In this document: piece by piece, positions 1 through 64,000 of the stretch
How positions within the stretch are numbered: position 1 is the stretch's first letter
Layout of the letters: each line of letters opens with the position of its first letter
From: Candidatus Egaibacter danicus
Lineage (GTDB): Bacteria > Pseudomonadota > Gammaproteobacteria > Burkholderiales > Burkholderiaceae_C
Direction: 5' to 3'
Length of the DNA stretch: 64,000 nucleotides
Assembly: GCA_016707075.1 (NCBI GenBank)
Contig: JADJII010000002.1
Location: forward strand, 261,082-325,081
Translations under genes and position numbers: made by a program
Notes under the pieces: model-generated
Databases searched by the model: none
Told to the model about the DNA's origin: nothing
Seen by the model: only the letters and a program-made list of their open reading frames with translations

Positions 1-462
1 GAGCTTACCTGGATCAATGATTTGTTTGGCACACCTGAGCCACTTGCCTGCATCAGGTCCAAACTGTCGGACATGCCAGCTGATATTGATGACATTTATC
101 ACTGTTTGCTGAAATATACCAGCGGCTCATTGCTCAATATGACTGTCGAAGTCATTTCCCGTCCGTCTGCGACTCGCGAGATGCGAATTCTGGGCAGCGA
201 GGGACAGATAGTTTTCAGCGCTGACACGAACAGTGTGCGCTACATCAATACTTCCATGAATGACTGGACGGAGTACAAGTTACAGGTGGGAACGGTTGAG
301 AGCCAATACATTAATCCGGAAGAGCCCTATATCGCGGAAATGAAGGATTTCATCGCAGCAGTAGAGATGAAGGATTCCTCCTTGTTCCCCAACTCGCTTT
401 TGGACGATTGCGCGATACTTGATACTCTGTGCGCACTTGAAGATTTGAGCAAAACCATATGA
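1..462 (+). CDS. Gfo/Idh/MocA-like sugar oxidoreductase, C-terminal part (5' end lies upstream of the window)
   Basis: Frame-1 ORF is open to the window edge. The sequence looks like a C-terminal domain (..EVISRPSATREMRILGSEGQIVF..YIAEMKDFIAAV..). Its stop overlaps the next start (ATGA at 459-462). Confidence 0.5.
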   Translation, partial: ELTWINDLFGTPEPLACIRSKLSDMPADIDDIYHCLLKYTSGSLLNMTVEVISRPSATREMRILGSEGQIVFSADTNSVRYINTSMNDWTEYKLQVGTVESQYINPEEPYIAEMKDFIAAVEMKDSSLFPNSLLDDCAILDTLCALEDLSKTI

Positions 463-1814
463 ACTATCAAGAACGACTCAACCGGGCTATTCCGGGTGGT
501 GCTCATACTTACTCTCGCGGTGCGGACCAATACCCTTCCAATGCACCACAAATTCTGGATCGTGGTCTGGGCGCTTATGTGTGGGCCCCTGATGGAACTC
601 GTTATTTGGACTATGGAATGGCGCTGCGGGCAGTGACTCTTGGCTACGCCGATCCTCGCGTCAATGCGGCTGCATTTCGAGAAATTGAAAAAGGCAACAA
701 TCTAACGCGTGCTTCGGAAACAGAATTGCTCGCCGCTGAGTTACTCATTGATTTGATACCAAGCGCAGAAATGGTCAAATTTGCCAAGAACGGATCCAAT
801 GTAACAACCGCGGCGGTAAAGATTGCACGTGCCTTCACCGGTCGTCGTTATGTGTGCATACCTCGACAGCAACCATTCTTTTCCTTTGACGATTGGTTCA
901 TAGGCACGACGTCCATACAACGTGGCATTCCTACAGATCATGCAGCAACTACCCTTGTGTTTGATTACAACGACTTGCCATCACTCCAAGCGTTGTTTGA
1001 TGCGTACCCTGATGAAATCGCCGCGGTCATGCTGGAGCCGGCTACGACTCTAGTTCCCTGTGATGCGGGATGCACCGCCGAGCTGAGCCATGACACTAAT
1101 TGCGCAAGCTGCCCGAACCATGACAAGAATTTTCTACAACGAGTCCAGAAGCTGTGCCGTCAGAACGGCTCTTTGTTCATTCTTGATGAAATGATTACGG
1201 GCTTCAGATGGAACCTTGCGGGTGCGCAGAACTATTTTGGCGTGCAACCAGACTTGTCAACCTTTGGCAAGGGTATGGCCAATGGATTTTCTGTGGCCGC
1301 TGTCACGGGGCGCCGCGAGGTAATGGAGGTCGGCAGTATTGACAAACCAGGAGCGGAACGGACCTTTTTGCTGTCTACCACCCATGGTGGGGAGATGTGT
1401 GGTTTGGGGGCCTTTATAGAAACGGTCTCCATTTATCGTGAGAAAGACGTCTGCCAACACATGTGGAAATACGGGCAGCGTCTGAAAGATGGCCTGACTG
1501 AGGTGGCTCGTGAGTGTGGGGTTGATAAGCACTTTGTCATGGACGGACCTGCTATCAGCCTGAACTATCTGACCAAAGATGCAACGGGCGCAATGTCCAC
1601 AAAGTTCAGAACTTTATTTTCGCAAGAAATGATCCGGTGCGGAGTCCTGATGCCCTGGATTGCTGTGAGTTATTCGCATGGAGACAATGAGTTGGATCAG
1701 ACGCTTACGGCCGCACGTAAGGCGCTGACGGTTTATGCACAGGCGCTGACGGATGGGGTCGAGAAATACCTCATTGGTCCGGAAATCCGTCCGGTATTTA
1801 GAAAATTCAATTGA
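459..1814 (+). CDS. Class III PLP aminotransferase (glutamate-1-semialdehyde aminomutase-like) in a sugar-modification context
   Basis: 451-aa ORF with IPGGAHTYSRG near the N-terminus, plus DEMITGFR and FGKGMANGF (PLP-lysine region), typical of HemL-like class III enzymes. Confidence 0.8.
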   Translation: MNYQERLNRAIPGGAHTYSRGADQYPSNAPQILDRGLGAYVWAPDGTRYLDYGMALRAVTLGYADPRVNAAAFREIEKGNNLTRASETELLAAELLIDLIPSAEMVKFAKNGSNVTTAAVKIARAFTGRRYVCIPRQQPFFSFDDWFIGTTSIQRGIPTDHAATTLVFDYNDLPSLQALFDAYPDEIAAVMLEPATTLVPCDAGCTAELSHDTNCASCPNHDKNFLQRVQKLCRQNGSLFILDEMITGFRWNLAGAQNYFGVQPDLSTFGKGMANGFSVAAVTGRREVMEVGSIDKPGAERTFLLSTTHGGEMCGLGAFIETVSIYREKDVCQHMWKYGQRLKDGLTEVARECGVDKHFVMDGPAISLNYLTKDATGAMSTKFRTLFSQEMIRCGVLMPWIAVSYSHGDNELDQTLTAARKALTVYAQALTDGVEKYLIGPEIRPVFRKFN

Positions 1815-1835
1815 GGCCAGGCAACAAGTGTCAAC

Positions 1836-2639
1836 ATGACTACGATCACTAAACTAATGGATCTCAAAGGGCGGACGGCGTTGATTACTGGTGCGGCCGG
1901 TGGGTTAGGTCGCATAGTCGCGGAGACGCTAGCCGAGCTGGGGGCAGATTTGATATTGGTCGATCGCCCGGGATCAAATCTTCAGCAGTGTACAGAGCAG
2001 CTTGGGCTGCGTTGGGGGGTGCATGTTCGGGATATCTTCTGTGATCTCGAGCAGTCCAACCAGCGACAGCAGTTGATTGAGCAAGTCAAGGCCATGAAGT
2101 CGGGCCTGAATATCTTAGTCAACAATGCTGCCTTCGTTGGCACTTCAGAACTTAAGGGTTGGTCTGTACCCTTTGAACAGCAGAGCGTGGATACATGGCG
2201 TAGAGCGGTCGAGGTGAACCTGACAGCAGTGTTTGAATTGACCCAAGGGTTCTCCTCTGATCTGAGCGTTGCAAGGGGAGGGTGCATCATCAATATCGCT
2301 TCCATCTATGGCGAATTCGGACCTGACTGGCGGCTTTATGAAGGAACCCAGATGGGCAATCCAGCTGCTTATGGTGCTTCCAAAGGAGGGCTAATTCAGT
2401 TCACACGCTGGCTGTCTACGACGTTGGCCCCCGCAGTGCGCGCAAATTGTATTTCTCCGGGTGGGATCAGTCGTGGACAAAGTGAGGCATTTGTCGCGCG
2501 CTATGTAGAGCGTACGCCTCTTGGGCGTATGGCGACAGAAGAGGATTTCCGCGGCGCAGTTGCATATCTGGCAAGCGATCTTTCAAGCTACGTAACTGGA
2601 CATAACCTGTCTGTGGACGGGGGCTGGGGAATTTGGTGA
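1836..2639 (+). CDS. Short-chain dehydrogenase/reductase (SDR)
   Basis: TGAAGGLG Rossmann motif, NNAA, and Y-x3-K (AAYGASKGG). Confidence 0.85.
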   Translation: MTTITKLMDLKGRTALITGAAGGLGRIVAETLAELGADLILVDRPGSNLQQCTEQLGLRWGVHVRDIFCDLEQSNQRQQLIEQVKAMKSGLNILVNNAAFVGTSELKGWSVPFEQQSVDTWRRAVEVNLTAVFELTQGFSSDLSVARGGCIINIASIYGEFGPDWRLYEGTQMGNPAAYGASKGGLIQFTRWLSTTLAPAVRANCISPGGISRGQSEAFVARYVERTPLGRMATEEDFRGAVAYLASDLSSYVTGHNLSVDGGWGIW

Positions 2640-2841
2640 TTGTCACCCCACACTTTATTAGTGAATCATAAGGTGGCTAGACGGAATTGGGAACCTTACT
2701 TAGTTGATCCAGCATTGAACTCGTGGACGGGTAAATTTCTTAAATAAGCTGCGTGTGGTTGTGGTGAGCTTCCAGCACCACTTTTTGAAGATTATTCAGA
2801 TAGTGCCGCAAACAAAGCTTCCCCTACAAGTGAGAATACTT

Positions 2842-3608
2842 ATGAATAATGACGAGCCGCAAGAAATTCGCCGACAACGCATCGATGAATGGGAAAATCT
2901 AGACGAAAATGGGTATAGGTATCACAAATCGCAATGGGACACGCCAAAGCAAAGCACTATTGCATTTGAAAATTTCGTCTCTAAGAACATATCAAAATCG
3001 ACTCAAATAATTGATATGGGTGCTGGCGCTGGCGCGTCTACAGCTTATCTCGCGAGTAAACATAGATCTGTTCACTTTACCTGTTTTGATTACTCAAATG
3101 AATTGACTGCACTAGGCAGAAAAATTGCTCAAGATAAGAGAATCACAAATCTAACCTTTAACCAAGGTGACTGGTTCAATTTAAATCAAACAAACCAATT
3201 TGACGGTTGTATAAGTCTCCAAACCTTGAGCTGGCTACCCGACTATGAAGCTGCACTCCTTGAGATATTCAAGAAAATCAATCCAACGTGGATTGGTCTA
3301 ACAAGTCTCTTCTACGAAGGGACATTACTTGCCGCATCGAAGTTGAGGAGCATGAAAAACAAAAAAGCTTTTACAACGTCTATTCTCTACCAGCTATCAG
3401 CAGACTTTGCGAAAGAGAAGGATACGTTTTGGTAAAAAGCTCACCTTTTGTAATTGATATCGACTTAGCTAAACCAAAAAATTTGAATGTGATGGGGACA
3501 TACACGAGGGAAGTCGTGACGAACAATGCCGACACGGTTGAGCGAATTCAAATAAGCGGCCCACTGCTAATGAACTGGTATATGCTTTTGATTGAAAAGA
3601 TTAGTTGA
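2842..3608 (+). pseudogene. Class I SAM-dependent methyltransferase with the reading frame broken once near 3319-3321
   Basis: The N-terminal part (frame of ORF 2755..3435, ATG at 2842) carries motif I DMGAGAGAS. The C-terminal part continues in ORF 3288..3608 (..FYNVYSLPAISRLCEREGYVLV..). One extra G in the GGG run at 3319-3321 would join ..LFYEG to DITCRIEVEE... Confidence 0.6.
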
Positions 3609-3651
3609 GTGCGATAAATTACTAAACGCGTGAATACTCAAAAGTGACGCT

Positions 3652-4659
3652 ATGCGGCAATTCTTAAAATCAATTCTTACCACTCTTTCATCTCACTCGT
3701 TGTTGCGGCGGCTGGTGCCCTTCCTCGCTGACTGGCATGCGGGGTTCGTGCTCGGTGATTCGACAAAACAGGCAGTTGTAGCGTCCTCATATCTCAGACT
3801 CAAGCGTGCTTTTTCTTTTTGGCGCTGGGCTCCACCTAAGTACACAGGAGGAGCCGTACTCAACTTATTGGGAATACAGATAGTTCGGTATATCATTTAC
3901 AACTTGCGATATTTGGTTCGACCAAATCGGGGCGTGCTCGGTGCTGACTGCGGGCGGACCGGCATCGTTCAAGTGGCAAATCTTTTCAATTCGTCCATTG
4001 TTGATGAGGTGAGAGAATTCTACTTATCCAACCTGGCGGACGCTCAACGCCATTTTAATGACTTCTCAGAGTTGGTAATATGCAATACCAATGGGCCGGT
4101 GAAATCTGATGTTGCTTACAAGGCCGTTGTCGACCGGTTGTTGATTCAGTGCGGGCTTTCGGCCAAAGGGCGTGAACTTACTGGGGTAGATCTTCGTATA
4201 TATCCGTTTATCGCGATTCTCCACTACAAATCGTTTGTAGATTGCTCAAGCCAGAGCGATGGCCAGAATACGCCACATACCGACGTTTTTTACCCCTCTT
4301 TCAAGCTATTTGTCTATCTAAACGAGGTAGATGAACAGAATGGCGCCTTTCACTATCTTCTGGGTAGTCACAAATTTTCGCTTCGCAATGCGATAAATGC
4401 CTACAAAAATTCCCTTCAATATTATTTCCAAGGCGGCAAGCGCCAGCTTTATCCAGTGGATGCTTCTGCTGGCATGCAAGGCGGGGGTCTTCGATGGTTC
4501 CCTGTCTGCGGTCATCCGGGGGATGGAGTTTTTTTCAATGTGCAAGGTGTGCATAAGCGGGGCGATTTCCTGAAAGACCAATACCGCGAACGCCTAGTGC
4601 TTCTGGTGGATTTCCGGCAGGCGGAGGTTCCCATCCAGGAGCTTGCAGCCAATGTGTAG
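3652..4659 (+). CDS. Fe(II)/2-oxoglutarate dioxygenase-like protein (PhyH-like)
   Basis: PHTDVFYPSFKLFVYLNEVDEQNGAFHYLLGSHKF contains an H-x-D facial triad followed by a ..NG..GSH.. signature, with a distal His in GVHKRGD. Lies in the AT-rich segment. Confidence 0.5.
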   Translation: MRQFLKSILTTLSSHSLLRRLVPFLADWHAGFVLGDSTKQAVVASSYLRLKRAFSFWRWAPPKYTGGAVLNLLGIQIVRYIIYNLRYLVRPNRGVLGADCGRTGIVQVANLFNSSIVDEVREFYLSNLADAQRHFNDFSELVICNTNGPVKSDVAYKAVVDRLLIQCGLSAKGRELTGVDLRIYPFIAILHYKSFVDCSSQSDGQNTPHTDVFYPSFKLFVYLNEVDEQNGAFHYLLGSHKFSLRNAINAYKNSLQYYFQGGKRQLYPVDASAGMQGGGLRWFPVCGHPGDGVFFNVQGVHKRGDFLKDQYRERLVLLVDFRQAEVPIQELAANV

Positions 4660-5177
4660 TTCTTAGAGCTCGTGGAGAACGTCTATCGTGCGATATGCAT
4701 TGGTTTCTGTTGTCAATTGATTCGCATTACTTCTGGTCGTCCTGTTGATTGCTCGTGGCAAGGTTGCAAGCCGAAAAAAAGGGCGCGCCGCTATGTGAAC
4801 AATTCCCTCCGCTTTTCCCTTCGATCAGGACGGTTTTATGCTGTTTTACAAACGCCTGGCTCAATACTCAAGCTTGAGTGCGCGTGCATAGGTCCTACCC
4901 ATTTACATCTGCATAGGTGATATGAAGGTTCCAGAATATAGGCTTGTGGGTCGCGATGGTATTATTGGCATTACGGTGTCCTATGTGTTTGTAAGCTAGC
5001 GATATGCGAATTACACGTGGATGTTTTTGGCGGTGCTGCTTCGATATCCAGGATATTCCCGAAGGCCAGATCTCTCGAGGGAGGGGGCTTGCATCGGAAC
5101 ACCATTGTGAGTCATCACGACGGTGGTCAGTTATTGCGTCCTTGTCCATTTATAGAATTTGATCGACCCCTGCCTAA

Positions 5178-6807
5178 ATGAAATCCGTTCTCGTTCCGAT
5201 TTTCCGGGAAATGGCTTTTTTGCTTGGGCTGTGGCGGCCACGGGTTGAGCTTTTGCTCGATGAAGCGGTGAATCGGTTTGTTGCGATCAACTCCAAATTC
5301 TGGAATCCGATTGGCCAAGGTGCCCATAGCATTTTGGTTGAAGGGCACCTGTCCGAGTATGGTCCTAACTACCTCTTTAGAACCGCGCTGGCTGCAAAAT
5401 CCGTCCAATGCACGCTTGGCGGAGCGGAGGTGGACGTTGTTGTGAATGGATTCTCGTACCATTGGCAGCAAGCACGTAAGGGATACGGTTCATTTGGAAT
5501 CACGAAGTGGGTATTCCTTGACAGAAAATTCTTGCTGCTGAGTCCTTTGATATGGATACTTGCATTGTCGGGTAGTTGCTGGCGGTTCATCAAGTTGCGC
5601 TCGCCGGAGCAGATTCTTGAGCTTCATCTAGATGGAATCAAAGTCGCAGACCTCATCTATGACGAGGTCATGAGGACTACGAAGCAGCCGACGATTTCTG
5701 TCCTCATTTCAGCCGTGCTGAAAGTCATGGTCCGTTGTTGGCGCTACTACATTCAGTATCATTTGCTGTTAAGTCTGAAAACGTATAGCTATTACATTGC
5801 GACCCATACCGTTTATCCCGAATACGGGCTTCTGTGCAGGGTTGCATTGCAGCGGAAGGTAACTGTGATTGAGACTACCGAAATTCAGATGTCTGTATTT
5901 CGCTCCATTGGGCAAGAAAATCTGCCCACTTATCATCAAGGAGTTAAATTAGCGATTCGCGCCGAGTTAGCTCTAAACGAGGTGTCAGATGTCGAACGGG
6001 AGGAGAGGGCGCGGGCGAGCTTGCTTCGCCGCTTTAACTCCGAATTGGATCAAACCGATACGATCAAAGCTTATTCTGGGAAAGTCTATACGCGATCTGA
6101 TTTGACTACAGCGCTTAGTATCCGCTCCGACGCCAAAATCGGCTTTGTGGTCGCTCATGTTTTCGTGGATTCTCCCCATCTAAGTCCCTCAATGTTACAT
6201 GCGGACTACTATCGCTGGCTGGAGACAACGATTGATTGTTGTGCCAAGGCACACGAGATGGTCTGGGTGGTAAAGCCACATCCATCTAGCGCACTCTATG
6301 GGGAGGGTGGGTATGGTGGATGAGTTGGTGCAAAAAACGCGCCGCCAACGTCCGTATCTGTCCGCCAGACTTGAATACCAGATCTCTTGCCAATTGTGCC
6401 GATCTTATACTTACTGTGAATGGCACAGTGGGGCTTGAGTATGCCTGCGTTGGTGTGCCCGGTAGTCCTAGCGGGCACCTTTTTATTCCGGCTTTGGCTT
6501 CACTCATGAGCCGCAGACAGCCAATGAGTACTCTCAAATTGTCATGCATGCGGCATCATTGCCGCGATTGTCGCAGAGACAAGTAAGTGCCGCACTTCGT
6601 GTCTTCGACGCTTGGGAACGTCAGTTCGATTGGAGCAACAATATTATTACCTCGGAGTTGCTCTGCCGTGTGGGGAGTGGTGTGAAACGTGATCTTCCGC
6701 GGGCATATGATTTATTGACTGACAAACTTGCTACAGCGAACCCCCGCAGTCTAAAGCTCTGGAGCTTTGCTGGCGCGGCGGTAAGCGAAGATGCAGCGCG
6801 GGCATAA
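5178..6807 (+). pseudogene. Capsule-polysaccharide biosynthesis (KpsC/KpsS/LpsZ-type, Capsule_synth-like) gene, multiply frameshifted
   Basis: Three consecutive ORFs (5178..6323, 6320..6586, 6544..6807) lie in frames 0, 2 and 1. The conserved motif is split across frames: ..ADLILTVNGTVGLEYACVGVP | VVLAGT | FYSGFGFTHEP... At least four +1 shifts are needed: about 6310, the A6 run at 6332-6337, 6461, and the T5 run at 6480-6484. Confidence 0.55.
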
Positions 6808-7729
6808 TTCCTCGAGCGCATCTCTGGCGACACGGATTTGGCGTCGCATGCGACGCGAGGTGGTTGGCTCGCTGGAGCGAGTTTATCTGTACCTGTTTGT
6901 ATTGCCCAGACTTTGGCGCAAGGGCATGCTTTCGCTGCCGTTCAAAACCCTCCGTGGTTGTGGCGCATTTGTTCTGGTGTCTCAGGACGCGGCGATAAAG
7001 GTTGCTCTGACTACCCGGTCAACGCTGCGTTTGGAGTATGAAAATTTCTATCGGCTGAGCCAGTGCGGCTCGGATGTGGCCGCCCTGATGCCGGCCTACA
7101 GCTTTGTGCATGGTTGGCAGTTGGTTGCGTTGCAGTGCGAGCGGCTGACTCCGGTGCCTTTAGAACAGGTGCTGCCACTCGCGGTGCTTGCCCGTCGGAC
7201 GCTCGATGCTGCTGTCTGCGCCGGTGGGCGGCTCATGCCAGAGCAGTGCCCCCAGTTGCTTGCTGGGTTGTGCCAAGTCGAGGCAGCGTTTGGCCCAGCT
7301 ACTGCGGCAAATATGCGGAAGGTGGCGTGGAGTTTTCTTGCTGATGGCGCCTACCATACGGGACTCGCTCATGGCGATTTTCACTCCCGCAATGTAATGC
7401 TCGACCGGGTTGGGAGTTGTAAGCTAATCGACTTGGACTGCGTGCGGTTTAACGGGGTAACTGAATTTGATGCTCTGTACTTCGCGCTGGAGTTGGAGTG
7501 GTCCGCATCGGGTATCCTGTGGACGGAAACCCTCGCTCGTTGCTTCGGACCCAGGGGGCAGGCCATTCTCAACTCACTGGGGGCATTCGGGGTGTCTTGG
7601 ACCGATGGCTTGGGTTGCGCCTTTTTCCTGGACCGCATAGGTCAGGACGATGTTAATTTTGGTTTGCGCTATACGCCAGCGCAGATGGAGCCGGTGGTCC
7701 AAGCCATGTGGCCACCAGCTTCGACCTGA
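6791..7729 (+). CDS. Protein-kinase-fold phosphotransferase (APH/choline-kinase/LPS-kinase-like)
   Basis: AIKV lysine, catalytic loop GLAHGDFHSRNVML, and metal-binding KLIDLD. The start is uncertain; several in-frame Met codons follow 6791. Confidence 0.6.
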   Translation: MQRGHNSSSASLATRIWRRMRREVVGSLERVYLYLFVLPRLWRKGMLSLPFKTLRGCGAFVLVSQDAAIKVALTTRSTLRLEYENFYRLSQCGSDVAALMPAYSFVHGWQLVALQCERLTPVPLEQVLPLAVLARRTLDAAVCAGGRLMPEQCPQLLAGLCQVEAAFGPATAANMRKVAWSFLADGAYHTGLAHGDFHSRNVMLDRVGSCKLIDLDCVRFNGVTEFDALYFALELEWSASGILWTETLARCFGPRGQAILNSLGAFGVSWTDGLGCAFFLDRIGQDDVNFGLRYTPAQMEPVVQAMWPPAST

Positions 7730-7773
7730 GCGAGCGGGGCATTTCACCGGATAATGAGAAAAGCGAGATAGCG

Positions 7774-8247
7774 ATGGGAGTTGCAGATATGGCCAATGGA
7801 AACGGTGGTGGGCACGTGGAGTCGGTCATCGACGGCGGGCGATTGCTCGCGGTTATCGTCCGCGCTTCATTCCAATGTGACGGCATTGAGTTCTTTACCC
7901 CCAATGATTTCTCCCAGCAGCTGGGCTATATGAATCGACCCGAGGGATATGTCATCGCGCCTCACGTGCACAATCCGGTGATCCGTGAAGTCAGTTTTAC
8001 AAAAGAAGTGCTGTTCATTCGCAGTGGTCGGGTCCGCGTTGATTTCTACGACGACGCACAAACCTATCTTGAAAGCCGTGTGCTTCATGGCGGCGATGTC
8101 ATTCTGTTGGCGTTCGGTGGCCATGGCTTCGAAATGCTTGAGCGCAGCGAAATCATCGAGGTCAAGCAAGGTCCGTATGCAGGTGAGGCGGATAAGACGC
8201 GGTTTTCCCCAGTGGAACAGAGTTATTTGAAAGTGTTTGGTAAATGA
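7774..8247 (+). CDS. Cupin-fold sugar-nucleotide modifying protein (WxcM/FdtA/WbuC-like)
   Basis: The beta-rich sequence with ..YVIAPHVHNP..EVLFIRSGRVRVDFYD..GGDVILL..GGHGFEML.. is typical of small cupins encoded next to DegT aminotransferases. Its stop overlaps the next start (ATGA at 8244-8247). Start chosen at the Met at 7774. Confidence 0.55.
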   Translation: MGVADMANGNGGGHVESVIDGGRLLAVIVRASFQCDGIEFFTPNDFSQQLGYMNRPEGYVIAPHVHNPVIREVSFTKEVLFIRSGRVRVDFYDDAQTYLESRVLHGGDVILLAFGGHGFEMLERSEIIEVKQGPYAGEADKTRFSPVEQSYLKVFGK

Positions 8248-9371
8248 GCAGTTCCTTGCAACTTGTTCCAGTTAATGAACCGTTGCTGAATGGCAATGAA
8301 GAAAAATATTTGTCCGAATGCATTCGGACTGGATGGATTTCGTCAGAGGGGCCGTTCGTCAAGCGATTCGAGGAGGAGATGGCGTCTCGGGTTGGCCGTC
8401 GGTATGGTATTGCTGTTTCTAATGGAACGGCTGCACTGGACGCGGCGGTTGATGCCTTGGGGATTGGGAGTGGTGACGAAGTCATCGTGCCAACTTTCAC
8501 GATCATTTCATGCATCGCCCAAATCGTGCGCGCAGGAGCCAAGCCAGTTCTAGTTGATAGTGACCCCAGCACCTGGAACATGGACGTCAGTCAGATCGAG
8601 TCCAAGATCACAGCAAGAACCAAGGCGATCATGATTGTTCACATCTATGGCTTGCCTGTGGATGTGGATCCAGTATTGGAACTGGCGCGGCGCTACGGGC
8701 TCAAGGTGATTGAAGATGCAGCTGAAATGCATGGGCAGACCTATAAAAAGCGGCCCTGTGGCAGTTTTGGCGACATCAGCATCTTCAGCTTCTACCCCAA
8801 CAAGCACGTCACGACTGGCGAGGGGGGCATGCTGGTTACTGATGATCCTGTACTCGCAGAAGTGTCGCAAGGTTTGCGTAATCTGTGTTTCCAGCCTGCC
8901 AAGCGTTTTGTGCATGAACGGCTGGGCTGGAATTTGAGGATGACCAACCTTCAGGCGGCGATCGGGGTGGCCCAGTTGGAGCGCCTGGATGAGTTTGTTA
9001 TTCGAAAACGGCGCATGGGGAAACGATACACCGAACTACTGTCGGGGCTGCCTGGTGTGCAATTGCCCTTGGAATGTACGGACGCGGCGGAGAATATTTA
9101 TTGGGTATACGGATTGGTGCTGGATGAATCCAAAGGTATCGACGCTGAGAGAGTGATGAAACTTCTGGCTGCAAAGGGAATAGGCTGCCGGCCATTCTTC
9201 TGTCCTATGCACCAGCAACCGGTCTTGCGTTCCATGGGCCTGTTCGAAGGTGAGTCATATCCTGTCGCCGACCACCTTTACAAGCAAGGGTTTTACATCC
9301 CCAGTGGAATGGCCCTGTCAGAAAAGCAGATGACTGTTGTGGCCGAGGCCGTATGGGAAGTGCTCGGATGA
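8244..9371 (+). CDS. DegT/DnrJ/EryC1/StrS-family PLP sugar aminotransferase (perosamine-synthase-like)
   Basis: 375 aa. N-terminus ..NEPLLNGNEEKYLSECIRTGWISSEGPFVKRFEEEMA.., plus ..FSFYPNKHVTTGEGGM.. containing the PLP-lysine. Confidence 0.9.
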   Translation: MSSSLQLVPVNEPLLNGNEEKYLSECIRTGWISSEGPFVKRFEEEMASRVGRRYGIAVSNGTAALDAAVDALGIGSGDEVIVPTFTIISCIAQIVRAGAKPVLVDSDPSTWNMDVSQIESKITARTKAIMIVHIYGLPVDVDPVLELARRYGLKVIEDAAEMHGQTYKKRPCGSFGDISIFSFYPNKHVTTGEGGMLVTDDPVLAEVSQGLRNLCFQPAKRFVHERLGWNLRMTNLQAAIGVAQLERLDEFVIRKRRMGKRYTELLSGLPGVQLPLECTDAAENIYWVYGLVLDESKGIDAERVMKLLAAKGIGCRPFFCPMHQQPVLRSMGLFEGESYPVADHLYKQGFYIPSGMALSEKQMTVVAEAVWEVLG

Positions 9372-10137
9372 CCGCTGTCTTTGACTCCTATGCTGCCTAT
9401 TACGACCTGCTGTACAGGGACAAGAATTACAGCGCAGAGGCGAATTTTGTCGATGAATTGCTGGCAAAACATGGGGTGCCAGATCGAGGCACTCTGCTCG
9501 AACTGGGCTGCGGTACAGGAAAGCACGCGGCTGAGTTGGCCAGAAGGGATATGGCATACATGGGCTGGATGTGAGCGTATCTATGGTGCAGGCAGCGAAT
9601 GACCAGAAACCGTCGGAGTTCGCGCAGCTACTGCAGTTCGAATTGGGAGATGTGCGTACAGCTCGAATAGGCCGGCAATTCGATGCGGTTATCTCATTGT
9701 TCCACGTAGCGAGTTATCAAGTCACCAATGCCGACCTGACAGCCATGTTCCAGACGGCAGCAATGCATTTGAAGGCTGGCGGTGTGTTTTTATTCGACTG
9801 CTGGTATGGCCCCGGAGTGCTTACCGATCTGCCTGTCACAAGAGTGAAGCGCATGAGTGGTGCTACAGCGAATGTGCTCAGAATTGCAGAGCCTGTCATG
9901 CACCCCAATGAAAACATTGTGGATGTGAATTACACGGTGCAGGTCCAGCAGCGTGGCGAGGATCACGTCAGTGAGATTTACGAAACGCATCGCATGCGCT
10001 ATCTATTCACCCCAGAGCTGGAGTGGATTCTGGGACGCGCAGGATTGCAGATGGTTGAGAGTGTGGATTGGCTGACAGGTACACCAATTGGATTGAAAAG
10101 CTGGACTGCAACTTTTGTGGCAGTCAAACTGGCGTGA
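9368..10137 (+). pseudogene. Class I SAM-dependent methyltransferase, frameshifted near 9544-9548
   Basis: ATG 9368 overlaps the DegT stop. Motif I LELGCGTGKHAAELA runs in frame 2 to a stop at 9572-9574. The rest (GYGIHGLDVSVSMVQAA..ISLFHV..GGVFLFD) is in frame 1 (ORF 9571..10137). A single missing A or G in agaaggga restores one 255-aa protein. Confidence 0.7.
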
Positions 10138-11384
10138 TGATGAACTTACGACCGGTGAGACTGGCTGTATTTTTAGCCGAAAAATTACATACAGGTGGCG
10201 GCTATCAGCAGTCGCTAAATGCCGCCGTGCTGGCCCAAAAGCTACCGAGAAGTGTCGCCGAGCCCGTTTTCTTTACGTTGCACAAGGAAAATGTTCCAAC
10301 GCTTCACTCACTGGGTATTGACGCAATATATATTTCATTACCACCTATTTGCCAAGTCTGGCTGAAAATGCGCGCGCTTGTTCCCAGTAATCGCATTTTG
10401 ATGCTCGTGCGGCGATTGGTCGGAGCAAGTGTTTTTGAGCGAATCTTTCTGAAGCATTCCATTGATTTGATCTACTTTCTATCACCAACTAGTTTGGCAA
10501 CCAGTCTGGATGAACTCAACTATATAACTACTGTATGGGATCTTTGCCACCGGGATCATGTTGAGTTTCCGGAAGTCCGGTTTGGTAGGGAGTTTGAGGC
10601 GCGGGAGAACCTGTACAGAAGATTATTGCCCAAAGCTGTGGGGGTTTTCGTTGATTCCCCGCTGGGAAAATCTAATGTTGTTCGACGGTATACAGTAGAC
10701 GACGAGCGTGTCCATATCATGCCATTTATGCCATCCATTAGCACGGCGCTGGCAGGCCATGCGTACCAAGCGGGTTATGTTGACATCGCTGAGAAATACC
10801 AATTGGATATACCCTACGTCTTTTACCCGGCCCAGTTCTGGGCTCACAAGAACCATGTGTATCTTTTGGAGGGATTGACGGCATTGGAGCAGCAGTTTGG
10901 ACGAAACGTTGGAGCCATATTTTCTGGCAAAGACGAAGGTAATATGGCCCACGTCAAAAAAGTGGTTAGTGATTTGGGACTCCAGGATAGAGTGCGGTTT
11001 GCAGGTTTTGTTCCAGCAGCGGAAATTCCGTATCTCTACAGACAGTCACTTGCTCTGGTTATGCCAACCTACTTTGGCCCGACGAACTTGCCCCCGTTAG
11101 AAGCATTTTCTCTCGGTGTTCCAGTGCTTTATTCCGATATGGCTGGTTTGAGAGACCAAGTCGGCGAGGCAGCGCTGTTGATGGATCTTAGTGATCCGGC
11201 GTCCATGGCGAGGCATCTTGATGCGTTGTTGACGAATCCGCAGTTGCGTGAGCAGCTTGTGCAAAGAGGACGTGAGGTTTTATCACGCAACGACGATCGT
11301 AGCCGTCTGAGTGTATTGACATCTGTGGTTGTGGAATTTCAGCGCAAGCGCGCTTGTTGGGGGCTAACAGCTCCGGCAGAATAA
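10137..11384 (+). CDS. Family-1 (GT4-type) glycosyltransferase
   Basis: C-terminal GT-B signature ..RVRFAGFVPAAEIPYLYRQSLALVMPTYFGPTNLPPLEAFSLGVPVLYSD... The ATG at 10137 overlaps the preceding TGA. Confidence 0.8.
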   Translation: MMNLRPVRLAVFLAEKLHTGGGYQQSLNAAVLAQKLPRSVAEPVFFTLHKENVPTLHSLGIDAIYISLPPICQVWLKMRALVPSNRILMLVRRLVGASVFERIFLKHSIDLIYFLSPTSLATSLDELNYITTVWDLCHRDHVEFPEVRFGREFEARENLYRRLLPKAVGVFVDSPLGKSNVVRRYTVDDERVHIMPFMPSISTALAGHAYQAGYVDIAEKYQLDIPYVFYPAQFWAHKNHVYLLEGLTALEQQFGRNVGAIFSGKDEGNMAHVKKVVSDLGLQDRVRFAGFVPAAEIPYLYRQSLALVMPTYFGPTNLPPLEAFSLGVPVLYSDMAGLRDQVGEAALLMDLSDPASMARHLDALLTNPQLREQLVQRGREVLSRNDDRSRLSVLTSVVVEFQRKRACWGLTAPAE

Positions 11385-11619
11385 TTCGATTGTCATACAG
11401 ATAGCTATGCTGCGCCGGAATCTGCAGATTAACGCTTGCATGATTTATAGGTAGGTATTTGTTTGATATTGTGATACCTGCACTAAAAAATTTCTGACTC
11501 CTAGAGGTCTGCGAACGGATATTTTGGGATATAAAAATGAGTTTCGAATGATTCCAGAATACGAACAAATTGCAGCTTTACCACACAACCCTGCACGCTT
11601 TGCAGAAGGCGGGATAAGA

Positions 11620-12410
11620 ATGTCTCCCGAGTGTGATCCTTCAAGGGGGCAGCGCCTGGCGGCAGACGACTATAGTGTGACAATAATTACAGCTGTGTTT
11701 AACGGAATAAAAACCGTCGAAAAATCCATTGCCAGCGTGCTTGAAAATCGTCATGAGAATATTGAATATCTAGTGATTGATGGCGGATCAACGGATGGAA
11801 CTGTTGACATATTACGAAAATATTCCTATTGCATAGACTATTGGGTGAGCGAGCCAGATGACGGGATTTATGAGGCATGGAACAAGGCCATTCGGTTGGC
11901 AAGCGGCAATTGGATTGCATTTGTTGGTGCCGACGACGTGATCCGCTCGGGTGCAATTCACCAATATCTTGAATACATCAAGCAGAATAAGAAAAGGCGG
12001 CTTGATTTTGTCTCTTCAAAAATCAACCTCGTCGCCAATGGACTCTCCAGGCGGGTGGTTGGGCGGCCATGGGAATGGCATATTTTTAAAAAATATATGG
12101 GGTCGCGCATGTTGGCGCATTGCATCATAGATCTCTGTTCATGAAATTTGGGCTATACGATATCAGCTACAAGATTTGCGGAGACTATGAATTACTGCTT
12201 CGCGCTCGCAAAGCGCTGAGAGCTGATTTTCTGGATGTTGTTACAGTCGACATGGAGGTTGGTGGTGCCAGTTCGTCCCAAAAGAGTACTTTTGACGAGG
12301 TGATGCGGGCGAAAATCACAACTGCCGGGCGCTCCATGGTGGTCTGCAAAATTGAGCGACTATTGGCTCTGTCACGGTGGTATTTGCGAAAGCTGGTCAG
12401 GGGGTACTAG
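11620..12410 (+). pseudogene. Family-2 glycosyltransferase, frameshifted at the G4 run 12099-12102
   Basis: VTIITAVFNG..YLVIDGGSTDGT..GADD (GT-A, DxD) in ORF 11524..12144. The continuation VAHVGALHHRSLF..GDYELLLR is in ORF 12120..12410. One extra G in atggggtcg joins ..KKYMG to VAHVG... Confidence 0.7.
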
Positions 12411-12473
12411 GGCACGACCCATGCGGCATATGTTTGGTGTTGGCCCGTTGCTCTTTCGTTGGGTGCAAGGCAG

Positions 12474-13616
12474 ATGAAAGTTCTCAACGTTACTAACTCG
12501 CTGGATCTTAGAACGGGCGGTGGTACAGCCGAGCGTACCTATCAGATGAGCCGTGCGCTTGCGATCGCGGGACACGCGTGTACTGTGCTAACTCTCGATA
12601 CCGGGCTGGATCGTGAGCGGATTGAATCTGCGCTGCCAGCCAAAGTGTATGTGCTACCGTGTCTGTGGGATCGCTTCTATTTGCCTCGTGGTGACTGGAA
12701 GGCGATCCGCGAGTTGGTCAAAGATGCCGATATCGTGCATTTGATTGGGCACTGGAGTGTGCTCAATGCCATGGTGTATGCCGCCGTACGTCTAGCCGGT
12801 AAGCCTTTTGTGGTTTGTCCGGCTGGTGCGCTGCCCATATTTGGTCGTTCAGCTTGGATTAAGCGTGCCTATAACTTCATAGTTGGCGCGGCACTGGTCC
12901 GCAATGCCTCTGCGTGGATTGCCGTTACCGATGCAGAACTCCCGCATTTTGCAGCCTACGGGGTGCCCCGGTCACAGGTTACCGTGATTCCGAATGGTGT
13001 TAACAAGCACGATTTCGATGATTTCGACCTGAATGCACTCCATGCCATGGGTGTAAGTGATGCCCCAGCAATACTTTTCATGGGGCGACTCAACCCTATC
13101 AAGGGGCCTGATTTGCTGCTGCGGGCCTTTGCGTTGGTACGGCAACAATTGTCTGGTTTCCAACTGGTTTTTGCTGGCCCTGACGGTGGAATGCTGGCGC
13201 AGTTGCAGGTAGCAGTCCCCGATTTGGGGTTGACTGGTCGCGTCCATTTTCTGGGGCATGTCGATGGTCGCGTCAAGGCGGCCGCCTACCGGTATGCTCG
13301 GTTACTCGTGGTGCCTTCACGGCAAGAGGCCATGTCCATAGTTGCGTTGGAGGCGGGCATCTGCGGAACGCCGGTGCTGCTGACTGATCAATGTGGCTTT
13401 CCGGCCGTCAAGACGATTGATCCTCATCTGGAGGTAGCAGTCTCTGCCGAGGCATTGGCAGATGGACTGATAAGCGTGTTGAAGGATGCGGATCTGTTGT
13501 CTACTATTTCGACCAAATGGCAAAACTATGTTGAGCGCCAGTATGGCTGGGCGGCGTTGATACCAGACTACGTCAATCTTTATCGCCGCGTCATTGCTGC
13601 GGAGTCTTCACGATGA
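12474..13616 (+). CDS. Family-1 (GT4-type) glycosyltransferase
   Basis: MKVLNVTNSLDLRTGGG.. N-terminus and the ..LLVVPSRQEAMSIVALEAGICGTPVLLTD.. E-x7-E region. Confidence 0.85.
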   Translation: MKVLNVTNSLDLRTGGGTAERTYQMSRALAIAGHACTVLTLDTGLDRERIESALPAKVYVLPCLWDRFYLPRGDWKAIRELVKDADIVHLIGHWSVLNAMVYAAVRLAGKPFVVCPAGALPIFGRSAWIKRAYNFIVGAALVRNASAWIAVTDAELPHFAAYGVPRSQVTVIPNGVNKHDFDDFDLNALHAMGVSDAPAILFMGRLNPIKGPDLLLRAFALVRQQLSGFQLVFAGPDGGMLAQLQVAVPDLGLTGRVHFLGHVDGRVKAAAYRYARLLVVPSRQEAMSIVALEAGICGTPVLLTDQCGFPAVKTIDPHLEVAVSAEALADGLISVLKDADLLSTISTKWQNYVERQYGWAALIPDYVNLYRRVIAAESSR

Positions 13617-14852
13617 GGATTTTGGTCGTCTCCTCAATACTTTTGGCCAGAAGACTTTCGCATCAATGAGTTGACTCAGAGTCTGGTTGAGAAAGGTGCC
13701 CGGGTAGACGTTCTGACTGGCAAGCCCAACTACCCGGAGGGCGTGGTCCGACCTGGCTATCGAGCTTGGGGAACCCAGCGTGAAGAGCGTCAAGGTGTCT
13801 CGGTGTTCCGCGTACCCCTTAGTCCGCGAGGGCGAGGAAGTGCTCTGGGCTTGCTGTTTAACTACCTGTCTTTTATCTTTTCAGGGCTCATTTTCGGTCC
13901 CGGCTTGCTGCGGGCGCGGGCTTACGATGCGGTTTTCGTCTATGCACCATCTCCACTGCTGCAGGCTTTGCCGGCCCTCTGGCTGGCGCACCGCAAGAAT
14001 GTGCCCTGCGTTTTATGGGTTCAGGATCTTTGGCCCGAGAGCCTTTCGGCTACTGGTTTCATCCGCAACCGATATGCTTTGGCTCTTGTGGAGCGGGTAG
14101 TCCGTTTCATCTACCGGCATGTGGATCGGGTGCTAGTGCCTTCGGAAGCGTTTCGAGCGCCAATTGAGCGTCTCGGTGTGCCGTCGGAGCGGATCAACTA
14201 TTATCCAAACGCTTACGTAGAAGAGCATGCCTTCACCCCCTCTTCTCAGGACGAGGTGGCGCTTGCCAGGGAAATAGCTGCAGGCTTTTCGGTGGTTTTC
14301 GCAGGTAATCTCGGCACGGCTCAGGCCTTGGAGACGGTGGTGGAGGCGGCGAAGCTACTGCAGGAGCAAGGTTCGCCGATTCGGTTTTTCCTCATCGGCA
14401 GCGGTAGCCGGGCGGCATGGGTCCAGGAAGAGGTTGTCCGGTGCGGTCTGCGCAATATGCGGCTGCCTGGGCGTTTCCCCAACCAAGCCATGCCCATTTT
14501 TTATGCCGCCGCTGGCGCCTTGTTGGTGTCTCTGAGGGATGAGCCTATATTTGCCTATACAGTTCCGAGCAAGGTTCAAGGCTACTTGGCTGCAGGCCGA
14601 CCAGTAATCGCTTCTCTCAACGGCGAGGGCGCTCGCATCATCAGCGAAGCGGGTGCTGGTTTGGTCTGTCGAGCGGGAGACGCTGAAGGGCTGGCGCAGG
14701 CGGTGCTACAACTACAGGCGAATTCCGCTGAAGAGCGTGTTGCGATGGGAGCGGCTGGTCGCACATATTATTTGGAGTATTTTGAATCTGGGAAGCTGGC
14801 AAAGCAGTTGCTCGGGCTTTTAGAGTCGATCAAAAAGCAGGAGGGAAGTTGA
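13613..14852 (+). pseudogene. WbuB-like glycosyltransferase (L-FucNAc/L-QuiNAc-type transferase family), N-terminus frameshifted at about 13634
   Basis: ATG 13613 overlaps the preceding TGA (ATGA) and reads MRILVVS, then runs into a stop. Frame 0 continues QYFWPEDFRINELTQSLVEKGARVDVLTGKPNYPEG, the canonical WbuB N-terminus. Removing T13634 fuses the two parts. Confidence 0.7.
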
Positions 14853-15724
14853 TGAGAATCCTCATATTGGGGGCTTCGGGAATGCTGGGCAACGCCATGT
14901 ACCGGTTGTTGTCGCAAAGAGACTGGTTGGAGGTGTTTGCCACTGCCCGCTCGGAATCGGTGCGGCACTTCTTTCCCAAATCTCTTTCGGCAAATCTAAT
15001 GCCGGGCGTTGACGTTGAGAACCACGACTCTCTTGAGCGTGTGCTCGCCAAGGCCAAGCCGCAGGTAGTGGTGAACTGCGTCGGCTTGGTCAAGCAAATG
15101 GCTGACGCCGAGGATCCACTTCAGGCGCTACCCATCAACGCCATGCTGCCGCATCGTCTGGCGCGGCTATGTGAGTTGACCGAAGCGCGCCTTGTACACA
15201 TCAGCACGGACTGCGTTTTTTCCGGCAGCAAGGGCAATTACCGGGAGAGTGATCAATCTGACGCTACCGATCTTTATGGCAAGTCAAAGTTTATTGGGGA
15301 AGTTGATCGCCCACATGCAATCACGTTGCGCACGTCCATCATTGGACACGAACTTGCTGGCAACCATAGTCTCGTAGGCTGGTTTTTGGCGCAAAAGGCC
15401 AAGACAAAAGGCTACACGAGAGCAATTTTTTCTGGGCTGCCGACTGTGGAATTGTCGCGCGTGGTGTGTGATGTCGTGCTGACCCGGCCGGCGCTGTCCG
15501 GTCTGTACCATGTGGCGGCCGAACCAATCGCTAAATTTGATCTGTTGAAGATCATTGCTGCCGCCTACAGGAAAGACATTTCTATCGAAGCGGATGACAG
15601 TGTGGTCATTGACCGCTCGCTCACTGCCGACCGATTCCGTGATGCTACCGGCTATGTCGCACCCGCCTGGCATGAACTCATCGAGCGCATGCGTGACTTT
15701 CAATTAGAGAAAAATTATGTTTGA
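14852..15724 (+). CDS. RmlD-type NAD(P)H sugar 4-reductase (WbvR-like rather than the longer FnlB/CapF type)
   Basis: MRILILGASGMLG Rossmann motif and YGKSK (Y-x3-K). About 290 aa. The ATG overlaps the preceding TGA, with GGAGGGA as a ribosome-binding site. Confidence 0.75.
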   Translation: MRILILGASGMLGNAMYRLLSQRDWLEVFATARSESVRHFFPKSLSANLMPGVDVENHDSLERVLAKAKPQVVVNCVGLVKQMADAEDPLQALPINAMLPHRLARLCELTEARLVHISTDCVFSGSKGNYRESDQSDATDLYGKSKFIGEVDRPHAITLRTSIIGHELAGNHSLVGWFLAQKAKTKGYTRAIFSGLPTVELSRVVCDVVLTRPALSGLYHVAAEPIAKFDLLKIIAAAYRKDISIEADDSVVIDRSLTADRFRDATGYVAPAWHELIERMRDFQLEKNYV

Positions 15725-16726
15725 AGAAAAAATCCTCTTGATCACGGGGGGGACTGGCTCGTTCGGTAACGCAGTACTAAACCGCTTTTTAGAAACCGAT
15801 GTAAGAGAAATCCGCATTTTTAGTCGGGACGAAAAAAAGCAGGAGGATATGCGCATCGCGTTTAAAAACTCCAAGCTCAAGTTCTACATCGGTGACGTAC
15901 GCAACTACGACAGTGTTTTCGAGGCAATGCGTGGTGTTGACTATGTTTTTCATGCTGCTGCACTGAAGCAGGTGCCATCTTGTGAGTTTTATCCGATGGA
16001 GGCTGTTCGTACCAATGTATTGGGAACCGAAAATGTTTTGAATGCGGCAACCACATGCGCCGCCAAACGCGTGGTGGTTCTAAGTACGGACAAAGCAGTC
16101 TACCCCATCAACGCCATGGGAATTTCTAAAGCCATGGCTGAAAAGGTTATGGTGGCGAAGGCGCGCATGCAGGCACCCGGAGAAACCGTTTTCTGCGCCA
16201 CCCGGTATGGTAATGTAATGGCATCGCGTGGATCGGTCATTCCATTGTTTGTTGGGCAGATCCGGTCCGGTAAACAGCTGACCATCACGGACCCGAAGAT
16301 GACGCGATTCCTGATGTCGCTGGAGGACTCGGTTGATCTGGTGCTGTATGCGTATGAACATGGTCAGCAGGGCGACATATTTGTTCAAAGGCCCCAGCCT
16401 CAACGGTGGGTGATTTGGCCCAGGCGCTGAAAGAGTTGTTCGGTGATGCCAGCGCAACCCGCATCATTGGAACACGGCATGGTGAGAAATTATTTGAGTC
16501 ACTGATATCGCGGGAGGAAATGGCGCATGCCGAGGATCTGGGTGGTTATTTCCGGGTACCTGCCGACAACCGTGATCTCAATTACGCAAAATACTTCAGT
16601 GAAGGGGAGGAGAAAATTTCGCGTCTCGATGACTACACCTCACATAATACTCAGCGACTCAATGTGGAGGGAGTCAAGGCTTTGCTATTAAAACTCGATT
16701 ACATCCAGGAAGAGTTGAATGCTTAA
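15717..16726 (+). pseudogene. UDP-GlcNAc 4,6-dehydratase/5-epimerase (FnlA/CapE/WbvB family), frameshifted at the A3 run 16387-16389
   Basis: ILLITGGTGSFGNAVLNRFL..IRIFSRDEKKQ..STDKAVYPINAMGISKA in ORF 15717..16430. The continuation APASTVGDLAQALKELF..IIGTRHGEKLFE..RDLNY is in ORF 16406..16726. One extra A in caaagg restores ..FVQKAPAS... Confidence 0.8.
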
Positions 16727-17849
16727 AGTCATGACCATCGTTGGCACCCGCCCTGAGCTAATAAAGATGAGTCGGGTTATCGCGGAGTTTGATAAGTATC
16801 TACACCACGTCCTCGTCCATACTGGTCAGAACTATGACTATGAACTCAATCAGTTGTTCTTTGAGGATCTTGGCATACGCCGGCCTGACTATTTCTTGGA
16901 GGCCGTTGGTAGCAATGCTGCACAAACCATTGCGAAGGTCATAGAAAAGTCCGATGCCATCATGGAGAAAGAACGTCCCGATGCCATCATGCTGTATGGA
17001 GATACCAATTCCTGTTTGGCCGTAATCTCCGCCAAAAGGCGCAAGATTCCTGTATTTCACATGGAGGCTGGGAACCGTTGTTTTGACCAGCGTGTACCAG
17101 AAGAATTGAATCGTAAGGTACTAGATCACTTGAGCGATATCAACCTGGTATTGACGGAACATGCCCGCAGGTACCTGATTGCCGAGGGGATCAGGCCTGA
17201 AACCATTATCAAAACCGGTTCGCACATGCGAGAAGTACTGGAGTACTACGCTTCTAAAATAGAGCAATCGGATATCTTGAAGCGATTGGGGTTGGAGGCG
17301 GGCCGATATTTTGTTGTCAGTGCCCACCGTGAGGAAAATGTAGATTCACATGAGAATTTGCGGGATATGGTATCTACGCTGAATGCTTTGGCACGGGAGT
17401 ATGAATTCCCAATCATTGTCTCGACGCATCCACGCACTCAAAAGCAGCTTGATGGCTTGAACTTGGACAAGCTGGATCGGCATATCCGGTTTCTGAAGCC
17501 ATTTGGATTTTGCGACTACATTAAACTGCAAATAGAGTCTTTTTGTATTGTCTCTGACAGCGGCACCATCACGGAAGAAGCGTCATTGCTGAATCTTCCG
17601 GCAATCACTTTGCGCAATACACACGAAAGGCCGGAAGGAATGGATGCGGGCACACTTATTATGAGTGGTGTGAAAATGACGCATGTTCTGGATTCCGTCA
17701 AGGTGATTGTCTCTCAGCACGATAAGCACAAACGGGTCATGGCGTCGGTGCCAGACTATCAGCCCACTGCTGTTTCGAAACAATTACTGCGCATCGTGAT
17801 GAGCTATGTCGATTACGTGAATCGCACGGTGTGGAAGAAGGTCGATTGA
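16719..17849 (+). CDS. Non-hydrolysing UDP-GlcNAc(-derivative) 2-epimerase (FnlC/CapG/WbvD-like)
   Basis: 376 aa. MKVMTIVGTRPELIKMS.., ..HTGQNYD.., ..HMEAGNRCFD..PEE.NR.., ..VSDSGTITEEA... Confidence 0.85.
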   Translation: MLKVMTIVGTRPELIKMSRVIAEFDKYLHHVLVHTGQNYDYELNQLFFEDLGIRRPDYFLEAVGSNAAQTIAKVIEKSDAIMEKERPDAIMLYGDTNSCLAVISAKRRKIPVFHMEAGNRCFDQRVPEELNRKVLDHLSDINLVLTEHARRYLIAEGIRPETIIKTGSHMREVLEYYASKIEQSDILKRLGLEAGRYFVVSAHREENVDSHENLRDMVSTLNALAREYEFPIIVSTHPRTQKQLDGLNLDKLDRHIRFLKPFGFCDYIKLQIESFCIVSDSGTITEEASLLNLPAITLRNTHERPEGMDAGTLIMSGVKMTHVLDSVKVIVSQHDKHKRVMASVPDYQPTAVSKQLLRIVMSYVDYVNRTVWKKVD

Positions 17850-18814
17850 GCCAAGTCAAGAAAGCGATACTGGTAACAGGAGCCAATGGATTCGTTGGTC
17901 GCGCCGTTTGCATGCAGGCGGTTTCGTTGGGTATGGAGGTAAGAGGTGTACAGCGTGGCGGCACCGTGTCAACCTGTCCTGTACAGGTGGTGCAAATTGA
18001 TGAACTCGATGGAGCGACCCAGTATGCACAGGCTCTTGCGGGGTGCGATGCCATTGTGCATTGTGCCGCGCGCGTTCACGTAATGACGGACCGGGGAATC
18101 GATTCTCTGGCGGAGTATCGGCGAGTGAATGTAGAGGGCACTCTAAATCTGGCGAATCAAGCGGTTGCGGCCCATGTGCGGCGATTCATATTTATCAGCT
18201 CCATCAAGGTCAATGGTGAGTCGACGCCGAGGGGCCAGCCATTTTCGATATCCGATGTACCAGCTCCGCAGGACGCGTATGGTAAGTCGAAATTCGAGGC
18301 CGAACAGGCGCTGCTCGTGCTTGCAAAGCAAACGGGGCTGGAAGTTGTCATCATCCGGCCTCCTCTGGTGTATGGTCCTGGCGTCAAGGCCAACTTTGCG
18401 TCCATGGTGCGCTGGTTGCAGAGCGGATTGCCTCTACCGTTGGGGGCCATCAACAATCAGCGCAGTTTAGTGGCGCTGGGTAATTTAACAGACCTGATCA
18501 TGACTTGCCTTGACCATCCAGCAGCTAAAAATAGAACATTCTTGGTAAGCGACGGGCAAGATGTATCCACAACCGAACTATTGCGGCTTATGGCCCATGC
18601 CATGCACAGGCCGGCCCGTTTGCTACCGGTTCCACAGTCTATGCTGCTGCTGACGCTACGCCTCATAGGTCTGTCAGGGTTCGCGCAGCGCTTATGTGCC
18701 TCTTTACAGGTGGATATTGCTAGTCCTCGGCAACTTCTGGATTGGGCGCCGCCTCTCCCCTTAGAGCAAGGCCTGAGACAAGTGGTCGCCGGTGGGCGGG
18801 AGGCAGAATGTTAA
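17831..18814 (+). CDS. NAD-dependent sugar epimerase/dehydratase (WbpK-like)
   Basis: ILVTGANGFVGRAV Rossmann motif and YGKSKFEAE. The start is ambiguous (GTG 17831 or TTG 17846). Confidence 0.8.
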   Translation: MEEGRLSQVKKAILVTGANGFVGRAVCMQAVSLGMEVRGVQRGGTVSTCPVQVVQIDELDGATQYAQALAGCDAIVHCAARVHVMTDRGIDSLAEYRRVNVEGTLNLANQAVAAHVRRFIFISSIKVNGESTPRGQPFSISDVPAPQDAYGKSKFEAEQALLVLAKQTGLEVVIIRPPLVYGPGVKANFASMVRWLQSGLPLPLGAINNQRSLVALGNLTDLIMTCLDHPAAKNRTFLVSDGQDVSTTELLRLMAHAMHRPARLLPVPQSMLLLTLRLIGLSGFAQRLCASLQVDIASPRQLLDWAPPLPLEQGLRQVVAGGREAEC

Positions 18815-19374
18815 TTAAACGCATGGTGGATATGTTTCTAGCAGCCTTGGCTTCGCTGGTACTAGCAATTCCCATCTTCGTCGTTGCGCTAATGGTGCGG
18901 TTGACATCTGAGGGGCCCATTTTGTATTGGTCTAGTCGGGTCGGACGTCATAACAGGACTTTTATGATGCCCAAGTTTCGCAGTATGCTGACAGGGACTC
19001 CGGCGGTGGCAACGCACCTGCTGGTTAATCCAAATATCTATCTGACTCCCATTGGGGATTTTCTGCGAAAAACTAGCCTGGATGAATTGCCTCAACTGTG
19101 GAGCATTGTCAGGGGTGATATGAGCTTTGTTGGTCCTCGCCCCGCTTTATTCAATCAGCAGGATTTAGTTGAGATGCGTACTCGTGCCGGGGTTGATGGA
19201 TTATTACCGGGTCTGACCGGTTGGGCGCAGGTAAATGGACGTGATGAATTACCCATTGCTCAGAAGGTTGCGTTTGATGTGGAATATATGAATCGTCAAA
19301 GTCTATTATTTGATTTAAAAATCATGATGATGACTTTTGTAGCTGTCATCAAGCGAGATGGAATTTCCCATTAG
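18808..19374 (+). CDS. Small initiating undecaprenyl-phosphate sugar-phosphotransferase (PglC/WbaP C-terminal type)
   Basis: One N-terminal TM helix, then ..GPILYWSSRVG..PKFRSM.., ..DELPQLWSIVRGDMSFVGPRP... ATG 18808 overlaps the upstream stop. Confidence 0.85.
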   Translation: MLIKRMVDMFLAALASLVLAIPIFVVALMVRLTSEGPILYWSSRVGRHNRTFMMPKFRSMLTGTPAVATHLLVNPNIYLTPIGDFLRKTSLDELPQLWSIVRGDMSFVGPRPALFNQQDLVEMRTRAGVDGLLPGLTGWAQVNGRDELPIAQKVAFDVEYMNRQSLLFDLKIMMMTFVAVIKRDGISH

Positions 19375-19424
19375 TTATTTATATAAAATAATAAGATGAT
19401 TTATTTTTAACTGAAAGAAGAAAT

Positions 19425-19790
19425 ATGGACAGTCTGATTGATATTCAAGCCCAAATCGACAAGCTGCAAAGACAAGCACAAGAAATTCGTTCTAAGGAGT
19501 TCACAGGTACGGTACAGGACATCCTTGCAAAGATGCAAGTCTTCGGTATTACTTTGAGAGACCTGCAAAACGCCAAGCTTGGAAAACCTGCAAAAGCTGG
19601 GCGTGGCAAGAGTAAGGCAACTGCTTTGGCAAAGGCAGCCAAAGGTTCCAAAAGAACTGGTGTTGCTGTAGCTCCGAAGTTTCGAGGCCCCAATGGTGAG
19701 ACATGGAGTGGCCGCGGATTGACGCCCAAATGGCTGTCTATTTTGATCGCGCAGGGGCGTAGGAAAGACGAGTTCGCCATTGTGGTTTGA
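19425..19790 (+). CDS. H-NS-family nucleoid-associated protein
   Basis: 121 aa: N-terminal coiled-coil (IQAQIDKLQRQAQEIR), a basic linker, and the C-terminal ..KFRGPNGETWSGRGLTPKW.. DNA-binding motif. Preceded by a very AT-rich 50-nt leader. Confidence 0.8.
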   Translation: MDSLIDIQAQIDKLQRQAQEIRSKEFTGTVQDILAKMQVFGITLRDLQNAKLGKPAKAGRGKSKATALAKAAKGSKRTGVAVAPKFRGPNGETWSGRGLTPKWLSILIAQGRRKDEFAIVV

Positions 19791-19809
19791 TTAGCCACTA
19801 GAGAACCGA

Positions 19810-21687
19810 ATGCAAAGTGCTGTACTGGCTTGGTCGCGTCAGGCCAAGCGATTGGTTGTGGTTGGTTTGGACGTGTGCTTGGCGTTGCTCGCAACTTGGG
19901 TAGCTTTTACTTTGCGATTGGATACCCCGCATAAGCCGATGGACGCGCAGTGGTGGGTTTACGGACTAACGGCTGTGTTGTTTATTCCCGTATTTATTCG
20001 ATTCGGGTTGTATCGCGCAATATTTCGCTATACAGGGCAAGCGGCCTTACTGGCTACGGCGCAGGCTGTGGGTGTGTATGGGATTTTGTTAACTACGATT
20101 TTGGTTTGGCAGAAATGGCCGGGTGTGCCGCGAAGTTTAGGCGCGCTACAACCAATTATTTTTGTATTACTGGTTGGATCGAGTCGTGCATTCGCACGAT
20201 TTTGGCTAGCAGGACTTACTAGTATTGGTGGGAGTGCGAGAGACAAATTCCTTATATACGGTGCCGGAACAGCTGGCGCTCAAACAGCATCTGCGCTGAG
20301 TATCGCAGGTCAGTTTGAGTTGGTCGGTTTTGTTGATGACGATGTAGCCAAGGTTGGACGCAGTGTTAACGGGGTTGTGGTTTTCGGCCCATCCAGCGTG
20401 GCCCGGCTGATTGCTGAACGTGGTGTGACGGATATTCTGCTCGCGTTGCCTAGCTCTGCCCGAACTCGCCGTAAAGCCATCATCGAAAGTCTGCGTTCCC
20501 TACCAGTTCATATTCGCACTCTTCCCGATTGGGGCGATCTTGCCAGCGGTCGCGTTACCGTACAAGACTTCAAGGAACTCGAAATCGAAGATTTGCTTGG
20601 TCGCGACCCGGTGATACCCAACGCAGAGTTATTGGCCCGCAATCTGGCGGGCAAGGTGGTTCTGGTGACTGGGGCAGGCGGTAGCATTGGGGGCGAACTG
20701 TGCCGGCAAATTGTGGGGGAGCAGCCGCTTCGACTCCTTTTGCTGGACCATAGTGAATTTGGCTTATACAGCATCCATCAAGAGTTGCAGAGTTTGGTAG
20801 ATCACAAGGGACTTGCGGTGGAAGTTATCCCGCTTCTGGGCAGCGTTGCGCAACTTGATCGCTTGCGTGACATCTGCAGAACCTATCAGCCACATACGGT
20901 GTACCACGCTGCTGCCTACAAGCACGTTCCGCTGGTAGAGTCCAATCCATCGCAGGGCATTATCAACAACGTATTTGGTACGTTGCATATGGCACAGGCG
21001 GCCGTTGAGTATGGTGTCTCCAGCTTTGTGCTGATCTCTACCGACAAGGCGGTTCGACCCACCAATGTGATGGGTGCAAGTAAGCGTGTGGCCGAATTGG
21101 TGTTGCAAGCAATGGCAGCCAGTACAACGAAAGATGTGGCCACCTGCTTTAGCATGGTGCGCTTTGGCAATGTCTTGGGGTCAAGCGGAAGCGTGGTCCC
21201 CCTGTTTAGGCAGCAACTGGCAGTAGGTGGCCCCCTGACGGTTACTCACACCGAGGTTACCCGCTATTTCATGACGATTCCCGAGGCTGCGCAGCTGGTG
21301 CTTCAAGCCGGTGCTATGGCCTCAGGAGGTGAAGTTTTTGTGTTGAACATGGGCGAGCCAGTCAGGATCATGGATTTGGCACGCCGCATGGTGGAATTGT
21401 CGGGCATGAAGGTACGGGATTCAGAGCGTCCTGACGGGGACATCGAAATCCAGATTACAGGCTTGCGTCCGGGAGAGAAACTTTATGAGGAGCTTTTGAT
21501 TGGCGACAATCCGACACCGACCGTACACCCGCGTATTATGAAAGCGCATGAGGACTATCTCGAATGGACTGCATTGCAGGTGCAATTGAGCATTCTTGAG
21601 CATGCGGCACAAACGGAAGACATCGCTGCCATGAAAGCGGTTTTGCTCACGTGCGTTCATGGCTATGGCCTGGAGGTGTCGGCATAA
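19810..21687 (+). CDS. Membrane-anchored UDP-GlcNAc 4,6-dehydratase (WbpM/PglF/CapD family)
   Basis: 625 aa: N-terminal TM helices, two Rossmann regions (IYGAGTAG.. and VTGAGGSIGGEL), STDKAV..MGASKR. Confidence 0.9.
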   Translation: MQSAVLAWSRQAKRLVVVGLDVCLALLATWVAFTLRLDTPHKPMDAQWWVYGLTAVLFIPVFIRFGLYRAIFRYTGQAALLATAQAVGVYGILLTTILVWQKWPGVPRSLGALQPIIFVLLVGSSRAFARFWLAGLTSIGGSARDKFLIYGAGTAGAQTASALSIAGQFELVGFVDDDVAKVGRSVNGVVVFGPSSVARLIAERGVTDILLALPSSARTRRKAIIESLRSLPVHIRTLPDWGDLASGRVTVQDFKELEIEDLLGRDPVIPNAELLARNLAGKVVLVTGAGGSIGGELCRQIVGEQPLRLLLLDHSEFGLYSIHQELQSLVDHKGLAVEVIPLLGSVAQLDRLRDICRTYQPHTVYHAAAYKHVPLVESNPSQGIINNVFGTLHMAQAAVEYGVSSFVLISTDKAVRPTNVMGASKRVAELVLQAMAASTTKDVATCFSMVRFGNVLGSSGSVVPLFRQQLAVGGPLTVTHTEVTRYFMTIPEAAQLVLQAGAMASGGEVFVLNMGEPVRIMDLARRMVELSGMKVRDSERPDGDIEIQITGLRPGEKLYEELLIGDNPTPTVHPRIMKAHEDYLEWTALQVQLSILEHAAQTEDIAAMKAVLLTCVHGYGLEVSA

Positions 21688-21749
21688 TTCCGATGCTAGA
21701 TGTTTGCAGCTTGCTGCACAATCCAGATCAAATAGCTGCGTAGATAACC

Positions 21750-22639
<890 letters not shown>

Positions 22640-22695
22640 CCGTCTGTCAGCTAAACGCAAGCAATTCGCCGGGCGCGCTGGCGCAAAATGGCTCC

Positions 22696-23439
22696 ATGCG
22701 ACTCTTGTTGGTTGAGGACGATGTGATGGTGGCCAGCGGCATCAAGCTGGGCCTCACCGACGCGGGCTACGCGGTGGATTGGGTTGGCAGCGCCGAGCGG
22801 GCGATGGAAGCTACCCGAACTGAGGCATTTGATGTGGCCGTGGTCGATATCGGGCTGCCCCTGATGGATGGGCTGGCCCTCACGCAGCGGTTACGCAAAT
22901 CCGGCTTTGCCATGCCCGTGCTGATTCTCACCGCGCGCGATGCCTTGCAGGACCGGGTTCAGGGGCTGGACATGGGTGCAGATGACTATATGACCAAGCC
23001 TTTTGAGTTGCCCGAATTGTTAGCCCGGCTGCGGGCCTTGCTTCGGCGCTCGCAGGCGGCTACCTCTGCCGTGTTGAGCTTTGGGCCGTTGGAAATGGAT
23101 ACCGCCAAACGTCAGGCGTTTATTCGTTCCGGGCCAGTTGCCGGTCAGACAGCCGGTTACACACCTTCGGTCCAACTGATCGAGTTTGGTCCCCGCGAGT
23201 GGACTGTCATGGAGTATTTGCTTTTGCAGGTCCCCAAGCCTGCCAACAAAGACAAGCTGTTGCTGGCGCTTACCGGCTGGGACAAGGAAATCACTCCCAA
23301 CGCCGTGGAGGTCTACATCTCGCGCCTGCGCGGCAAGCTTGAACCCTTTGGCATAGCGCTGAGATCGATTCGCGGGTTTGGCTATCGCCTTGAACTGACC
23401 GAAGACGAGCCAGCCCCAATGCCCGACACCGGCCGTTGA
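22696..23439 (+). CDS. OmpR/QseB-family response regulator
   Basis: Receiver domain (LLVEDD..DIGLP..TARD..GADDYMTKPF) and winged-helix output (..NAVEVYISRLRGKL..GFGYRL). Confidence 0.9.
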   Translation: MRLLLVEDDVMVASGIKLGLTDAGYAVDWVGSAERAMEATRTEAFDVAVVDIGLPLMDGLALTQRLRKSGFAMPVLILTARDALQDRVQGLDMGADDYMTKPFELPELLARLRALLRRSQAATSAVLSFGPLEMDTAKRQAFIRSGPVAGQTAGYTPSVQLIEFGPREWTVMEYLLLQVPKPANKDKLLLALTGWDKEITPNAVEVYISRLRGKLEPFGIALRSIRGFGYRLELTEDEPAPMPDTGR

Positions 23440-23442
23440 CGC

Positions 23443-24921
23443 ATGCACACGTCTGCGGTCATTGGTACCGGACTGCGGCAGCGTTTGCTGCTGCTGCTGC
23501 TGATGCCGTTGATCCTTCTTGCGGGCGTCAGCACCTGGTTCGACTACAGGCAAGCCGGTGATACTGCGTTGCAGCAGGATCGCCAGCTCCTGGGCCTGGT
23601 TCCCCTGCTGGCTGACTCGGTGATTGCCCGCGGTCAGACAGCCATTGACGCGCCGGTGCTACTCATGGCGCCCCCGGTGGAAGAGTTCCTCAAGCAGCGC
23701 TCCGGCGTTGCCGCATTTGGTATCGCCAGCCCGGATGGACAGATGTTGATTGGTGAGCCCTGGCTGGGCGGGGCTTTGCCGTCAACCCGGGAGCCCGAAT
23801 TTTCGAGTGAAGTGGAAGATGGCGTGACCTACCGCATTGTCACGCAGCGTGTGCATACGGTGGCAGGCGACCTGGTGATGTACCTGGCCGACGGCTCCGA
23901 CTCGCGGCAACAGTGGCTGCGTCTGGTGCTCCTCAAAGTGGTGTTACCCAATCTGGTGCTGGCCGTTGTCGCCTTGTTCGCCATCAATTGGGCTGTGCGC
24001 CGCGCACTGCGCCCGCTGATCGAACTGAAAGAGGCTGTGGAACGCCGCTCGCCCCGCGATTTGAGTGCGCTGGATACGATGGCCTCGCCCGAGGAAGTGC
24101 GCCCGCTGGTGTCGTCGATCAACCGGTTGCTGGACCTTGTGAACGCCCAGACCGAAAGCCAGCGACGCTTCGTGGCTGACGCTGCGCACCAGTTGCGTAC
24201 ACCGCTGGCCGGCTTGCAGGCGCAGGTCGAAGCGTGGGCCCAGGCGGCCAACACAGCATCACAAGACGGCAAAAATACTCCAAATATGGAGTCAAATAGG
24301 CCTCTAGCCCTCGTGGAATATGCGCAACCAGCTATCATTTTAGGAGTGAATGAGGTTAGCCAGTTGCGGGACGCCGTTCGCCGCACCTCGCAGCTGGCTA
24401 ACCAGCTACTGGCCTTGTCACGCGCTGACGCGCTGGCGCTGGATACGCAACCCATGCAACCCCTTGACTTGAAGGACCTGTGCGAAAGCTTGCTGGAGGT
24501 TCATCTCAACACGGCTACCGCCAAGCACATCGACCTGGGTCTCGACGCCAGATCCATTCATGTCACAGGCCACGAATGGCTGTTGCGCGAAATGGTAGGG
24601 AACCTGCTGGACAATGCGGTGAAGTACACGTCCGAAGGTGGCACGGTGACGTTGCGTTGTGGCTACAGGACGCCATCCGGGATGGCAGAACGTCCCACCC
24701 GGGCGTTCATCGAAGTGGAGGATGACGGCCCGGGTGTGCCAGTGGACGAGCGTGACAAGGTGCTGGAGCGTTTTTACCGTGTGCCTGGCGTGGCGGGCCA
24801 GGGCAACGGGCTGGGGTTGGCGATAGCGCAGGAGATCGCTCACGTGCATGGCAGCGCTTTGGAGGTGGGCGCAGGACCCCATGGACGCGGATTGCGCGTC
24901 ACCATGGTGTTTCCGCCCTAG
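23443..24921 (+). CDS. QseC-type sensor histidine kinase carrying an in-frame AT-rich insertion in the DHp region
   Basis: Two TM segments, H-box FVADAAHQLRTPL, N-box LLDNAVKY, G-boxes DDGPGV and GNGLGLAI. Confidence 0.9.
   Translation: MHTSAVIGTGLRQRLLLLLLMPLILLAGVSTWFDYRQAGDTALQQDRQLLGLVPLLADSVIARGQTAIDAPVLLMAPPVEEFLKQRSGVAAFGIASPDGQMLIGEPWLGGALPSTREPEFSSEVEDGVTYRIVTQRVHTVAGDLVMYLADGSDSRQQWLRLVLLKVVLPNLVLAVVALFAINWAVRRALRPLIELKEAVERRSPRDLSALDTMASPEEVRPLVSSINRLLDLVNAQTESQRRFVADAAHQLRTPLAGLQAQVEAWAQAANTASQDGKNTPNMESNRPLALVEYAQPAIILGVNEVSQLRDAVRRTSQLANQLLALSRADALALDTQPMQPLDLKDLCESLLEVHLNTATAKHIDLGLDARSIHVTGHEWLLREMVGNLLDNAVKYTSEGGTVTLRCGYRTPSGMAERPTRAFIEVEDDGPGVPVDERDKVLERFYRVPGVAGQGNGLGLAIAQEIAHVHGSALEVGAGPHGRGLRVTMVFPP
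24268..24356 (+). repeat. Dispersed AT-rich repeat, copy A, in-frame inside the sensor kinase
   Basis: ccaaatatgg..ctctagccctcgtggaatatgcgcaaccagctatcatttt is colinear with the copies at 35.5 kb, 40.2 kb (reverse) and 62.4 kb. Translated as DGKNTPNMESNRPLALVEYAQPAIILGVNEV. Confidence 0.7.
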
Positions 24922-24975
24922 GCAAAACCCTTGGGTGCGCTGTGCGAGAATTGTTTCAACCTATTCCCAGAAGCC

Positions 24976-25641
24976 ATGTCCGACGCCGAAACCTCCCCTC
25001 TACCCGTTGCAGCTGGCAGTGAACCGGCTACTCCGGTGCGCAAACGGCCCAAACCGGGCGAACGCCGTGTCCAGATTCTGCAGGCGCTGGCATCCATGCT
25101 GGAGCAGCCCGGCGCGGAGCGTATCACCACGGCAGCACTCGCGGCCCGGCTGGATGTCAGTGAGGCCGCGCTTTACCGGCATTTCGCCAGCAAAGCGCAG
25201 ATGTTTGAGGGCCTGATCGAGTTTATTGAGCAGACCGTTTTTTCGCTGGTCAACCAGATAGCCGAGCGCGAGAGTGCGCTTGCCTCTGTTGAATCTGGCG
25301 CCGGCAGCCGTCATGCCATCAAAGTGATCTCCATGCTGATTCAGTTTGCCGAGAAGAACCCCGGCATGACGCGTGTGATGGTGGGCGACGCCCTGGTGTT
25401 TGAAAATGATCGACTGCAGCAGCGCATGAACCAGTTTTTCGACAAGATTGAGTCCACACTCAAGCAGAGCCTGCGAGTCGCGTCGGACGCTTCCGGCTCG
25501 GCAACTCCCAGTGTTGATGCACAGATTCAGGCGTCAGTGTTAACGGCGTTTGTCATGGGACGTTTGCAACGTTTTGCCCGGTCCGGGTTCAAGCGTCTGC
25601 CATCCGAACATCTGGAAGCCAGCCTCGCGTTGATGCTGTAA
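24976..25641 (+). CDS. slmA: Nucleoid occlusion factor SlmA (TetR fold)
   Basis: ..RRVQILQALASMLEQPGAERITTAALAARLDVSEAALYRHFASKAQMFEGLIEFIE.. closely parallels E. coli SlmA. Start chosen at the Met at 24976. Confidence 0.8.
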   Translation: MSDAETSPLPVAAGSEPATPVRKRPKPGERRVQILQALASMLEQPGAERITTAALAARLDVSEAALYRHFASKAQMFEGLIEFIEQTVFSLVNQIAERESALASVESGAGSRHAIKVISMLIQFAEKNPGMTRVMVGDALVFENDRLQQRMNQFFDKIESTLKQSLRVASDASGSATPSVDAQIQASVLTAFVMGRLQRFARSGFKRLPSEHLEASLALML

Positions 25642-25740
25642 CAGGCACCCAATAGAGCAATCCAAGGGTTTACCCTTAAATTTCCTAGAAGGCATCGTCT
25701 AGAAGCTTTCTTTCGGGGATCGCATGCCGCAATTTGCTGC

Positions 25741-25764
25741 AAAATAGAACGGTCGTTCTTTTTT
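25741..25764. promoter_or_regulatory. Candidate TetR operator (inverted repeat AAAATAGAAC-ggtc-GTTCTTTTTT)
   Basis: 10-bp arms with one mismatch, 10 nt upstream of the TetR start at 25774. Confidence 0.3.
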
Positions 25765-25773
25765 GTGAAATTG

Positions 25774-26511
25774 ATGTCAGCCACTCCGCCATCGACCAAA
25801 ACCAGTCTTGCCAACCTGGCCGGCCACAGCCGGTTGACTGGGGCGCACGGGCGAGCTGTCCAGAAAGGCCAGCAGACCAAGGCCGCTATCGTGGACGCCG
25901 CGCTGGGACTGGCGACCCAGATTGGGCTGGAGGGTTTGAGCATTGGTGCACTGGCTGAGGTCATGCACATGAGCAAATCCGGCGTATTTGCCCATTTTGG
26001 CTCACGCGAGGAACTTCAGATTTCCGTGATCCGTGAGTACCACGACCGCTTCGAGCACGAGGTGTTTTATCCCGCCCTTGAGGAGGAGCGTGGTCTGCCC
26101 CGTGTGCGCGCCCTGTTTGCCAACTGGATGAAGCGCACCTCGGTAGAAATTGACTCCGGGTGCATCTACATCAGTGGTGCGGTGGAATTTGATGACCGGC
26201 CCGGTCCGGTGCGGGATGCGCTGGCCAATTCGGTCAAGACATGGCTCGCGGCCGTGCATCGTGCCGTTGTGCAGGCACAGGAAATGGGTCAGTTGCATGC
26301 TGACGCGGATGCGCACCAGATGGCCTTTGAAATCCACGGCCTCATCCTCGCCCTGCATTACGAAGCCCGTTTCCTGAAATACCCTGGCTCCATCGCACGT
26401 GCCAACACGGGGTTCGCCAACATCCTTTCCCGCTTCGGGCATGACGCGTCAGCCTCCGCCCGGCGCAAATCAGTCAAACCAGTTCAGTCCATTCGCAATC
26501 CAAAGGAGTAA
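25774..26511 (+). CDS. TetR-family regulator of the adjacent beta-oxidation operon
   Basis: HTH ..GLEGLSIGALAEVMHMSKSGVFAHFGSREELQ... Confidence 0.8.
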   Translation: MSATPPSTKTSLANLAGHSRLTGAHGRAVQKGQQTKAAIVDAALGLATQIGLEGLSIGALAEVMHMSKSGVFAHFGSREELQISVIREYHDRFEHEVFYPALEEERGLPRVRALFANWMKRTSVEIDSGCIYISGAVEFDDRPGPVRDALANSVKTWLAAVHRAVVQAQEMGQLHADADAHQMAFEIHGLILALHYEARFLKYPGSIARANTGFANILSRFGHDASASARRKSVKPVQSIRNPKE

Positions 26512-26517
26512 TCAACC

Positions 26518-28314
26518 ATGCCAACCTATACGCCCCCATTGCGTGACATGCAGTTTGTGATGCACGAAGTGCTCAAGGTTACCGATGAGTTCAAGACCAT
26601 GCCCAAACACGCCGATGCCGACGCCGATACCATCAACGCGGTGCTGGAAGAGGCTGGCAAGTTCGCCAGTGAGGTGATATTCCCGCTTAATATCAGCGGT
26701 GATGCCGAGGGTTGCAAGCTCGACAAGACCTCCCACGAAGTCAAAACCCCCACCGGTTTCAAGGAGGCTTACAAGACCTACGTGGAAGGCGGTTGGGCCG
26801 CACTCAGCTGTGATCCCGCTTATGGCGGCCAGGGGCTGCCGCTGGTGGTGAACCAGTGCCTGTACGAAATGATGAACTCGGCCAACCAGGCCTGGACCAT
26901 GTACCCGGGCCTTACCCACGGGGCCTACGCTGCACTGCACACCCACGGTACCGAGGAGCAGAAGCAGACTTATCTGCCCAAGATGACCAGTGGCGAGTGG
27001 ACCGGCACCATGTGCCTGACCGAGCCACACTGCGGCACCGACCTGGGCCTGATGCGGACCAGGGCCGAACCCCATCCTGACGGTACCTACAAGATCACTG
27101 GCAATAAGATTTTCATCAGTGCCGGTGAACACGACATGGCGCCCAACATCATCCACCTGGTGCTGGCCCGCCTGCCCGATGCGCCCCCCGGCATCAAGGG
27201 CGTGAGCCTGTTCATCGTGCCCAAGTTCCTGGTCAATGCCGACGGCTCGCTGGGCGCGCGCAATGGCATTTACTGCGGTGGCCTGGAGCACAAGATGGGT
27301 ATCCACGCCAATGCGACTGCACAGATCGTGATCGATGGTGCCTATGGCACGATGGTTGGCCAACCCAACAAGGGCATGCAGGCCATGTTCGTCATGATGA
27401 ACGCCGCCCGGCTCGGTGTGGGCAATCAGTCATTGGGTCTGACCGAGGTGGCGTACCAAAATGCACTGGCTTACGCCAAGGACCGCATCCAGATGCGTTC
27501 GCTCTCGGGCATCAAGGCGAAAGACAAACCGGCCGATCCCATCATCGTTCATCCGGACGTGCGAAAAATGCTGTTGACCGCCAAGGCGTATGCCGAAGGC
27601 GGTCGCGCGCTGGCCATCTATTGCTCCGTGCTGCTGGAGAAGGCGCACTATCACCCGGACGGGAAAGTACGCAAGGACAGCGATGAGATGCTGTCGCTGC
27701 TCACCCCGATTACCAAGGCCTTCCTGACCGACAACGGCTTTCAGTCGGCCGTGATGTGCCAGCAGGTGTATGGTGGCCATGGCTACATCAAGGAATGGGG
27801 CATGGAACAGTTTGTGCGCGATGCCCGCATCAACATGATTTACGAGGGTACCAACACCATCCAGAGTCTGGACCTGCTGGGCCGCAAGATCCTGGGCAAC
27901 AACGGCGCAACGCTGAAAAAGTTCGGCAAGCTGGTAGCGGCGCTGGTTGAAGAAGAAGGCGTCAACGAGAAGATGGCCGAGTTCATCAACCCCATTGCCT
28001 TCCTGGGCGACAAGATGACCAAGTTCACGACCGAGCTGGGCTTCAAGGGTTTTCAGAATCCGGATGAAGTGGGTGCTGCAGCGGTGGATTACCTGCGCGT
28101 CGCGGGCCACCTGGTGTTCGGCTACTTCTGGGCACGCATGGCACAAGTTGCGCTGCGCGAAATTGCCGCTGGCAATACCGATCCTTTCTACCAGGCCAAA
28201 CTGCAGACCGCGCGCTTCTATTTCGCCAAGCTGTTCCCCGAAACGGCGTCTCTGATGCTGACGGCGCGCGCTGGCAGCAAGGTCCTGACGGATACCGATC
28301 TGGCCCTGGCCTGA
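26518..28314 (+). CDS. Large acyl-CoA dehydrogenase (AcylCoA_DH_N plus ACAD plus C-terminal extension)
   Basis: 598 aa: MPTYTPPLRDMQFVMHEVL N-terminal domain, ..GEWTGTMCLTEPHCGTDL.., ..QVYGGHGYIKE... Confidence 0.9.
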   Translation: MPTYTPPLRDMQFVMHEVLKVTDEFKTMPKHADADADTINAVLEEAGKFASEVIFPLNISGDAEGCKLDKTSHEVKTPTGFKEAYKTYVEGGWAALSCDPAYGGQGLPLVVNQCLYEMMNSANQAWTMYPGLTHGAYAALHTHGTEEQKQTYLPKMTSGEWTGTMCLTEPHCGTDLGLMRTRAEPHPDGTYKITGNKIFISAGEHDMAPNIIHLVLARLPDAPPGIKGVSLFIVPKFLVNADGSLGARNGIYCGGLEHKMGIHANATAQIVIDGAYGTMVGQPNKGMQAMFVMMNAARLGVGNQSLGLTEVAYQNALAYAKDRIQMRSLSGIKAKDKPADPIIVHPDVRKMLLTAKAYAEGGRALAIYCSVLLEKAHYHPDGKVRKDSDEMLSLLTPITKAFLTDNGFQSAVMCQQVYGGHGYIKEWGMEQFVRDARINMIYEGTNTIQSLDLLGRKILGNNGATLKKFGKLVAALVEEEGVNEKMAEFINPIAFLGDKMTKFTTELGFKGFQNPDEVGAAAVDYLRVAGHLVFGYFWARMAQVALREIAAGNTDPFYQAKLQTARFYFAKLFPETASLMLTARAGSKVLTDTDLALA

Positions 28315-28318
28315 TGCC

Positions 28319-28756
28319 ATGAAACGGATGTCTATTACCGCTTTGCTTGCATTGGCTTCCTTTGCCGCATTGGCGCAGATGTCCCCCTCCGGCCTTTGGA
28401 AGACCATCGACGACGACAGCAAACAGGAAAAGTCGCTGGTGCGCATCAAGGAAATCGGGGGCATGTTTATCGGCACGATCGAGAAGGTACTGGACCTCAC
28501 AGTCAAACCGGATGCCATATGTGACAAATGCAGCGACGAGCGCAAGGACAAGCCACTGATCGGACTGACCATCCTGCGCAACGTTCGTCAAAGCGCTGAT
28601 GACAAAGCCGTCTGGGATGGCGGCGATATCGTGGACCCGGACAATGGCAAGGTGTACCGCACCCGTTTGAAGCCTGTTGACGGTGGAAGAAAACTGGAAA
28701 TGCGTGGCTATATCGGCCCGTTCTATCGCACCCAGGTCTGGATCCGTGTCGAATGA
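28319..28756 (+). CDS. Secreted DUF2147-family protein
   Basis: Signal peptide, then GLWKTIDD..PLIGLTILRN..WDGGDIVDPDNGKVYRTRLKPVDGG.KLEMRGYIG. Confidence 0.7.
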   Translation: MKRMSITALLALASFAALAQMSPSGLWKTIDDDSKQEKSLVRIKEIGGMFIGTIEKVLDLTVKPDAICDKCSDERKDKPLIGLTILRNVRQSADDKAVWDGGDIVDPDNGKVYRTRLKPVDGGRKLEMRGYIGPFYRTQVWIRVE

Positions 28757-28788
28757 CACGGTCAGATCATTCTCCGATTGGAAAACTC

Positions 28789-31212
28789 ATGAATAGATTT
28801 CAGGTTCGCAAAGTAGCCGTGCTGGGCGCAGGTGTGATGGGCGCGCAGATTGCAGCACATCTGGTCAACGTCAAGGTTTCGGTGGTGCTGTTTGACCTCC
28901 CGGCCAAAGAGGGGCCAAAAAACGGTATCGTCACCAGGGCGATTGAAGGGCTGAAGAAACTCAAGCCTGCGCCGTTGGGTATCCCCGAAGACGCAGCACT
29001 GATTAGCCAGGCCAATTACGAAGAGCATCTGGAACAGCTTCGTGGTTGTGACCTCATCATCGAGGCCATCGCTGAACGCATGGACTGGAAGCTTGATCTC
29101 TACAAAAAGATCGCGCCTTTTGTTGCGCCACATGCCATTGTGGCGTCCAACACTTCAGGCTTGTCCATCACGAAACTCAGCGAGGCATTGCCTGAGGAAA
29201 TCAAGCCTCGTTTCTGCGGCATCCATTTCTTCAACCCCCCACGCTACATGTATCTGGTGGAGTTGATCAATACACCCACGACGTTGCCACACGTACTGGA
29301 TGATCTGGAGGCCTTTGTCACCAGCGGACTTGGCAAAGGTGTCGTGCGTGCGCACGACACGCCCAACTTCATAGCCAACCGGATTGGCATTGCCGGCATG
29401 CTGGCCACGATGAAGCAGGTGGAAAACTTCGGGCTGACCTACGACGTGGTGGATGACCTCACCGGCAAGAAACTGGGTCGCGCCAGCTCCGGCACCTTCC
29501 GCACGGCGGACGTGGTGGGGCTGGACACCATGGCACACGTCATCAAGACCCTGCAGGACAATCTCACACTGGAAACGGACCCGTTCTATGGCAACTTCGC
29601 CACACCGGCTGCACTATCGAAGCTGATGGCTGCGGGCAGCCTGGGCCAAAAGTCGGGCGCCGGTTTTTACAAAAAGGTCGGACGCGATATCCTGCGCTTT
29701 GACCCTTCGGCCAATGACGGCGAGGGCGACTACGTACCCAGTGGTACCAAAGCCAATGAGGTGGTGGGCCGGATGCTGAAGAAGCCTGCAGGTGAGCGGC
29801 TGAATCTGTTGCGTAACGCCGAAGGTGCTGAACCCCGTTTCCTGTGGGCCATTTTGCGCGACCAATTTCACTACGCGGCTGTCCATCTGCACACGGTTGC
29901 CGAGACGGCCAGGGACGTGGATTTTGCGATGCGTTGGGGGTTTGGTTTGAAGCAGGGCCCTTTTGAGTTATGGCAGGAGGCGGGCTGGTTACAGGTAGCC
30001 CAGTGGATTCAGGAAGACATTGATGCCGGCAAGGCACTGTGTAAGGAGCCGCTGCCGCAATGGGTATTCAAGGGGCCGGTGGCGCAAGCCAATGGCGGCG
30101 CAGGCGGTGTGCATACCGAGCAGGGTTCCTGGAGCGCATCGGCCAACCAGTTCATTCCCCGCCGCTTGCTGCCCGTGTATGACCGGCAGCATTTCCCGGA
30201 GAGTGTTCGGGGTGCAAACGCGCCGCAGGCTCAGACCACGGGCAAAACACTGCATGAGGACGATGCCATCCGGCTGTGGACACTGGACGACGAAGTGGTG
30301 ATTGCCAGCATCAAGACCAAGATGCATGCCATCAGCCCGGATGTGGTCGAAGGCTTGATCATGGCGGTGGACATGGCCGAGAAAGATTACAAGGGCCTGG
30401 TGATCTGGTCCCCTGACGACATGTTCTCTGCAGGCGCTGATTTGCAGGCCATGCTGCCAGCCTTCATGATGGTCGGCGTGAGTGCCATTGATGGTGCCGA
30501 GCAGGAAATGCAAAGCAGCATGCTCAGGCTGCGCTACGCGAGTGTGCCCACGGTCTCAGCCATTCGCGGCCTGGCGCTGGGTGGTGGCTGCGAGATGGCG
30601 GTGTACTCAAGCAAACGCGTCGCAGCCATGGAGAGTTACATCGGTCTCGTGGAGGTGGGGGTGGGCCTGGTGCCCGGCTCAGGTGGTTTGACTTACATCG
30701 CCCGGCGCGCGGCGGAGAATGCCGCTACCAGCACCAACAAGGACATTCTGCCCTTCCTCACGGAGGGTTTCACGGCTGCGGCCATGGCCAAGGTGGGTAC
30801 CAGTGCCATCGAGAGCCGCAAGCTGGGTTATCTGCTGGACACGGACGTGATCGTGCCCAACAAGGACGAGTTGCTGTTCGTGGCCATCAATGAAGCCAAG
30901 GCGCTGTTCAATTCGGGCTACCGCGCACCCCACAAGCGCACCTTCGCTGTGGCTGGCCGTAATGGCTGCGCCACCATCAAGGGCTCATTGGTCAATATGC
31001 GCGACGGCGGTTTTATCAGCGAACACGATTTCCATATTGCCAGCCTGATCGCCAACGTGGTGTGTGGCGGCGACGTGGATGCCGGCACGCTGGTGACTGA
31101 GGAGTATGTGATGGCACTGGAGCGCAAGGCGTTTTGCTCGCTGCTGACGCACCCCAAGACCCAGGAACGCATCATGGGAATGATGTCCACCGGCAAGCCC
31201 CTTCGCAACTGA
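28789..31212 (+). CDS. Bifunctional 3-hydroxyacyl-CoA dehydrogenase / enoyl-CoA hydratase (FadB'-type: dehydrogenase N-terminal, crotonase C-terminal)
   Basis: VAVLGAGVMGAQIAAH NAD site, HFFNPPRYM, and a C-terminal crotonase fold (..FSAGADL..ALGGGCEM..). Confidence 0.9.
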   Translation: MNRFQVRKVAVLGAGVMGAQIAAHLVNVKVSVVLFDLPAKEGPKNGIVTRAIEGLKKLKPAPLGIPEDAALISQANYEEHLEQLRGCDLIIEAIAERMDWKLDLYKKIAPFVAPHAIVASNTSGLSITKLSEALPEEIKPRFCGIHFFNPPRYMYLVELINTPTTLPHVLDDLEAFVTSGLGKGVVRAHDTPNFIANRIGIAGMLATMKQVENFGLTYDVVDDLTGKKLGRASSGTFRTADVVGLDTMAHVIKTLQDNLTLETDPFYGNFATPAALSKLMAAGSLGQKSGAGFYKKVGRDILRFDPSANDGEGDYVPSGTKANEVVGRMLKKPAGERLNLLRNAEGAEPRFLWAILRDQFHYAAVHLHTVAETARDVDFAMRWGFGLKQGPFELWQEAGWLQVAQWIQEDIDAGKALCKEPLPQWVFKGPVAQANGGAGGVHTEQGSWSASANQFIPRRLLPVYDRQHFPESVRGANAPQAQTTGKTLHEDDAIRLWTLDDEVVIASIKTKMHAISPDVVEGLIMAVDMAEKDYKGLVIWSPDDMFSAGADLQAMLPAFMMVGVSAIDGAEQEMQSSMLRLRYASVPTVSAIRGLALGGGCEMAVYSSKRVAAMESYIGLVEVGVGLVPGSGGLTYIARRAAENAATSTNKDILPFLTEGFTAAAMAKVGTSAIESRKLGYLLDTDVIVPNKDELLFVAINEAKALFNSGYRAPHKRTFAVAGRNGCATIKGSLVNMRDGGFISEHDFHIASLIANVVCGGDVDAGTLVTEEYVMALERKAFCSLLTHPKTQERIMGMMSTGKPLRN

Positions 31213-31242
31213 ATGCAACTGAACTGACCAGGACAAATCACC

Positions 31243-32439
31243 ATGAAACAAGTTCAAGAAGCCTACATCGTCGCTGCCACGCGTACCCCTATTGGCCGCT
31301 CGCACCGCGGGTTTTTCCGCAACATGCGCCCGGATGATCTGCTGGTCAAAACCCTGCAGGCTGCGCTGGCGCAGGTACCCAGTCTGGACCCGGCAACCAT
31401 CGAAGACCTGATCTGCGGCTGTGCCATTCCCGAGGGGCCGCAGGGTCTGAACGTCGCCCGTATTGGCGCTGTGCTCGCAGGCCTGCCTACCAGCGTAGGT
31501 GGTATTACCGTCAATCGCTTTTGTGCGTCTGGCATCAGTGCCATCCAGATGGCGGCTGACCGGATTCGCGTGGGTGAAGCTGATGTGATGATGGCCGCTG
31601 GCGTGGAGAGCATGAGCATGGTGCCCATGATGGGCAACACGCCGTCGCTGTCGCCAGCCATGTTCAATAACGATGAAAACATTGGTATTGCCTATGGCAT
31701 GGGCCTGACCGCCGAGAAAGTCGCGAACCAGTGGAAAGTCAGCCGTGCCGCACAGGATGAGTTTGCCTACCAGTCGCACATGAAAGCCATCGCCGCCATG
31801 AAGACTGGTGACTTTACTGCCGAGATCACACCGATTGAAGTGACTGAGCGCACGCCAGATATGGAAACCGGCGACGTTTCCACCACCACGCGCACAGTCA
31901 GTCTGGATGAAGGTGCCCGCCCAGACACCACCGTGGAGGGGCTGTCCAAACTCAAAACTGTCTTTGCAGTACGCGGCTCTGTCACAGCGGGTAACAGTTC
32001 GCAAACGTCGGACGGCGCAGGCGCTTTGATTCTGGCCAGCGAAAAAGCGGTGAAGCAATTTGGCCTGAAGCCACTGGCCCGGTTCGTCAGCTTTGCCAGC
32101 AAAGGTGTGCCGCCGCACATCATGGGCATTGGCCCCATTGAAGCCATTCCCGCGGCTCTGCGCTATGCAGGTCTGAAGCAGCAGGATATCGACTGGTTTG
32201 AATTGAACGAAGCCTTTGCGGCTCAGTCGCTGGCGGTCATCAATACTTTGGGGCTGGACCCGACCAAGGTCAATCCCATGGGTGGCGCCATCGCGTTGGG
32301 TCACCCGCTGGGCGCCACCGGTGCTATCCGGTCAGCGACAGTGATTCACGCCTTGCAACGCAAAAATCTGCGGTATGGCATGGTCACGATGTGCGTGGGC
32401 ATGGGGCAAGGCGCAGCAGGTATTTTCGAACGCGTCTGA
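31243..32439 (+). CDS. Acetyl-CoA C-acyltransferase (3-ketoacyl-CoA thiolase)
   Basis: ..VNRFCASGISAI.. (Cys nucleophile), ..NEAFAAQ.., ..GHPLGATG.., ..CVGMGQG... Confidence 0.9.
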   Translation: MKQVQEAYIVAATRTPIGRSHRGFFRNMRPDDLLVKTLQAALAQVPSLDPATIEDLICGCAIPEGPQGLNVARIGAVLAGLPTSVGGITVNRFCASGISAIQMAADRIRVGEADVMMAAGVESMSMVPMMGNTPSLSPAMFNNDENIGIAYGMGLTAEKVANQWKVSRAAQDEFAYQSHMKAIAAMKTGDFTAEITPIEVTERTPDMETGDVSTTTRTVSLDEGARPDTTVEGLSKLKTVFAVRGSVTAGNSSQTSDGAGALILASEKAVKQFGLKPLARFVSFASKGVPPHIMGIGPIEAIPAALRYAGLKQQDIDWFELNEAFAAQSLAVINTLGLDPTKVNPMGGAIALGHPLGATGAIRSATVIHALQRKNLRYGMVTMCVGMGQGAAGIFERV

Positions 32440-32497
32440 TCCCTCTGGCAACGAAGGCCACCGCAGAGTGGTCATTTGTTCTATTCAGGAGATGAGC

Positions 32498-33373
32498 ATG
32501 ATGGCTTTGACAATTCAGGCATCCGGAGGTGTATCCATCGCAATGCGGGTTTATGAGCCGGACAGCCCTGACCGGGGCAGTGTGGTCATTGGTGGCGCCA
32601 TGGGTGTGCGCCAGGATTTTTATGCACCGTTTGCGCAGTGGCTGAGCAGGCAGGGCTGGCGTGTCGCCACGTTTGACTACCGGGGCTCCGGTGACTCCGC
32701 TCCCAACACTCACAACGGCAGCCTGCGCGGCTTCAAGGCTGACCTGTTCGACTGGACGCGTGATTACGAGGCTGTGATCGATCACGCACACGCCTTGCTG
32801 CCGCAGCCGCCTCTCTATTTGCTGGGCCACAGTCTGGGCGCGCAGCTGCCTGGGCTGATCAATAACCAGCACAAGGTCAGTGGCCTGCTCAGCGTCGCCG
32901 CTGGCAGCGGCTACTGGCGCGAGAACGCGCCCCAGCTCAAGCGCATCGTTCCGTATTTCTGGTTCTTCCTGGTGCCGCTGGCGACCCGTCTTTGCGGGTA
33001 CTTCCCGGGTCGCAGACTGAAGAAAGTGGGGGACCTGCCAGCGGGTGTCATCATGCAGTGGCGCAAGTGGTGCCTCAACCCGCGCTATAGCGTAGGTGCT
33101 GAGGGTGAAACCGTTCGCCTGCGATATGCCAATGTGACGTTCCCGGTGCTGGCACTGTCAATCACCGACGACGAACTCATGACCCTGCGCGGCACGCACA
33201 GCCTGATCAATCTTTACGAAAATGCACCGCGGGAAGTTCAGTGCATTGCCCCGGCAGACCTCGCTGTGCGACGCATCGGCCATTTCGGACCGTTCCGGCG
33301 TGAACACGAAGCCCTGCTGTGGCCCCGCATCGGCCAGTGGCTCACGAGCCTGGTCCGTCCGGTGACCGCATGA
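32498..33373 (+). CDS. Alpha/beta-fold hydrolase
   Basis: Nucleophile elbow GHSLGA. Start chosen at ATG 32498, after AGGAG. Confidence 0.65.
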   Translation: MMALTIQASGGVSIAMRVYEPDSPDRGSVVIGGAMGVRQDFYAPFAQWLSRQGWRVATFDYRGSGDSAPNTHNGSLRGFKADLFDWTRDYEAVIDHAHALLPQPPLYLLGHSLGAQLPGLINNQHKVSGLLSVAAGSGYWRENAPQLKRIVPYFWFFLVPLATRLCGYFPGRRLKKVGDLPAGVIMQWRKWCLNPRYSVGAEGETVRLRYANVTFPVLALSITDDELMTLRGTHSLINLYENAPREVQCIAPADLAVRRIGHFGPFRREHEALLWPRIGQWLTSLVRPVTA

Positions 33374-33407
33374 AGTTGCATCAGGTCGTGGAATACAAGT
33401 AGTGAAC

Positions 33408-34142
33408 ATGAACAAGGTTGCATTGGTTATCGGCGCGGGTGATGCCACGGGCGGCGCCATTGCACGGCGTTTCGCACGTGGGGGCTACACCGCCTGCGCG
33501 ACACGCCGCAGCCTGGACAAGCTGCAGCCTCTGCTGGAACAAATCAGGACCGATGGCGGCACGGCATACGGCTTTGCGTCGGACGCCCGCAAGGAAGAGG
33601 AAGTGGTGGCCTTGATTGAGCAGATTGAAGCCACCATCGGCCCCATCGAAGTGCTGGTGTTCAACATTGGCGCCAACGCGCCCAGCAGCATTCTGGAAGA
33701 GACTGCGCGCAAGTACTTCAAAATCTGGGAGATGGCCTGCTTCAGCGGCTTTCTCAACGGGCGTGAAGTGGGCAGGCGCATGGTCACGCGCGCCGCGCCA
33801 AATCGTCCGCAAACCATCATCTTTACCGGGGCAACTGCGTCGTTGCGGGGAGGCGCCAATTTTGGGGCCTTTGCAGGTGCCAAACACGCACTGCGGGCTC
33901 TTGCGCAAAGCATGGCACGGGAACTTGGGCCAAGGGGCATCCATGTGGCACACAGCATCATCGATGGGGCCATTGATACGGAATTCATCCGCGACAATTT
34001 TCCCGAGCGATACGCGCTGAAGGCGCAGGACGGCATCCTTAACCCGGATCACATTGCTGACCAATACTGGATGCTGCACACCCAACCGCGTGACGCCTGG
34101 ACGCATGAGCTGGATCTGCGCCCCTATATGGAGAAGTTCTGA
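33408..34142 (+). CDS. SDR-family oxidoreductase
   Basis: VIGAGDATGGAIARRFA and a Y/K region ..FAGAKHALRAL... Confidence 0.8.
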   Translation: MNKVALVIGAGDATGGAIARRFARGGYTACATRRSLDKLQPLLEQIRTDGGTAYGFASDARKEEEVVALIEQIEATIGPIEVLVFNIGANAPSSILEETARKYFKIWEMACFSGFLNGREVGRRMVTRAAPNRPQTIIFTGATASLRGGANFGAFAGAKHALRALAQSMARELGPRGIHVAHSIIDGAIDTEFIRDNFPERYALKAQDGILNPDHIADQYWMLHTQPRDAWTHELDLRPYMEKF

Positions 34143-34735
34143 TGACCAAATCTGTGGATTTCTATTTCGACTTTGGCAGCCCCGCGGCTTACTTGGCCTA
34201 TACCCAGCTTTCCCGATTGACCAGCGATACCGGTGCGACGGTGGTCATGAAACCCATTTTGCTGGGTGGCATCTTTCAGGCGTCGGGCAACCGCCCGCCG
34301 GCCAGCGTGCCACTCAAGGGAAGTTATCTGTTCAAAGACATGAGTCGCTTTGCCCGGCGCTATGGCGTGCCGCTAAACATGAACCCGTTTTTCCCCATCA
34401 TCACCACTACGCTGATGCGCATGGACCTGGGTCTTCACCTGCGCAATGATCAATCCTTGAAGCATTTCCGCGATACCGTGTTTCAGGCCATCTGGGTTGA
34501 CGAACGCAACCTGAACGATCCCGTCACTGCGGGCGCTGTTTTGACAGAGGCCGGGTTCGACCCGACGGCTCTGCTGGCATTGGCTTCCGAACAGACTATC
34601 AAGGACGAACTGAAAACTGTCACGCTGGCCGCTGTGGAGCGCGGTGTGTTTGGCGCGCCCACTTTTTTTGTAGGCAACGAGATGTTTTGGGGCCAGGACC
34701 GGCTCGATTTTGTGCGTGACGCACTGACCAACTGA
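34142..34735 (+). CDS. DsbA-fold 2-hydroxychromene-2-carboxylate isomerase family protein
   Basis: DFYFDFGSPAAYLA.., ..GVFGAPTFFVGNEMFWGQDRL... Confidence 0.8.
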   Translation: MTKSVDFYFDFGSPAAYLAYTQLSRLTSDTGATVVMKPILLGGIFQASGNRPPASVPLKGSYLFKDMSRFARRYGVPLNMNPFFPIITTTLMRMDLGLHLRNDQSLKHFRDTVFQAIWVDERNLNDPVTAGAVLTEAGFDPTALLALASEQTIKDELKTVTLAAVERGVFGAPTFFVGNEMFWGQDRLDFVRDALTN

Positions 34736-34746
34736 AGACAACAACC

Positions 34747-35511
34747 ATGACCGATATCCTGATCGACACCACCAACGGCGTCATGACCATCACGCTGAAC
34801 CGGGTGGACAAAAAGAACTCCATCACCGCCGACATGTACGCCAGCATGGCAGACGGGCTGGCCGCTGCCGAGGCTGACGCCGCCGTGCGCGTTGTCGTGT
34901 TCCAGGGCCACGAAACCATCTTCAGTGCTGGTAACGACATTGGCGACTTTCTGAATGCCAAGCCTTCTGCCGGCGACGCGCCGGTGTTCCGCTTTCTGCG
35001 CGGTATTGCTACGTTTCCCAAACCGCTGGTGGCAGCAGTCTGCGGCCCGGCTGTCGGTGTCGGCACGACGATGCTGTTTCATTGCGATCTGGTGTATGCG
35101 GGCGACAACGCGGCGTTCTCCATGCCGTTTGTGAACCTGGGTCTGTGCCCGGAAGCTGGCTCCAGCCTGCTGGTGCCGCAAATGATGGGTTATCACCGCG
35201 CAGCCGAGGCGTTGCTGCTGGGCGAACCCTTCCTGGCCGAAGCGGCGCTGGAAGTAGGCCTGGTGAACCGCGTGGTGCCACCGACCGAGGCCAACGCCGT
35301 GGCGCAGGCGCAGGCACGCAAGCTGGCTGCCAAGCCCCTGAGTTCGTTGATCGAAACCAAGCGCTTGATGAAAAAAGGTCAGTCAGCGCAGGTGCTGGCG
35401 CAAATCGGGGAAGAGGCCGTCAGTTTCGGGCGCATGCTGCGCGAGCCTGCGGCGCGTGAGGCTTTCACTGCGTTCATGGAAAAACGGCGACCGGATTTCT
35501 CCGGTGTTTGA
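34747..35511 (+). CDS. Enoyl-CoA hydratase/isomerase
   Basis: Crotonase signature ..FSAGNDI.., ..AAVCGPAVGVGTT.., ..PEAGSS... Confidence 0.85.
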   Translation: MTDILIDTTNGVMTITLNRVDKKNSITADMYASMADGLAAAEADAAVRVVVFQGHETIFSAGNDIGDFLNAKPSAGDAPVFRFLRGIATFPKPLVAAVCGPAVGVGTTMLFHCDLVYAGDNAAFSMPFVNLGLCPEAGSSLLVPQMMGYHRAAEALLLGEPFLAEAALEVGLVNRVVPPTEANAVAQAQARKLAAKPLSSLIETKRLMKKGQSAQVLAQIGEEAVSFGRMLREPAAREAFTAFMEKRRPDFSGV

Positions 35512-35585
35512 TGCCTTTTTCTGCCTTTAGCCCTTGCTGGATATGCGCAAGTAGCTATTAAAACAGTAGCTACTTACTACGCAAT
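35511..35585 (+). repeat. Dispersed AT-rich repeat, copy B (intergenic)
   Basis: cctttagcccttgctggatatgcgcaagtagctattaaaacagtagctac, with an internal GTAGCTA/TAGCTAC stem. Starts at the stop codon of the hydratase gene. Confidence 0.7.
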
Positions 35586-35586
35586 T

Positions 35587-36177
35587 CTATTTGCGTAACT
35601 CAGGTGACTCACCCAGTACGGTGACCAGTCGGGACAACGCATCGTTGGATGCACGCACGGCGGCCAGCGAGAAGTTGCTCTTGAATTCGTCAAATTCGGC
35701 CTTGCCATTGCCAGTCACGCTGAAGCTGCGCACCGGCTTGCCTGCGGCGTCGGTGACTGTGCAGGCCAACGTCACGGAAAACTGGGTTGGAGGCCAGGTG
35801 AAGGGGCTGGGTGAAGCCGACGTGGTGGTGATTTCAGGCACGATCAAAAGAGAGATACCGCTTGTGCGCAAGCTCTCCAGATCTTTCGGGTCCTTGACCT
35901 TGGAGACGCTACGGAACACCTCGGTCAACGCCTTGTAAATGCCGGGCTCCAGATCGCGGTAGGGAAAGTAACGAACCTTGTCGCCGCCGCCACCTGGCGT
36001 GGTGACCTCCTGGGCTTTGCTGGCGTCGGAGATGTGAAACCCCACCTGTTTGTCGATCAGCGGACTGCCTTTGGCTTGAATGGTTGCCAGGTCGGGGTTC
36101 AAGGTAATCGGGTGTGCACATCCGAACAGGGCGATACAGGCCAGGCTGGCCAGCAGGAGTTTGGCTACTTGTTTCAT
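35587..36177 (-). CDS. Lipoprotein of unknown function
   Basis: Signal peptide with lipobox LFG-C (MKQVAKLLLASLACIALFGCAHP). Confidence 0.6.
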   Translation of the reverse strand: MKQVAKLLLASLACIALFGCAHPITLNPDLATIQAKGSPLIDKQVGFHISDASKAQEVTTPGGGGDKVRYFPYRDLEPGIYKALTEVFRSVSKVKDPKDLESLRTSGISLLIVPEITTTSASPSPFTWPPTQFSVTLACTVTDAAGKPVRSFSVTGNGKAEFDEFKSNFSLAAVRASNDALSRLVTVLGESPELRK

Positions 36178-36196
36178 GGTGATCGTGGTGTTGAAA

Positions 36197-36775
36197 TCAG
36201 TTGCGCAATGACTGGATAAATTCCGGATCAGCGAGCAGTGAACCGATCAGCTTTTGCACCATCACCGGATAGTTGTTGGCAGCCAATGGAATCGCCACGG
36301 CGCCAGCAAAAGAGCTCTCCCATTTGTGTTCGATGCGTTTGACCTTGTCGAAACGAACCTGCCCACCACGTTTCACAACAAAGCGTGCTTCAATTTGCCC
36401 TTCGTTGGAAGAGATGCCGCCTGCATCAATGTTGTTGCGCAGCAATGCGCCCGAAATCTCAAGACCTGATTGCGCATCGAACAGCTTGGCCAGTTCCAGT
36501 TCCTGGCGCAACGCCATTGCAATGTAGTCTCCAAAGTTTGCACCCACCGGTGACACCATCGCATTGGCGCGCAGGCTGAGAATTTTGCCGCCCGGCAAGT
36601 CCGCCGCTACGGTGACGGTGCCGATGTTTGATGGCGCGATGCCTGACTTCTTGAATGCTTCAACGTTGTCGATGGAGGGTGCGTAGTTGGGCGCAGGGCC
36701 AGCGCAACCCGCAATAAACAGGGAGGCCAAAAGCATGAACACTAGCCGGGTAGCGCGGGAAATCGGGAGCATCAC
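36197..36775 (-). CDS. Lipoprotein of unknown function
   Basis: Lipobox IAG-C (..MLLASLFIAGCAGP). In tandem with the previous lipoprotein gene. Confidence 0.6.
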   Translation of the reverse strand: MMLPISRATRLVFMLLASLFIAGCAGPAPNYAPSIDNVEAFKKSGIAPSNIGTVTVAADLPGGKILSLRANAMVSPVGANFGDYIAMALRQELELAKLFDAQSGLEISGALLRNNIDAGGISSNEGQIEARFVVKRGGQVRFDKVKRIEHKWESSFAGAVAIPLAANNYPVMVQKLIGSLLADPEFIQSLRN

Positions 36776-37006
36776 AGGGAAGTTCCTTGAAAAGAATGAT
36801 TGGCAGGGGCCGTAAAAACGACTTAGTGTACATAGGCAGCCGATGGCCGGGCTCTCTGTATGGGCGTGGTTTGCGTTAAGTCAATCATTGGCCTCAGGCT
36901 ATGTGAATTCCTGGAATCCGGCGGTTGGCCGGCAGCATATGCAGCACTGGCTTTTCACCAAGCAGCCGCTTGCTAAAAATACCTGAATTTGTTATGGTCA
37001 GACGCC

Positions 37007-37663
37007 ATGACAATCGCCGCCGAACCTGTTACCCAGGATAAACGCCCTCGTGGCAGACCACGCAAAACGATGGGCGAACGTGACGACGGCAACCGTCGTC
37101 ACCAGTTGCTGCAATGCGCCGCCAGACTGTTTCGCCGCAAGGGCTTTGACGCGACCACCACGCGTGACATTGCGGCAGCGGTAGGCATGCACAGTGGCTC
37201 ACCGTTTTACCATTTCAAGAGCAAAAGCGACCTGCTTTATGCCGTGATGGAAGAGGGCATGCGATCAGCGCTGGAGCGGCAGAAAAAGGCGATGCTGGCC
37301 ATTGCTGCCGACCATGCCACAGAACCGCTGGCGAGAATGCGTTTGCTGGTGCGCGCACATTTCGACGTGCTGCTGGGCCCCGGCAATGATTTCATCCCTG
37401 TCATGCTGTACGAGTCGCGCGCGCTCAATGCCCGTCAGCGCAGCGCGTTGGCCAAACTTCAGAGCGCCTACGAATCAGCCTGGATCCCGGTTCTGGATGA
37501 GCTGCATGTCAGCAGACGGCTTAAAGCGCCCGTGGGGCTGGCCCGGCTGTTGATTCTGGGGGCGCTTAACTGGTCAGTGCAGTGGTTCGACAGAAAGAAG
37601 GCAGCGTCGCTGGATGATCTGACTGATGCCGCCATGGTCTTGTTTTTTCCGGAGGCAGGATGA
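37007..37663 (+). CDS. TetR-family regulator
   Basis: HTH ..GFDATTTRDIAAAVGMHSGSPFYHFKSKSDLL... Its stop overlaps the next start (ATGA). Confidence 0.8.
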   Translation: MTIAAEPVTQDKRPRGRPRKTMGERDDGNRRHQLLQCAARLFRRKGFDATTTRDIAAAVGMHSGSPFYHFKSKSDLLYAVMEEGMRSALERQKKAMLAIAADHATEPLARMRLLVRAHFDVLLGPGNDFIPVMLYESRALNARQRSALAKLQSAYESAWIPVLDELHVSRRLKAPVGLARLLILGALNWSVQWFDRKKAASLDDLTDAAMVLFFPEAG

Positions 37664-38547
37664 CGACGTATGGTTCTGTTTTTACGCCAGGGTTGATGGC
37701 TGGCAAGGTGATGGTGGTTACCGGTGGCGGCTCGGGCATTGGCCGCTGCGTGGCGCACGAACTGAGCGCACTGGGTGCTCAGGTGGTGCTGGTGGGGCGC
37801 AATGTTGAGAAGCTGAAAACCGTTCGGGAAGAGATCACGCAAGACGGTGGCACAGCCAGTTTTCAGGTGTGTGACATACGGCAGGAAGACGTTGTGAAAC
37901 AGACAGTGGCTGCCATCGTGGCCGCGCAAGGTCGTGTGGACGGGTTGGTGAACAACGCGGGCGGCCAGTACATCACGCCGCTGGAATCCATCAGCGCCAA
38001 AGGCTGGCAAGCGGTCATTGATACCAATCTGACCGGTGGTTTCCTGATGGCCCGCGAGTGTTACTTGCAATCCATGCAGCAGAGCGGGGGCAGCATCGTC
38101 AACATCGTGGCCGACATGTGGGGCTCCATGCCTGGCATGGGACACAGTGGGGCCGCGCGGGCCGGTATGGTGAGTTTCACGGAGACGGCCGCCGTGGAAT
38201 GGGCACACAGCGGCGTGCGCGTGAACGCCGTGGCACCAGGCTACATCGCGTCCAGCGGCATGGATCATTACCCGCCCGAGATGGGCCCGATGTTTCGCGA
38301 GATGGCCAAGACCGTGCCACTGGGCCGCTTTGGCACCGAGGCTGAAACGTCTGCTGGCATCGTGTTCCTGCTCAGCCCGGCGGCGACCTTCATCACCGGC
38401 AGCACGTTGCGGATTGATGGTGCGCGGCCACAGGTACGCATGGGCTGGCCCATGAAGATCGCCCAACTGGATGCGCAGCAGCGCGAGGCTATCCAGCCTT
38501 TCAACGGGTTCCACCGCGCTGTCGTCCCCAAGGTCTTGTCTGTTTGA
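37660..38547 (+). CDS. SDR-family oxidoreductase
   Basis: VTGGGSGIGRCVA, NNAGG, and ..GHSGAARAG... Confidence 0.85.
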   Translation: MTTYGSVFTPGLMAGKVMVVTGGGSGIGRCVAHELSALGAQVVLVGRNVEKLKTVREEITQDGGTASFQVCDIRQEDVVKQTVAAIVAAQGRVDGLVNNAGGQYITPLESISAKGWQAVIDTNLTGGFLMARECYLQSMQQSGGSIVNIVADMWGSMPGMGHSGAARAGMVSFTETAAVEWAHSGVRVNAVAPGYIASSGMDHYPPEMGPMFREMAKTVPLGRFGTEAETSAGIVFLLSPAATFITGSTLRIDGARPQVRMGWPMKIAQLDAQQREAIQPFNGFHRAVVPKVLSV

Positions 38548-38563
38548 AGGTCAACAGTTCACC

Positions 38564-39724
38564 ATGAATTACACCCACGAACATCTGGAAATCCAGAAAA
38601 CACTGAAGCGGTTTATTGACGCCGAGATCAACCCGCATGTCGATGAATGGGAAGCGGCCGAAATTTTTCCTGCGCATGAGGTATTCAAGAAGCTGGGCAA
38701 TCTGGGTTTGCTGGGGCTGACCAAACCCGAGGCTTACGGCGGAGCAGGTCTGGACTATTCGTATGGACTGGCCATGGCCGAAGCACTGGGGCACATTGAA
38801 TGTGGCGGCGTGCCCATGGCCATTGGCGTGCAGACCGACATGTGCACCCCCGCGCTGGCACGCTTTGGCAGTGAAGAGCTCAAGCGCGAGTTTCTGGCAC
38901 CTGCGATTGCGGGCGACATGGTGGGGTGTATTGGTGTCAGTGAGCCGGGCGCTGGCAGTGATGTGGCATGCATCAAAAGCCACGCGCGCAAGGATGGAGA
39001 CGACTATGTGATCACTGGCCAAAAGATGTGGATCACCAACAGCCTGCAGGCCGACTGGATGTGCATGCTGGTGAACACGGGCGATGGGCCCCAGCACAAA
39101 AACAAGAGCCTGGTGATGGTGCCGATGGATACGCCGGGTATCGAGAAAGCCCGCAAGATCAGGAAGATCGGCATGAACGCCAGCGACACGGGGTTGATCT
39201 ATTTTGATGAAGTTCGCGTGCCGCAGCGCTACCGCATTGGGGCGGAGGGGCAAGGGTTCATCTACCAGATGATGCAGTTTCAGGAGGAGCGCCTGTGGGC
39301 GGCGGCGAGCTGCATCCAGTCATTGAGCAACTGCATTCAATGGACGGTGGAATGGGCGCAGGAGCGCAAGCTGTTCAGTGCCACGCTGGCGGACCAGCAA
39401 TGGGTGCAATTCAAGCTGGCCGAGATGAAAACTGAAGTGGAGAGCCTGCGTGCACTGACCTACCGTGCCTGTGAGCTGTATGTGCAGGGGCAGGACGTGA
39501 CGGAACTGGCGTCCATGGCCAAGCTCAAGGCGGGCCGGCTGAATCGCATCATTCCTGATGGGTGTCTGCAGTTCTGGGGTGGCATGGGCTACACGTGGGA
39601 AAACAAGGTTTCCCGCATGTACCGAGACGGGCGACTGGCGTCCATCGGCGGCGGGGCCGACGAGGTCATGCTGGGCATCCTTGCGAAAATCATGGGCATT
39701 GCCAAGAAACCACTCAAATCATGA
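38564..39724 (+). CDS. Acyl-CoA dehydrogenase (medium/short-chain type)
   Basis: 386 aa from ATG 38564: ..GCIGVSEPGAGSD.., ..QFWGGMGYTWE.., ..IGGGADEVM... Confidence 0.9.
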   Translation: MNYTHEHLEIQKTLKRFIDAEINPHVDEWEAAEIFPAHEVFKKLGNLGLLGLTKPEAYGGAGLDYSYGLAMAEALGHIECGGVPMAIGVQTDMCTPALARFGSEELKREFLAPAIAGDMVGCIGVSEPGAGSDVACIKSHARKDGDDYVITGQKMWITNSLQADWMCMLVNTGDGPQHKNKSLVMVPMDTPGIEKARKIRKIGMNASDTGLIYFDEVRVPQRYRIGAEGQGFIYQMMQFQEERLWAAASCIQSLSNCIQWTVEWAQERKLFSATLADQQWVQFKLAEMKTEVESLRALTYRACELYVQGQDVTELASMAKLKAGRLNRIIPDGCLQFWGGMGYTWENKVSRMYRDGRLASIGGGADEVMLGILAKIMGIAKKPLKS

Positions 39725-40209
39725 CCCGACACACCGAAGTTGCGTCCGATGTTGAATTTGAACCCGAGTTCATGGAGGGTTTGAAAAAGATATTCGAAGA
39801 ACTGATTGTTTTCAACCAGGTGCTGGGGCTGCGGATCACGTCGATCAAGGCAGACCGGGTGACGGCACGGATGGATATGCGTCGCGAGCTGGTTGGCCAC
39901 TACGCCCACAACCGTGTGCACGGCGGCGTGATCAGCGCCGGGCTGGACACCATGGGTGGGCTGGCGGTCATGGCTGCGATTGGCGCGCGGCATATGGATG
40001 AACCACCAGCGGAACGGCTTCTGCGTTTTGGCAAACTCGGGACGATCGATCTGCGTGTGGACTACCTGCGCCCGGGCATTGCGGACCATTTCGAACTGAG
40101 GGCCGAGGTTATGCGCCTGGGCTCGCGCGTGGCGTCTACACGCATGGAGTTTTGCGGGCCAGACGGCAAGCTGTTTTCCACTGGGTCTGCTGCCTACATC
40201 GTGTCCTGA
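39721..40209 (+). CDS. PaaI/YigI-type hotdog-fold thioesterase
   Basis: ..HNRVHGGVISAGLDTMGG... ATG 39721 overlaps the ACAD stop (ATGA). Confidence 0.7.
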   Translation: MTRHTEVASDVEFEPEFMEGLKKIFEELIVFNQVLGLRITSIKADRVTARMDMRRELVGHYAHNRVHGGVISAGLDTMGGLAVMAAIGARHMDEPPAERLLRFGKLGTIDLRVDYLRPGIADHFELRAEVMRLGSRVASTRMEFCGPDGKLFSTGSAAYIVS

Positions 40210-40275
40210 GTTGCTATTGAAATAATAGCTGGTTGCGCATATTCCACAGACGCTAGCCCCATATTTGGCATAAAA
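40209..40275 (-). repeat. Dispersed AT-rich repeat, copy C (intergenic, reverse orientation)
   Basis: The reverse complement reads ccaaatatggggctagcgtctgtggaatatgcgcaaccagctattatttcaatagc. It has a 23-nt exact match to copy A (gtggaatatgcgcaaccagctat). Confidence 0.75.
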
Positions 40276-40298
40276 AAGCCGCCTTTCGGCGGCTTTTT
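40272..40298. terminator. Bidirectional rho-independent terminator
   Basis: aaaaaaGCCGCCtttcGGCGGCttttt lies between convergent genes. Confidence 0.7.
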
Positions 40299-40316
40299 CA
40301 AGGTGCGCTGGAGAAA

Positions 40317-41504
40317 TCAGGGTTTGGACGCAAAGTATTCTGAAACCGGTTTCCACTTGCCATCGGTGATTTGCGACAGACGCGACGCATCGTTGCCGAG
40401 GCGTTTGGTTCCGGTGAAGGTCTGTGCAGGGCCTCCAAACATGTCAGGTGGGACAGTCATCGAGTCCATGACCTTGATGAAGCTCTCTGTGGTCAGGTTC
40501 TTGCCAGCCCTTCCTGCCGCGACAGCAAAAGTGTCGATGATGCTGTAGCCATAGACTGAGAAAACTGTCGGGTCTTCATTGAACTTGGTCTTGTACTTGT
40601 TTGCCCAGAAAGCGATGTCCTTGGATGGGTCATCGGTGTACGGGTTTTGCACGGTGTTGGTGGCGTACAAGCCATTCATGGCGGGACCCCCCAGCTTGTG
40701 AATCAGGTCGGTGTAGGCCGCACTGGAGCCCAGAAAGATCGGGTTGTAGCCGAGTTTTCGGGCCGTGCCGATGGCACCGATGGTTTCGCGGATGATGGTG
40801 CCCAGCACAATCATGTCGCAACCACTGGCCTGCATTTTCTGAACCTGCGAAGAGAAGTCGGTTGCGCCACGCTTGTAGGACGTTTTTTCCGCAAACTCCA
40901 TGTTCACCGTCTTCAGACCGGCTTCTCCACCTTTCAGCACTTCCTGGCCAAAGTCATCGTCCTGGTACATCGTGCAAACCTTCTTGGCGCCTTTCTCCTT
41001 CACCAGCTTGGGCACGGCATTGCGCATCTGGTCGTAGTAGGTGGCTGCGTAGGAGTACTTGAGTTTGTGGAAGGGCTCATACATTTCGCGTGCGGCCGTG
41101 ATCGGGAAGAAATTGATCACGTTCTTTTCAAACTGCACAGGCATGGCCGCCAGGTTCTGCGCGGTGCCAATGTGGCCGACCATCATGAAAATCTTGTCCT
41201 GATTGACCAGCTTTTGCGCAGCAAGAACGGCCTTCTTGGGATCGTAGGCCGAGTCTTCCACGATGATCTTGATCTTGCGGCCATTGATTCCGCCTTGCTC
41301 ATTGATTTCGTCAACCCGCAACAACATGCCCAAGCGGGCTTGCTTTCCAAAACCGGCGATAGGGCCGGACAAGTCCTGGATGGAGCCCAGTGTGATTTCC
41401 GTCGCACTCACGCCCTGTGGAGGCGCAGCTTTCTGGGCTTGCGCCAGGGTTGCGCCCAGAGCCATGGTGGCCAGAACAGTTGCAGTTCTCGTCGTCAGTT
41501 TCAT
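40317..41504 (-). CDS. Liv-type (family 4) ABC substrate-binding protein
   Basis: Signal peptide MKLTTRTATVLATMALGATLAQA. Periplasmic_binding_protein-6-like sequence. AGGAG ribosome-binding site before ATG 41504. Confidence 0.85.
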   Translation of the reverse strand: MKLTTRTATVLATMALGATLAQAQKAAPPQGVSATEITLGSIQDLSGPIAGFGKQARLGMLLRVDEINEQGGINGRKIKIIVEDSAYDPKKAVLAAQKLVNQDKIFMMVGHIGTAQNLAAMPVQFEKNVINFFPITAAREMYEPFHKLKYSYAATYYDQMRNAVPKLVKEKGAKKVCTMYQDDDFGQEVLKGGEAGLKTVNMEFAEKTSYKRGATDFSSQVQKMQASGCDMIVLGTIIRETIGAIGTARKLGYNPIFLGSSAAYTDLIHKLGGPAMNGLYATNTVQNPYTDDPSKDIAFWANKYKTKFNEDPTVFSVYGYSIIDTFAVAAGRAGKNLTTESFIKVMDSMTVPPDMFGGPAQTFTGTKRLGNDASRLSQITDGKWKPVSEYFASKP

Positions 41505-41543
41505 CGTCGTCTCCTTAGAAAATAAAGCCTTCAATCCAGTTAC

Positions 41544-43400
41544 TTACTTGTACATGGCCTCAATCTGGGGCGCATATTTTTTTTCCACCAATTTGCGTTT
41601 GAGCTTCATGGTGGGAGTGAGTTCCTCATCTTCCGCGCTAAGCTGGGTTTCCAGCAGGAAGAACTTCTTGATCTGCTCCACCCGGGCAAACTTCTTGTTT
41701 ACCCGGTCGATCTCGGCCTGAATCAGTTCCTGCACTTGTGGTGCACGCGTCAGGCTGCTGTAGTTGCTGAAGGGTACGTCATGGTCTTGCGCAAATTTCT
41801 CCACATTTTCCTGATCAATCATGATGATCACCGTCAGATAAGGCCGCTTGTCCCCAATCACCACTGCATCCGTCACATAAGGTGAAAACTTCAAGTCGTT
41901 TTCCAGCTCGCTCGGCGTTACATTCTTGCCGCCAGCCGTGATGATGATGTCTTTCATGCGGTCTGTAATCCGGAAATACCCGTCCGCGTCCACTACGCCC
42001 ACATCACCCGTATGGAGCCAGCCATCCTTGTCGATGGTTTCTGCAGTCTTCTCTGGCAGGTTCAGGTAGCCTGCAAATACGTTTTTCCCTCGTACCAGAA
42101 TCTCGCCAGTGGCCGGATCTAGCCGCACTTCATTGAACCCGGCTGCCGGGCCAATGGAGCCTGGGCGCATCATCGTGGCAGGGACGCCGGTGGAAGCACC
42201 GCAGGTCTCCGTCATGCCCCACACTTCCAGCATGGGCACGCCCAGCGCCAGGTACCACCTCACCAGATCGGGTGAGATGGGTGCCGCGCCGGTCACCAGA
42301 AAGCGCGCCCGGTGAATGCCGATGAGCTTGCGAACGTTGTTCATCGCCAGCCAGCCAGCGACACGGAATTTGAGCTTGAGCCACCCATCAACGGGTTGGC
42401 CTGCCAGCACCTTGTCGGCGATGGCTGTTCCCACACCGATTCCCCAGGCGTAGGCAGCCTGCTGAATGGTTCCGGCTTCTTTCAGTGAAATCATCACGCC
42501 AGAATAGAACTTTTCCCACACCCGCGGCACACCCGTGAACACCGTGGGGGCGATCTCGCGCACGTTCTCGGGGATGGTCTCCGGATTTTCCACAAAATTG
42601 AGTTTGGAGCCGGTGTACAGCGAAAAGTACTCACCACCCATGCGCTCGGCAATGTGGCATAGCGGCAGGAAACACATGCGCTCGTCCCGGTCGTCTTGAC
42701 CGATCAACGTGTTGAAGCCCCGTACGGTGTACACCAGCCCCTGATGCAGGTGCATGGCACCTTTGGGCTTGCCCGTCGTGCCCGAGGTATAGACCAGAAT
42801 AGCCAGATCTTCAGGCTTGCAGGCATCGGATCTGGATTTGAGTTCGGTCGGGTGGGCTTTCAGATAGTCGCGCCCCAACGCACGCAGGGCATCCAGGCTG
42901 ATGACATCCGGCTCATCCAGGCTGCTGAGGCCCTCCATGTCAAACACCACGATCTTGCGCAACCCGGGCAACTGGGCGCGCACTTCCAGCGCCTTGTCCA
43001 GCTGCTCATCGTCCTCCACAAACAGGATAGTGGTGCGTGAGTCTTCGCACAGGTAATGCACCTGGCTGGCGGCATCGGTCGGGTAGATGCCGTTGGACAC
43101 GCCGCCACAGGACAGCACCGCCAGGTCGGCCCAGACCCACTCCACCACGGTATTGGCGAGGATGGAGGCGCATTCGCCTTGGGCAAAACCCAGGCTCATC
43201 AGTCCGCCCGCTATCTCGCTGACTGCTGTGGCCGTCTGGTTCCAGGTCCAGCTGCGCCAGATGCCCAAATGCTTCTGGCGCATCCAGACGTTGGCGCCGC
43301 GTTTCTCCACTGCATTCCAGAAGATGGCAGGAATGGTCTCACCCGGCATCACGATGTCGTGATTGGGTTGAATATTGGAAAGATCCCAGAGTTGGCTCAC
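41544..43400 (-). CDS. Long-chain-fatty-acid--CoA ligase (AMP-binding)
   Basis: 618 aa with the AMP-binding motif YTSGTTGKPKGA, plus ..GWLHTGD.. and ..GGKNV... Confidence 0.9.
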   Translation of the reverse strand: MSQLWDLSNIQPNHDIVMPGETIPAIFWNAVEKRGANVWMRQKHLGIWRSWTWNQTATAVSEIAGGLMSLGFAQGECASILANTVVEWVWADLAVLSCGGVSNGIYPTDAASQVHYLCEDSRTTILFVEDDEQLDKALEVRAQLPGLRKIVVFDMEGLSSLDEPDVISLDALRALGRDYLKAHPTELKSRSDACKPEDLAILVYTSGTTGKPKGAMHLHQGLVYTVRGFNTLIGQDDRDERMCFLPLCHIAERMGGEYFSLYTGSKLNFVENPETIPENVREIAPTVFTGVPRVWEKFYSGVMISLKEAGTIQQAAYAWGIGVGTAIADKVLAGQPVDGWLKLKFRVAGWLAMNNVRKLIGIHRARFLVTGAAPISPDLVRWYLALGVPMLEVWGMTETCGASTGVPATMMRPGSIGPAAGFNEVRLDPATGEILVRGKNVFAGYLNLPEKTAETIDKDGWLHTGDVGVVDADGYFRITDRMKDIIITAGGKNVTPSELENDLKFSPYVTDAVVIGDKRPYLTVIIMIDQENVEKFAQDHDVPFSNYSSLTRAPQVQELIQAEIDRVNKKFARVEQIKKFFLLETQLSAEDEELTPTMKLKRKLVEKKYAPQIEAMYK

Positions 43401-43404
43401 TTCA

Positions 43405-44202
43405 TCATCTCCAGGTCTTCTTTTTCTTCCAGCGGCGTTCGCTGCGCATGCCTTCTTCCTTCATGCCCAGATAGAACTCCTTGATGTCATCTTTCTCGCG
43501 CAGCCGTGCACAGGTGTCTTCCATCACAATGCGGCCGTTTTCGAGCACGTAGCCGTAGTCAGAAGCATTCAGTGCCATATTTGCGTTTTGCTCCACCAGC
43601 AAGATGGTGGTGCCACGCTCCCGGTTGATACGCACCACGATTTCAAAAATTTCTTTCGTCAGCTTCGGGCTCAAGCCCAGGCTGGGCTCGTCCAGCAGGA
43701 CCAGGTCGGGGTTGGCCATCAGCGCTCTGGAAATGGACAGCATTTGCTGCTGTCCACCTGACAGCAGGCCAGCGTCCTGCGTTGCACGCTCGCGCAGGAT
43801 CGGGAAGTAGCCATAGACTGCCTCAATATCGCGCCACACGTCATCCCGGTCCTTGCGTGTGTACGCGCCCATGAGCAGGTTGTCACGAACACTCAGCAAC
43901 GGAAATACTTCGCGCCCTTCCGGCACATGGCTCAAGCCTTGCTGAACGATGAAGGCCGGGTCACGTGCGGTGATGTCGCTTCCCTTGAATTCAATCGAGC
44001 CTTTGCGCGGGTCAATGATGCCTGAAATGGTTTTGAGAATGGTGGTTTTACCCGCACCGTTTGAGCCAAGTACGGTGGCAATTTCGCCGCGGCGCACTTG
44101 CAGACTCACCCCCCTGATGGCCTTAATGGGACCATAAGCGCTTTCCACATTGAGCAGCTTCAGTACGGCCTGATCGCTCACAGGTGGCGGTGTGGTGCTC
44201 AT
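43405..44202 (-). CDS. Liv-type ABC ATPase (LivF-like)
   Basis: Walker A GSNGAGKTT, signature LSGGQQQML, Walker B LVLLDEPS. Start at ATG 44202 (4-nt overlap with the upstream gene), not the 362-aa ORF. Confidence 0.85.
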   Translation of the reverse strand: MSTTPPPVSDQAVLKLLNVESAYGPIKAIRGVSLQVRRGEIATVLGSNGAGKTTILKTISGIIDPRKGSIEFKGSDITARDPAFIVQQGLSHVPEGREVFPLLSVRDNLLMGAYTRKDRDDVWRDIEAVYGYFPILRERATQDAGLLSGGQQQMLSISRALMANPDLVLLDEPSLGLSPKLTKEIFEIVVRINRERGTTILLVEQNANMALNASDYGYVLENGRIVMEDTCARLREKDDIKEFYLGMKEEGMRSERRWKKKKTWR

Positions 44203-44999
44203 GCCTGCCTCCGCAGCGAGGACACGTCGTCGATGGAGCCCAGATAGGCTTCGATGACTGCAGGGTCTGTCTGCACTTCTCGGGGTGTACCCATAGCCAG
44301 CACAGCGCCCTGATTCATGGCAACTACACGGTCGGAGACCTTGGAGACAAGCGTCATGTCGTGCTCTACCATCAGCACGGTGATGCCCAGCTCGTTTTTG
44401 ATGTCCTGAATCCAGAAGGCCATGTCGTCGGTTTCTTCCACGTTCAATCCGCTGGAGGGCTCGTCCAGCAAGAGCAGTTTGGGCTCGGTGCACAGTGCGC
44501 GCCCCAGCTCCACGACCTTGCGTACACCATAGGGCAGGCCTGCCACCATGGAGTCGCGATGGTGCTGAAGATCCAGAAATTCAATGATCTTTTCGGCTTT
44601 TTCGCGGGCATCAATCTCGGCGGCCATGGTTTTCGTAGTAAAGAACACCTCGCTCCAGAAGCCGGTTTTTCGCTGCGTGTGGCCACCGATCAGCAGGTTG
44701 TGCAGCACGGTGGCATGTTCAAACAACTCGATGTTCTGGAAGGTACGGGCAATGCCCAGCGCAGCAATGTTGTGCGGCGCCTGGTCGGTCAGCTTCTTGC
44801 CCAGGTAGTCGATCTCGCCCGAGGTAGGCGTGTAAATGCGGCTGATCAAATTGAATACGGTTGTTTTGCCGGCACCGTTTGGGCCGATGAGTGTGAACAC
44901 CTCGCCACGCTTCACGTCAAAGCTGACCTTGTTAACCGCCAGTACCCCTCCGAAGCGCACGCTCAGATCCCGGGCTGAAAGAAGAATGTCGTCCATCAT
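44199..44999 (-). CDS. Liv-type ABC ATPase (LivG-like)
   Basis: Walker A GPNGAGKTT, ..LPYGVRKVVEL.., LLLLDEPSSG. Confidence 0.85.
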   Translation of the reverse strand: MMDDILLSARDLSVRFGGVLAVNKVSFDVKRGEVFTLIGPNGAGKTTVFNLISRIYTPTSGEIDYLGKKLTDQAPHNIAALGIARTFQNIELFEHATVLHNLLIGGHTQRKTGFWSEVFFTTKTMAAEIDAREKAEKIIEFLDLQHHRDSMVAGLPYGVRKVVELGRALCTEPKLLLLDEPSSGLNVEETDDMAFWIQDIKNELGITVLMVEHDMTLVSKVSDRVVAMNQGAVLAMGTPREVQTDPAVIEAYLGSIDDVSSLRRQA

Positions 45000-46072
45000 T
45001 TCAACCGGTCCGATTTCTGGAAGGTCTTCTGCCGCTTGAACATGCCCTTGCGGTAGAACGGGAAAGTCTGCAAATAGGTGCGAATCTTGAACCAGCGGCC
45101 GTACAGCCCCAGCGGCTCGCCCAGCACAAACCCTATCAGGACCGCGCCATAGACCAGTGACTGCAGGCCTGGCGCCTGTCCGATCACAGCGGGCAGGTAG
45201 TCCTTGGTCATGGCAATCAGCTGCGGCATGGCAATCAGGAAGATCGCACCCAGAAACGCGCCGTGAACCGAGCCGAGCCCGCCAATCACCACCATCAGCA
45301 GCAGGTCAATGGACTGGATGATGTTGAACTGGTCTGGTGATATGAACTGGAGTTTGTGTGCGTACAGGGCGCCTGCGATGCCGGCCAGCGCTGCCGAGAT
45401 GGCAAACGACAGTGTCTTGTAGCGCGCCAAGTGGATGCCCATGCTTTGTGCAGAGATTTCCGAGTCACGAATCGCCACAAAAGCCCGGCCGGTGGATGAG
45501 CGTAGCAGGTTCAATATGCCCAGCGTCACCGTGACGGTGATCACCAGACAAAGAAAATAAAACTCTTCACCCGAGCTGAGTTCCCAGCCAAACAGATTGG
45601 GTGCCTTGATATGAATGCCCGAGTTGCCCCCGGTTACCGATTCCCACCGTGCAAACACCTCTTCCACAATGAACGCAAAGGCGATGGTCGCAATACCCAG
45701 ATAGATGCCTTTCACCCGCAAGGCCGGCAGACCCACCACCACGCCTACCGCTGCCGACAGCATGCCAGCCATCGCCAACGCAAAAGGAAAGGGGAGCCCC
45801 ATGTTGGTGAAAACTGCCTGCGTATACGCACCAACACCCAGAAACGCTGCATGCCCGATGGAGAACTGCCCCGTAAAACCGGCCAGCAGCATCAGGCCCA
45901 GGCCGGCAATGGCGTAGATCAGGATGAAGGTCAACTGGGCCAGCCAGTACTCGGCAATGAGCCAGGGTGCCGCCAGCAGGAACACCATCAACAAGCTGTA
46001 CCAAAACACATGCCCGCCATGTTTGGCCAGCCGGATGTCCTGCGCGTAGTCGGTCTTGAAGACGAATCTCAT
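44996..46072 (-). CDS. Liv-type ABC permease (LivM-like)
   Basis: Polytopic membrane protein, 358 aa, in an operon with the ATPases. Confidence 0.85.
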   Translation of the reverse strand: MRFVFKTDYAQDIRLAKHGGHVFWYSLLMVFLLAAPWLIAEYWLAQLTFILIYAIAGLGLMLLAGFTGQFSIGHAAFLGVGAYTQAVFTNMGLPFPFALAMAGMLSAAVGVVVGLPALRVKGIYLGIATIAFAFIVEEVFARWESVTGGNSGIHIKAPNLFGWELSSGEEFYFLCLVITVTVTLGILNLLRSSTGRAFVAIRDSEISAQSMGIHLARYKTLSFAISAALAGIAGALYAHKLQFISPDQFNIIQSIDLLLMVVIGGLGSVHGAFLGAIFLIAMPQLIAMTKDYLPAVIGQAPGLQSLVYGAVLIGFVLGEPLGLYGRWFKIRTYLQTFPFYRKGMFKRQKTFQKSDRLK

Positions 46073-46084
46073 GTTTGTCTGCCC

Positions 46085-46960
46085 TCAGACTTTCTTGCGA
46101 AGTTTTTCGCCAAACAGTCCGTTGGGTTTGACCATCAGCATGATGAGCACCACCACATAGGCCGCAATATCCTTGATGCCATCAGGCGCATAAAACCCGG
46201 CCAGGGATTCAACGATGCCTATGATCAACCCGCCCACAATGGCACCAGGCAAGCTGCCAAAGCCACCCACGACGGCAGCAGGGAAGGCCTTGAGGCCGAT
46301 GAAACCCATGTTGGCGTGCACAAAGGTAATGGGTGCGAGCAACAGCCCTGCGATGGCCGCTACCGCGGAAGCCAGGCCCCACACCAAACCATTGATGCGC
46401 TTGACAGGGATTCCCATGTAATAGGCGGCCAGCTGGTTTTGAGAACTGGCCTGCATGGCAATGCCCATCTTGCTGTACTTGAACATCGCAAACAGCAAGC
46501 CGCATAACACCGAGGTTGCAGCAATGACCACCATCTGCTCGACATTCAGAACCAGCGTGCCCACTTTCCAGATTTCGTCCTTATACGGAACGGGCAAGGT
46601 GTGGGTCTCGGTGCCAATGCCCGGAATCATGGTGATCAGTCCGCGTGCCACGTACCCGATGCCGATGGTCAGCATGACGATGGAAAACGCAGGTTGCCCC
46701 AAAATGGGGCGGATGATCAGGCGTTCGAGCAACACGCCAAACACCGCCATCGCAGAGATGGCGCAAATCACCGACAGCCAGAAAGGAAAGTTGAGCATGG
46801 TCATGCATGCCAACCCGCCAAAAGCGCCCAGCATCATGAGTTCGCCCTGAACGAAGCTCACGGTCTCGGTCGCTTTGTAAATCAGCACGAAGCCAAGTGC
46901 GATCAGCCCGTAGATGCATCCTTGTGCGATGCCGCTGATCACCAGTTGAAGAAATTGCAC
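46085..46960 (-). CDS. Liv-type ABC permease (LivH-like)
   Basis: Polytopic membrane protein, 291 aa. GTG start preceded by AGGAG. Confidence 0.85.
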   Translation of the reverse strand: MQFLQLVISGIAQGCIYGLIALGFVLIYKATETVSFVQGELMMLGAFGGLACMTMLNFPFWLSVICAISAMAVFGVLLERLIIRPILGQPAFSIVMLTIGIGYVARGLITMIPGIGTETHTLPVPYKDEIWKVGTLVLNVEQMVVIAATSVLCGLLFAMFKYSKMGIAMQASSQNQLAAYYMGIPVKRINGLVWGLASAVAAIAGLLLAPITFVHANMGFIGLKAFPAAVVGGFGSLPGAIVGGLIIGIVESLAGFYAPDGIKDIAAYVVVLIMLMVKPNGLFGEKLRKKV

Positions 46961-47040
46961 ACTGTCTCCTGAATTCTTGCCTCAGGTTATAGCGGCTTTA
47001 CCTCAAAAGACCGTCAGGGTTGACCCCGATAGCCCGTCAC

Positions 47041-47463
47041 TCAGGTGACTGATGGCGGTTTGGGCACTTCACGGGGTTTGCCATTGTCATCAATCGCCAC
47101 ATAGGTTAGCGATGCCTCGGTGACCTTGATATATTGCCCCTGCGCGTGGTATCGCTCGGCATACACCTCGACCTTCACGGTGATGGAGGTGCGGCCAATG
47201 CGGGTCAGCGACGAGAAGAACGACAAAATGTCACCAATGCGCACTGGCTGCTTGAAGATGAATTCATTGACCGCCACCGTCGCCATACGTCCCTGGGTGT
47301 AACGCGCAGGGATAACCGACCCTGCCAGGTCCACCTGCGCCATCACCCAGCCGCCGAAGATATCGCCGTTGGCGTTGCAGTCCGCTGGCATCGGTATGAC
47401 TTTGAGAACCAGCTCCTTGTCAGTGGGCAACTGGACGTTGGGCGCGCTTGAATTGTCAGACAT
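47041..47463 (-). CDS. YciA-like acyl-CoA thioesterase (hotdog fold)
   Basis: ..MPADCNANGDIFGGWVMAQVDLAG... Start taken at Met 47463. Confidence 0.75.
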   Translation of the reverse strand: MSDNSSAPNVQLPTDKELVLKVIPMPADCNANGDIFGGWVMAQVDLAGSVIPARYTQGRMATVAVNEFIFKQPVRIGDILSFFSSLTRIGRTSITVKVEVYAERYHAQGQYIKVTEASLTYVAIDDNGKPREVPKPPSVT

Positions 47464-47503
47464 GGGCACAATGTGAGATTGATTACGTCCCGGATTGTCC
47501 TCC

Positions 47504-49330
47504 ATGCGTCGAAGCGGCGAACTAGCCTCCCCCTCTCCAGCCCATCCCCACTCTACCGCGCCCGCTCCGGCCCGATCGGACTGGGCCACGTTGCAGCGGC
47601 TGTTTCCCTACCTGTGGCGTTACAAATGGCGGGTGATGGCCGCGCTGGCTTTCATGGTGGGCGCCAAGCTGGCCAACGTCGGTGTGCCCCTGCTGCTGAA
47701 GAATCTGGTCGATGCCATGAGCATCAAGCCGAATGACCCTCAAGCCATGCTGGTGGTGCCCATTGCGCTGCTGATTGGCTATGGCCTGCTGCGTTTGTCC
47801 ACGTCGCTGTTTACGGAACTGCGTGAATTGGTTTTTGCCAAGGCGACTGAAGGTGCGGCACGGAGTATTTCACTGGAGGTGTTTCGACATCTGCATGCCC
47901 TGAGCCTGCGCTTTCACCTGGAGCGGCAGACCGGTGGCATGACGCGCGATATTGAACGCGGCACCCGTGGTGTTCACTCGCTCATCAGTTATTCGCTATA
48001 CAGCATCATTCCCACGTTGATTGAAGTCACGCTGGTGCTGACGTTGCTCGCCGTCAAGTTTGACATGTGGTTCGCCTGGATCACCATCATTGCCTTGGTG
48101 TTTTATGTGAGTTTCACCGTGACCGTGACCGAGTGGCGCACGCAGTTTCGCAAGAAGATGAACGAGATGGATTCGACAGCTCATAGCCGCGCCATCGACT
48201 CATTGCTCAACTACGAAACGGTCAAGTACTTCAACAACGAAGAATTCGAAGCCAAACGTTACGATGAAAACCTGGAGCGCTACCGCCGTGCGGCGGTCAA
48301 GAGCCAGACCACGCTGAGTCTGCTCAATACCGGACAGCAACTCATCATTGCGGTTGCGCTGGTCATCATGCTCTATCGCGCGACTCAAGGCGTGGTGGAC
48401 GGGCACATGACGTTGGGCGACCTGGTGATGGTGAATGCCTTCATGATTCAGCTCTACATTCCACTGGGTTTTCTGGGCGTTTTGTACCGCGAGATCAAGC
48501 AGAGCCTGACGGATCTGGACAAGATGTTCCGGCTGATGGAGAGGGAGCGGGAGATAGCCGACAGTCCCAACGCGCATGCCCTGCAGTTAAACGGTTCGCC
48601 AACCATCAGGTTTGAGCATGTCAACTTTGCTTACGATCCAAAGGGTCGGCCCATTCTGCACGACGTCAGTTTTGAAATTCCTGCCGGCAAAACCGTTGCC
48701 GTGGTGGGGCCGTCCGGTGCAGGCAAGTCCACGTTGTCGCGCTTGTTGTTTCGTTTTTATGATGTGCAGCAGGGGCGAATCACCATTGATGGGCAGGACT
48801 TGAAAGATGTGACGCAGACCAGTCTGCGGCGAGCCATCGGTATCGTTCCGCAGGACACGGTGCTTTTCAACGACACGATCGAATACAACATTGCTTACGG
48901 TAACCCTGGCGCCACCCCCGAGCAGGTGCAGGAGGCTGCCAGGTCCGCCCGCATTCATGATTTCATCGTGAGCACACCGGCGGGCTATCAGGCCATGGTG
49001 GGCGAGCGTGGCCTCAAGCTCTCGGGCGGAGAAAAGCAGCGCGTGGCCATCGCCCGCACGCTGCTGAAAGACCCGCCGATCATGATTTTTGACGAGGCCA
49101 CCAGCGCGCTGGACTCTGCCAACGAGCGGGCCATACAGGCCGAGCTGCAAAGCGTGGCGCAGAACAAGACGACTTTGGTCATTGCCCACAGGCTGTCCAC
49201 CGTGGTCGATGCGCATGAAATCCTGGTGATGGATGGCGGGTACATCATTGAGCGCGGCGCTCATGCCGATTTGCTCGCCTTGAACGGGCGCTATGCGTCC
49301 ATGTGGGCCCTGCAACAGTCGGGCGAATAA
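47504..49330 (+). CDS. Atm1/ABCB7-type half-transporter (fused TMD-NBD ABC exporter)
   Basis: ..AIDSLLNYETVKYFNNEEFEAKRYDENL.. is the family hallmark. Walker A GPSGAGKST, signature LSGGEKQR, Walker B IMIFDEATSALD. Confidence 0.85.
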   Translation: MRRSGELASPSPAHPHSTAPAPARSDWATLQRLFPYLWRYKWRVMAALAFMVGAKLANVGVPLLLKNLVDAMSIKPNDPQAMLVVPIALLIGYGLLRLSTSLFTELRELVFAKATEGAARSISLEVFRHLHALSLRFHLERQTGGMTRDIERGTRGVHSLISYSLYSIIPTLIEVTLVLTLLAVKFDMWFAWITIIALVFYVSFTVTVTEWRTQFRKKMNEMDSTAHSRAIDSLLNYETVKYFNNEEFEAKRYDENLERYRRAAVKSQTTLSLLNTGQQLIIAVALVIMLYRATQGVVDGHMTLGDLVMVNAFMIQLYIPLGFLGVLYREIKQSLTDLDKMFRLMEREREIADSPNAHALQLNGSPTIRFEHVNFAYDPKGRPILHDVSFEIPAGKTVAVVGPSGAGKSTLSRLLFRFYDVQQGRITIDGQDLKDVTQTSLRRAIGIVPQDTVLFNDTIEYNIAYGNPGATPEQVQEAARSARIHDFIVSTPAGYQAMVGERGLKLSGGEKQRVAIARTLLKDPPIMIFDEATSALDSANERAIQAELQSVAQNKTTLVIAHRLSTVVDAHEILVMDGGYIIERGAHADLLALNGRYASMWALQQSGE

Positions 49331-49345
49331 CGGCGCATCTTGGGT

Positions 49346-49376
49346 GGCGCATTATGCATTTCGTGCATAATGCGCC
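49346..49376. promoter_or_regulatory. Perfect 13-bp inverted repeat GGCGCATTATGCA-tttcg-TGCATAATGCGCC
   Basis: Lies between the ABC exporter stop (49330) and the LysR start (49379). A GGCGCAT half-site is also repeated at 49332-49338. Confidence 0.4.
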
Positions 49377-49378
49377 CA

Positions 49379-50377
49379 ATGGAAACCAAATGGCTCGAAG
49401 ATTTCGTCTCCCTCGCTGAAACCCGTAGTTTCAGCCGTTCGGCGCAATTGCGCCACGTCACCCAGCCGGCCTTCTCGCGGCGCATTCAGTCGCTGGAGGC
49501 ATGGGCGGGCACGGATCTGGTGGACCGCAGCAGTTATCCCACCCGGCTCACACCTGCTGGCGAGACGCTATACGACCAGTCGCTGGAAATGTTGCAGGCG
49601 TTGCAGAGCACACGTGCCATGCTTCGCGGCCATACATCCGCCGCGCAGGATGTGATTGAATTTGCGGTGCCCCACACGCTGGCGTTCACGTTTTTTCCGG
49701 CGTGGGTATCCAGCCTGCGCGAGAAATTCGGACCCATCAAGAGCCGCCTGATTGCACTCAACGTGCATGACGCCGTGTTGCGTCTGGTAGAGGGCAGTTG
49801 TGACCTGCTCATTGCCTACCACCACAGCTCACAGCCCTTCCAGCTGGATCCCGAACGGTATGAAATGGTGAGCCTGGGCGAGGAGGTTATAGCCCCGTAC
49901 GTGAAGCCTGATGCCGATGGCACGCCAATGTTCATCCTGCCCGGACGCCCTGGCAATCTGTTGCCTTACCTGGGCTATGCGCCAGGAGCCTATCTGGGCC
50001 AGATGGTGGACCTGATCCTCAAGGAATCTGCCACGGCCATTCATTTTGACCGCGTGTATGAAACCGATATGGCCGAGGGCCTGAAAGCCATGGCGCTGGA
50101 AGGGCATGGCATTGCGTTCCTGCCCTTCAGCGCGGTCAAGAAGGAGTTGCGCGCACGAAAACTGGTCAGTGCATTGCCCCCTGACATGAGTGGTCTGCAG
50201 ATCACCATGGATGTGCGGGCCTACCGTGAACGACCTGTCAGCAGTGACAGCAGTCGAAGCTCGGCTCGTGGACAACGGGTGGCCGTGCAGTCCCCCAAAA
50301 GCAAGACACAGGCTGCCAAAGGTACGGCCCAGGCCCTGTGGGATTACCTGCTGACCCAGTCAGTCGAAAAAACCTGA
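49379..50377 (+). CDS. LysR-family transcriptional regulator
   Basis: [43 protein letters not shown], with a long low-complexity C-terminal tail. Confidence 0.85.
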
Positions 50378-50418
50378 TCTGTCCGTATTTGGAGCCTGCG
50401 CTTTTGGGACAATGTCGC

Positions 50419-51474
50419 ATGACCGCAACCCGAAATTCCCAGGCTTCACAACAGCTCACCATCACCCGCCCGGACGACTGGCACCTGCATGTGCGCGATG
50501 GTGACGCGCTCAAAACTGTCGTGCCCCACACGGCAGCGCAGTTTGGCCGAGCCATCATCATGCCCAACCTGAAGCCGCCGGTGACCACGGCGGCGCAGGC
50601 GCTCGCCTATGCCGACCGCATCCGTGCGGCAGTGCCAGAAGGCGTGAAGTTCGATCCTTTGATGACGCTGTACCTTACCGACAACCTGCCGGCGGACGAA
50701 ATCCGTCGGGCCAAAGATGCCGGTGTTGTTGCCGTCAAGCTGTATCCGGCAGGCGCCACCACCAACAGCGATGCGGGTGTGACCGACCTGCGCAAGACCT
50801 ATAAAACACTGGAGGCCATGCAGCGCGAAGGCTTGCCGCTCCTGGTGCATGGTGAAGTGACCTCACCCGACATTGACCTGTTTGACCGGGAGGCCGTATT
50901 CATCGACACCCAATTGATTCCCCTGCGGCGTGATTTCCCGGAACTGAAAATTGTTTTTGAACACATCACCACGCGTGAAGCGGCGCACTATGTTCAGGCG
51001 GCAGACCGCTTCACCGCAGCCACCATCACGGCGCACCACCTGCTGTACAACCGCAACGCCATTTTCACCGGCGGCATCCGGCCGCATTACTACTGTCTAC
51101 CGGTTCTGAAGCGGGAAACCCACCGTCTGGCGCTGGTGGAGGCTGCGACCAGTGGCAGCGTGAACTTCTTCCTCGGCACCGACAGCGCACCGCATCCCGC
51201 CCACCTGAAAGAACATGCCACGGGTTGTGCCGGGTGTTACACCGCACATGCTGCAATGGAAATGTATGCTGAAGTTTTTGATGCAGCAGGTGCTCTGGAT
51301 AAATTGGAGGGATTTGCGAGTTTTTATGGCGCTGATTTTTATGGCTTGCCGCGCAATACCGGTCGCATCACTTTGAAGCGTGAATCGTGGACACCACCTG
51401 AGAGTTTTTCATTTGGAGATGCTGCGTTGAAACCCCTGCGCTCGGGCGAAGCATTGCTGTGGCGCCTGGCCTAG
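50419..51474 (+). CDS. pyrC: Dihydroorotase, homodimeric type
   Basis: ..[11 protein letters not shown].., ..IMPNL.PP.., ..[11 protein letters not shown].., ..FEHITT.., ..FLGTDSAPH... Confidence 0.9.
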
Positions 51475-52211
51475 AAGGTATCAACTGGCTGGCCCCCTGG
51501 CTGGCTCCCTACCAGGAGTTGGGCCAGCGCATTGCCCATTTGACAGACGCAGGCCAGACGTGCGCGCAATCGCTGAACGCACAGAACGCTTGTCCCGTGG
51601 CATTTGTTCCGCAATCGGATTTGCCGGCAGGCGTGGCCTACGAAGAGTTCATCTTCAATACGGGCAAGGTTCCGACACGCGATGGTCTGCACGACTTCTT
51701 CAATGGTTTGTGCTGGATGCATTTTCCGCAAACCAAGCAGCGCCTGAACCAGTTGCAGGCAGCTCAAATTGCCCTGACCGGCATCCAGCCCGTGCGTGGA
51801 CCTGCGCGCGACGCACTCACGGTATTTGACGAAAACGCCGCTTTCTTGCAGGCACCTGATGCATTGTGGGAGGCGTTGGTGGCCAAAGACTGGCACGCCC
51901 TGTTTGTCACACTGCGTCCGCTTTGGGGCCAGGCTCACCTGGTGTTATTTGGACACGCGCTGCTGGAGAAGCTGGTTTCCCCCCGAAAAGCGATCACAGC
52001 CCACGTGTATCGTGCGCAGTCAGCTACCAATTCAATAGCAAATCTGGATGATTGGGTAGCGGCTGACTTGAGCGCCGAAAGGCTCTCCGGCAAACCTTTT
52101 GCGCATTTGCCGGTATTGGGGGTGCCACTCTGGTGTTCAGAGAACGAAGATCCGGCGTTCTACGAAGACACCACGGTATTTCGCGCCAATAACCGTAAAT
52201 CTCATGTGTAA
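51459..52211 (+). CDS. DUF3025-family protein
   Basis: 250-aa conserved-looking ORF immediately after pyrC (GTG start overlapping it). Motif ..[18 protein letters not shown]... Confidence 0.55.
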
Positions 52212-52298
52212 ACCGCCATGCTGCCTTGATTTTTGGCCTGTTGGCCCTACCATTTGCGCCTGTGGCCCCTCTAGCCGGGGCTGTTTTAGAAGGAAACC

Positions 52299-53174
52299 AT
52301 GAAACGTATTGTTCTGTTTGTCATGACCAACCTCGCTGTCGTGGTGGTCTTGGGCATCGTTGCCAACCTCCTTGGCGTCAACCGATATCTGACTGCAAAC
52401 GGCCTTGATTTGGGTGCCCTGCTCGGTTTCGCGCTGGTCATGGGTTTTGGTGGTGCGATCATTTCTCTGCTGATCAGCAAGCCGGTTGCCAAGTGGAGCT
52501 CAGGCGTTCGCGTCATCAATGACGCACAAAACGCCGACGAAGCCTGGATCGTGGAAACTGTGCGCAAGTTCGCTGACAAGGCGGGCATTGGCATGCCGGA
52601 AGTGGGCATCTTCGAAGGCGCACCCAATGCGTTTGCCACGGGTGCATTCAAGAACTCGGCGCTGGTGGCGGTGTCCACCGGTTTGCTGCAGGGAATGACG
52701 CGTGAAGAAGTCGAGGCCGTCATCGGGCACGAGATTGCACACGTCTCCAATGGTGACATGGTCACCATGACGCTGATCCAGGGTGTGATGAACACGTTTG
52801 TGGTGTTTCTGAGCCGCGTGATCGGTTACGCGGTGGATAGCTTCCTGCGACGTGGCAATGATCGTGACACGGGCCCCGGCATTGGCTACATGATCACCAC
52901 CATCGTGCTGGATATCGTGTTGGGTTTTGTCGCCGCCATCATCGTGGCCTGGTTCTCGCGTCAGCGTGAGTTCCGTGCCGATGCCGGGGCTGCCGGATTG
53001 ATGGGGCGCAAGCAGCCCATGATCAACGCCCTGGCCCGTTTGGGTGGCATGACACCGGCCGAATTGCCCAAGAGCATGGCGGCAATGGGTATTGCCGGCG
53101 GTATCGGCAAGCTGTTTTCCACTCATCCGCCCATTGAAGAACGCATCGCTGCGCTTCAGACTGCACAAAGCTGA
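52299..53174 (+). CDS. htpX: Membrane zinc protease HtpX
   Basis: HEIAHV zinc motif, four TM segments, ..[10 protein letters not shown]... Confidence 0.9.
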
Positions 53175-53182
53175 ATCTGATG

Positions 53183-54994
53183 TCAAGCCAGATTCTGGCT
53201 TAGCAAACTGCGCGTCACGGCCTCAGCCACCTTGATGCCGTCTACACCTGCGGACAGGATGCCACCGGCATAACTTGCGCCCTCTCCCGCAGGGTACAGG
53301 CCCGTTACATTGGTGCTCTGCAAATCCTCGCCCCGCGGAATTTTGAGCGGTGAAGAGGTGCGCGTCTCAACGCCGGTCAGCACGGCATCGGCCATGTCAA
53401 ACCCCTTGATCTTGCGTCCGAAGGCGGGCAGTGCTTCGCGTATGGCTTCAATCACATAGGACGGGAGGCTGGTCGCCAGGTCTCCCAGTTTGACGCCGGG
53501 CTTGTAGGACGGCAGCACAGAGCCAAAGCGGGTGGATGGTCGCGCGGCCAGAAAATCACCTACCAGTTGGCCGGGGGCCTCATAACTGCTGCCACCCAAC
53601 GAGTAGGCGCCAGACTCCAGGCGGCGTTGCAAGGCGATGCCGGCCAGTGGATGTGCGCTGTTCTTGTCTTTGGCTTTCATCGCAGCGGCCTGCTGCGCGT
53701 AGCGCACGCCGGCTTCCGGGCCAAAGGCTTCCACGAACGTCGCGTTGTCATAGGGGTAGTCCTGAGGGTCAATACCCACCACGATACCTGCGTTGGCGTT
53801 GCGTTCGTTGCGTGAATACTGGCTCATGCCGTTGGTCACGACGCGACCTGGCTCTGAGGTGGCGGCCACCACCGTGCCTCCCGGGCACATGCAAAAGCTG
53901 TACACGGCACGTCCATTGGCTGCATGGTGAACCAGCTTGTAGTCCGCCGCACCCAGCAGCGGGTGCCCGGCATGACGGCCCCATCTGGCCCGATCAATCA
54001 CGCTTTGCGGATGCTCGATGCGAAAGCCGACAGAGAAGGGTTTGGCCTGCATCGCCACACCCCGCTCGTACAGCATGGCAAAGGTGTCTCGCGCACTGTG
54101 CCCCAGCGCCATGACGACGTGGTCGGCTGGCAACTCTTGCGTTTGGCCTGTGGCCACGTCCAGCACCACAAGCCCGCGCAATTGCTTTTTGCCATTTGAC
54201 TCGTCAATCAGCACGTCTGTCACACGTTGTTCAAAGCGCACTTCACCGCCTAGCGCGATGATCTGCTCGCGCATGTTTTCCACCACCTTCACCAGCTTGA
54301 AAGTGCCGATATGGGGATGTGCCTCGGTCAGAATCTCTGCCGGTGCCCCGGCTTTGACGAATTCGCCCATGACCTTGCGGCCCAGATAACGAGGGTCCTT
54401 GATCTGGCTCCACAACTTGCCGTCAGAAAAGGTACCCGCGCCGCCTTCACCAAACTGCACATTGCTCTCGGGGTTCAATGTCTTCTTGCGCCACAGTCCC
54501 CAGGTGTCTTTGGTTCGCTCGCGTACGGTTTTGCCACGTTCCAGCACGATCGGCCGAAACCCCGTTTGCGCCAGCACCAGCGCTGCAAACATGCCGCAGG
54601 GCCCGAAACCCACCACCACAGGGCGAGCCGCCAAATCAGGCGGAGCCTTACCAACCGGCTGGTAGGTCATGTCAGGAGTCGCTGTGATGTGCGGGTTGCT
54701 GGTGTGGCGTGCGAGCAAAGCAGGCGTGCTGTCAGCGTCCGCCAGGCGCACATCAACGATGTACACCACCATCAACTCGGCCTTGCGTGCGTCAAAGCTG
54801 CGTTTGAAGACTTGCAGTTCTGCAATATCTGCCTCCGCAACGCCCAGCGCCTGCGCGGCTAGGCGTGTCAGTGCTGCTACCGGGTGGGGCACCGGGATAC
54901 GGTCTTCGTCCGTTTCGGCTGGTGCGTCGGATGCCCGGCGCGTGTCCACCGGAACGGCCGACAGGGGAAGTTTCAGTTCAGAGATTCGAATCAT
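53183..54994 (-). CDS. FAD-dependent oxidoreductase (COG2509-like NAD(FAD)-utilising dehydrogenase)
   Basis: VVVGFGPCGMFAALVLA dinucleotide motif; ..FCMCPGG..; C-terminal ..LYPAGEGASYAGGI... Confidence 0.7.
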   Translation of the reverse strand: MIRISELKLPLSAVPVDTRRASDAPAETDEDRIPVPHPVAALTRLAAQALGVAEADIAELQVFKRSFDARKAELMVVYIVDVRLADADSTPALLARHTSNPHITATPDMTYQPVGKAPPDLAARPVVVGFGPCGMFAALVLAQTGFRPIVLERGKTVRERTKDTWGLWRKKTLNPESNVQFGEGGAGTFSDGKLWSQIKDPRYLGRKVMGEFVKAGAPAEILTEAHPHIGTFKLVKVVENMREQIIALGGEVRFEQRVTDVLIDESNGKKQLRGLVVLDVATGQTQELPADHVVMALGHSARDTFAMLYERGVAMQAKPFSVGFRIEHPQSVIDRARWGRHAGHPLLGAADYKLVHHAANGRAVYSFCMCPGGTVVAATSEPGRVVTNGMSQYSRNERNANAGIVVGIDPQDYPYDNATFVEAFGPEAGVRYAQQAAAMKAKDKNSAHPLAGIALQRRLESGAYSLGGSSYEAPGQLVGDFLAARPSTRFGSVLPSYKPGVKLGDLATSLPSYVIEAIREALPAFGRKIKGFDMADAVLTGVETRTSSPLKIPRGEDLQSTNVTGLYPAGEGASYAGGILSAGVDGIKVAEAVTRSLLSQNLA

Positions 54995-55035
54995 GGCGGG
55001 CTCGTGGTGATCAAGCAGCCGCCAATGATACGTTC

Positions 55036-55953
55036 TCAGGTGGGCAGGAAACCTTCGATCGACAGGTAGCGCTCACCCGTGTCGTAGTTGAACCCCAGAA
55101 TGGTGGAACCTGCCGGTAACTCGGGCAGTTTTTGTGCAATGGCAGCCAGCGTGGCGCCGCTGGAAATGCCCACCAGAATGCCTTCTTCAGCCGCGCTGCG
55201 GCGTGCGTATTCGCGCGCGGGTTCTGCGTCCACCTGAATCACGCCGTCCAGCAACTCGGTCTTGAGATTTTTCGGAATGAAACCGGCACCAATGCCCTGA
55301 ATCGGGTGAGGTGAGGGCGCTCCACCGTAAATCACCGGCGACGCTGCAGGCTCTACGGCAAACACCTTGAGTTGGGGCCATTTGGCTTTGAGAACCTGCG
55401 CCACGCCACTCAGGTGACCACCCGTGCCCACGCCGGTGATGAGGGCGTCAATGCCACCAGGGAAGTCCGCCAGAATTTCCAGCGCGGTGGTGCGCACATG
55501 CGCTTCGATATTGGCCGGGTTTTCAAACTGCTGTGGAATCCATGCACCTGGCGCGGCTGCGGCCAGTTCCTGCGCACGGGCGATGGCGCCTTTCATGCCT
55601 TTTTCGCGTGGGGTCAGGTCAAAGGTGGCGCCATAAGCGAGCATCAAACGCCGTCGTTCAATGGACATGCTGTCGGGCATGACCAGAATGAGCTTGTAGC
55701 CCTTGACCGCGGCTACCATGGCCAGGCCCACGCCCGTGTTGCCCGAGGTCGGCTCAATGATGGTGGCGCCAGGTTTGAGTTCGCCGCTTTTCTCCGCTGC
55801 CTCCACCATGGCCAGTGCGATTCGGTCCTTGATGGAGCCGCCGGGGTTGCTGCGTTCGGACTTGATATACACCGTATGCGTGTTGCCAAACAGGCGATTG
55901 ATGCGGATGTGGGGCGTATTGCCAATGGTCTGCAGGATGTTGTCGGCTCTCAT
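55036..55953 (-). CDS. cysK: Cysteine synthase (O-acetylserine sulfhydrylase)
   Basis: ..[13 protein letters not shown].. (PLP-lysine), ..TSGNTG.., ..GVGTGG.., ..QGIGAGFIP.., ..GISSGA... Start at ATG 55953, preceded by GGAG. Confidence 0.85.
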
Positions 55954-56047
55954 GTCTGGCTCCGGTGTGAATAAAGACATTCGCATTTTGAGCTACTTCA
56001 TCAATGCGTTTTGATATATGGTTATCAATAGCCGCGATAATGATGGC

Positions 56048-56393
56048 GTGAAGCCCGCCAGACTGCCGCTGGTGCAATCCTGGAAACAGGGCACTGGAGG
56101 AACGTCCGGACTGCATAGGGCAGCGTAGCAGCTAACGGCTGTCCACTGAAAGCCTTTCGTGAAAGCGATGGGTATAAGGTGAGGATCAGAGCAACAGAGA
56201 CGAGCCGCTTGAGTGCGGGTGAAACGGGCAATCTCTACGCGCAGCAATACCAAGTAGGCACACGTTGACGGGGCCCCCGGAGTGTGCGGGTAGGTAGCAC
56301 CGAGCCACTGAGCGATCAGTGGCCCAGATTAATGGCAGTCACGTTGGAGGCAACTTCAACGCACAGAATCCGGCTTATCGGTGGGCTTCACAC
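56048..56393 (+). ncRNA. rnpB: RNase P RNA, bacterial type A
   Basis: P1 pairing GUGAAGCCCGCC / GGUGGGCUUCAC. Universal blocks GGAGGAACGUCCGGAC, CAUAGGGCAG, GCAACAGAGA, GGGUGAAACGG, ACAGAAUCCGGCUUAUCGG, colinear with E. coli M1 RNA. Followed by a T6 tract. Confidence 0.9.
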
Positions 56394-56426
56394 TTTTTTG
56401 TCTCCGGGCCGCGCTGGAGAAAACGC

Positions 56427-56504
56427 GGCAAGGCACACCCGCACGCCGGAGCCTCATACGCTTCGCTTTTTGAAATCGGCTCCAGCATGCGGGTGTGCCT
56501 TGCC
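56427..56504 (-). repeat. Long hairpin element, copy 1 (27-bp stem, 24-nt conserved loop; orientation defined by the loop sequence)
   Basis: ggcaaggcacacccgcacgccggagcc / tcatacgcttcgctttttgaaatc / ggctccagcatgcgggtgtgccttgcc: 25 Watson-Crick pairs plus two positions that are G-T only on the minus strand. Confidence 0.8.
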
Positions 56505-56611
56505 ACTTGCCTCTTCAGTGTCAAGCTATAGTGCGGGCAACGAAACTTGAGGCAATTGATCCAGCAGCCGGGTTGACTTCAAAACCTGCATGCTGCTTTT
56601 CCGGGGTTGTT

Positions 56612-56740
56612 ATGACTGTTCATTTGTCCGGCATGGCGACTGAAAGCCTTGTTATAAGCGGGTTTGCGCTGATATCGGTTGCCTGTGTCAGGGCGATAGT
56701 GGCGATGTTGCGGACACAGAAAGCTGTGTCTCTATATTGA
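56612..56740 (+). CDS. Hypothetical 42-aa single-pass membrane peptide
   Basis: MTVHLSGMATESLVISGFALISVACVRAIVAMLRTQKAVSLY. It ends 13 nt before the HEPN-like ORF. There is no strong ribosome-binding site, so coding status is unproven. Confidence 0.3.
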   Translation: MTVHLSGMATESLVISGFALISVACVRAIVAMLRTQKAVSLY

Positions 56741-56752
56741 GTTGGGCTTCTC

Positions 56753-57424
56753 GTGAGCGCGCGCGTTGACCATGAAGACCTTGCCGTTGGTGCGTGCTAC
56801 GCGATGGCGCACGCTGTCAACGTTCTCGAGGATGCCGCGATCCTGTACTCACAGAAGCGCGCCTCAAGCAGCTTCCACCTTGCTGTCATGGCTCGCGAGG
56901 AACTTGGACGCTTCAATCTTCTCGCGGAGCTGCATTACGGATTGCCCGCCAACGAGTGCGTTGACGCCACCGAGCTCGCGCGACACTTGGAACCTCACAA
57001 GATTAAGCTTCTGGCAGGCCAATCGGTTGTGCCCGTGCCTATGACGCCCGAGCAACTAAAGGCGTGGCAAGCCGCCATCGAGCGAAATGATGAAACGGCG
57101 AGTTCAGCCATCTCACAACAGATTCGCACGAGCGCCGCAAAGCTGAAGCCTCACCAAGCGGCGGCGTTGCACCAACGTCGACTCAAGGCTCAATATGTTG
57201 ACCTTGACCCACAAACGGGTCAATGGTCCCGCCCCTCCGAAGTGTCGATGGCTGACGCGTCCACGCTCATCCGCATCGTCATGGCTGAGATTGCAAATGC
57301 ACTTATTGCCGCTCAGGGTGCTGCGTGGCTTCACGCCGCATTCGCTAGCATCGGAGAACGCAGAACTGAAATGGGCCCGTTCATGCATCGCATCTTTGCG
57401 CGTCTGGGCGAAGGCGATGCCTAA
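56753..57424 (+). CDS. HEPN-domain protein resembling the AbiV abortive-infection family
   Basis: 223 aa, helical-looking. ..AVNVLEDAAILYSQ..FHLAVMAREELGRFNLL.. is followed by ARHLEPHKIKL (an R-x4-H motif). GTG start. The call rests on remembered family features only. Confidence 0.45.
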   Translation: MSARVDHEDLAVGACYAMAHAVNVLEDAAILYSQKRASSSFHLAVMAREELGRFNLLAELHYGLPANECVDATELARHLEPHKIKLLAGQSVVPVPMTPEQLKAWQAAIERNDETASSAISQQIRTSAAKLKPHQAAALHQRRLKAQYVDLDPQTGQWSRPSEVSMADASTLIRIVMAEIANALIAAQGAAWLHAAFASIGERRTEMGPFMHRIFARLGEGDA

Positions 57425-57474
57425 ACGTTCTTTCTGAATGTCCCTTTAAGGCCCCTCAAACCTCAACCACTGCA

Positions 57475-57560
57475 GTGCGGCGAGTCAGGCGCGAATGTTG
57501 GGGGCGATTTCAAAAAGCGAAGCGTATGAGCCCCCGGCATTCGCGGCTGACTCGCCGCAC
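57475..57560 (+). repeat. Long hairpin element, copy 2 (31-bp stem, identical 24-nt loop)
   Basis: gtgcggcgagtcaggcgcgaatgttgggggc / gatttcaaaaagcgaagcgtatga / gcccccggcattcgcggctgactcgccgcac: 28 Watson-Crick pairs, 2 G-T, 1 mismatch. The loop is the exact reverse complement of the copy 1 loop. Confidence 0.8.
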
Positions 57561-57595
57561 GGGTACGGGTTACCCGAGACCGTGCAATGTATAGG

Positions 57596-58126
57596 TCAAC
57601 TTTTGGCCAGCAGCGACTGGCCAAACGCGAACACGGAATTGGGCGCCGTGGTCCGCACCGGCTCCAGCCGGGGTTTCTTGAACACGCCCCGCTTGGCCGG
57701 CTGCTTTTCCTCGGCCTTGAAGCCCTTGGCAAGTTGCTGTAATACCAGGCTTCGCAAGGTGATGGATTGCATGTACTCCTCTACCTTCGAGTTCAACGCG
57801 TCCCACAGGGCCTGGGTCATATCTTGCGCAGAGTCATGCGTTGCCATGGATGCCGTCTCACTGGGCGCTTCGCCCTCGACGGCGCCAATGATGTCTGCCA
57901 CCGTGATGCTGTCCGCACGATGCCCCAGTGCGTATCCGCCACCAGGTCCGCGTGTGCTCTCCACCAGGCCGTGCTGGCGCAGCTTGCTGAACATCTGCTC
58001 CAGGTACGACAGCGAAATCTGGTGACGCACCGCAATTTCAGACAGCGGTACAGGACCGGATTTCTCGCGCAGCGCGACGTCGATCATCGCGGTAACGGCA
58101 AATCGACCTTTGGTACTTAAACGCAT
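57596..58126 (-). CDS. Rrf2-family regulator, IscR-like but lacking all cluster-ligand residues
   Basis: MRLSTKGRFAVTAMIDVALREKSGPVPLSEIAVRHQISLSYLEQMFSKLRQHGLVESTRGPGGGYALG is near-colinear with E. coli IscR. The Cys92/98/104-His107 region reads EGEAPSETASMATHDSAQDMTQALW. AGGAG ribosome-binding site before ATG 58126. Confidence 0.85.
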   Translation of the reverse strand: MRLSTKGRFAVTAMIDVALREKSGPVPLSEIAVRHQISLSYLEQMFSKLRQHGLVESTRGPGGGYALGHRADSITVADIIGAVEGEAPSETASMATHDSAQDMTQALWDALNSKVEEYMQSITLRSLVLQQLAKGFKAEEKQPAKRGVFKKPRLEPVRTTAPNSVFAFGQSLLAKS

Positions 58127-58200
58127 ATCGGTATCTCCTGACAACGTCACTGGATGTGTGACAACTTGAACTATAGGAAGTTCATTACTTCGCGTAAATT

Positions 58201-58233
58201 CGTATTTTTGACAATTTAACTTCGAAAAATACG
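58201..58233. promoter_or_regulatory. Inverted repeat CGTATTTTT-N15-AAAAATACG in a divergent promoter region
   Basis: Perfect 9-bp arms in the 139-bp spacer between the Rrf2 gene and the NhaR-like LysR gene. Confidence 0.35.
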
Positions 58234-58265
58234 CATAATAAGAACCTGCTTTCAGGAGAAACCCG

Positions 58266-59162
58266 ATGAATTTCAAGCACTTGCATTACTTTTGGGTCAC
58301 CGCCAAAGCCGGCGGCGTCATGCGTGCAGGCGAGCAGTTGCACACCACCCCCCAAACTCTGTCTGGCCAGATCAAGCTGCTGGAAGACTGGCTGGGCCGC
58401 AAACTCTTCCGCAAAAGTGGCCGTCAACTGGAGCTGACTGAAGACGGCCGGCTGGCACTCGGCTACGCTGACCAGATCTTCACGTTGGGTGCCGAGATGG
58501 AAACTGCATTGCGTGAGGCTCGCGGTGGCCAGCGGGTGCTGGACTTCCGGGTGGGCGTGGCCGACTCGGTGGCCAAATCAGTCGCCTACCGCCTGCTGGA
58601 GCCTGCCCTGAATCTGGCAGAGCCGGTCCGGCTGATCTGCAGCGAAGGCAAGTTTCCTGATCTGCTGGCCCAGCTGGCGCTGCACCGTCTCGACCTGGTG
58701 ATTGCGGATGAGCCCATGTCCCGGCGTATCAGTGTCAAGGCGTTCAACCATCCACTGGGGAGCACGGCAATGAGCTTCTTTTGCGCGCCTCAGCTCAAAC
58801 CGCGGCTCAAAGGCAAGTTCCCCGCGTGCCTGAACGACATGCCCATGCTGATTCAGGGCGCGTCAGCCTCGGTGCGGCAACAACTGGAGGGGTGGCTCAC
58901 CCGCTATCAGATTCATCCTCGCGTGATTGGCGAGTTTGACGACGGCGCGCTGATGACGGCTTTTGGACGCGAAGGGCGGGGCGTGTTCATGGCGCCCAGC
59001 GTGCTGGAAGCCGAAACGGTCGCCCAGTTTGGCGTGGAGGTCATCGGGCGCACCGATGAGCTGGTGGAGGAATTCTTTGCGGTGTCGGTGGAGCGGCGCA
59101 TCTCACATCCCTGCGTGCTGGCCATCACCGACGCGGCGCGCGGCCAGCTGTTCAGCGCCTGA
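58266..59162 (+). CDS. LysR-family regulator (NhaR-like)
   Basis: MNFKHLHYFWVTAKAGGVMRAGEQLHTTPQTLSGQIKLLE HTH. Confidence 0.85.
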   Translation: MNFKHLHYFWVTAKAGGVMRAGEQLHTTPQTLSGQIKLLEDWLGRKLFRKSGRQLELTEDGRLALGYADQIFTLGAEMETALREARGGQRVLDFRVGVADSVAKSVAYRLLEPALNLAEPVRLICSEGKFPDLLAQLALHRLDLVIADEPMSRRISVKAFNHPLGSTAMSFFCAPQLKPRLKGKFPACLNDMPMLIQGASASVRQQLEGWLTRYQIHPRVIGEFDDGALMTAFGREGRGVFMAPSVLEAETVAQFGVEVIGRTDELVEEFFAVSVERRISHPCVLAITDAARGQLFSA

Positions 59163-59173
59163 AATCTGAACTT

Positions 59174-60037
59174 CTAAAACCGCTCGTGCGCCTGCAGATA
59201 GCGCCACTGCCCGATCGGCAGCTGCGTCATCGACACCCGCCCGATGCGCAGGCGCTTCATGCTGAGAATCTCCAGCCCCACGCGCTCACACAGGTAGGCA
59301 ATCAGACCCAGGTGCACACCCTTCAGCGCAAAGCGCAGCTTGCTGGATTTCTCGCCCGTGCTGTTGAGACTGACCTTGACCGGCGGTAGCGGCCTGCCAT
59401 CAGCAGACTGCATGTGGTTAATGCGCTGCAGGCTCTCGGGCGGCACCTCGCCTGCCACTTCGACAATGATTTCCTGCTCCATCTCACCGGCGTCTTCAGT
59501 TAGCTTGCGTGCCACGCGCCAGTCTTGTGTGTAGACCACCAGACCACCCGCGCCTGTTTCCAGTGGCACGGTGGCGGTGAGTTTGGCAAAGTGCCGTTTC
59601 AGCAGGCGGGTGCCGGAGGCGTCGTCTGTTGCGTGGTTGGCTACTTGCAGCAACTGCTGCGCGGGTTTGACCTGTCGATTGGCTTCACCCGGTGCAGCCA
59701 GCGCGTCATAACCCGGCGGCTTGTGTAGCAGCAGTGTCACCGGCAACAGCTCCAGCAAGCTCGCATCGGGATCAACTGCAACTTTCTGGGTGGATACCCG
59801 AAACATGGGCTCTTCCACCACCTTGCCATCCACGCTCACCCAGCCTCCCTCAATGTATTGCTCGGCCTCGCGGCGCGAACACGGCACCAGCTCGGCCACA
59901 CGTTTGGACAAGCGCTCAGCTGGCGGCTGCGCCGCAGCCTGCCTTGCGTCTGACATGCGGGGCCTGGGAGTCAGCTTGAGTTTGGGTTTGGGTTCTGCCA
60001 TCATTGAAGCCATGTTAACTGCCTCCACTCCCCCCAT
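59174..60037 (-). CDS. S4-domain protein with an RsuA/RluF-like pseudouridine-synthase fold but degenerate catalytic motifs
   Basis: S4 region ..RLSKRVAEL..SRREAEQYIEGGWVSVDGKVV... The position of the GRLD motif reads VPLETGAGGLVVYTQD. The start is uncertain (60037 to 60001). Confidence 0.6.
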   Translation of the reverse strand: MGGVEAVNMASMMAEPKPKLKLTPRPRMSDARQAAAQPPAERLSKRVAELVPCSRREAEQYIEGGWVSVDGKVVEEPMFRVSTQKVAVDPDASLLELLPVTLLLHKPPGYDALAAPGEANRQVKPAQQLLQVANHATDDASGTRLLKRHFAKLTATVPLETGAGGLVVYTQDWRVARKLTEDAGEMEQEIIVEVAGEVPPESLQRINHMQSADGRPLPPVKVSLNSTGEKSSKLRFALKGVHLGLIAYLCERVGLEILSMKRLRIGRVSMTQLPIGQWRYLQAHERF

Positions 60038-60380
60038 CCACGGCTTTCACGCCCATGTGTACTTCGATGGGCAAACCGTGGCGCAGGCCCGTGCGCTATG
60101 TGAGGCCGCCGCCCAGACCTTCCCGTTGAAGATGGGCCGTGTACATGAGAAACCCGTGGGTCCGCACCCGGACTGGAGCTGCCAGCTGGCTTTCAAGCCC
60201 GCGCTGTTTGGTGAGGTGATTCCCTGGCTGGCCATGAACCGCAAGGGGCTCGTTGTGTTTATTCACCCCATCAGCGACAACGACCTGGTGGACCACCGTG
60301 ATCGTGCCATGTGGATGGGTGCCGTGCGCCCGCTGGACCTGAGCGTGCTGGGCGAAGGGCCGGGGGAATACGACCTTTAG
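60012..60380 (+). CDS. DOPA 4,5-dioxygenase-family (DOPA_dioxygen) small protein
   Basis: ..HGFHAHVYFD.., ..GPHP.WS.., ..VFIHP... 122 aa from ATG 60012. Confidence 0.65.
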   Translation: MLTASTPPIHGFHAHVYFDGQTVAQARALCEAAAQTFPLKMGRVHEKPVGPHPDWSCQLAFKPALFGEVIPWLAMNRKGLVVFIHPISDNDLVDHRDRAMWMGAVRPLDLSVLGEGPGEYDL

Positions 60381-60402
60381 CCTGCCCAACTGTTAGGTAC
60401 TG

Positions 60403-61590
60403 CTAGGATTTTGCGTGTGTGCCCCGCTGGCGCGCCGCCCACCAACTCATCGCCATCGACGCCAACAACCCGGCCAGTGCAAACCAGTGCAGCGAGTCCA
60501 TGCCGTCATGCGCAATCAACCAACCACCACTGCCCGCGCCTAACGCCTGGCCCGCATACATCGCTGAGGTGTTCAGCGCAATCGAGCCTGACGCCAGTGC
60601 CGGGGCAATGCCCACCAACCGCGCCTGCTGAGCCGAATTGGAAGAAAAACAGCCCAGCGCCCAAGGGATGATGATCAGCCCGGCCAGCAGCAGACTGGTG
60701 CCCAGCGGCCACAGCAGCAGACTCAGCGCCATGCTGCACACACCCAGCATCACCGATCTGGATGCGCCCAGCCGGTCAATGTTGCGGGACATCAGCACAT
60801 TGCCGACAAAACCAAACAGGCCAAACCACGCAAACAGCAAACTCAATTGCACCGGCGTGAACTGCAGCTGCACCTTGAAATACGGTGCAAAGTAGGAAAA
60901 CAGCACAAACTGGCCAGTCGAATACAGCAGCGTCACGGCTACGCACAACATCAGCGCTTTGGACTGCAGTGCTTCACCCCAGGCCGCCCGCGAGAGTGCA
61001 GGCGGCTTGATGCCATTGGGCATGGCTCGCCACACCCACACAGCGCTGATCAGGCTCAGCAGCGCCACAAATGCAAATGCACTGCGCCAGCCCAGCGTGC
61101 CGCCAATCCAGGCCCCCAGCGGCATGCCCAGCACCGACGCCACCGACCAGCCCAGAAAAACAAATGTGATGGCACGCCCCCGCTGCTCCGGTGCCACCAG
61201 CAAACCCACACACGCGGCCGCCTGCGGCGTGAAGATGGCCGGCGACACCACCGACAGCACCCGCACCACCATCAGTGAACCAAAGTCCGGCATCAGCGCG
61301 CTCAAACCCAGAAACACGGCGTACCACAGCATGGACAACGCCAGCAGACGCCGCCGGTCCCATCCCGCCACCACGCTGGCAAACAGCGGCGCACCCACGC
61401 ACATCACTGCCGCGGCAGCGGTGATGAGCTGTCCGGCCACCGGCACCGAGATGGCCAGCGAGCTGCTGATGTCATTCAGCGTGCCGGGCACGACCATCAC
61501 GCCGGTACCGATGACGAAGTTGCCAAAAAGCAAAGGCCATAGGACTTTAGGCAGCGGTGTGGCCGCCGGGGTTGCCGGAGCATTGGACAT
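60403..61590 (-). CDS. MFS transporter
   Basis: About 12 predicted hydrophobic helices. Start taken at MSNAPATPA (61590) rather than the longer ORF. Confidence 0.85.
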   Translation of the reverse strand: MSNAPATPAATPLPKVLWPLLFGNFVIGTGVMVVPGTLNDISSSLAISVPVAGQLITAAAAVMCVGAPLFASVVAGWDRRRLLALSMLWYAVFLGLSALMPDFGSLMVVRVLSVVSPAIFTPQAAACVGLLVAPEQRGRAITFVFLGWSVASVLGMPLGAWIGGTLGWRSAFAFVALLSLISAVWVWRAMPNGIKPPALSRAAWGEALQSKALMLCVAVTLLYSTGQFVLFSYFAPYFKVQLQFTPVQLSLLFAWFGLFGFVGNVLMSRNIDRLGASRSVMLGVCSMALSLLLWPLGTSLLLAGLIIIPWALGCFSSNSAQQARLVGIAPALASGSIALNTSAMYAGQALGAGSGGWLIAHDGMDSLHWFALAGLLASMAMSWWAARQRGTHAKS

Positions 61591-61753
61591 AAGGTACGGG
61601 AGGAATTGGGAGCCGGACAGACGCGGCAGAATGGTGACATTCTCGCAGTGTGGTGATTTGGCGGGTGTCCTGGGTTTGACAGCCACCGTTGTTCTGGTGG
61701 CGCATGCAAAAATTACCGCTCCCCAAACCACGCCATCATTGCGGGCACTACCC

Positions 61754-61954
61754 ATGGAAACACCAAGACTCCGGGTCGGGAAACCGATCTCACCCGAGCA
61801 GTTCGATGAATTGACCGACGAGCAACTGGCCCGTCTGGTGCCCCGCGCCTACCGCGAGTTTTTCCCTGGCAAGGACTTCTGTGCCGACGGCTATTTCTAC
61901 CTGCACGACGGCAATGCGTGGAGCTTCTACAAGGGCGGGTTTGTGGACGACTGA
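61754..61954 (+). CDS. Hypothetical 66-aa protein
   Basis: METPRLRVGKPISPEQFDELTDEQLARLVPRAYREFFPGKDFCADGYFYLHDGNAWSFYKGGFVDD is non-repetitive and looks protein-like. It is the only part of shadow ORF 60959..61954 not antisense to the MFS gene. Confidence 0.4.
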   Translation: METPRLRVGKPISPEQFDELTDEQLARLVPRAYREFFPGKDFCADGYFYLHDGNAWSFYKGGFVDD

Positions 61955-63591
61955 ATCCGCTGCACATGCGCCAGCAGCGAGCGTTTGGCGACCGGCCACA
62001 TGCGCGGTGGTACGTCGTCATAGGCTTTTGAAACCCAGTCGTCCATGGTGCCGTCCGGCAGGGCCTGCATCACCCGCAGAATCTTGGCTTCGCGCTTCAG
62101 GCGGTGGGCTTTGAGGTGGGCGATAGCGTCGCTAGCTCGGGCCAGCGCGTAGCCGTGGGCGGGCAGGATGAAATCGATGTGGTGTGCTTCGCAGGCCGCG
62201 GTCAGGATATCCAGCGACGTCAGGTAATCGGTCATGTCGCCATCGGGTGGGTCGATCACGGTGGTGCTGCCGTTCAGGATGTGGTCGCCGCTGAACAGCA
62301 GGCCATCTTCCAGCAACACCAGGCACAGGTGGTTGGCGGCATGGCCCGGGGTGTAAATAACCTTTAAAGTATGAGCCAAATCGGCATCTAGCCCTCGTCC
62401 ATTATGCGTTAGTAGCTCCTGATTTTGTAGCGTTCTGTCGGGCGTGAACTCACTGGCCGCACGGGATGTGGGAGCGCTGGGCAGGCCCAAGATGGGCGGC
62501 TGGGGGTGGCCGTTTTTCACGCACAGCGCCTGCAGCGGCCGCGCGCCGGGCGAGTGGTCCGGATGCGAATGGGTGCAGACAATCTGGTGGATGTCGCCAC
62601 CCGCTGCGCGCCACAGCTTTTCAATGTGCTCGGGGTCGGCTGGGCCGGGGTCGATCACGGTGTAGCCAGTGTTGGGGTCACCCACCAGGTAGCTGTTGGT
62701 GCCGGGGCCGGTCATCGCGCCGGGGTTGGGCGCGGTCAGCCGCATCACGTTGCGCAGCAGTTGCACGGGCTGTTCGGTCTGCCAGTCCAGGTGGTGCACG
62801 ATCTGCCCGTCGGGCGACACCAGCTCCAGCTCGCCATACGGATGCTCGTGCTCCATGTAGCGCGCCTCCCTGCCCGCCAGAAACCCGGCGCGCGGGCAGC
62901 TGGTCCACAGTGGCTGCTCGGTGGCCGCACAGGCCTGCAGCACGGCGTCCACGGTGGCAAAGGATTGCAGGCGCTCCAGCGTGCGGATGGTGGGAAAAAT
63001 GATGAAGAAGTTGCCTGCCTCGTGCCGGGCCAGCGCATCTGCCGGGCGCACCCACACGGGCTCGAACTGCTCGGACTCGTCGGCCACCGGCGTCTGCCCT
63101 TCGGGCATGCGCGCCACCAGAAACGGCACGTCAAAACGGCGCGACAGGTCGCGGTCGGTGATCCAGTGCGCCAGCACAAACACCTCGTCAGCGCACAGCG
63201 TCAGGCCACGCGCCTTGCATTGGGCGGCGAACGGCGCCTTGCGGTCCAGCGCAGCAATGTCGGCGGTGGTGGGCGATGTGCCGTCCGCGTGGCGGGCCAG
63301 CAGCACGCCCAGCTCTTCAAAACTCTCGCGGATGGCCGCGATGGCTTGTGTGAGGTGCAGGTCGCTTTGGGTGGCGCGTCTTGTCGATTGCGCATGACTG
63401 GTTGCGTCGGCTGCGTCCACACCGCCACCGGGGAAGACGTAGGCACCGGGCGCGAAGCTGGCTGTCGTCGAGCGACGGGTCATCAGGACCTCGATGCCTT
63501 GCGGACTGTCGCGCAGCAGGAGGACCGTTGCGGCTGGGCGGGTGGCAACCGGTTCGCGCTGGGTGTGGAGGAGTTGGGATATTCTGACCAT
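61927..63591 (-). CDS. Nudix hydrolase - metallo-beta-lactamase-fold fusion protein
   Basis: N-terminal Nudix box ..FPGGGVD(x18)..AIAAIRESFEELGVLL... C-terminal MBL motifs THSHPDHSPGA, TPGHAANH, FSGDH, LPAHG. Start at ATG 63591. Confidence 0.75.
   Translation of the reverse strand: MVRISQLLHTQREPVATRPAATVLLLRDSPQGIEVLMTRRSTTASFAPGAYVFPGGGVDAADATSHAQSTRRATQSDLHLTQAIAAIRESFEELGVLLARHADGTSPTTADIAALDRKAPFAAQCKARGLTLCADEVFVLAHWITDRDLSRRFDVPFLVARMPEGQTPVADESEQFEPVWVRPADALARHEAGNFFIIFPTIRTLERLQSFATVDAVLQACAATEQPLWTSCPRAGFLAGREARYMEHEHPYGELELVSPDGQIVHHLDWQTEQPVQLLRNVMRLTAPNPGAMTGPGTNSYLVGDPNTGYTVIDPGPADPEHIEKLWRAAGGDIHQIVCTHSHPDHSPGARPLQALCVKNGHPQPPILGLPSAPTSRAASEFTPDRTLQNQELLTHNGRGLDADLAHTLKVIYTPGHAANHLCLVLLEDGLLFSGDHILNGSTTVIDPPDGDMTDYLTSLDILTAACEAHHIDFILPAHGYALARASDAIAHLKAHRLKREAKILRVMQALPDGTMDDWVSKAYDDVPPRMWPVAKRSLLAHVQRIQSSTNPPL
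62353..62436 (+). repeat. Dispersed AT-rich repeat, copy D, embedded in-frame (antisense) in the MBL domain
   Basis: gagccaaatcggcatctagccctcgtccattatgcgttagtagctcctgattttgtagcg aligns colinearly with copies A and B (12-mer tctagccctcgt identical to A). Translated on the minus strand as TLQNQELLTHNGRGLDADLAHTLKVIY. Confidence 0.6.
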
Positions 63592-63626
63592 TTGGTGATT
63601 TTGCACTCCGTGCAGGGGTTTGTTTT

Positions 63627-63980
63627 CCCCACTCACTCCCCCAGCTCCTCTCCCGCCCCGCCGGGCGGAAGAGGGGAGCCTTATTTGGTTGTTGGTGTCT
63701 TGTTACGGAAATATTGGGGAAGATCCCCACTGTTTTTTTGAGTGGCAAGGCTTCAGGTGTTGAGTTCCGAGCGCCGGAGGCGCAACGGTTTGCGGCTGTT
63801 TCAACTCCCCTTCAACCCGGGCCGCCTCCGGCGCTCGGAACTAGTACCCGGAAACCTCAACACACCAAGAGCAGTGGTGACCTCTCCCGATATTTCCCCA
63901 TCCGGCGCGCAGAAGCAAAATCAAAGGCTCCCTCTTCCGCCCGGCGGGGCGGGAGAGGGCGGGGGGAGTGAGTGGGGGCT
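63627..63980. repeat. Composite palindrome of about 350 bp (possible MITE-like or structured element)
   Basis: Outer arms ccccactcactccccc..ctctcccgccccgccgggcggaagagg..gagcc (63627-63680) match their reverse complement at 63925-63980. The middle block ggaaatat.ggg..cc.cactg is mirrored. The inner perfect 19-bp stem is 63764-63782 / 63823-63841, around a 40-nt loop. Confidence 0.8.
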
Positions 63981-64000
63981 ACAAAAGCAAGTAAACAAGC

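What the first reader, a model, noticed from the sequence alone, without database searches (positions are those of the whole stretch)
62353..62436. Repeat-derived AT-rich patch translated (antisense to the element) inside the metallo-beta-lactamase domain
An 84-nt low-GC patch in the minus-strand Nudix-MBL gene aligns colinearly with the repeat family. By hand alignment it is about 64% identical to copy A, including the 12-mer tctagccctcgt, and it shares the gtagct..gtagc tail with copy B.

- It encodes TLQNQELLTHNGRGLDADLAHTLKVIY, immediately before the conserved TPGHAANH metal-binding motif.
- Unlike the kinase case, the element is read on its opposite strand, so both strands of the element can stay open.
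- The protein is not obviously longer here than typical MBL-fold enzymes. This may therefore be a replacement or gene-conversion patch rather than a simple insertion.
Basis: partly seen in the sequence, partly recalled or inferred. Interest (0 to 1): 0.6.

Follow-up and report, generated by a model that had tools for sequence, protein, structure and literature searches.

The report
Dispersed repeat translated inside MBL enzyme
A copy of a short AT-rich repeat that occurs about 540 times in this Rhodoferax-like genome is read in frame, on its opposite strand, as the beta-hairpin just before a metal-binding motif of a conserved Nudix-MBL enzyme. Related genera carry the same embedded copy, and it stays repeat-like only where the genome still holds many copies, which suggests continuing sequence exchange between the gene and the repeat family.

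Summary
- Window 62370-62435 is a near full-length member of a repeat family of about 537 copies. nhmmer gives E 1.8e-11 genome-wide and cmsearch gives 53.9 bits. It is 78% identical to the family consensus and 90% identical to the best single copy.
- It is read antisense and in frame as residues 388-406 of a 554-aa Nudix / LACTB2-like MBL protein. In the model these residues form the beta-hairpin leading into T414-P-G-H417.

**It is not a private or simple insertion.**
- Orthologues in at least six other genera have homologous residues and repeat-like DNA at the same site.
- No orthologue has the ordinary hairpin plus the element. The element-like sequence stands in place of the ordinary hairpin (16 residues in relatives that lack the family).

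**Survey of 80 named Comamonadaceae orthologues.**
- The hairpin varies in length (12 to 27 residues).
- It is element-like only in genomes that hold the family in high copy number.
- It is decayed where few copies remain and ordinary where there are none.
- Relatives about 85% identical outside the hairpin can differ between a complete 24-27-residue element and a decayed 20-residue form.

**Best reading:** an old, domesticated in-frame repeat, behaving like Rickettsia palindromic elements, that is refreshed by gene conversion or re-insertion from genomic copies.

**Novelty:** a new variant of a known kind. Interest is moderate.

The parts
62370..62435 (+). Embedded copy of the dispersed repeat. 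The element lies on the + strand and the gene reads its complement. The 54-nt conserved core is 62379-62432, and the degenerate hairpin AGCTCCTGATTTTGTAGC is at its right end.
   Evidence: nhmmer E 1.8e-11, 45.9 bits. cmsearch 53.9 bits, model positions 16-81 of 84. 42 of 54 positions identical to the family consensus.
62353..62378 (+). Low-GC stretch to the left of the core. It encodes A406-HTLKVIY413 on the minus strand and overlaps the weakly conserved left extension of the element.
   Evidence: Left-extension matrix score is +12.8 in G000 and +16.6 in G003, against +6.3 in G009, +2.2 in G024 and negative values in the other eight orthologues. In G003 the cmsearch match reaches model position 6.
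61927..63591 (-). Nudix / MBL / winged-helix gene, 554 aa from the ATG at 63591. The coordinates include the stop codon.
   Evidence: Pfam NUDIX, Lactamase_B and BLACT_WH. Orthologues of 548-554 aligned residues. Closest solved structures are human LACTB2 (4AD9) and a Nudix hydrolase (3QSJ).
62353..62430 (-). Codons 388-413. In the model they form a beta-hairpin: strand 393-399, turn 400-403, strand 404-413.
   Evidence: AlphaFold2 model m6133be1faffa, mean pLDDT 82.6. The 10-residue blocks covering 381-420 have pLDDT 82-90.
62341..62352 (-). T414-P-G-H417 metal-binding motif, directly downstream of the patch.
   Evidence: Invariant in all 16 aligned orthologues.
62554..62571 (-). H341-x-H-x-D-H346 metal-binding motif of the MBL domain.
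   Evidence: Invariant columns in alignment A1.
24295..24346 (+). Another family copy in the window, in frame in the sensor kinase (the 'kinase case').
   Evidence: nhmmer E 2.6e-13. Earlier finding e1-3010548.
35523..35570 (+). Intergenic family copy.
   Evidence: nhmmer E 2.2e-11.
40212..40256 (-). Intergenic family copy, directly after a terminator-like hairpin.
   Evidence: nhmmer E 1.9e-07. Sequence read.
51997..52040 (+). Weaker, partial family copy.
   Evidence: nhmmer E 1.1e-05.

Best explanation
The patch is a domesticated copy of a dispersed AT-rich repeat of about 70-80 nt. I could not find the family described. It has about 540 copies in this genome and is abundant in several Comamonadaceae genera. 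The copy sits antisense and in frame in the Nudix-MBL gene.

**Shown.**
- It is a bona fide family member.
- It encodes the beta-hairpin that leads into the TPGH motif.
- The same site is element-like in orthologues of several other genera, so the embedding is old.
- It stands in place of the ordinary hairpin rather than being added to it.

**Inferred.**
- After an early in-frame capture at this tolerant hairpin, the embedded copy has been refreshed repeatedly from genomic copies. The mechanism would be ectopic gene conversion or re-insertion, seeded by the shared sequence.
- This would explain why the copy keeps rare AT-ending codons and varies in length (16 to 27 residues).
- It would also explain why the copy stays element-like only in genomes where the family is abundant.
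- The version in this genus is among the freshest. It shares its derived residues (H396, R399, A403-D-L-A406) with the family consensus and with another in-frame copy on contig C12.
- The enzyme tolerates this because only the distal part of a surface hairpin is replaced.
For: **Family membership.** nhmmer, cmsearch, blastn and the position weight matrix all agree.

**Age.**
- Orthologue DNA at the same site scores 28.6 bits (G009), 26.9 (G011, G021), 19.5 (G010) and 14.8 (G006) against the G000 family profile.
- The matrix core scores run from +21 to +44, against a null of -109 +/- 20.
- The consensus of 22 orthologues with a 20-residue hairpin is 39/54 identical to the element consensus.
- GC3 of the core stays at 0.50-0.67, against 0.87-0.94 in the rest of the gene, in six genera.

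**Replacement, not addition.** Genomes without the family have an ordinary hairpin of 16 residues (ELADGERLVLQGxGxx, scores -55 to -82). Element-like forms always begin right after PDRx.

**Fresh input from elements.**
- L060, L108, L110 and L057 carry colinear matches to model positions 4/7 through 78-82, including the left extension. Their hairpins are 22-27 residues long.
- L060 and L057 are 85% identical outside the hairpin to relatives with decayed 20-residue forms (L066, L058).
- Close relatives of this genome, 90-93% identical over the queried C-terminal region, include a variant with 4 extra residues.

**Dependence on the family.**
- All 19 loci with another copy in their 3-kb flanks have an element-like hairpin. 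None of the 51 loci that are not element-like has a flanking copy (Fisher p 1.7e-11). Protein identity to G000 is similar in the two groups, 74.3% against 72.6%.
- Whole-genome counts:
  - Seven of the eight genomes with 105 or more copies have hairpin scores of +15.6 to +60; the exception is L064 (128 copies, -40).
  - Eight of the nine genomes with decayed 20-residue hairpins (-13 to -48) hold only 0-29 copies; the ninth is L064.
  - The seven genomes with 0-1 copies have hairpins with no element likeness: five ordinary 16-17-residue forms and two 20-residue forms.

**In-frame capture is general for this family.** About 36 copies lie in ORFs. One is the C12 copy, which encodes TLQNQELLTHITRGLQADLAL and is 48/54 identical to the patch. 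It is also present in the orthologues from G003 and G006.

**Structure.** The hairpin is modelled confidently.
Against: - **No intermediate form.** I found no orthologue with the ordinary hairpin plus the element, so the original event is inferred, not seen.
- **Periodicity shared with the ordinary strand.** The element-coded strand L-x-N-x-E-L-L-T-L has the same periodicity as the ordinary L-A-D-G-E-R-L-V-L. Under capture of foreign DNA that is a coincidence or a survivor effect.
- **Weak evidence for a conversion specific to this genus.** Only 6 of 9 informative changes go towards the consensus (p 0.04).
- **No clear genome-specific co-variation.** Comparing each patch with each genome's family consensus gave no clear diagonal.
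- **Shared yardstick.** Copy counts and patch scores are both measured against the G000 model, so they are not fully independent.
- **Data limits.** Many genomes are MAGs. The gene tree is poorly resolved.
- **Exceptions.**
  - L064 has 128 copies but a decayed hairpin.
  - Some 20-residue hairpins with no element-like DNA (L067, Hydrogenophaga) resemble the element-like ones at the protein level.
Confidence: 0.6

Rival explanations
1. There was one ancient in-frame insertion or replacement and no later exchange. Differences in how element-like the hairpin is today would reflect lineage-specific substitution rates, small indels and selection on the protein alone.
For: - The element-likeness is shared across genera.
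- The genus-specific shift towards the consensus is statistically weak.
- There is no clear genome-specific co-variation.
- The hairpin tip tolerates indels without any element being involved, as in L067 against L084.
Against: - Forms of 24-27 residues carry the element's left extension colinearly, and they sit next to relatives about 85% identical that have decayed 20-residue forms.
- Preservation tracks family copy number in several separate clades, at similar protein divergence.
- Rare AT-ending codons (CTA CAA AAT) persist in at least six genera although GC3 is 0.85-0.94 elsewhere in the gene.
Confidence: 0.17
2. The direction is the reverse. The repeat family was born from the hairpin-coding segment of this gene in an ancestor, then amplified. 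The gene copy would be the source, not a captured element.
For: - Element-like forms occupy exactly the position and periodicity of the ordinary hairpin strand, and no form with hairpin plus element exists.
- A 60%-identical outgroup (L021) that is clearly homologous at the protein level still scores -12.7, far above the null.
- The distributions of the family and of the element-like gene form coincide.
Against: - The family is AT-rich with a covarying 5-bp hairpin, a left extension and a sharp end. None of these are coding features. The element consensus has four stop codons in the frame the gene uses.
- The ancestral gene segment should have been GC-rich like the rest of the gene.
- Other genes carry old in-frame copies in other frames, so flow from element to gene is the family's general behaviour. 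Examples are the kinase and the C12 ORF.
- The left extension is present only in some gene forms.
Confidence: 0.07
3. The embedded sequence is kept element-like by selection on a DNA- or RNA-level function of the element that works only in genomes holding the cognate factor. Examples would be a protein-binding site or an RNA processing site.
For: - Synonymous AT-ending codons are conserved across genera.
- Preservation is coupled to the presence of the family.
Against: - No conserved RNA structure and no Rfam family.
- No promoter-like or terminator-like site in the patch.
- The length and sequence of the patch vary freely, even within the genus.
- No candidate factor was found. The only Y1-transposase-like gene is also present in genomes without the family.
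Confidence: 0.08
4. The resemblance is due to chance or to composition.
For: None beyond the short length of the patch.
Against: - E 1.8e-11 genome-wide.
- A matrix score 8.5 sd above the genome null.
- 90% identity over 60 nt to another copy.
- The match is colinear over 66 nt.
Confidence: 0.01

Closest known systems
Rickettsia palindromic elements (RPEs; Ogata et al. 2000, as reviewed in PMC10969869)
   Same: - A dispersed short repeat, a minority of whose copies lie in frame inside unrelated functional genes.
- These copies are translated as extra or replacement peptide at tolerant surface sites.
- They are conserved in orthologues of related species.
   Different: - No sequence relation to RPEs.
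- The host is a free-living, GC-rich betaproteobacterium.
- The element is shorter (about 70-80 nt against about 100-150) with only a 5-bp hairpin.
- Here the copy replaces a beta-hairpin of a catalytic domain rather than adding a loop.
- Its preservation tracks the family's copy number, which suggests continuing exchange. I did not find that reported for RPEs in what I read.
Intragenic REPs of the GTAG and CGTC super-families (Di Nocera et al. 2013, PMC3733652)
   Same: - Short repeats lying mostly downstream of genes, sometimes supplying stop codons.
- Some lie wholly inside ORFs and encode 20-30 residues.
- The hairpin arm here reads GTAGC or ATAGC.
   Different: - REPs are palindromes of 20-40 bp with long stems, often paired and tied to RAYT genes.
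- This element is about 54-80 nt and mostly non-palindromic.
- The single Y1-transposase-like gene does not track the family.
BRE, the Beta-proteobacterial repeat element (Hot et al. 2011, PMC3110155)
   Same: A repeat of about 90 bp reported in Polaromonas, Rhodoferax and Acidovorax, sometimes within coding sequence.
   Different: BRE is GC-rich (about 69%), often tandem, and present at 1-29 copies. The present family is about 45% GC, dispersed, and present at hundreds of copies. It is not the same family.
Human LACTB2 (PDB 4AD9) and the MBL-fold hydrolases
   Same: The MBL domain plus the C-terminal winged helix align over residues 277-548 at 30-32% identity, including the strand and TPGH motif that follow the patch.
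   Different: LACTB2 has the ordinary short hairpin (..[21 protein letters not shown]) and no Nudix domain.

Membership tests
In-frame intragenic repeats of the RPE kind (a functional class, not the Rickettsia sequence families) | The segment belongs to a multi-copy dispersed repeat family of the same genome. | tested here: met
   537 copies. The patch has E 1.8e-11 and ranks 167th. cmsearch gives 53.9 bits.
In-frame intragenic repeats of the RPE kind (a functional class, not the Rickettsia sequence families) | The copy lies inside an intact ORF in frame, and the gene is conserved and apparently functional. | tested here: met
   A 554-aa ORF with all MBL and Nudix motifs intact, and orthologues in 90+ genomes.
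In-frame intragenic repeats of the RPE kind (a functional class, not the Rickettsia sequence families) | Relative to homologues without the element, the copy is an added peptide (a simple insertion). | tested here: not met
   The element-like sequence replaces the ordinary hairpin. The net change is +4 residues (20 against 16), not +18 to +27. No form combining both was found in 92 orthologues.
In-frame intragenic repeats of the RPE kind (a functional class, not the Rickettsia sequence families) | The encoded peptide sits where the fold tolerates it. | tested here: met
   The AlphaFold2 model gives a beta-hairpin at 393-413 with pLDDT 82-90. This is a prediction only.
Rickettsia RPE sequence families | Sequence similarity to RPE-1 through RPE-10. 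| not tested
   No RPE sequences were compared. Rfam gave no match to the element.
REP / REPIN elements mobilised by RAYT | A short imperfect palindrome with a conserved GTAG end, commonly in inverted pairs. | tested here: inconclusive
   Only a 5-bp stem (GCTAY-N7-RTAGC) is present, with T:A to C:G covariation seen by eye. RNAalifold finds no consensus structure.
REP / REPIN elements mobilised by RAYT | A cognate RAYT gene flanked by the repeats, co-distributed with the family. | tested here: not met
   One Y1_Tnp gene (C8:8060-8760) has copies at 8011-8058 and 9349-9402. However, single-copy orthologues are also present in genomes with zero copies of the family (set).
MITE | Terminal inverted repeats and target-site duplications. 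| tested here: inconclusive
   No terminal pairing in the 84-column alignment. The left end is fuzzy and the right end is sharp. Target-site duplications were not examined.
BRE (Hot et al. 2011) | GC-rich unit (about 69% GC) of 75-91 bp, often tandem. | tested here: not met
   The element is about 45% GC and dispersed. No BRE sequence was available for direct alignment.
Metallo-beta-lactamase fold, LACTB2-like with BLACT_WH | The HxHxDH and TPGH motifs with later His/Asp ligands, and Pfam Lactamase_B and BLACT_WH above their cut-offs. | tested here: met
   PF00753 at 71.2 bits and PF17778 at 29.4 bits. The motif columns are invariant. 4AD9 matches at E 2.2e-27.

The most novel reading that the evidence does not exclude
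The flow of information was originally the other way. The whole repeat family, with hundreds of copies per genome, descends from the hairpin-coding segment of this Nudix-MBL gene. On this reading a fragment of an ordinary enzyme gene became a genome-wide mobile repeat and now converts its own parent.
Probability: 0.07. Interest if true: 0.85.

Novelty: new variant of a known kind. Interest (0 to 1): 0.55.

Why it matters
It has been known since the Rickettsia palindromic elements that selfish repeats can be translated inside genes, but documented cases are few, and the best-studied are in reduced intracellular genomes.

Three things stand out here:
- A free-living, GC-rich group shows the same behaviour at scale, with about 36 in-frame copies in one genome.
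- One copy forms a secondary-structure element of a catalytic domain, right next to a metal ligand.
- Its state across about 90 genomes tracks the abundance of the repeat family.

If the inferred exchange is real, a repeat family acts as a standing donor that keeps rewriting one hairpin of a conserved enzyme. That would be a natural case of cassette-like diversification. It would also be a measurable example of ectopic conversion between non-coding repeats and coding sequence.

There is a practical point for annotation and phylogenetics. This segment of the gene does not evolve like the rest of it, so it should be masked.

Tried and rejected
- **Rfam, gathering thresholds.** Only RNase P was found. 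Nothing matched the element.
- **RNAalifold on 70 copies.** No consensus structure.
- **Promoter and terminator scan of the patch.** Nothing.
- **BRE of Hot et al. 2011.** Considered as the family's identity and rejected on GC content and arrangement.
- **RAYT as mobiliser.** A Y1_Tnp gene is flanked by two copies, but its orthologues occur in genomes with no copies, so no link can be claimed.
- **Genome-specific concerted evolution.** Gene patch compared with each genome's own family consensus, for G000, G009 and G011:
  - Three diagnostic positions agree.
  - The full matrix has no clear diagonal, so this was not used as evidence.
- **Polarising changes specific to this genus.** 6 go towards the consensus, 3 away and 3 neither, p 0.04. 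This is weak.
- **Identical 18-nt loop shared with the C12 copy as proof of a donor.** Only two exact copies exist, but 20 lie within two mismatches, so chance is not excluded.
- **Errors and failures.**
  - My first matrix scoring of the orthologues used a register 2 nt off. It was corrected. The null distribution is unaffected.
  - A MAFFT run on the representatives timed out and was replaced by motif anchoring.
- **Gene trees.** Too poorly resolved to decide whether this genus branches first.
Full report
**1. The observation**

The stretch 62353-62436 is a real low-GC island.
- GC in 80-nt windows falls to 0.45 at 62360-62439, against 0.60-0.75 around it.
- On the minus strand it lies in a 554-aa ORF (61927-63591) with Pfam NUDIX, Lactamase_B and BLACT_WH domains.

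**2. Is it a member of the repeat family?**

Yes, on every measure.
- The repeat finder links 62373-62417 to 24289-24333 and 35512-35556.
- The shared 12-mer occurs only twice in the window, with 0.12 matches expected by chance.
- In the whole genome (4.34 Mb) blastn finds dozens of matches. The best is 90% identical over 60 nt, at C12:68609.
- An iterated nhmmer profile converges on 537 copies with the core consensus AATTGGCCTCTAGCCCTCGTCGAATATGCGTGAGCAGCTATTAAATTTATAGCA. The patch matches model positions 1-53 with E 1.8e-11 and ranks 167th.

The shape of the element follows from flank alignment of 372 copies.
- The right end is sharp (...ATAGCA).
- On the left there is a weakly conserved extension (aTTTTA.g.GtCA).
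- The whole element is therefore about 70-80 nt.

A sequence model built from 70 other copies matches window 62370-62435 at 53.9 bits, over model positions 16-81. Rfam has no family for the element, and RNAalifold finds no consensus structure. By eye there is a 5-bp hairpin, GCTAY-N7-RTAGC, with T:A to C:G covariation.

**3. It is not private to this genome**

I searched 40 relatives with the protein and aligned the orthologues.

*Protein level.* The protein is the same length in other genera, and the residues at the patch are homologous. For example, G009 has PLQNQELLTLSGQGLEGKITHTLQVIH.

*DNA level.* The orthologues' DNA at the site is itself repeat-like.

| Genome | nhmmer bits vs the G000 profile | Matrix score of the 54-nt core |
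|---|---|---|
| G000 | 45.9 | +65 |
| G003 | 45.9 | +62 |
| G009 | 28.6 | +44 |
| G011 | 26.9 | +39 |
| G021 | 26.9 | +38 |
| G010 | 19.5 | +32 |
| G006 | 14.8 | +25 |
| G024 | 9.8 | +21 |
| L021 (60%-identical metagenomic outgroup) | no hit at this site | -13 |
| G015 | 4.9 | -45 |
| G008 | no hit | -76 |

Random genome windows have mean -109 and sd 20 on the matrix.

*Codon usage.* GC3 of the 18 core codons is 0.33 here and 0.50-0.67 in G009, G011, G021, G010, G006 and G024. The rest of the gene has GC3 of 0.85-0.94. Rare codons such as CTA CAA AAT are shared across genera.

**4. The family's distribution**

The model finds the family in several groups.
- At 110 copies in G016 and 92 in G010.
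- At 11 copies in G013 and 1 in G020.
- Absent from the other members of the family and from every other family of the order.

Source names in the protein search place the group in Comamonadaceae: Rhodoferax, Polaromonas and Acidovorax.

**5. A wide survey of the hairpin**

The search for related loci returned 80 named Comamonadaceae orthologues with their DNA. I anchored each on HxHxDH and TPGH and read the hairpin between F-x-P-D-R and H-T-L.

| Hairpin type | Length (residues) | Matrix score | Examples |
|---|---|---|---|
| Ordinary, e.g. ELADGERLVLQGNGST | mostly 16 (a few 12 or 17) | -55 to -82 | Hydrogenophaga, Limnohabitans, Curvibacter, Ramlibacter, Caenimonas, some Polaromonas |
| Element-like | 16 (first half only), 20, 22, 24 or 27 | up to +60 | L060, a Rhodoferax ferrireducens MAG, reaches +60 |

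- In every element-like form the element starts directly after PDRx. No orthologue has the ordinary strand followed by an element.
- cmsearch shows that the 22-27-residue forms (L060, L108, L110, L057) match the model colinearly from position 4/7 to 78-82, so they include the left extension. The 20-residue forms match from about position 16.

**6. Evidence for later input from elements**

*Close relatives differ sharply in the hairpin.*
- L060 (24 residues, complete element) is 85.5% identical outside the hairpin to L066 (20 residues, decayed, -39).
- L057 (27 residues) is 85.1% identical to L058 (20 residues, -13).

*Variation within the genus.* Metagenomic proteins 90-93% identical to the queried C-terminal region of this one differ at the hairpin tip, and one has 4 extra residues.

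*Coupling to the family in flanking DNA.*
- All 19 loci with another copy in their 3-kb flanks have an element-like hairpin.
- None of the 51 loci that are not element-like has such a copy (Fisher p 1.7e-11).
- Mean protein identity to G000 is about the same in the two groups, 74.3% against 72.6%.

*Whole-genome copy counts (the cap is 150).*

| Locus | Copies in genome | Hairpin matrix score |
|---|---|---|
| L060 | >=150 | +60.1 |
| L061 | 105 | +41.3 |
| L110 | >=150 | +39.0 |
| L056 | >=150 | +38.5 |
| L057 | >=150 | +35.6 |
| L106 | >=150 | +24.7 |
| L094 | >=150 | +15.6 |
| L121 | 17 | -5.2 |
| L058 | 3 | -13.4 |
| L071 | 0 | -24.5 |
| L053 | 8 | -27.6 |
| L062 | 29 | -37.6 |
| L063 | 6 | -38.6 |
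| L066 | 25 | -39.2 |
| L064 | 128 | -40.5 |
| L081 | 12 | -41.2 |
| L054 | 3 | -48.1 |

- L064 is the exception: many copies but a decayed hairpin.
- The seven genomes with 0-1 copies have hairpins with no element likeness: five ordinary forms of 16-17 residues (L065, L118, L079, L084, L103) and two 20-residue forms (L067, L088).

*Independence of the contrasts.* On the gene tree the contrasts fall in at least the Rhodoferax and Polaromonas clades, and also next to this genus and next to G024. The association is therefore not a single phylogenetic event.

*The argument.* A copy embedded once and never refreshed should decay at the same pace whether or not the family is still abundant. It does not, so I infer family-dependent maintenance, most simply by gene conversion or re-insertion. 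GC pressure does not explain the pattern. G021 has GC3 of 0.94 and keeps the patch, whereas G015 has GC3 of 0.84 and has lost it.

**7. This genus in particular**

- Compared with the consensus of 22 orthologues that have a 20-residue hairpin (39/54 identical to the element consensus), G000 differs at 12 core positions. Six go towards the consensus, 3 away and 3 neither (p 0.04).
- The residues concerned (L396H, Q399R, G403A, E404D, I405L, T406A) all match another in-frame copy at C12:68591-68669. That copy encodes TLQNQELLTHITRGLQADLAL inside a 1242-aa ORF and is 48/54 identical to the patch.
- It shares the only other exact copy of the 18-nt loop AGCTCCTGATTTTGTAGC in the genome.
- The left-extension score is positive mainly in this genus: +12.8 and +16.6, against +6.3 in G009, +2.2 in G024 and negative values in the rest.

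I read this as suggestive of a fairly recent conversion. It is not proof. A comparison of each patch with each genome's family consensus showed no clear genome-specific pattern.

**8. In-frame copies are a general habit of the family**

- A crude screen required the frame to be open through the element, at least 60 codons upstream and 30 downstream, and GC3 above 0.75 on both sides. It finds 38 ORF placements of about 36 copies.
- These cluster in recurrent frames: antisense LQKxELLTHxGRGLxAxL, antisense AINLIAxHAxSTRAEGQN, and sense ALAPVEYAQxATxSIA.
- The C12 copy is also present in the orthologue in G003 and, decayed, in G006.
- An earlier follow-up in this scan reached the same view for the kinase copy.

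**9. Structure**

- The AlphaFold2 model (mean pLDDT 82.6) makes residues 393-399 and 404-413 the two strands of a hairpin that runs into T414-P-G-H417. The 10-residue blocks covering 381-420 have pLDDT 82-90.
- The closest solved structures are human LACTB2 (4AD9, E 2.2e-27 by sequence) for the MBL and winged-helix part, and a Nudix hydrolase (3QSJ) for the N-terminal part.
- LACTB2 has the ordinary short hairpin.
- That the distal hairpin is solvent-exposed and away from the metal site is my inference from the MBL fold. I did not measure it.

**10. What is known**

- In-frame repeats are classic for Rickettsia RPEs (review PMC10969869). They are also reported for GTAG and CGTC REPs in several species (PMC3733652).
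- The BRE repeat reported from Polaromonas and Rhodoferax is GC-rich and often tandem, so it is a different family (PMC3110155).
- I found no description of the present family, but the library I could search is limited.
- The one Y1-transposase-like gene of this genome has copies on both sides. Its orthologues, however, are present in genomes without the family, so the mobilising enzyme remains unknown.

**11. Verdict**

- The thing is an old, domesticated, antisense in-frame repeat copy that replaces a beta-hairpin of an MBL domain. It is probably (about 60%) kept in step with its family by recurrent exchange.
- The main rival is a single ancient event without later exchange (about 17%).
- The most novel reading that remains open, that the family was born from this gene, is unlikely (about 7%).

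Noticed in passing
G000 contig C12:68591-68669 (outside the window): A family copy lies in frame (antisense frame) in the low-complexity linker of a 1242-aa ORF and encodes TLQNQELLTHITRGLQADLAL. It is 48/54 identical to the MBL patch and has the same 18-nt loop. It is also present in the orthologue in G003 and, decayed, in G006.
   Followed up: partly
whole genome G000: About 36 of 537 copies lie in frame in ORFs that look coding. They fall in a few recurrent frames, with peptides LQKxELLTHxGRGL..., AINLIAxHAxSTRAEGQN and ALAPVEYAQxATxSIA. My screen was crude (open frame plus GC3) and it missed at least the C12 and kinase copies.
   Followed up: partly
G000 contig C8:7950-8805: The single Y1_Tnp (IS200/RAYT-like) gene and an adjacent family copy are bracketed by a perfect inverted repeat of about 19 nt (GGGGTCAGATTCCAATTAT / ATAATTGGAATCTGACCCC). 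A further family copy lies about 600 nt upstream, at 9349-9402. Orthologues of the gene are single-copy in nearly all Comamonadaceae searched.
   Followed up: partly
G024:C1:816107-819577; G061 (Ottowia beijingensis):C1:1232622-1237740: In these two genomes the RAYT-like gene lies within 1-3 kb of the Nudix-MBL gene. In G000 and G006 the two genes are far apart.
   Followed up: no
L064 and L072 (one MAG, JAZKCN01): This genome holds two copies of the Nudix-MBL gene, both with decayed 20-residue hairpins, although it has 128 copies of the repeat. It is the one exception to the link between copy number and preservation.
   Followed up: no
protein family of window 61927-63591: Many JGI records name this Nudix-MBL protein 'recombination protein RecT'. 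This looks like a propagated misannotation, because the Pfam domains are NUDIX, Lactamase_B and BLACT_WH.
   Followed up: no
window 40240-40300 (minus strand): An intergenic family copy begins directly after a terminator-like hairpin (aaaaagccgccgaaaggcggctttttt). The T-rich left extension of the family consensus may partly reflect this preferred position behind terminators.
   Followed up: no
window 63619-63985: There are nested long inverted repeats upstream of the Nudix-MBL gene: a 29-nt perfect pair at 63647/63930 and a 56-nt pair at 63737/63813. These were already noted by another first-stage finding.
   Followed up: no

Follow-up and report, generated by a model that had tools for sequence, protein, structure and literature searches.

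An imperfect intergenic palindrome upstream of a Nudix-MBL gene and its relatives, a repeat family with conserved end modules in Comamonadaceae

ERIC sequences (IRU) of Enterobacteriaceae are imperfect intergenic palindromes of 127 bp, present in low to moderate copy number and including longer variants with internal insertions. They are conserved across the genera of one bacterial family and retained at orthologous sites, and we know of no transposase for them. Correia elements (NEMIS) of Neisseria, which are MITEs, have 26-bp repeats, a TA duplication and an IHF site, and occur in hundreds of copies. Mobile insertion cassettes (MICs) and TIMEs, the latter derived from Tn3, have the same ends as a known IS or transposon and generate duplications. 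BRE, an intergenic GC-rich repeat of Bordetella and Comamonadaceae, is described in Rhodoferax, Polaromonas and Delftia and has a tandem unit of about 90 bp, TTTTTTTGGCCGCGGGCCGCCCAAGGCAAAAAAGCCCCC... (PMC3110155). Here we analysed a palindrome of a Comamonadaceae-like genome together with the repeat family to which it belongs. In behaviour, not by homology, ERIC and the MITE or mobile-insertion-cassette elements provide the best-supported comparison for this family. Our preferred reading, to which we give a probability of about 60%, is that the palindrome would be a copy that was fixed long ago and carries no cargo, in a new non-autonomous family of the MITE/ERIC-like kind, whose ends are kept by selection.

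The window, the whole stretch of 64,000 nucleotides that was analysed (contig C2:261082-325081), carries this element between the divergent starts of a Nudix-MBL gene on the minus strand and dapF. The Nudix-MBL ATG lies 24 nt from the left edge of the element. Contig sequence beyond the window edge defined the right flank, with dapF starting 62 nt to the right of the element, at window-equivalent position 64050. The features of the locus are as follows.

63616-63988, no strand assigned: the complete palindrome of 373 bp, made up of an A-type arm, a 40-nt loop and a B-type arm, delimited by alignment with the second genomic copy and two sister-species copies; fold z = -15
63616-63693, plus strand: left end module, with the C-rich strand on plus (edge GGGTTTGTTTT, tract CCCCACTCACTCCCCC, GC hairpin and tail AGCCTTATTTGG), with 97% identity to the consensus of the family
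63645-63676, plus strand: the left module's own GC hairpin (stem CCTCTCCCGCCC / GGGCGGAAGAGG, closed by a CGCC loop and with a single conserved C.A mismatch), from sequence reading and stem covariation
63707-63737, no strand assigned: left half of the middle block, a 31-nt inverted repeat at 77% with its partner at 63867-63897
63715-63739, plus strand: small terminator-like hairpin and T-run (TGGGGAAGATCCCCA CTGTTTTTTT), in the A-type arm only, from a consensus scan and seen in both genomic copies
63764-63782, no strand assigned: left half of the inner stem, 19 bp and perfect with 63823-63841, from repeat finding
63783-63822, no strand assigned: central 40-nt loop; in the sister species its orientation with respect to the arms is reversed at each of the two loci (the loops of the two species match only as reverse complements)
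63823-63841, no strand assigned: right half of the inner stem, from repeat finding
63867-63897, no strand assigned: right half of the middle block, from repeat finding
63911-63988, minus strand: right end module, B-type, with the G-rich strand on plus; its outermost 10 nt are degenerate (GCTACAAAAGC in place of GAAAACAAACCC)
63930-63959, plus strand: local GC hairpin of the right module (CCCTCTTCCGCCC GGCG GGGCGGGAGAGGG, T.G wobble on the plus strand), from sequence, repeats and covariation
63946-63966, plus strand: canonical G-quadruplex motif GGGGCGGGAGAGGGCGGGGGG on the G-rich strand, from a regex scan
61927-63591, minus strand: Nudix-MBL gene, flanking and outside the element, start ATG at 63591, from the ORF list; the sister-species ortholog is 92% identical in DNA

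The initial annotation had placed a composite palindrome at 63627-63980, folding back on itself in three tiers. The palindrome is real and all three tiers lie where they had been described, including the perfect 19-bp inner stem around the 40-nt loop; comparison of the copies only widened the element slightly, to the borders given above. The repeat finder paired the outer arms over 29 nt with 100% complementarity (63647-63675 / 63930-63958), with an extension of 27 nt at 85% (63619-63645 / 63959-63985). Each outer arm does carry a GC hairpin of its own, but the stem first proposed for it was too short: it is 12-14 bp long and closed by a CGCC/GGCG loop. The predicted fold of a 401-nt stretch reached -253.2 kcal/mol compared to -155.7 ± 6.4 kcal/mol for dinucleotide shuffles (z = -15.3), and that of the opposite strand -244.4 kcal/mol (z = -14.8). 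Internal reading frames vary in frame and length among the four full copies, with no ORF conserved, and the one noticed originally is thus spurious, as had been suggested. Palindromes can come from library or assembly errors, but the probability of a fold-back chimera is practically negligible here, since the A and B arms are only 70-80% identical within one copy and the same imperfect palindrome occurs at the same two loci in an independent assembly. The family is moreover found in more than 100 other assemblies, and the window element sits inside a 474-kb contig. Another hairpin family of the window, at 56.4-57.6 kb, is unrelated in sequence to the palindrome.

The element is neither unique nor absent from relatives. 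A search of the genome found one further copy (C4:323128-323488, 87% identical), flanked by the 3' ends of folK and of a ridA-like gene, which brings the total to exactly two. Two full copies are also present in the sister species (G003), at the same pair of loci, and a third species has at least the ridA copy, located at a contig end. Copies were detected in 4 of the 41 relatives searched, and a 74-nt end probe matched 36 of 401 genomes of the bacterial family. The exact 24-mer of the module hairpin was retrieved from at least 119 contigs, all Comamonadaceae-like and labelled Rhodoferax, Curvibacter, Hylemonella, Polaromonas, or Comamonadaceae/Burkholderiales without a genus name; a second module motif added 89 metagenome contigs. 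Copy numbers were highest in G375 (24 modules) and in the complete genome G197 (19 modules). In G009, which belongs to another genus, the outer 70 nt recur at about ten places with differing interiors. No match appeared in 16 genomes from other families of the order. Nor did blastn match the element to plasmids or phages, and a plasmid or phage origin was rejected. Searches of the open literature by taxon, keyword and module sequence, and of Rfam, returned no description of the family. On sequence comparison, the palindrome is a member of a repeat family not found described, which spreads across Comamonadaceae (Rhodoferax, Curvibacter, Hylemonella, Polaromonas and relatives). These are environmental and host-associated bacteria with little-studied intergenic repeats, to which the finding adds one repeat family. 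BRE, the one published repeat of Comamonadaceae, is likewise intergenic and GC-rich, but it was rejected as a relative: its published copies are unrelated in sequence, share no blocks with the module and are arranged in tandem rather than as inverted pairs (PMC3110155).

For the family comparison we gathered 215 instances of the conserved unit, an end module of roughly 75-110 nt that is extended to arms of about 165 nt in the window element. Read inward, the module comprises an edge rich in T, which is GGGTTTGTTTT in the sub-family of the window element, then the tract CCCCACTCAC(T/A)CCCCC, a GC stem of 13-15 bp with a CGCC loop, and AGCC..ATTTG(G/A)CC; one large sub-family additionally has AGCCAACAGCCNTATTTGGCCGCGTGTTTGAAC. 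Inverted module pairs numbered 94 and represent 80 unique short elements of 230-536 bp, most of them 230-465 bp long. The first module model scored 62 modules as solo, and a more sensitive model recovered degenerate partners for some of these; genuine solo modules and relic arms exist, as does one tandem array of five modules. Interiors are not conserved, extending from a 40-nt loop up to 3 kb of accessory genes, and the fraction of interior positions paired across the centre varies among elements from 0 to 0.76. The full three-tier palindrome is thus a property of the window's sub-family only. Within this sub-family the A and B arm types are distinct, and their differences are kept between copies and species. 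In a regex scan, a G-quadruplex motif was recorded on the G-rich strand of 202 of the 215 modules, against about 11 in shuffles.

We then compared the conservation of modules, whole elements and coding sequence. Between this genome and Hylemonella, Curvibacter or G009, modules are 0.86-0.92 identical. In the same genus comparisons whole elements are 0.72-0.80 identical; for dapF, the first two codon positions stand at 0.82-0.86 and the third at 0.48-0.55. Across genera, primary sequence is better preserved in the module than at the first two codon positions of dapF. In the pair of sister species, arm identity is 0.84-0.93 and that of third codon positions 0.78-0.83 for three of the four flanking genes and 0.51 for folK. 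These comparisons show that selection retains only the end modules and leaves the interior free to vary. That ends of 75 nt outconserve the coding positions of an adjacent essential gene goes beyond a routine MITE. The GC stem covaries across 203 copies and 56 variants, pairing being kept by compensatory changes (CTCCCGCCC/GGGCGGAAG, CTCTCGCCC/GGGCGAAAG, TTCCACCCC/GGGGTGGAA, CTTCACCCC/GGGGTGAAG and others), and the loop reads CGCC in all but two of these copies. Two stem imperfections recur, C.A or A.C on the C-rich strand; each becomes G.T on the G-rich strand, which suggests that the hairpin may matter on the G-rich strand. Hairpins that covary around a near-invariant loop, with imperfections always G.T on one strand, are again more than a routine MITE would display.

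ERIC resembles this family as an imperfect intergenic palindrome that is conserved across a bacterial family and kept at orthologous intergenic sites, and also in its low to moderate copy number, its longer variants that carry insertions and the lack of any transposase known to us. No sequence similarity to it was seen or expected, and the window element is three times longer; conservation is concentrated here in the 75-110-nt ends with their covarying GC hairpin, around an interior that can hold genes. REP, BIME and REPIN sequences likewise have a GC hairpin with conserved imperfections and covarying stems, occur as singles and inverted doublets, and are biased to gene 3' ends. Their unit is 20-40 nt instead of 75-110 nt, their doublets are about 100 bp instead of 230-465 bp, and they are present in tens to hundreds of copies per genome compared to 2-24 here. 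A RAYT/REPIN relationship was rejected: each genome has one Y1-type RAYT-like gene whether or not it has the element, and no module lies in the flanks of that gene. The IS200 copies of G375 have hairpins of their own, different from the module.

Gene context bears on two further readings. Among 40 elements with both neighbours typed, 12 lie between two plus-strand genes, 12 between two minus-strand genes, 12 between convergent and 4 between divergent genes, and elements usually begin 14-70 nt past a stop codon. The cruciform-forming regulatory region envisaged initially is unlikely in the sense of a promoter-specific regulator, with so few divergent sites and a folK|ridA copy located between convergent gene ends. 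The same numbers are more favourable to a cis-acting element under host-level selection, a two-way transcription barrier or insulator that would stop read-through or protect 3' ends. Convergent sites are over-represented relative to divergent ones, and each module, read inward, presents a C-rich, G-poor tract of 45 nt resembling a Rho-loading site, with a GC hairpin and then a U-rich tail behind it; C makes up 60% and G 11% of the module's first 47 nt. The terminator-like hairpin and T-run of the A-type arm, the persistence of copies at orthologous loci, the degree of module conservation relative to dapF and the convergent genes that flank the MBL...dapF copy in other genera (tctC-like and CMD-like) would also fit such a role. 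A terminator, however, needs neither 75 nt of conserved primary sequence nor an invariant loop, and the outer stem is T-rich on its 5' side and A-rich on its 3' side, the reverse of an intrinsic terminator. Most genes and related genomes do without the element, which is absent from 365 of the 401 family genomes, and the window copy stands between divergent starts, where a terminator has no evident use. The better-folding strand matches the sense of the flanking genes in only 9 of 24 cases. Taken together, we consider a host barrier rather unlikely as the explanation of the family.

The strand comparison weighs similarly on a structured RNA, also among the initial suggestions, which would be either a non-coding RNA gene or a leader, read from the plus strand. 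Its attraction lies in the fold (z = -15) and in the covarying hairpin stems; in addition, the plus strand folds better by 7-22 kcal/mol in three of the four full copies, G.U pairs are numerous on the A-to-B strand and four compensatory pairs are found among the four copies. Nevertheless, an Rfam scan with a permissive cut-off yielded microRNA-hairpin hits below threshold and no others, the best being MIR7533, a plant microRNA hairpin model, at 73.4 bits against a threshold of 230, which is a generic long-hairpin match. A scan with a sigma-70-type consensus revealed no promoter-like site in the element. The interior is variable and often not palindromic, kilobase cargo can take the place of the loop, and elements occur in every orientation relative to genes. 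With the sense strand giving the more stable fold in 9 of 24 co-directional contexts, there is no strand preference, and this family differs from ERIC in offering no evidence of RNA-level selection in that test. An RNA product is thus very improbable.

The remaining suggestion, a MITE with long terminal inverted repeats, is the closest of the three and is partly supported. The family is dispersed, its members have inverted end modules and no coding capacity, and the window element, at 373 bp with two copies in this genome, has relatives with up to 24 modules per genome; terminal inverted repeats are present in the window element as in the 94 pairs. Two signatures of a MITE were not recovered. 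The search for target-site duplications was negative in 57 elements at any offset or length when compared with shuffled flank pairs, the few flank repeats of 6-8 nt being as numerous as expected by chance; old insertions may have lost their duplications. In a non-exhaustive search of long pairs, plasmids, phages and neighbours, no autonomous partner with the same ends was found. Clustering of 751 neighbouring proteins showed conserved synteny only, with no recombinase recurring beside the elements. Correia elements are comparable in being intergenic, 100-400 bp long, bounded by inverted terminal repeats and able to form long hairpins. They differ from the present family in that the ends are 75-110 nt here, with no duplication found and 2-24 modules per genome. 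MICs and Tn3-derived TIMEs are similar in having inverted end repeats around nothing or a few accessory genes, but in our case no parent element or duplication was found and nearly all cargo forms are at one locus.

That locus is folB|ttcA, where nearly all of the minority of module pairs enclosing accessory or defence genes are found. The same arms surround at least six different cargoes there in different genomes: a UDG-like gene; an isochorismatase, with vapBC and then a third arm behind it; a Sel1-trypsin protease accompanied by one unknown gene; a restriction enzyme of the methyl-directed kind (PADLOC E = 1e-55); and unknowns of 156 aa or 188 aa. An HNH protein is also among the cargo proteins of long pairs. 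Arm borders at folB|ttcA are sharp and end in ..AGTACACGYRC. In G009, arms of the long type, as in the window, surround a 2-kb stretch of low GC content that contains two unknown genes, and this cargo begins directly after the inner stem GAGCGCCGGAG, at the position of the 40-nt loop of the window element. All long pairs were inspected and none carried an intact transposase or recombinase, and one 3-kb cargo contained a decayed integrase fragment. The presence at one chromosomal site of the same arms around different accessory or defence genes in different strains is a further feature that exceeds a routine MITE.

These cargoes raise the question of a recombination or cassette-capture site, in which the arms would be substrates of a putative site-specific or hairpin-recognising recombinase that inserts, swaps or inverts DNA, the window copy being an empty site. 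The sharp arm ends around the folB|ttcA cargoes, the replacement of the loop in G009 and the reversal of loop orientation between species at both loci are in line with it, and so is the conserved mismatch of the module hairpin, a feature also of sites that are read in folded form. On the other hand, homologous recombination through arms of about 100 bp gives equally sharp borders, most elements are cargo-free and no recombinase is linked to them. Core sites of the integron type are missing from the modules, and neither end of a module is complementary to the other. We regard cassette capture as doubtful on this balance. Equally improbable, in our estimate, is its more specific form, in which the end modules would be recognition sites of a putative trans-acting, hairpin-reading recombination system, possibly acting on single-stranded DNA, that moves or swaps cassettes between inverted arms. 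If it did exist, it would represent a new system of cassette shuffling, separate from integrons and RAYT/REPIN, with the window palindrome as an empty site and folB|ttcA as its hotspot for defence and accessory genes. Integron attC sites bear some likeness to the modules, with single small accessory genes between structured repeats and a hairpin with a conserved mismatch. They were rejected as relatives: no RYYYAAC / GTTRRRY cores are present, the two ends of a module do not complement each other, the arms have an inverted and not a direct arrangement, and no integrase is found at the loci.

In order to estimate the age of the insertions we examined orthologous sites. Both copies in this genome (G000) are orthologous to those of the sister species G003; they predate the split of the two species and are therefore old insertions, not recent jumps. 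Paralogs are 0.87 (G000) and 0.91 (G003) identical, compared to 0.85 and 0.80 for orthologs, and the central loop has one orientation in both G000 copies and the other in both G003 copies. Paralogs that are closer than orthologs and share their loop orientation point to exchange between copies within a genome. As judged from these alignments, copies within one genome are homogenised, and the loop orientation indicates that the loop was flipped between the arms at least once. The neighbourhood of an MBL-type gene and dapF carries the element in three further genera (Hylemonella, Curvibacter and G009), where the tctC-like and CMD-like genes converge on it; these two genes are absent from the window's genus, so that the element is left between two divergent starts. 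Empty sites, which had been suggested as a comparison, do exist: in G008, of another genus, Nudix-MBL and dapF are about 85 bp apart with no element, and in G000 itself folB and ttcA overlap (ATGA) where relatives carry one. Both comparisons are too diverged to fix the exact borders of insertion.

We therefore return to the preferred reading, an anciently fixed, cargo-less copy of a non-autonomous family. The ends could act as recognition sites for a trans-acting enzyme or as portable homology arms, and the family would have spread by one of these modes, enzymatic or through arm-mediated homologous exchange; either route would allow the unit to be copied or exchanged along with the DNA between its arms. 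For the hairpin, the G-rich strand in single-stranded form is probably the one that is read, since all recurrent stem imperfections are G.T there. At the window locus the element would most likely be a passive passenger, able to extrude a hairpin or cruciform. Its effect on Nudix-MBL or dapF, if any, might be that of a barrier to read-through between these divergent genes, formed from either side by the C-rich, G-poor tract, the GC hairpin and the U-rich tail encountered in the inward direction. Besides the missing target-site duplications, the missing transposase or recurrent recombinase and a RAYT-like gene that does not track the element, two observations count against the preferred reading: there is no sign of recent movement in this genus, whose two copies are both at sites shared with the sister species, and deep conservation at fixed loci would fit a host function as well. 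If a dedicated enzyme turned out to act on the ends, the family would provide a new way of exchanging cassettes.

The element also has practical consequences for genome data. The dapF contig of G004 starts 31 nt upstream of this gene, which is what an assembly broken by the palindrome would look like. Short-read assemblies are probably interrupted by the element, which can also seed false ORF calls. At the folK|ridA locus, the element lengthens the folK reading frame by 22 codons.

Inverted arms of the same family bound other sequences in related genomes. The folB|ttcA junction in relatives was observed to be a variable cassette site, where the same arms of about 110 nt enclose an accessory or defence gene that differs from genome to genome. 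The cargoes bounded in this way are UDG-like, isochorismatase with vapBC, Sel1-trypsin, a methyl-directed restriction enzyme and unknowns. The genome carrying the window has an empty site at C8:178765, where folB and ttcA overlap (ATGA) without the element.

Arm-bounded units in relatives
L084 5303-6258, folB|ttcA cassette unit
L075 3046-4800, folB|ttcA cassette unit
L161 72-3499, folB|ttcA cassette unit
L166 6493-7218, folB|ttcA cassette unit
L215, folB|ttcA cassette unit
L272, folB|ttcA cassette unit
L278, folB|ttcA cassette unit
L202 (G009:C4:220500-226100) 1545-4130, low-GC cargo with long arms of the window's type

The L202 cargo, from relative G009, spans 2 kb with a GC content of 48-50%, compared to 65-68% in its flanks, and starts exactly at the end of the inner stem, which directly precedes it. 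It carries two genes, of 221 aa and 374 aa, for which no Pfam or PADLOC match was obtained. On metagenome contig L253, a frameshifted piece of the N-terminal domain of a tyrosine recombinase (3234-3827) was seen within a 3-kb cargo between two end modules; this integrase-type fragment was the sole recombinase-like sequence found inside any element.

The central loop of the element (window 63783-63822) was compared with the orthologous loops of the sister species (L007 and L010), and its orientation relative to the arms is reversed at both loci. Element paralogs within one genome are also closer to each other than orthologs between species. Together, these two observations suggest loop flipping and gene conversion between element copies.

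In the end module, the G-rich strand, which reads outward, carries a canonical G-quadruplex motif at window 63946-63966 (plus strand), opposite a tract with 60% C and 11% G. Such a motif is present in 202 of the 215 family modules, about 18 times the shuffled-sequence frequency.

At the sister copy in the window's own genome (contig C4), the folK frame (L006 3445-4191) extends 22 codons into the element before reaching a stop (..SPTHSPNPSPAPSGGRGGL), so that the element provides folK with its stop codon and a low-complexity tail. On the dapF side of the window's element, a GATAATC(C/T)-N4-6-ATG motif conserved across five genomes lies immediately 5' of dapF, an arrangement that would fit an mRNA with no leader or a very short one.

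GATAATC(C/T)-N4-6-ATG motif upstream of dapF
L001 1916-1933, just right of the window
L183, L184, L185 and L188, same motif in other genomes

The Nudix-MBL start in the window shows CAAAAT at a spacing matching the dapF motif. In relative G008, the Nudix-MBL/dapF spacer lacks the element, and the dapF motif occurs there on each of the two strands, which makes a small palindrome.

Short-read assemblies appear to be broken by the element. Contig C2 of relative G004 (L184 1-31) begins 31 nt upstream of dapF, and two contigs of G375 have a module at their start (134-191). On metagenome contig L252 (10245-11700), five modules in direct orientation are arrayed in tandem, with unit lengths of 234-370 bp, and a single inverted module comes after them; this array adjoins a (TTCAAGA)n microsatellite.
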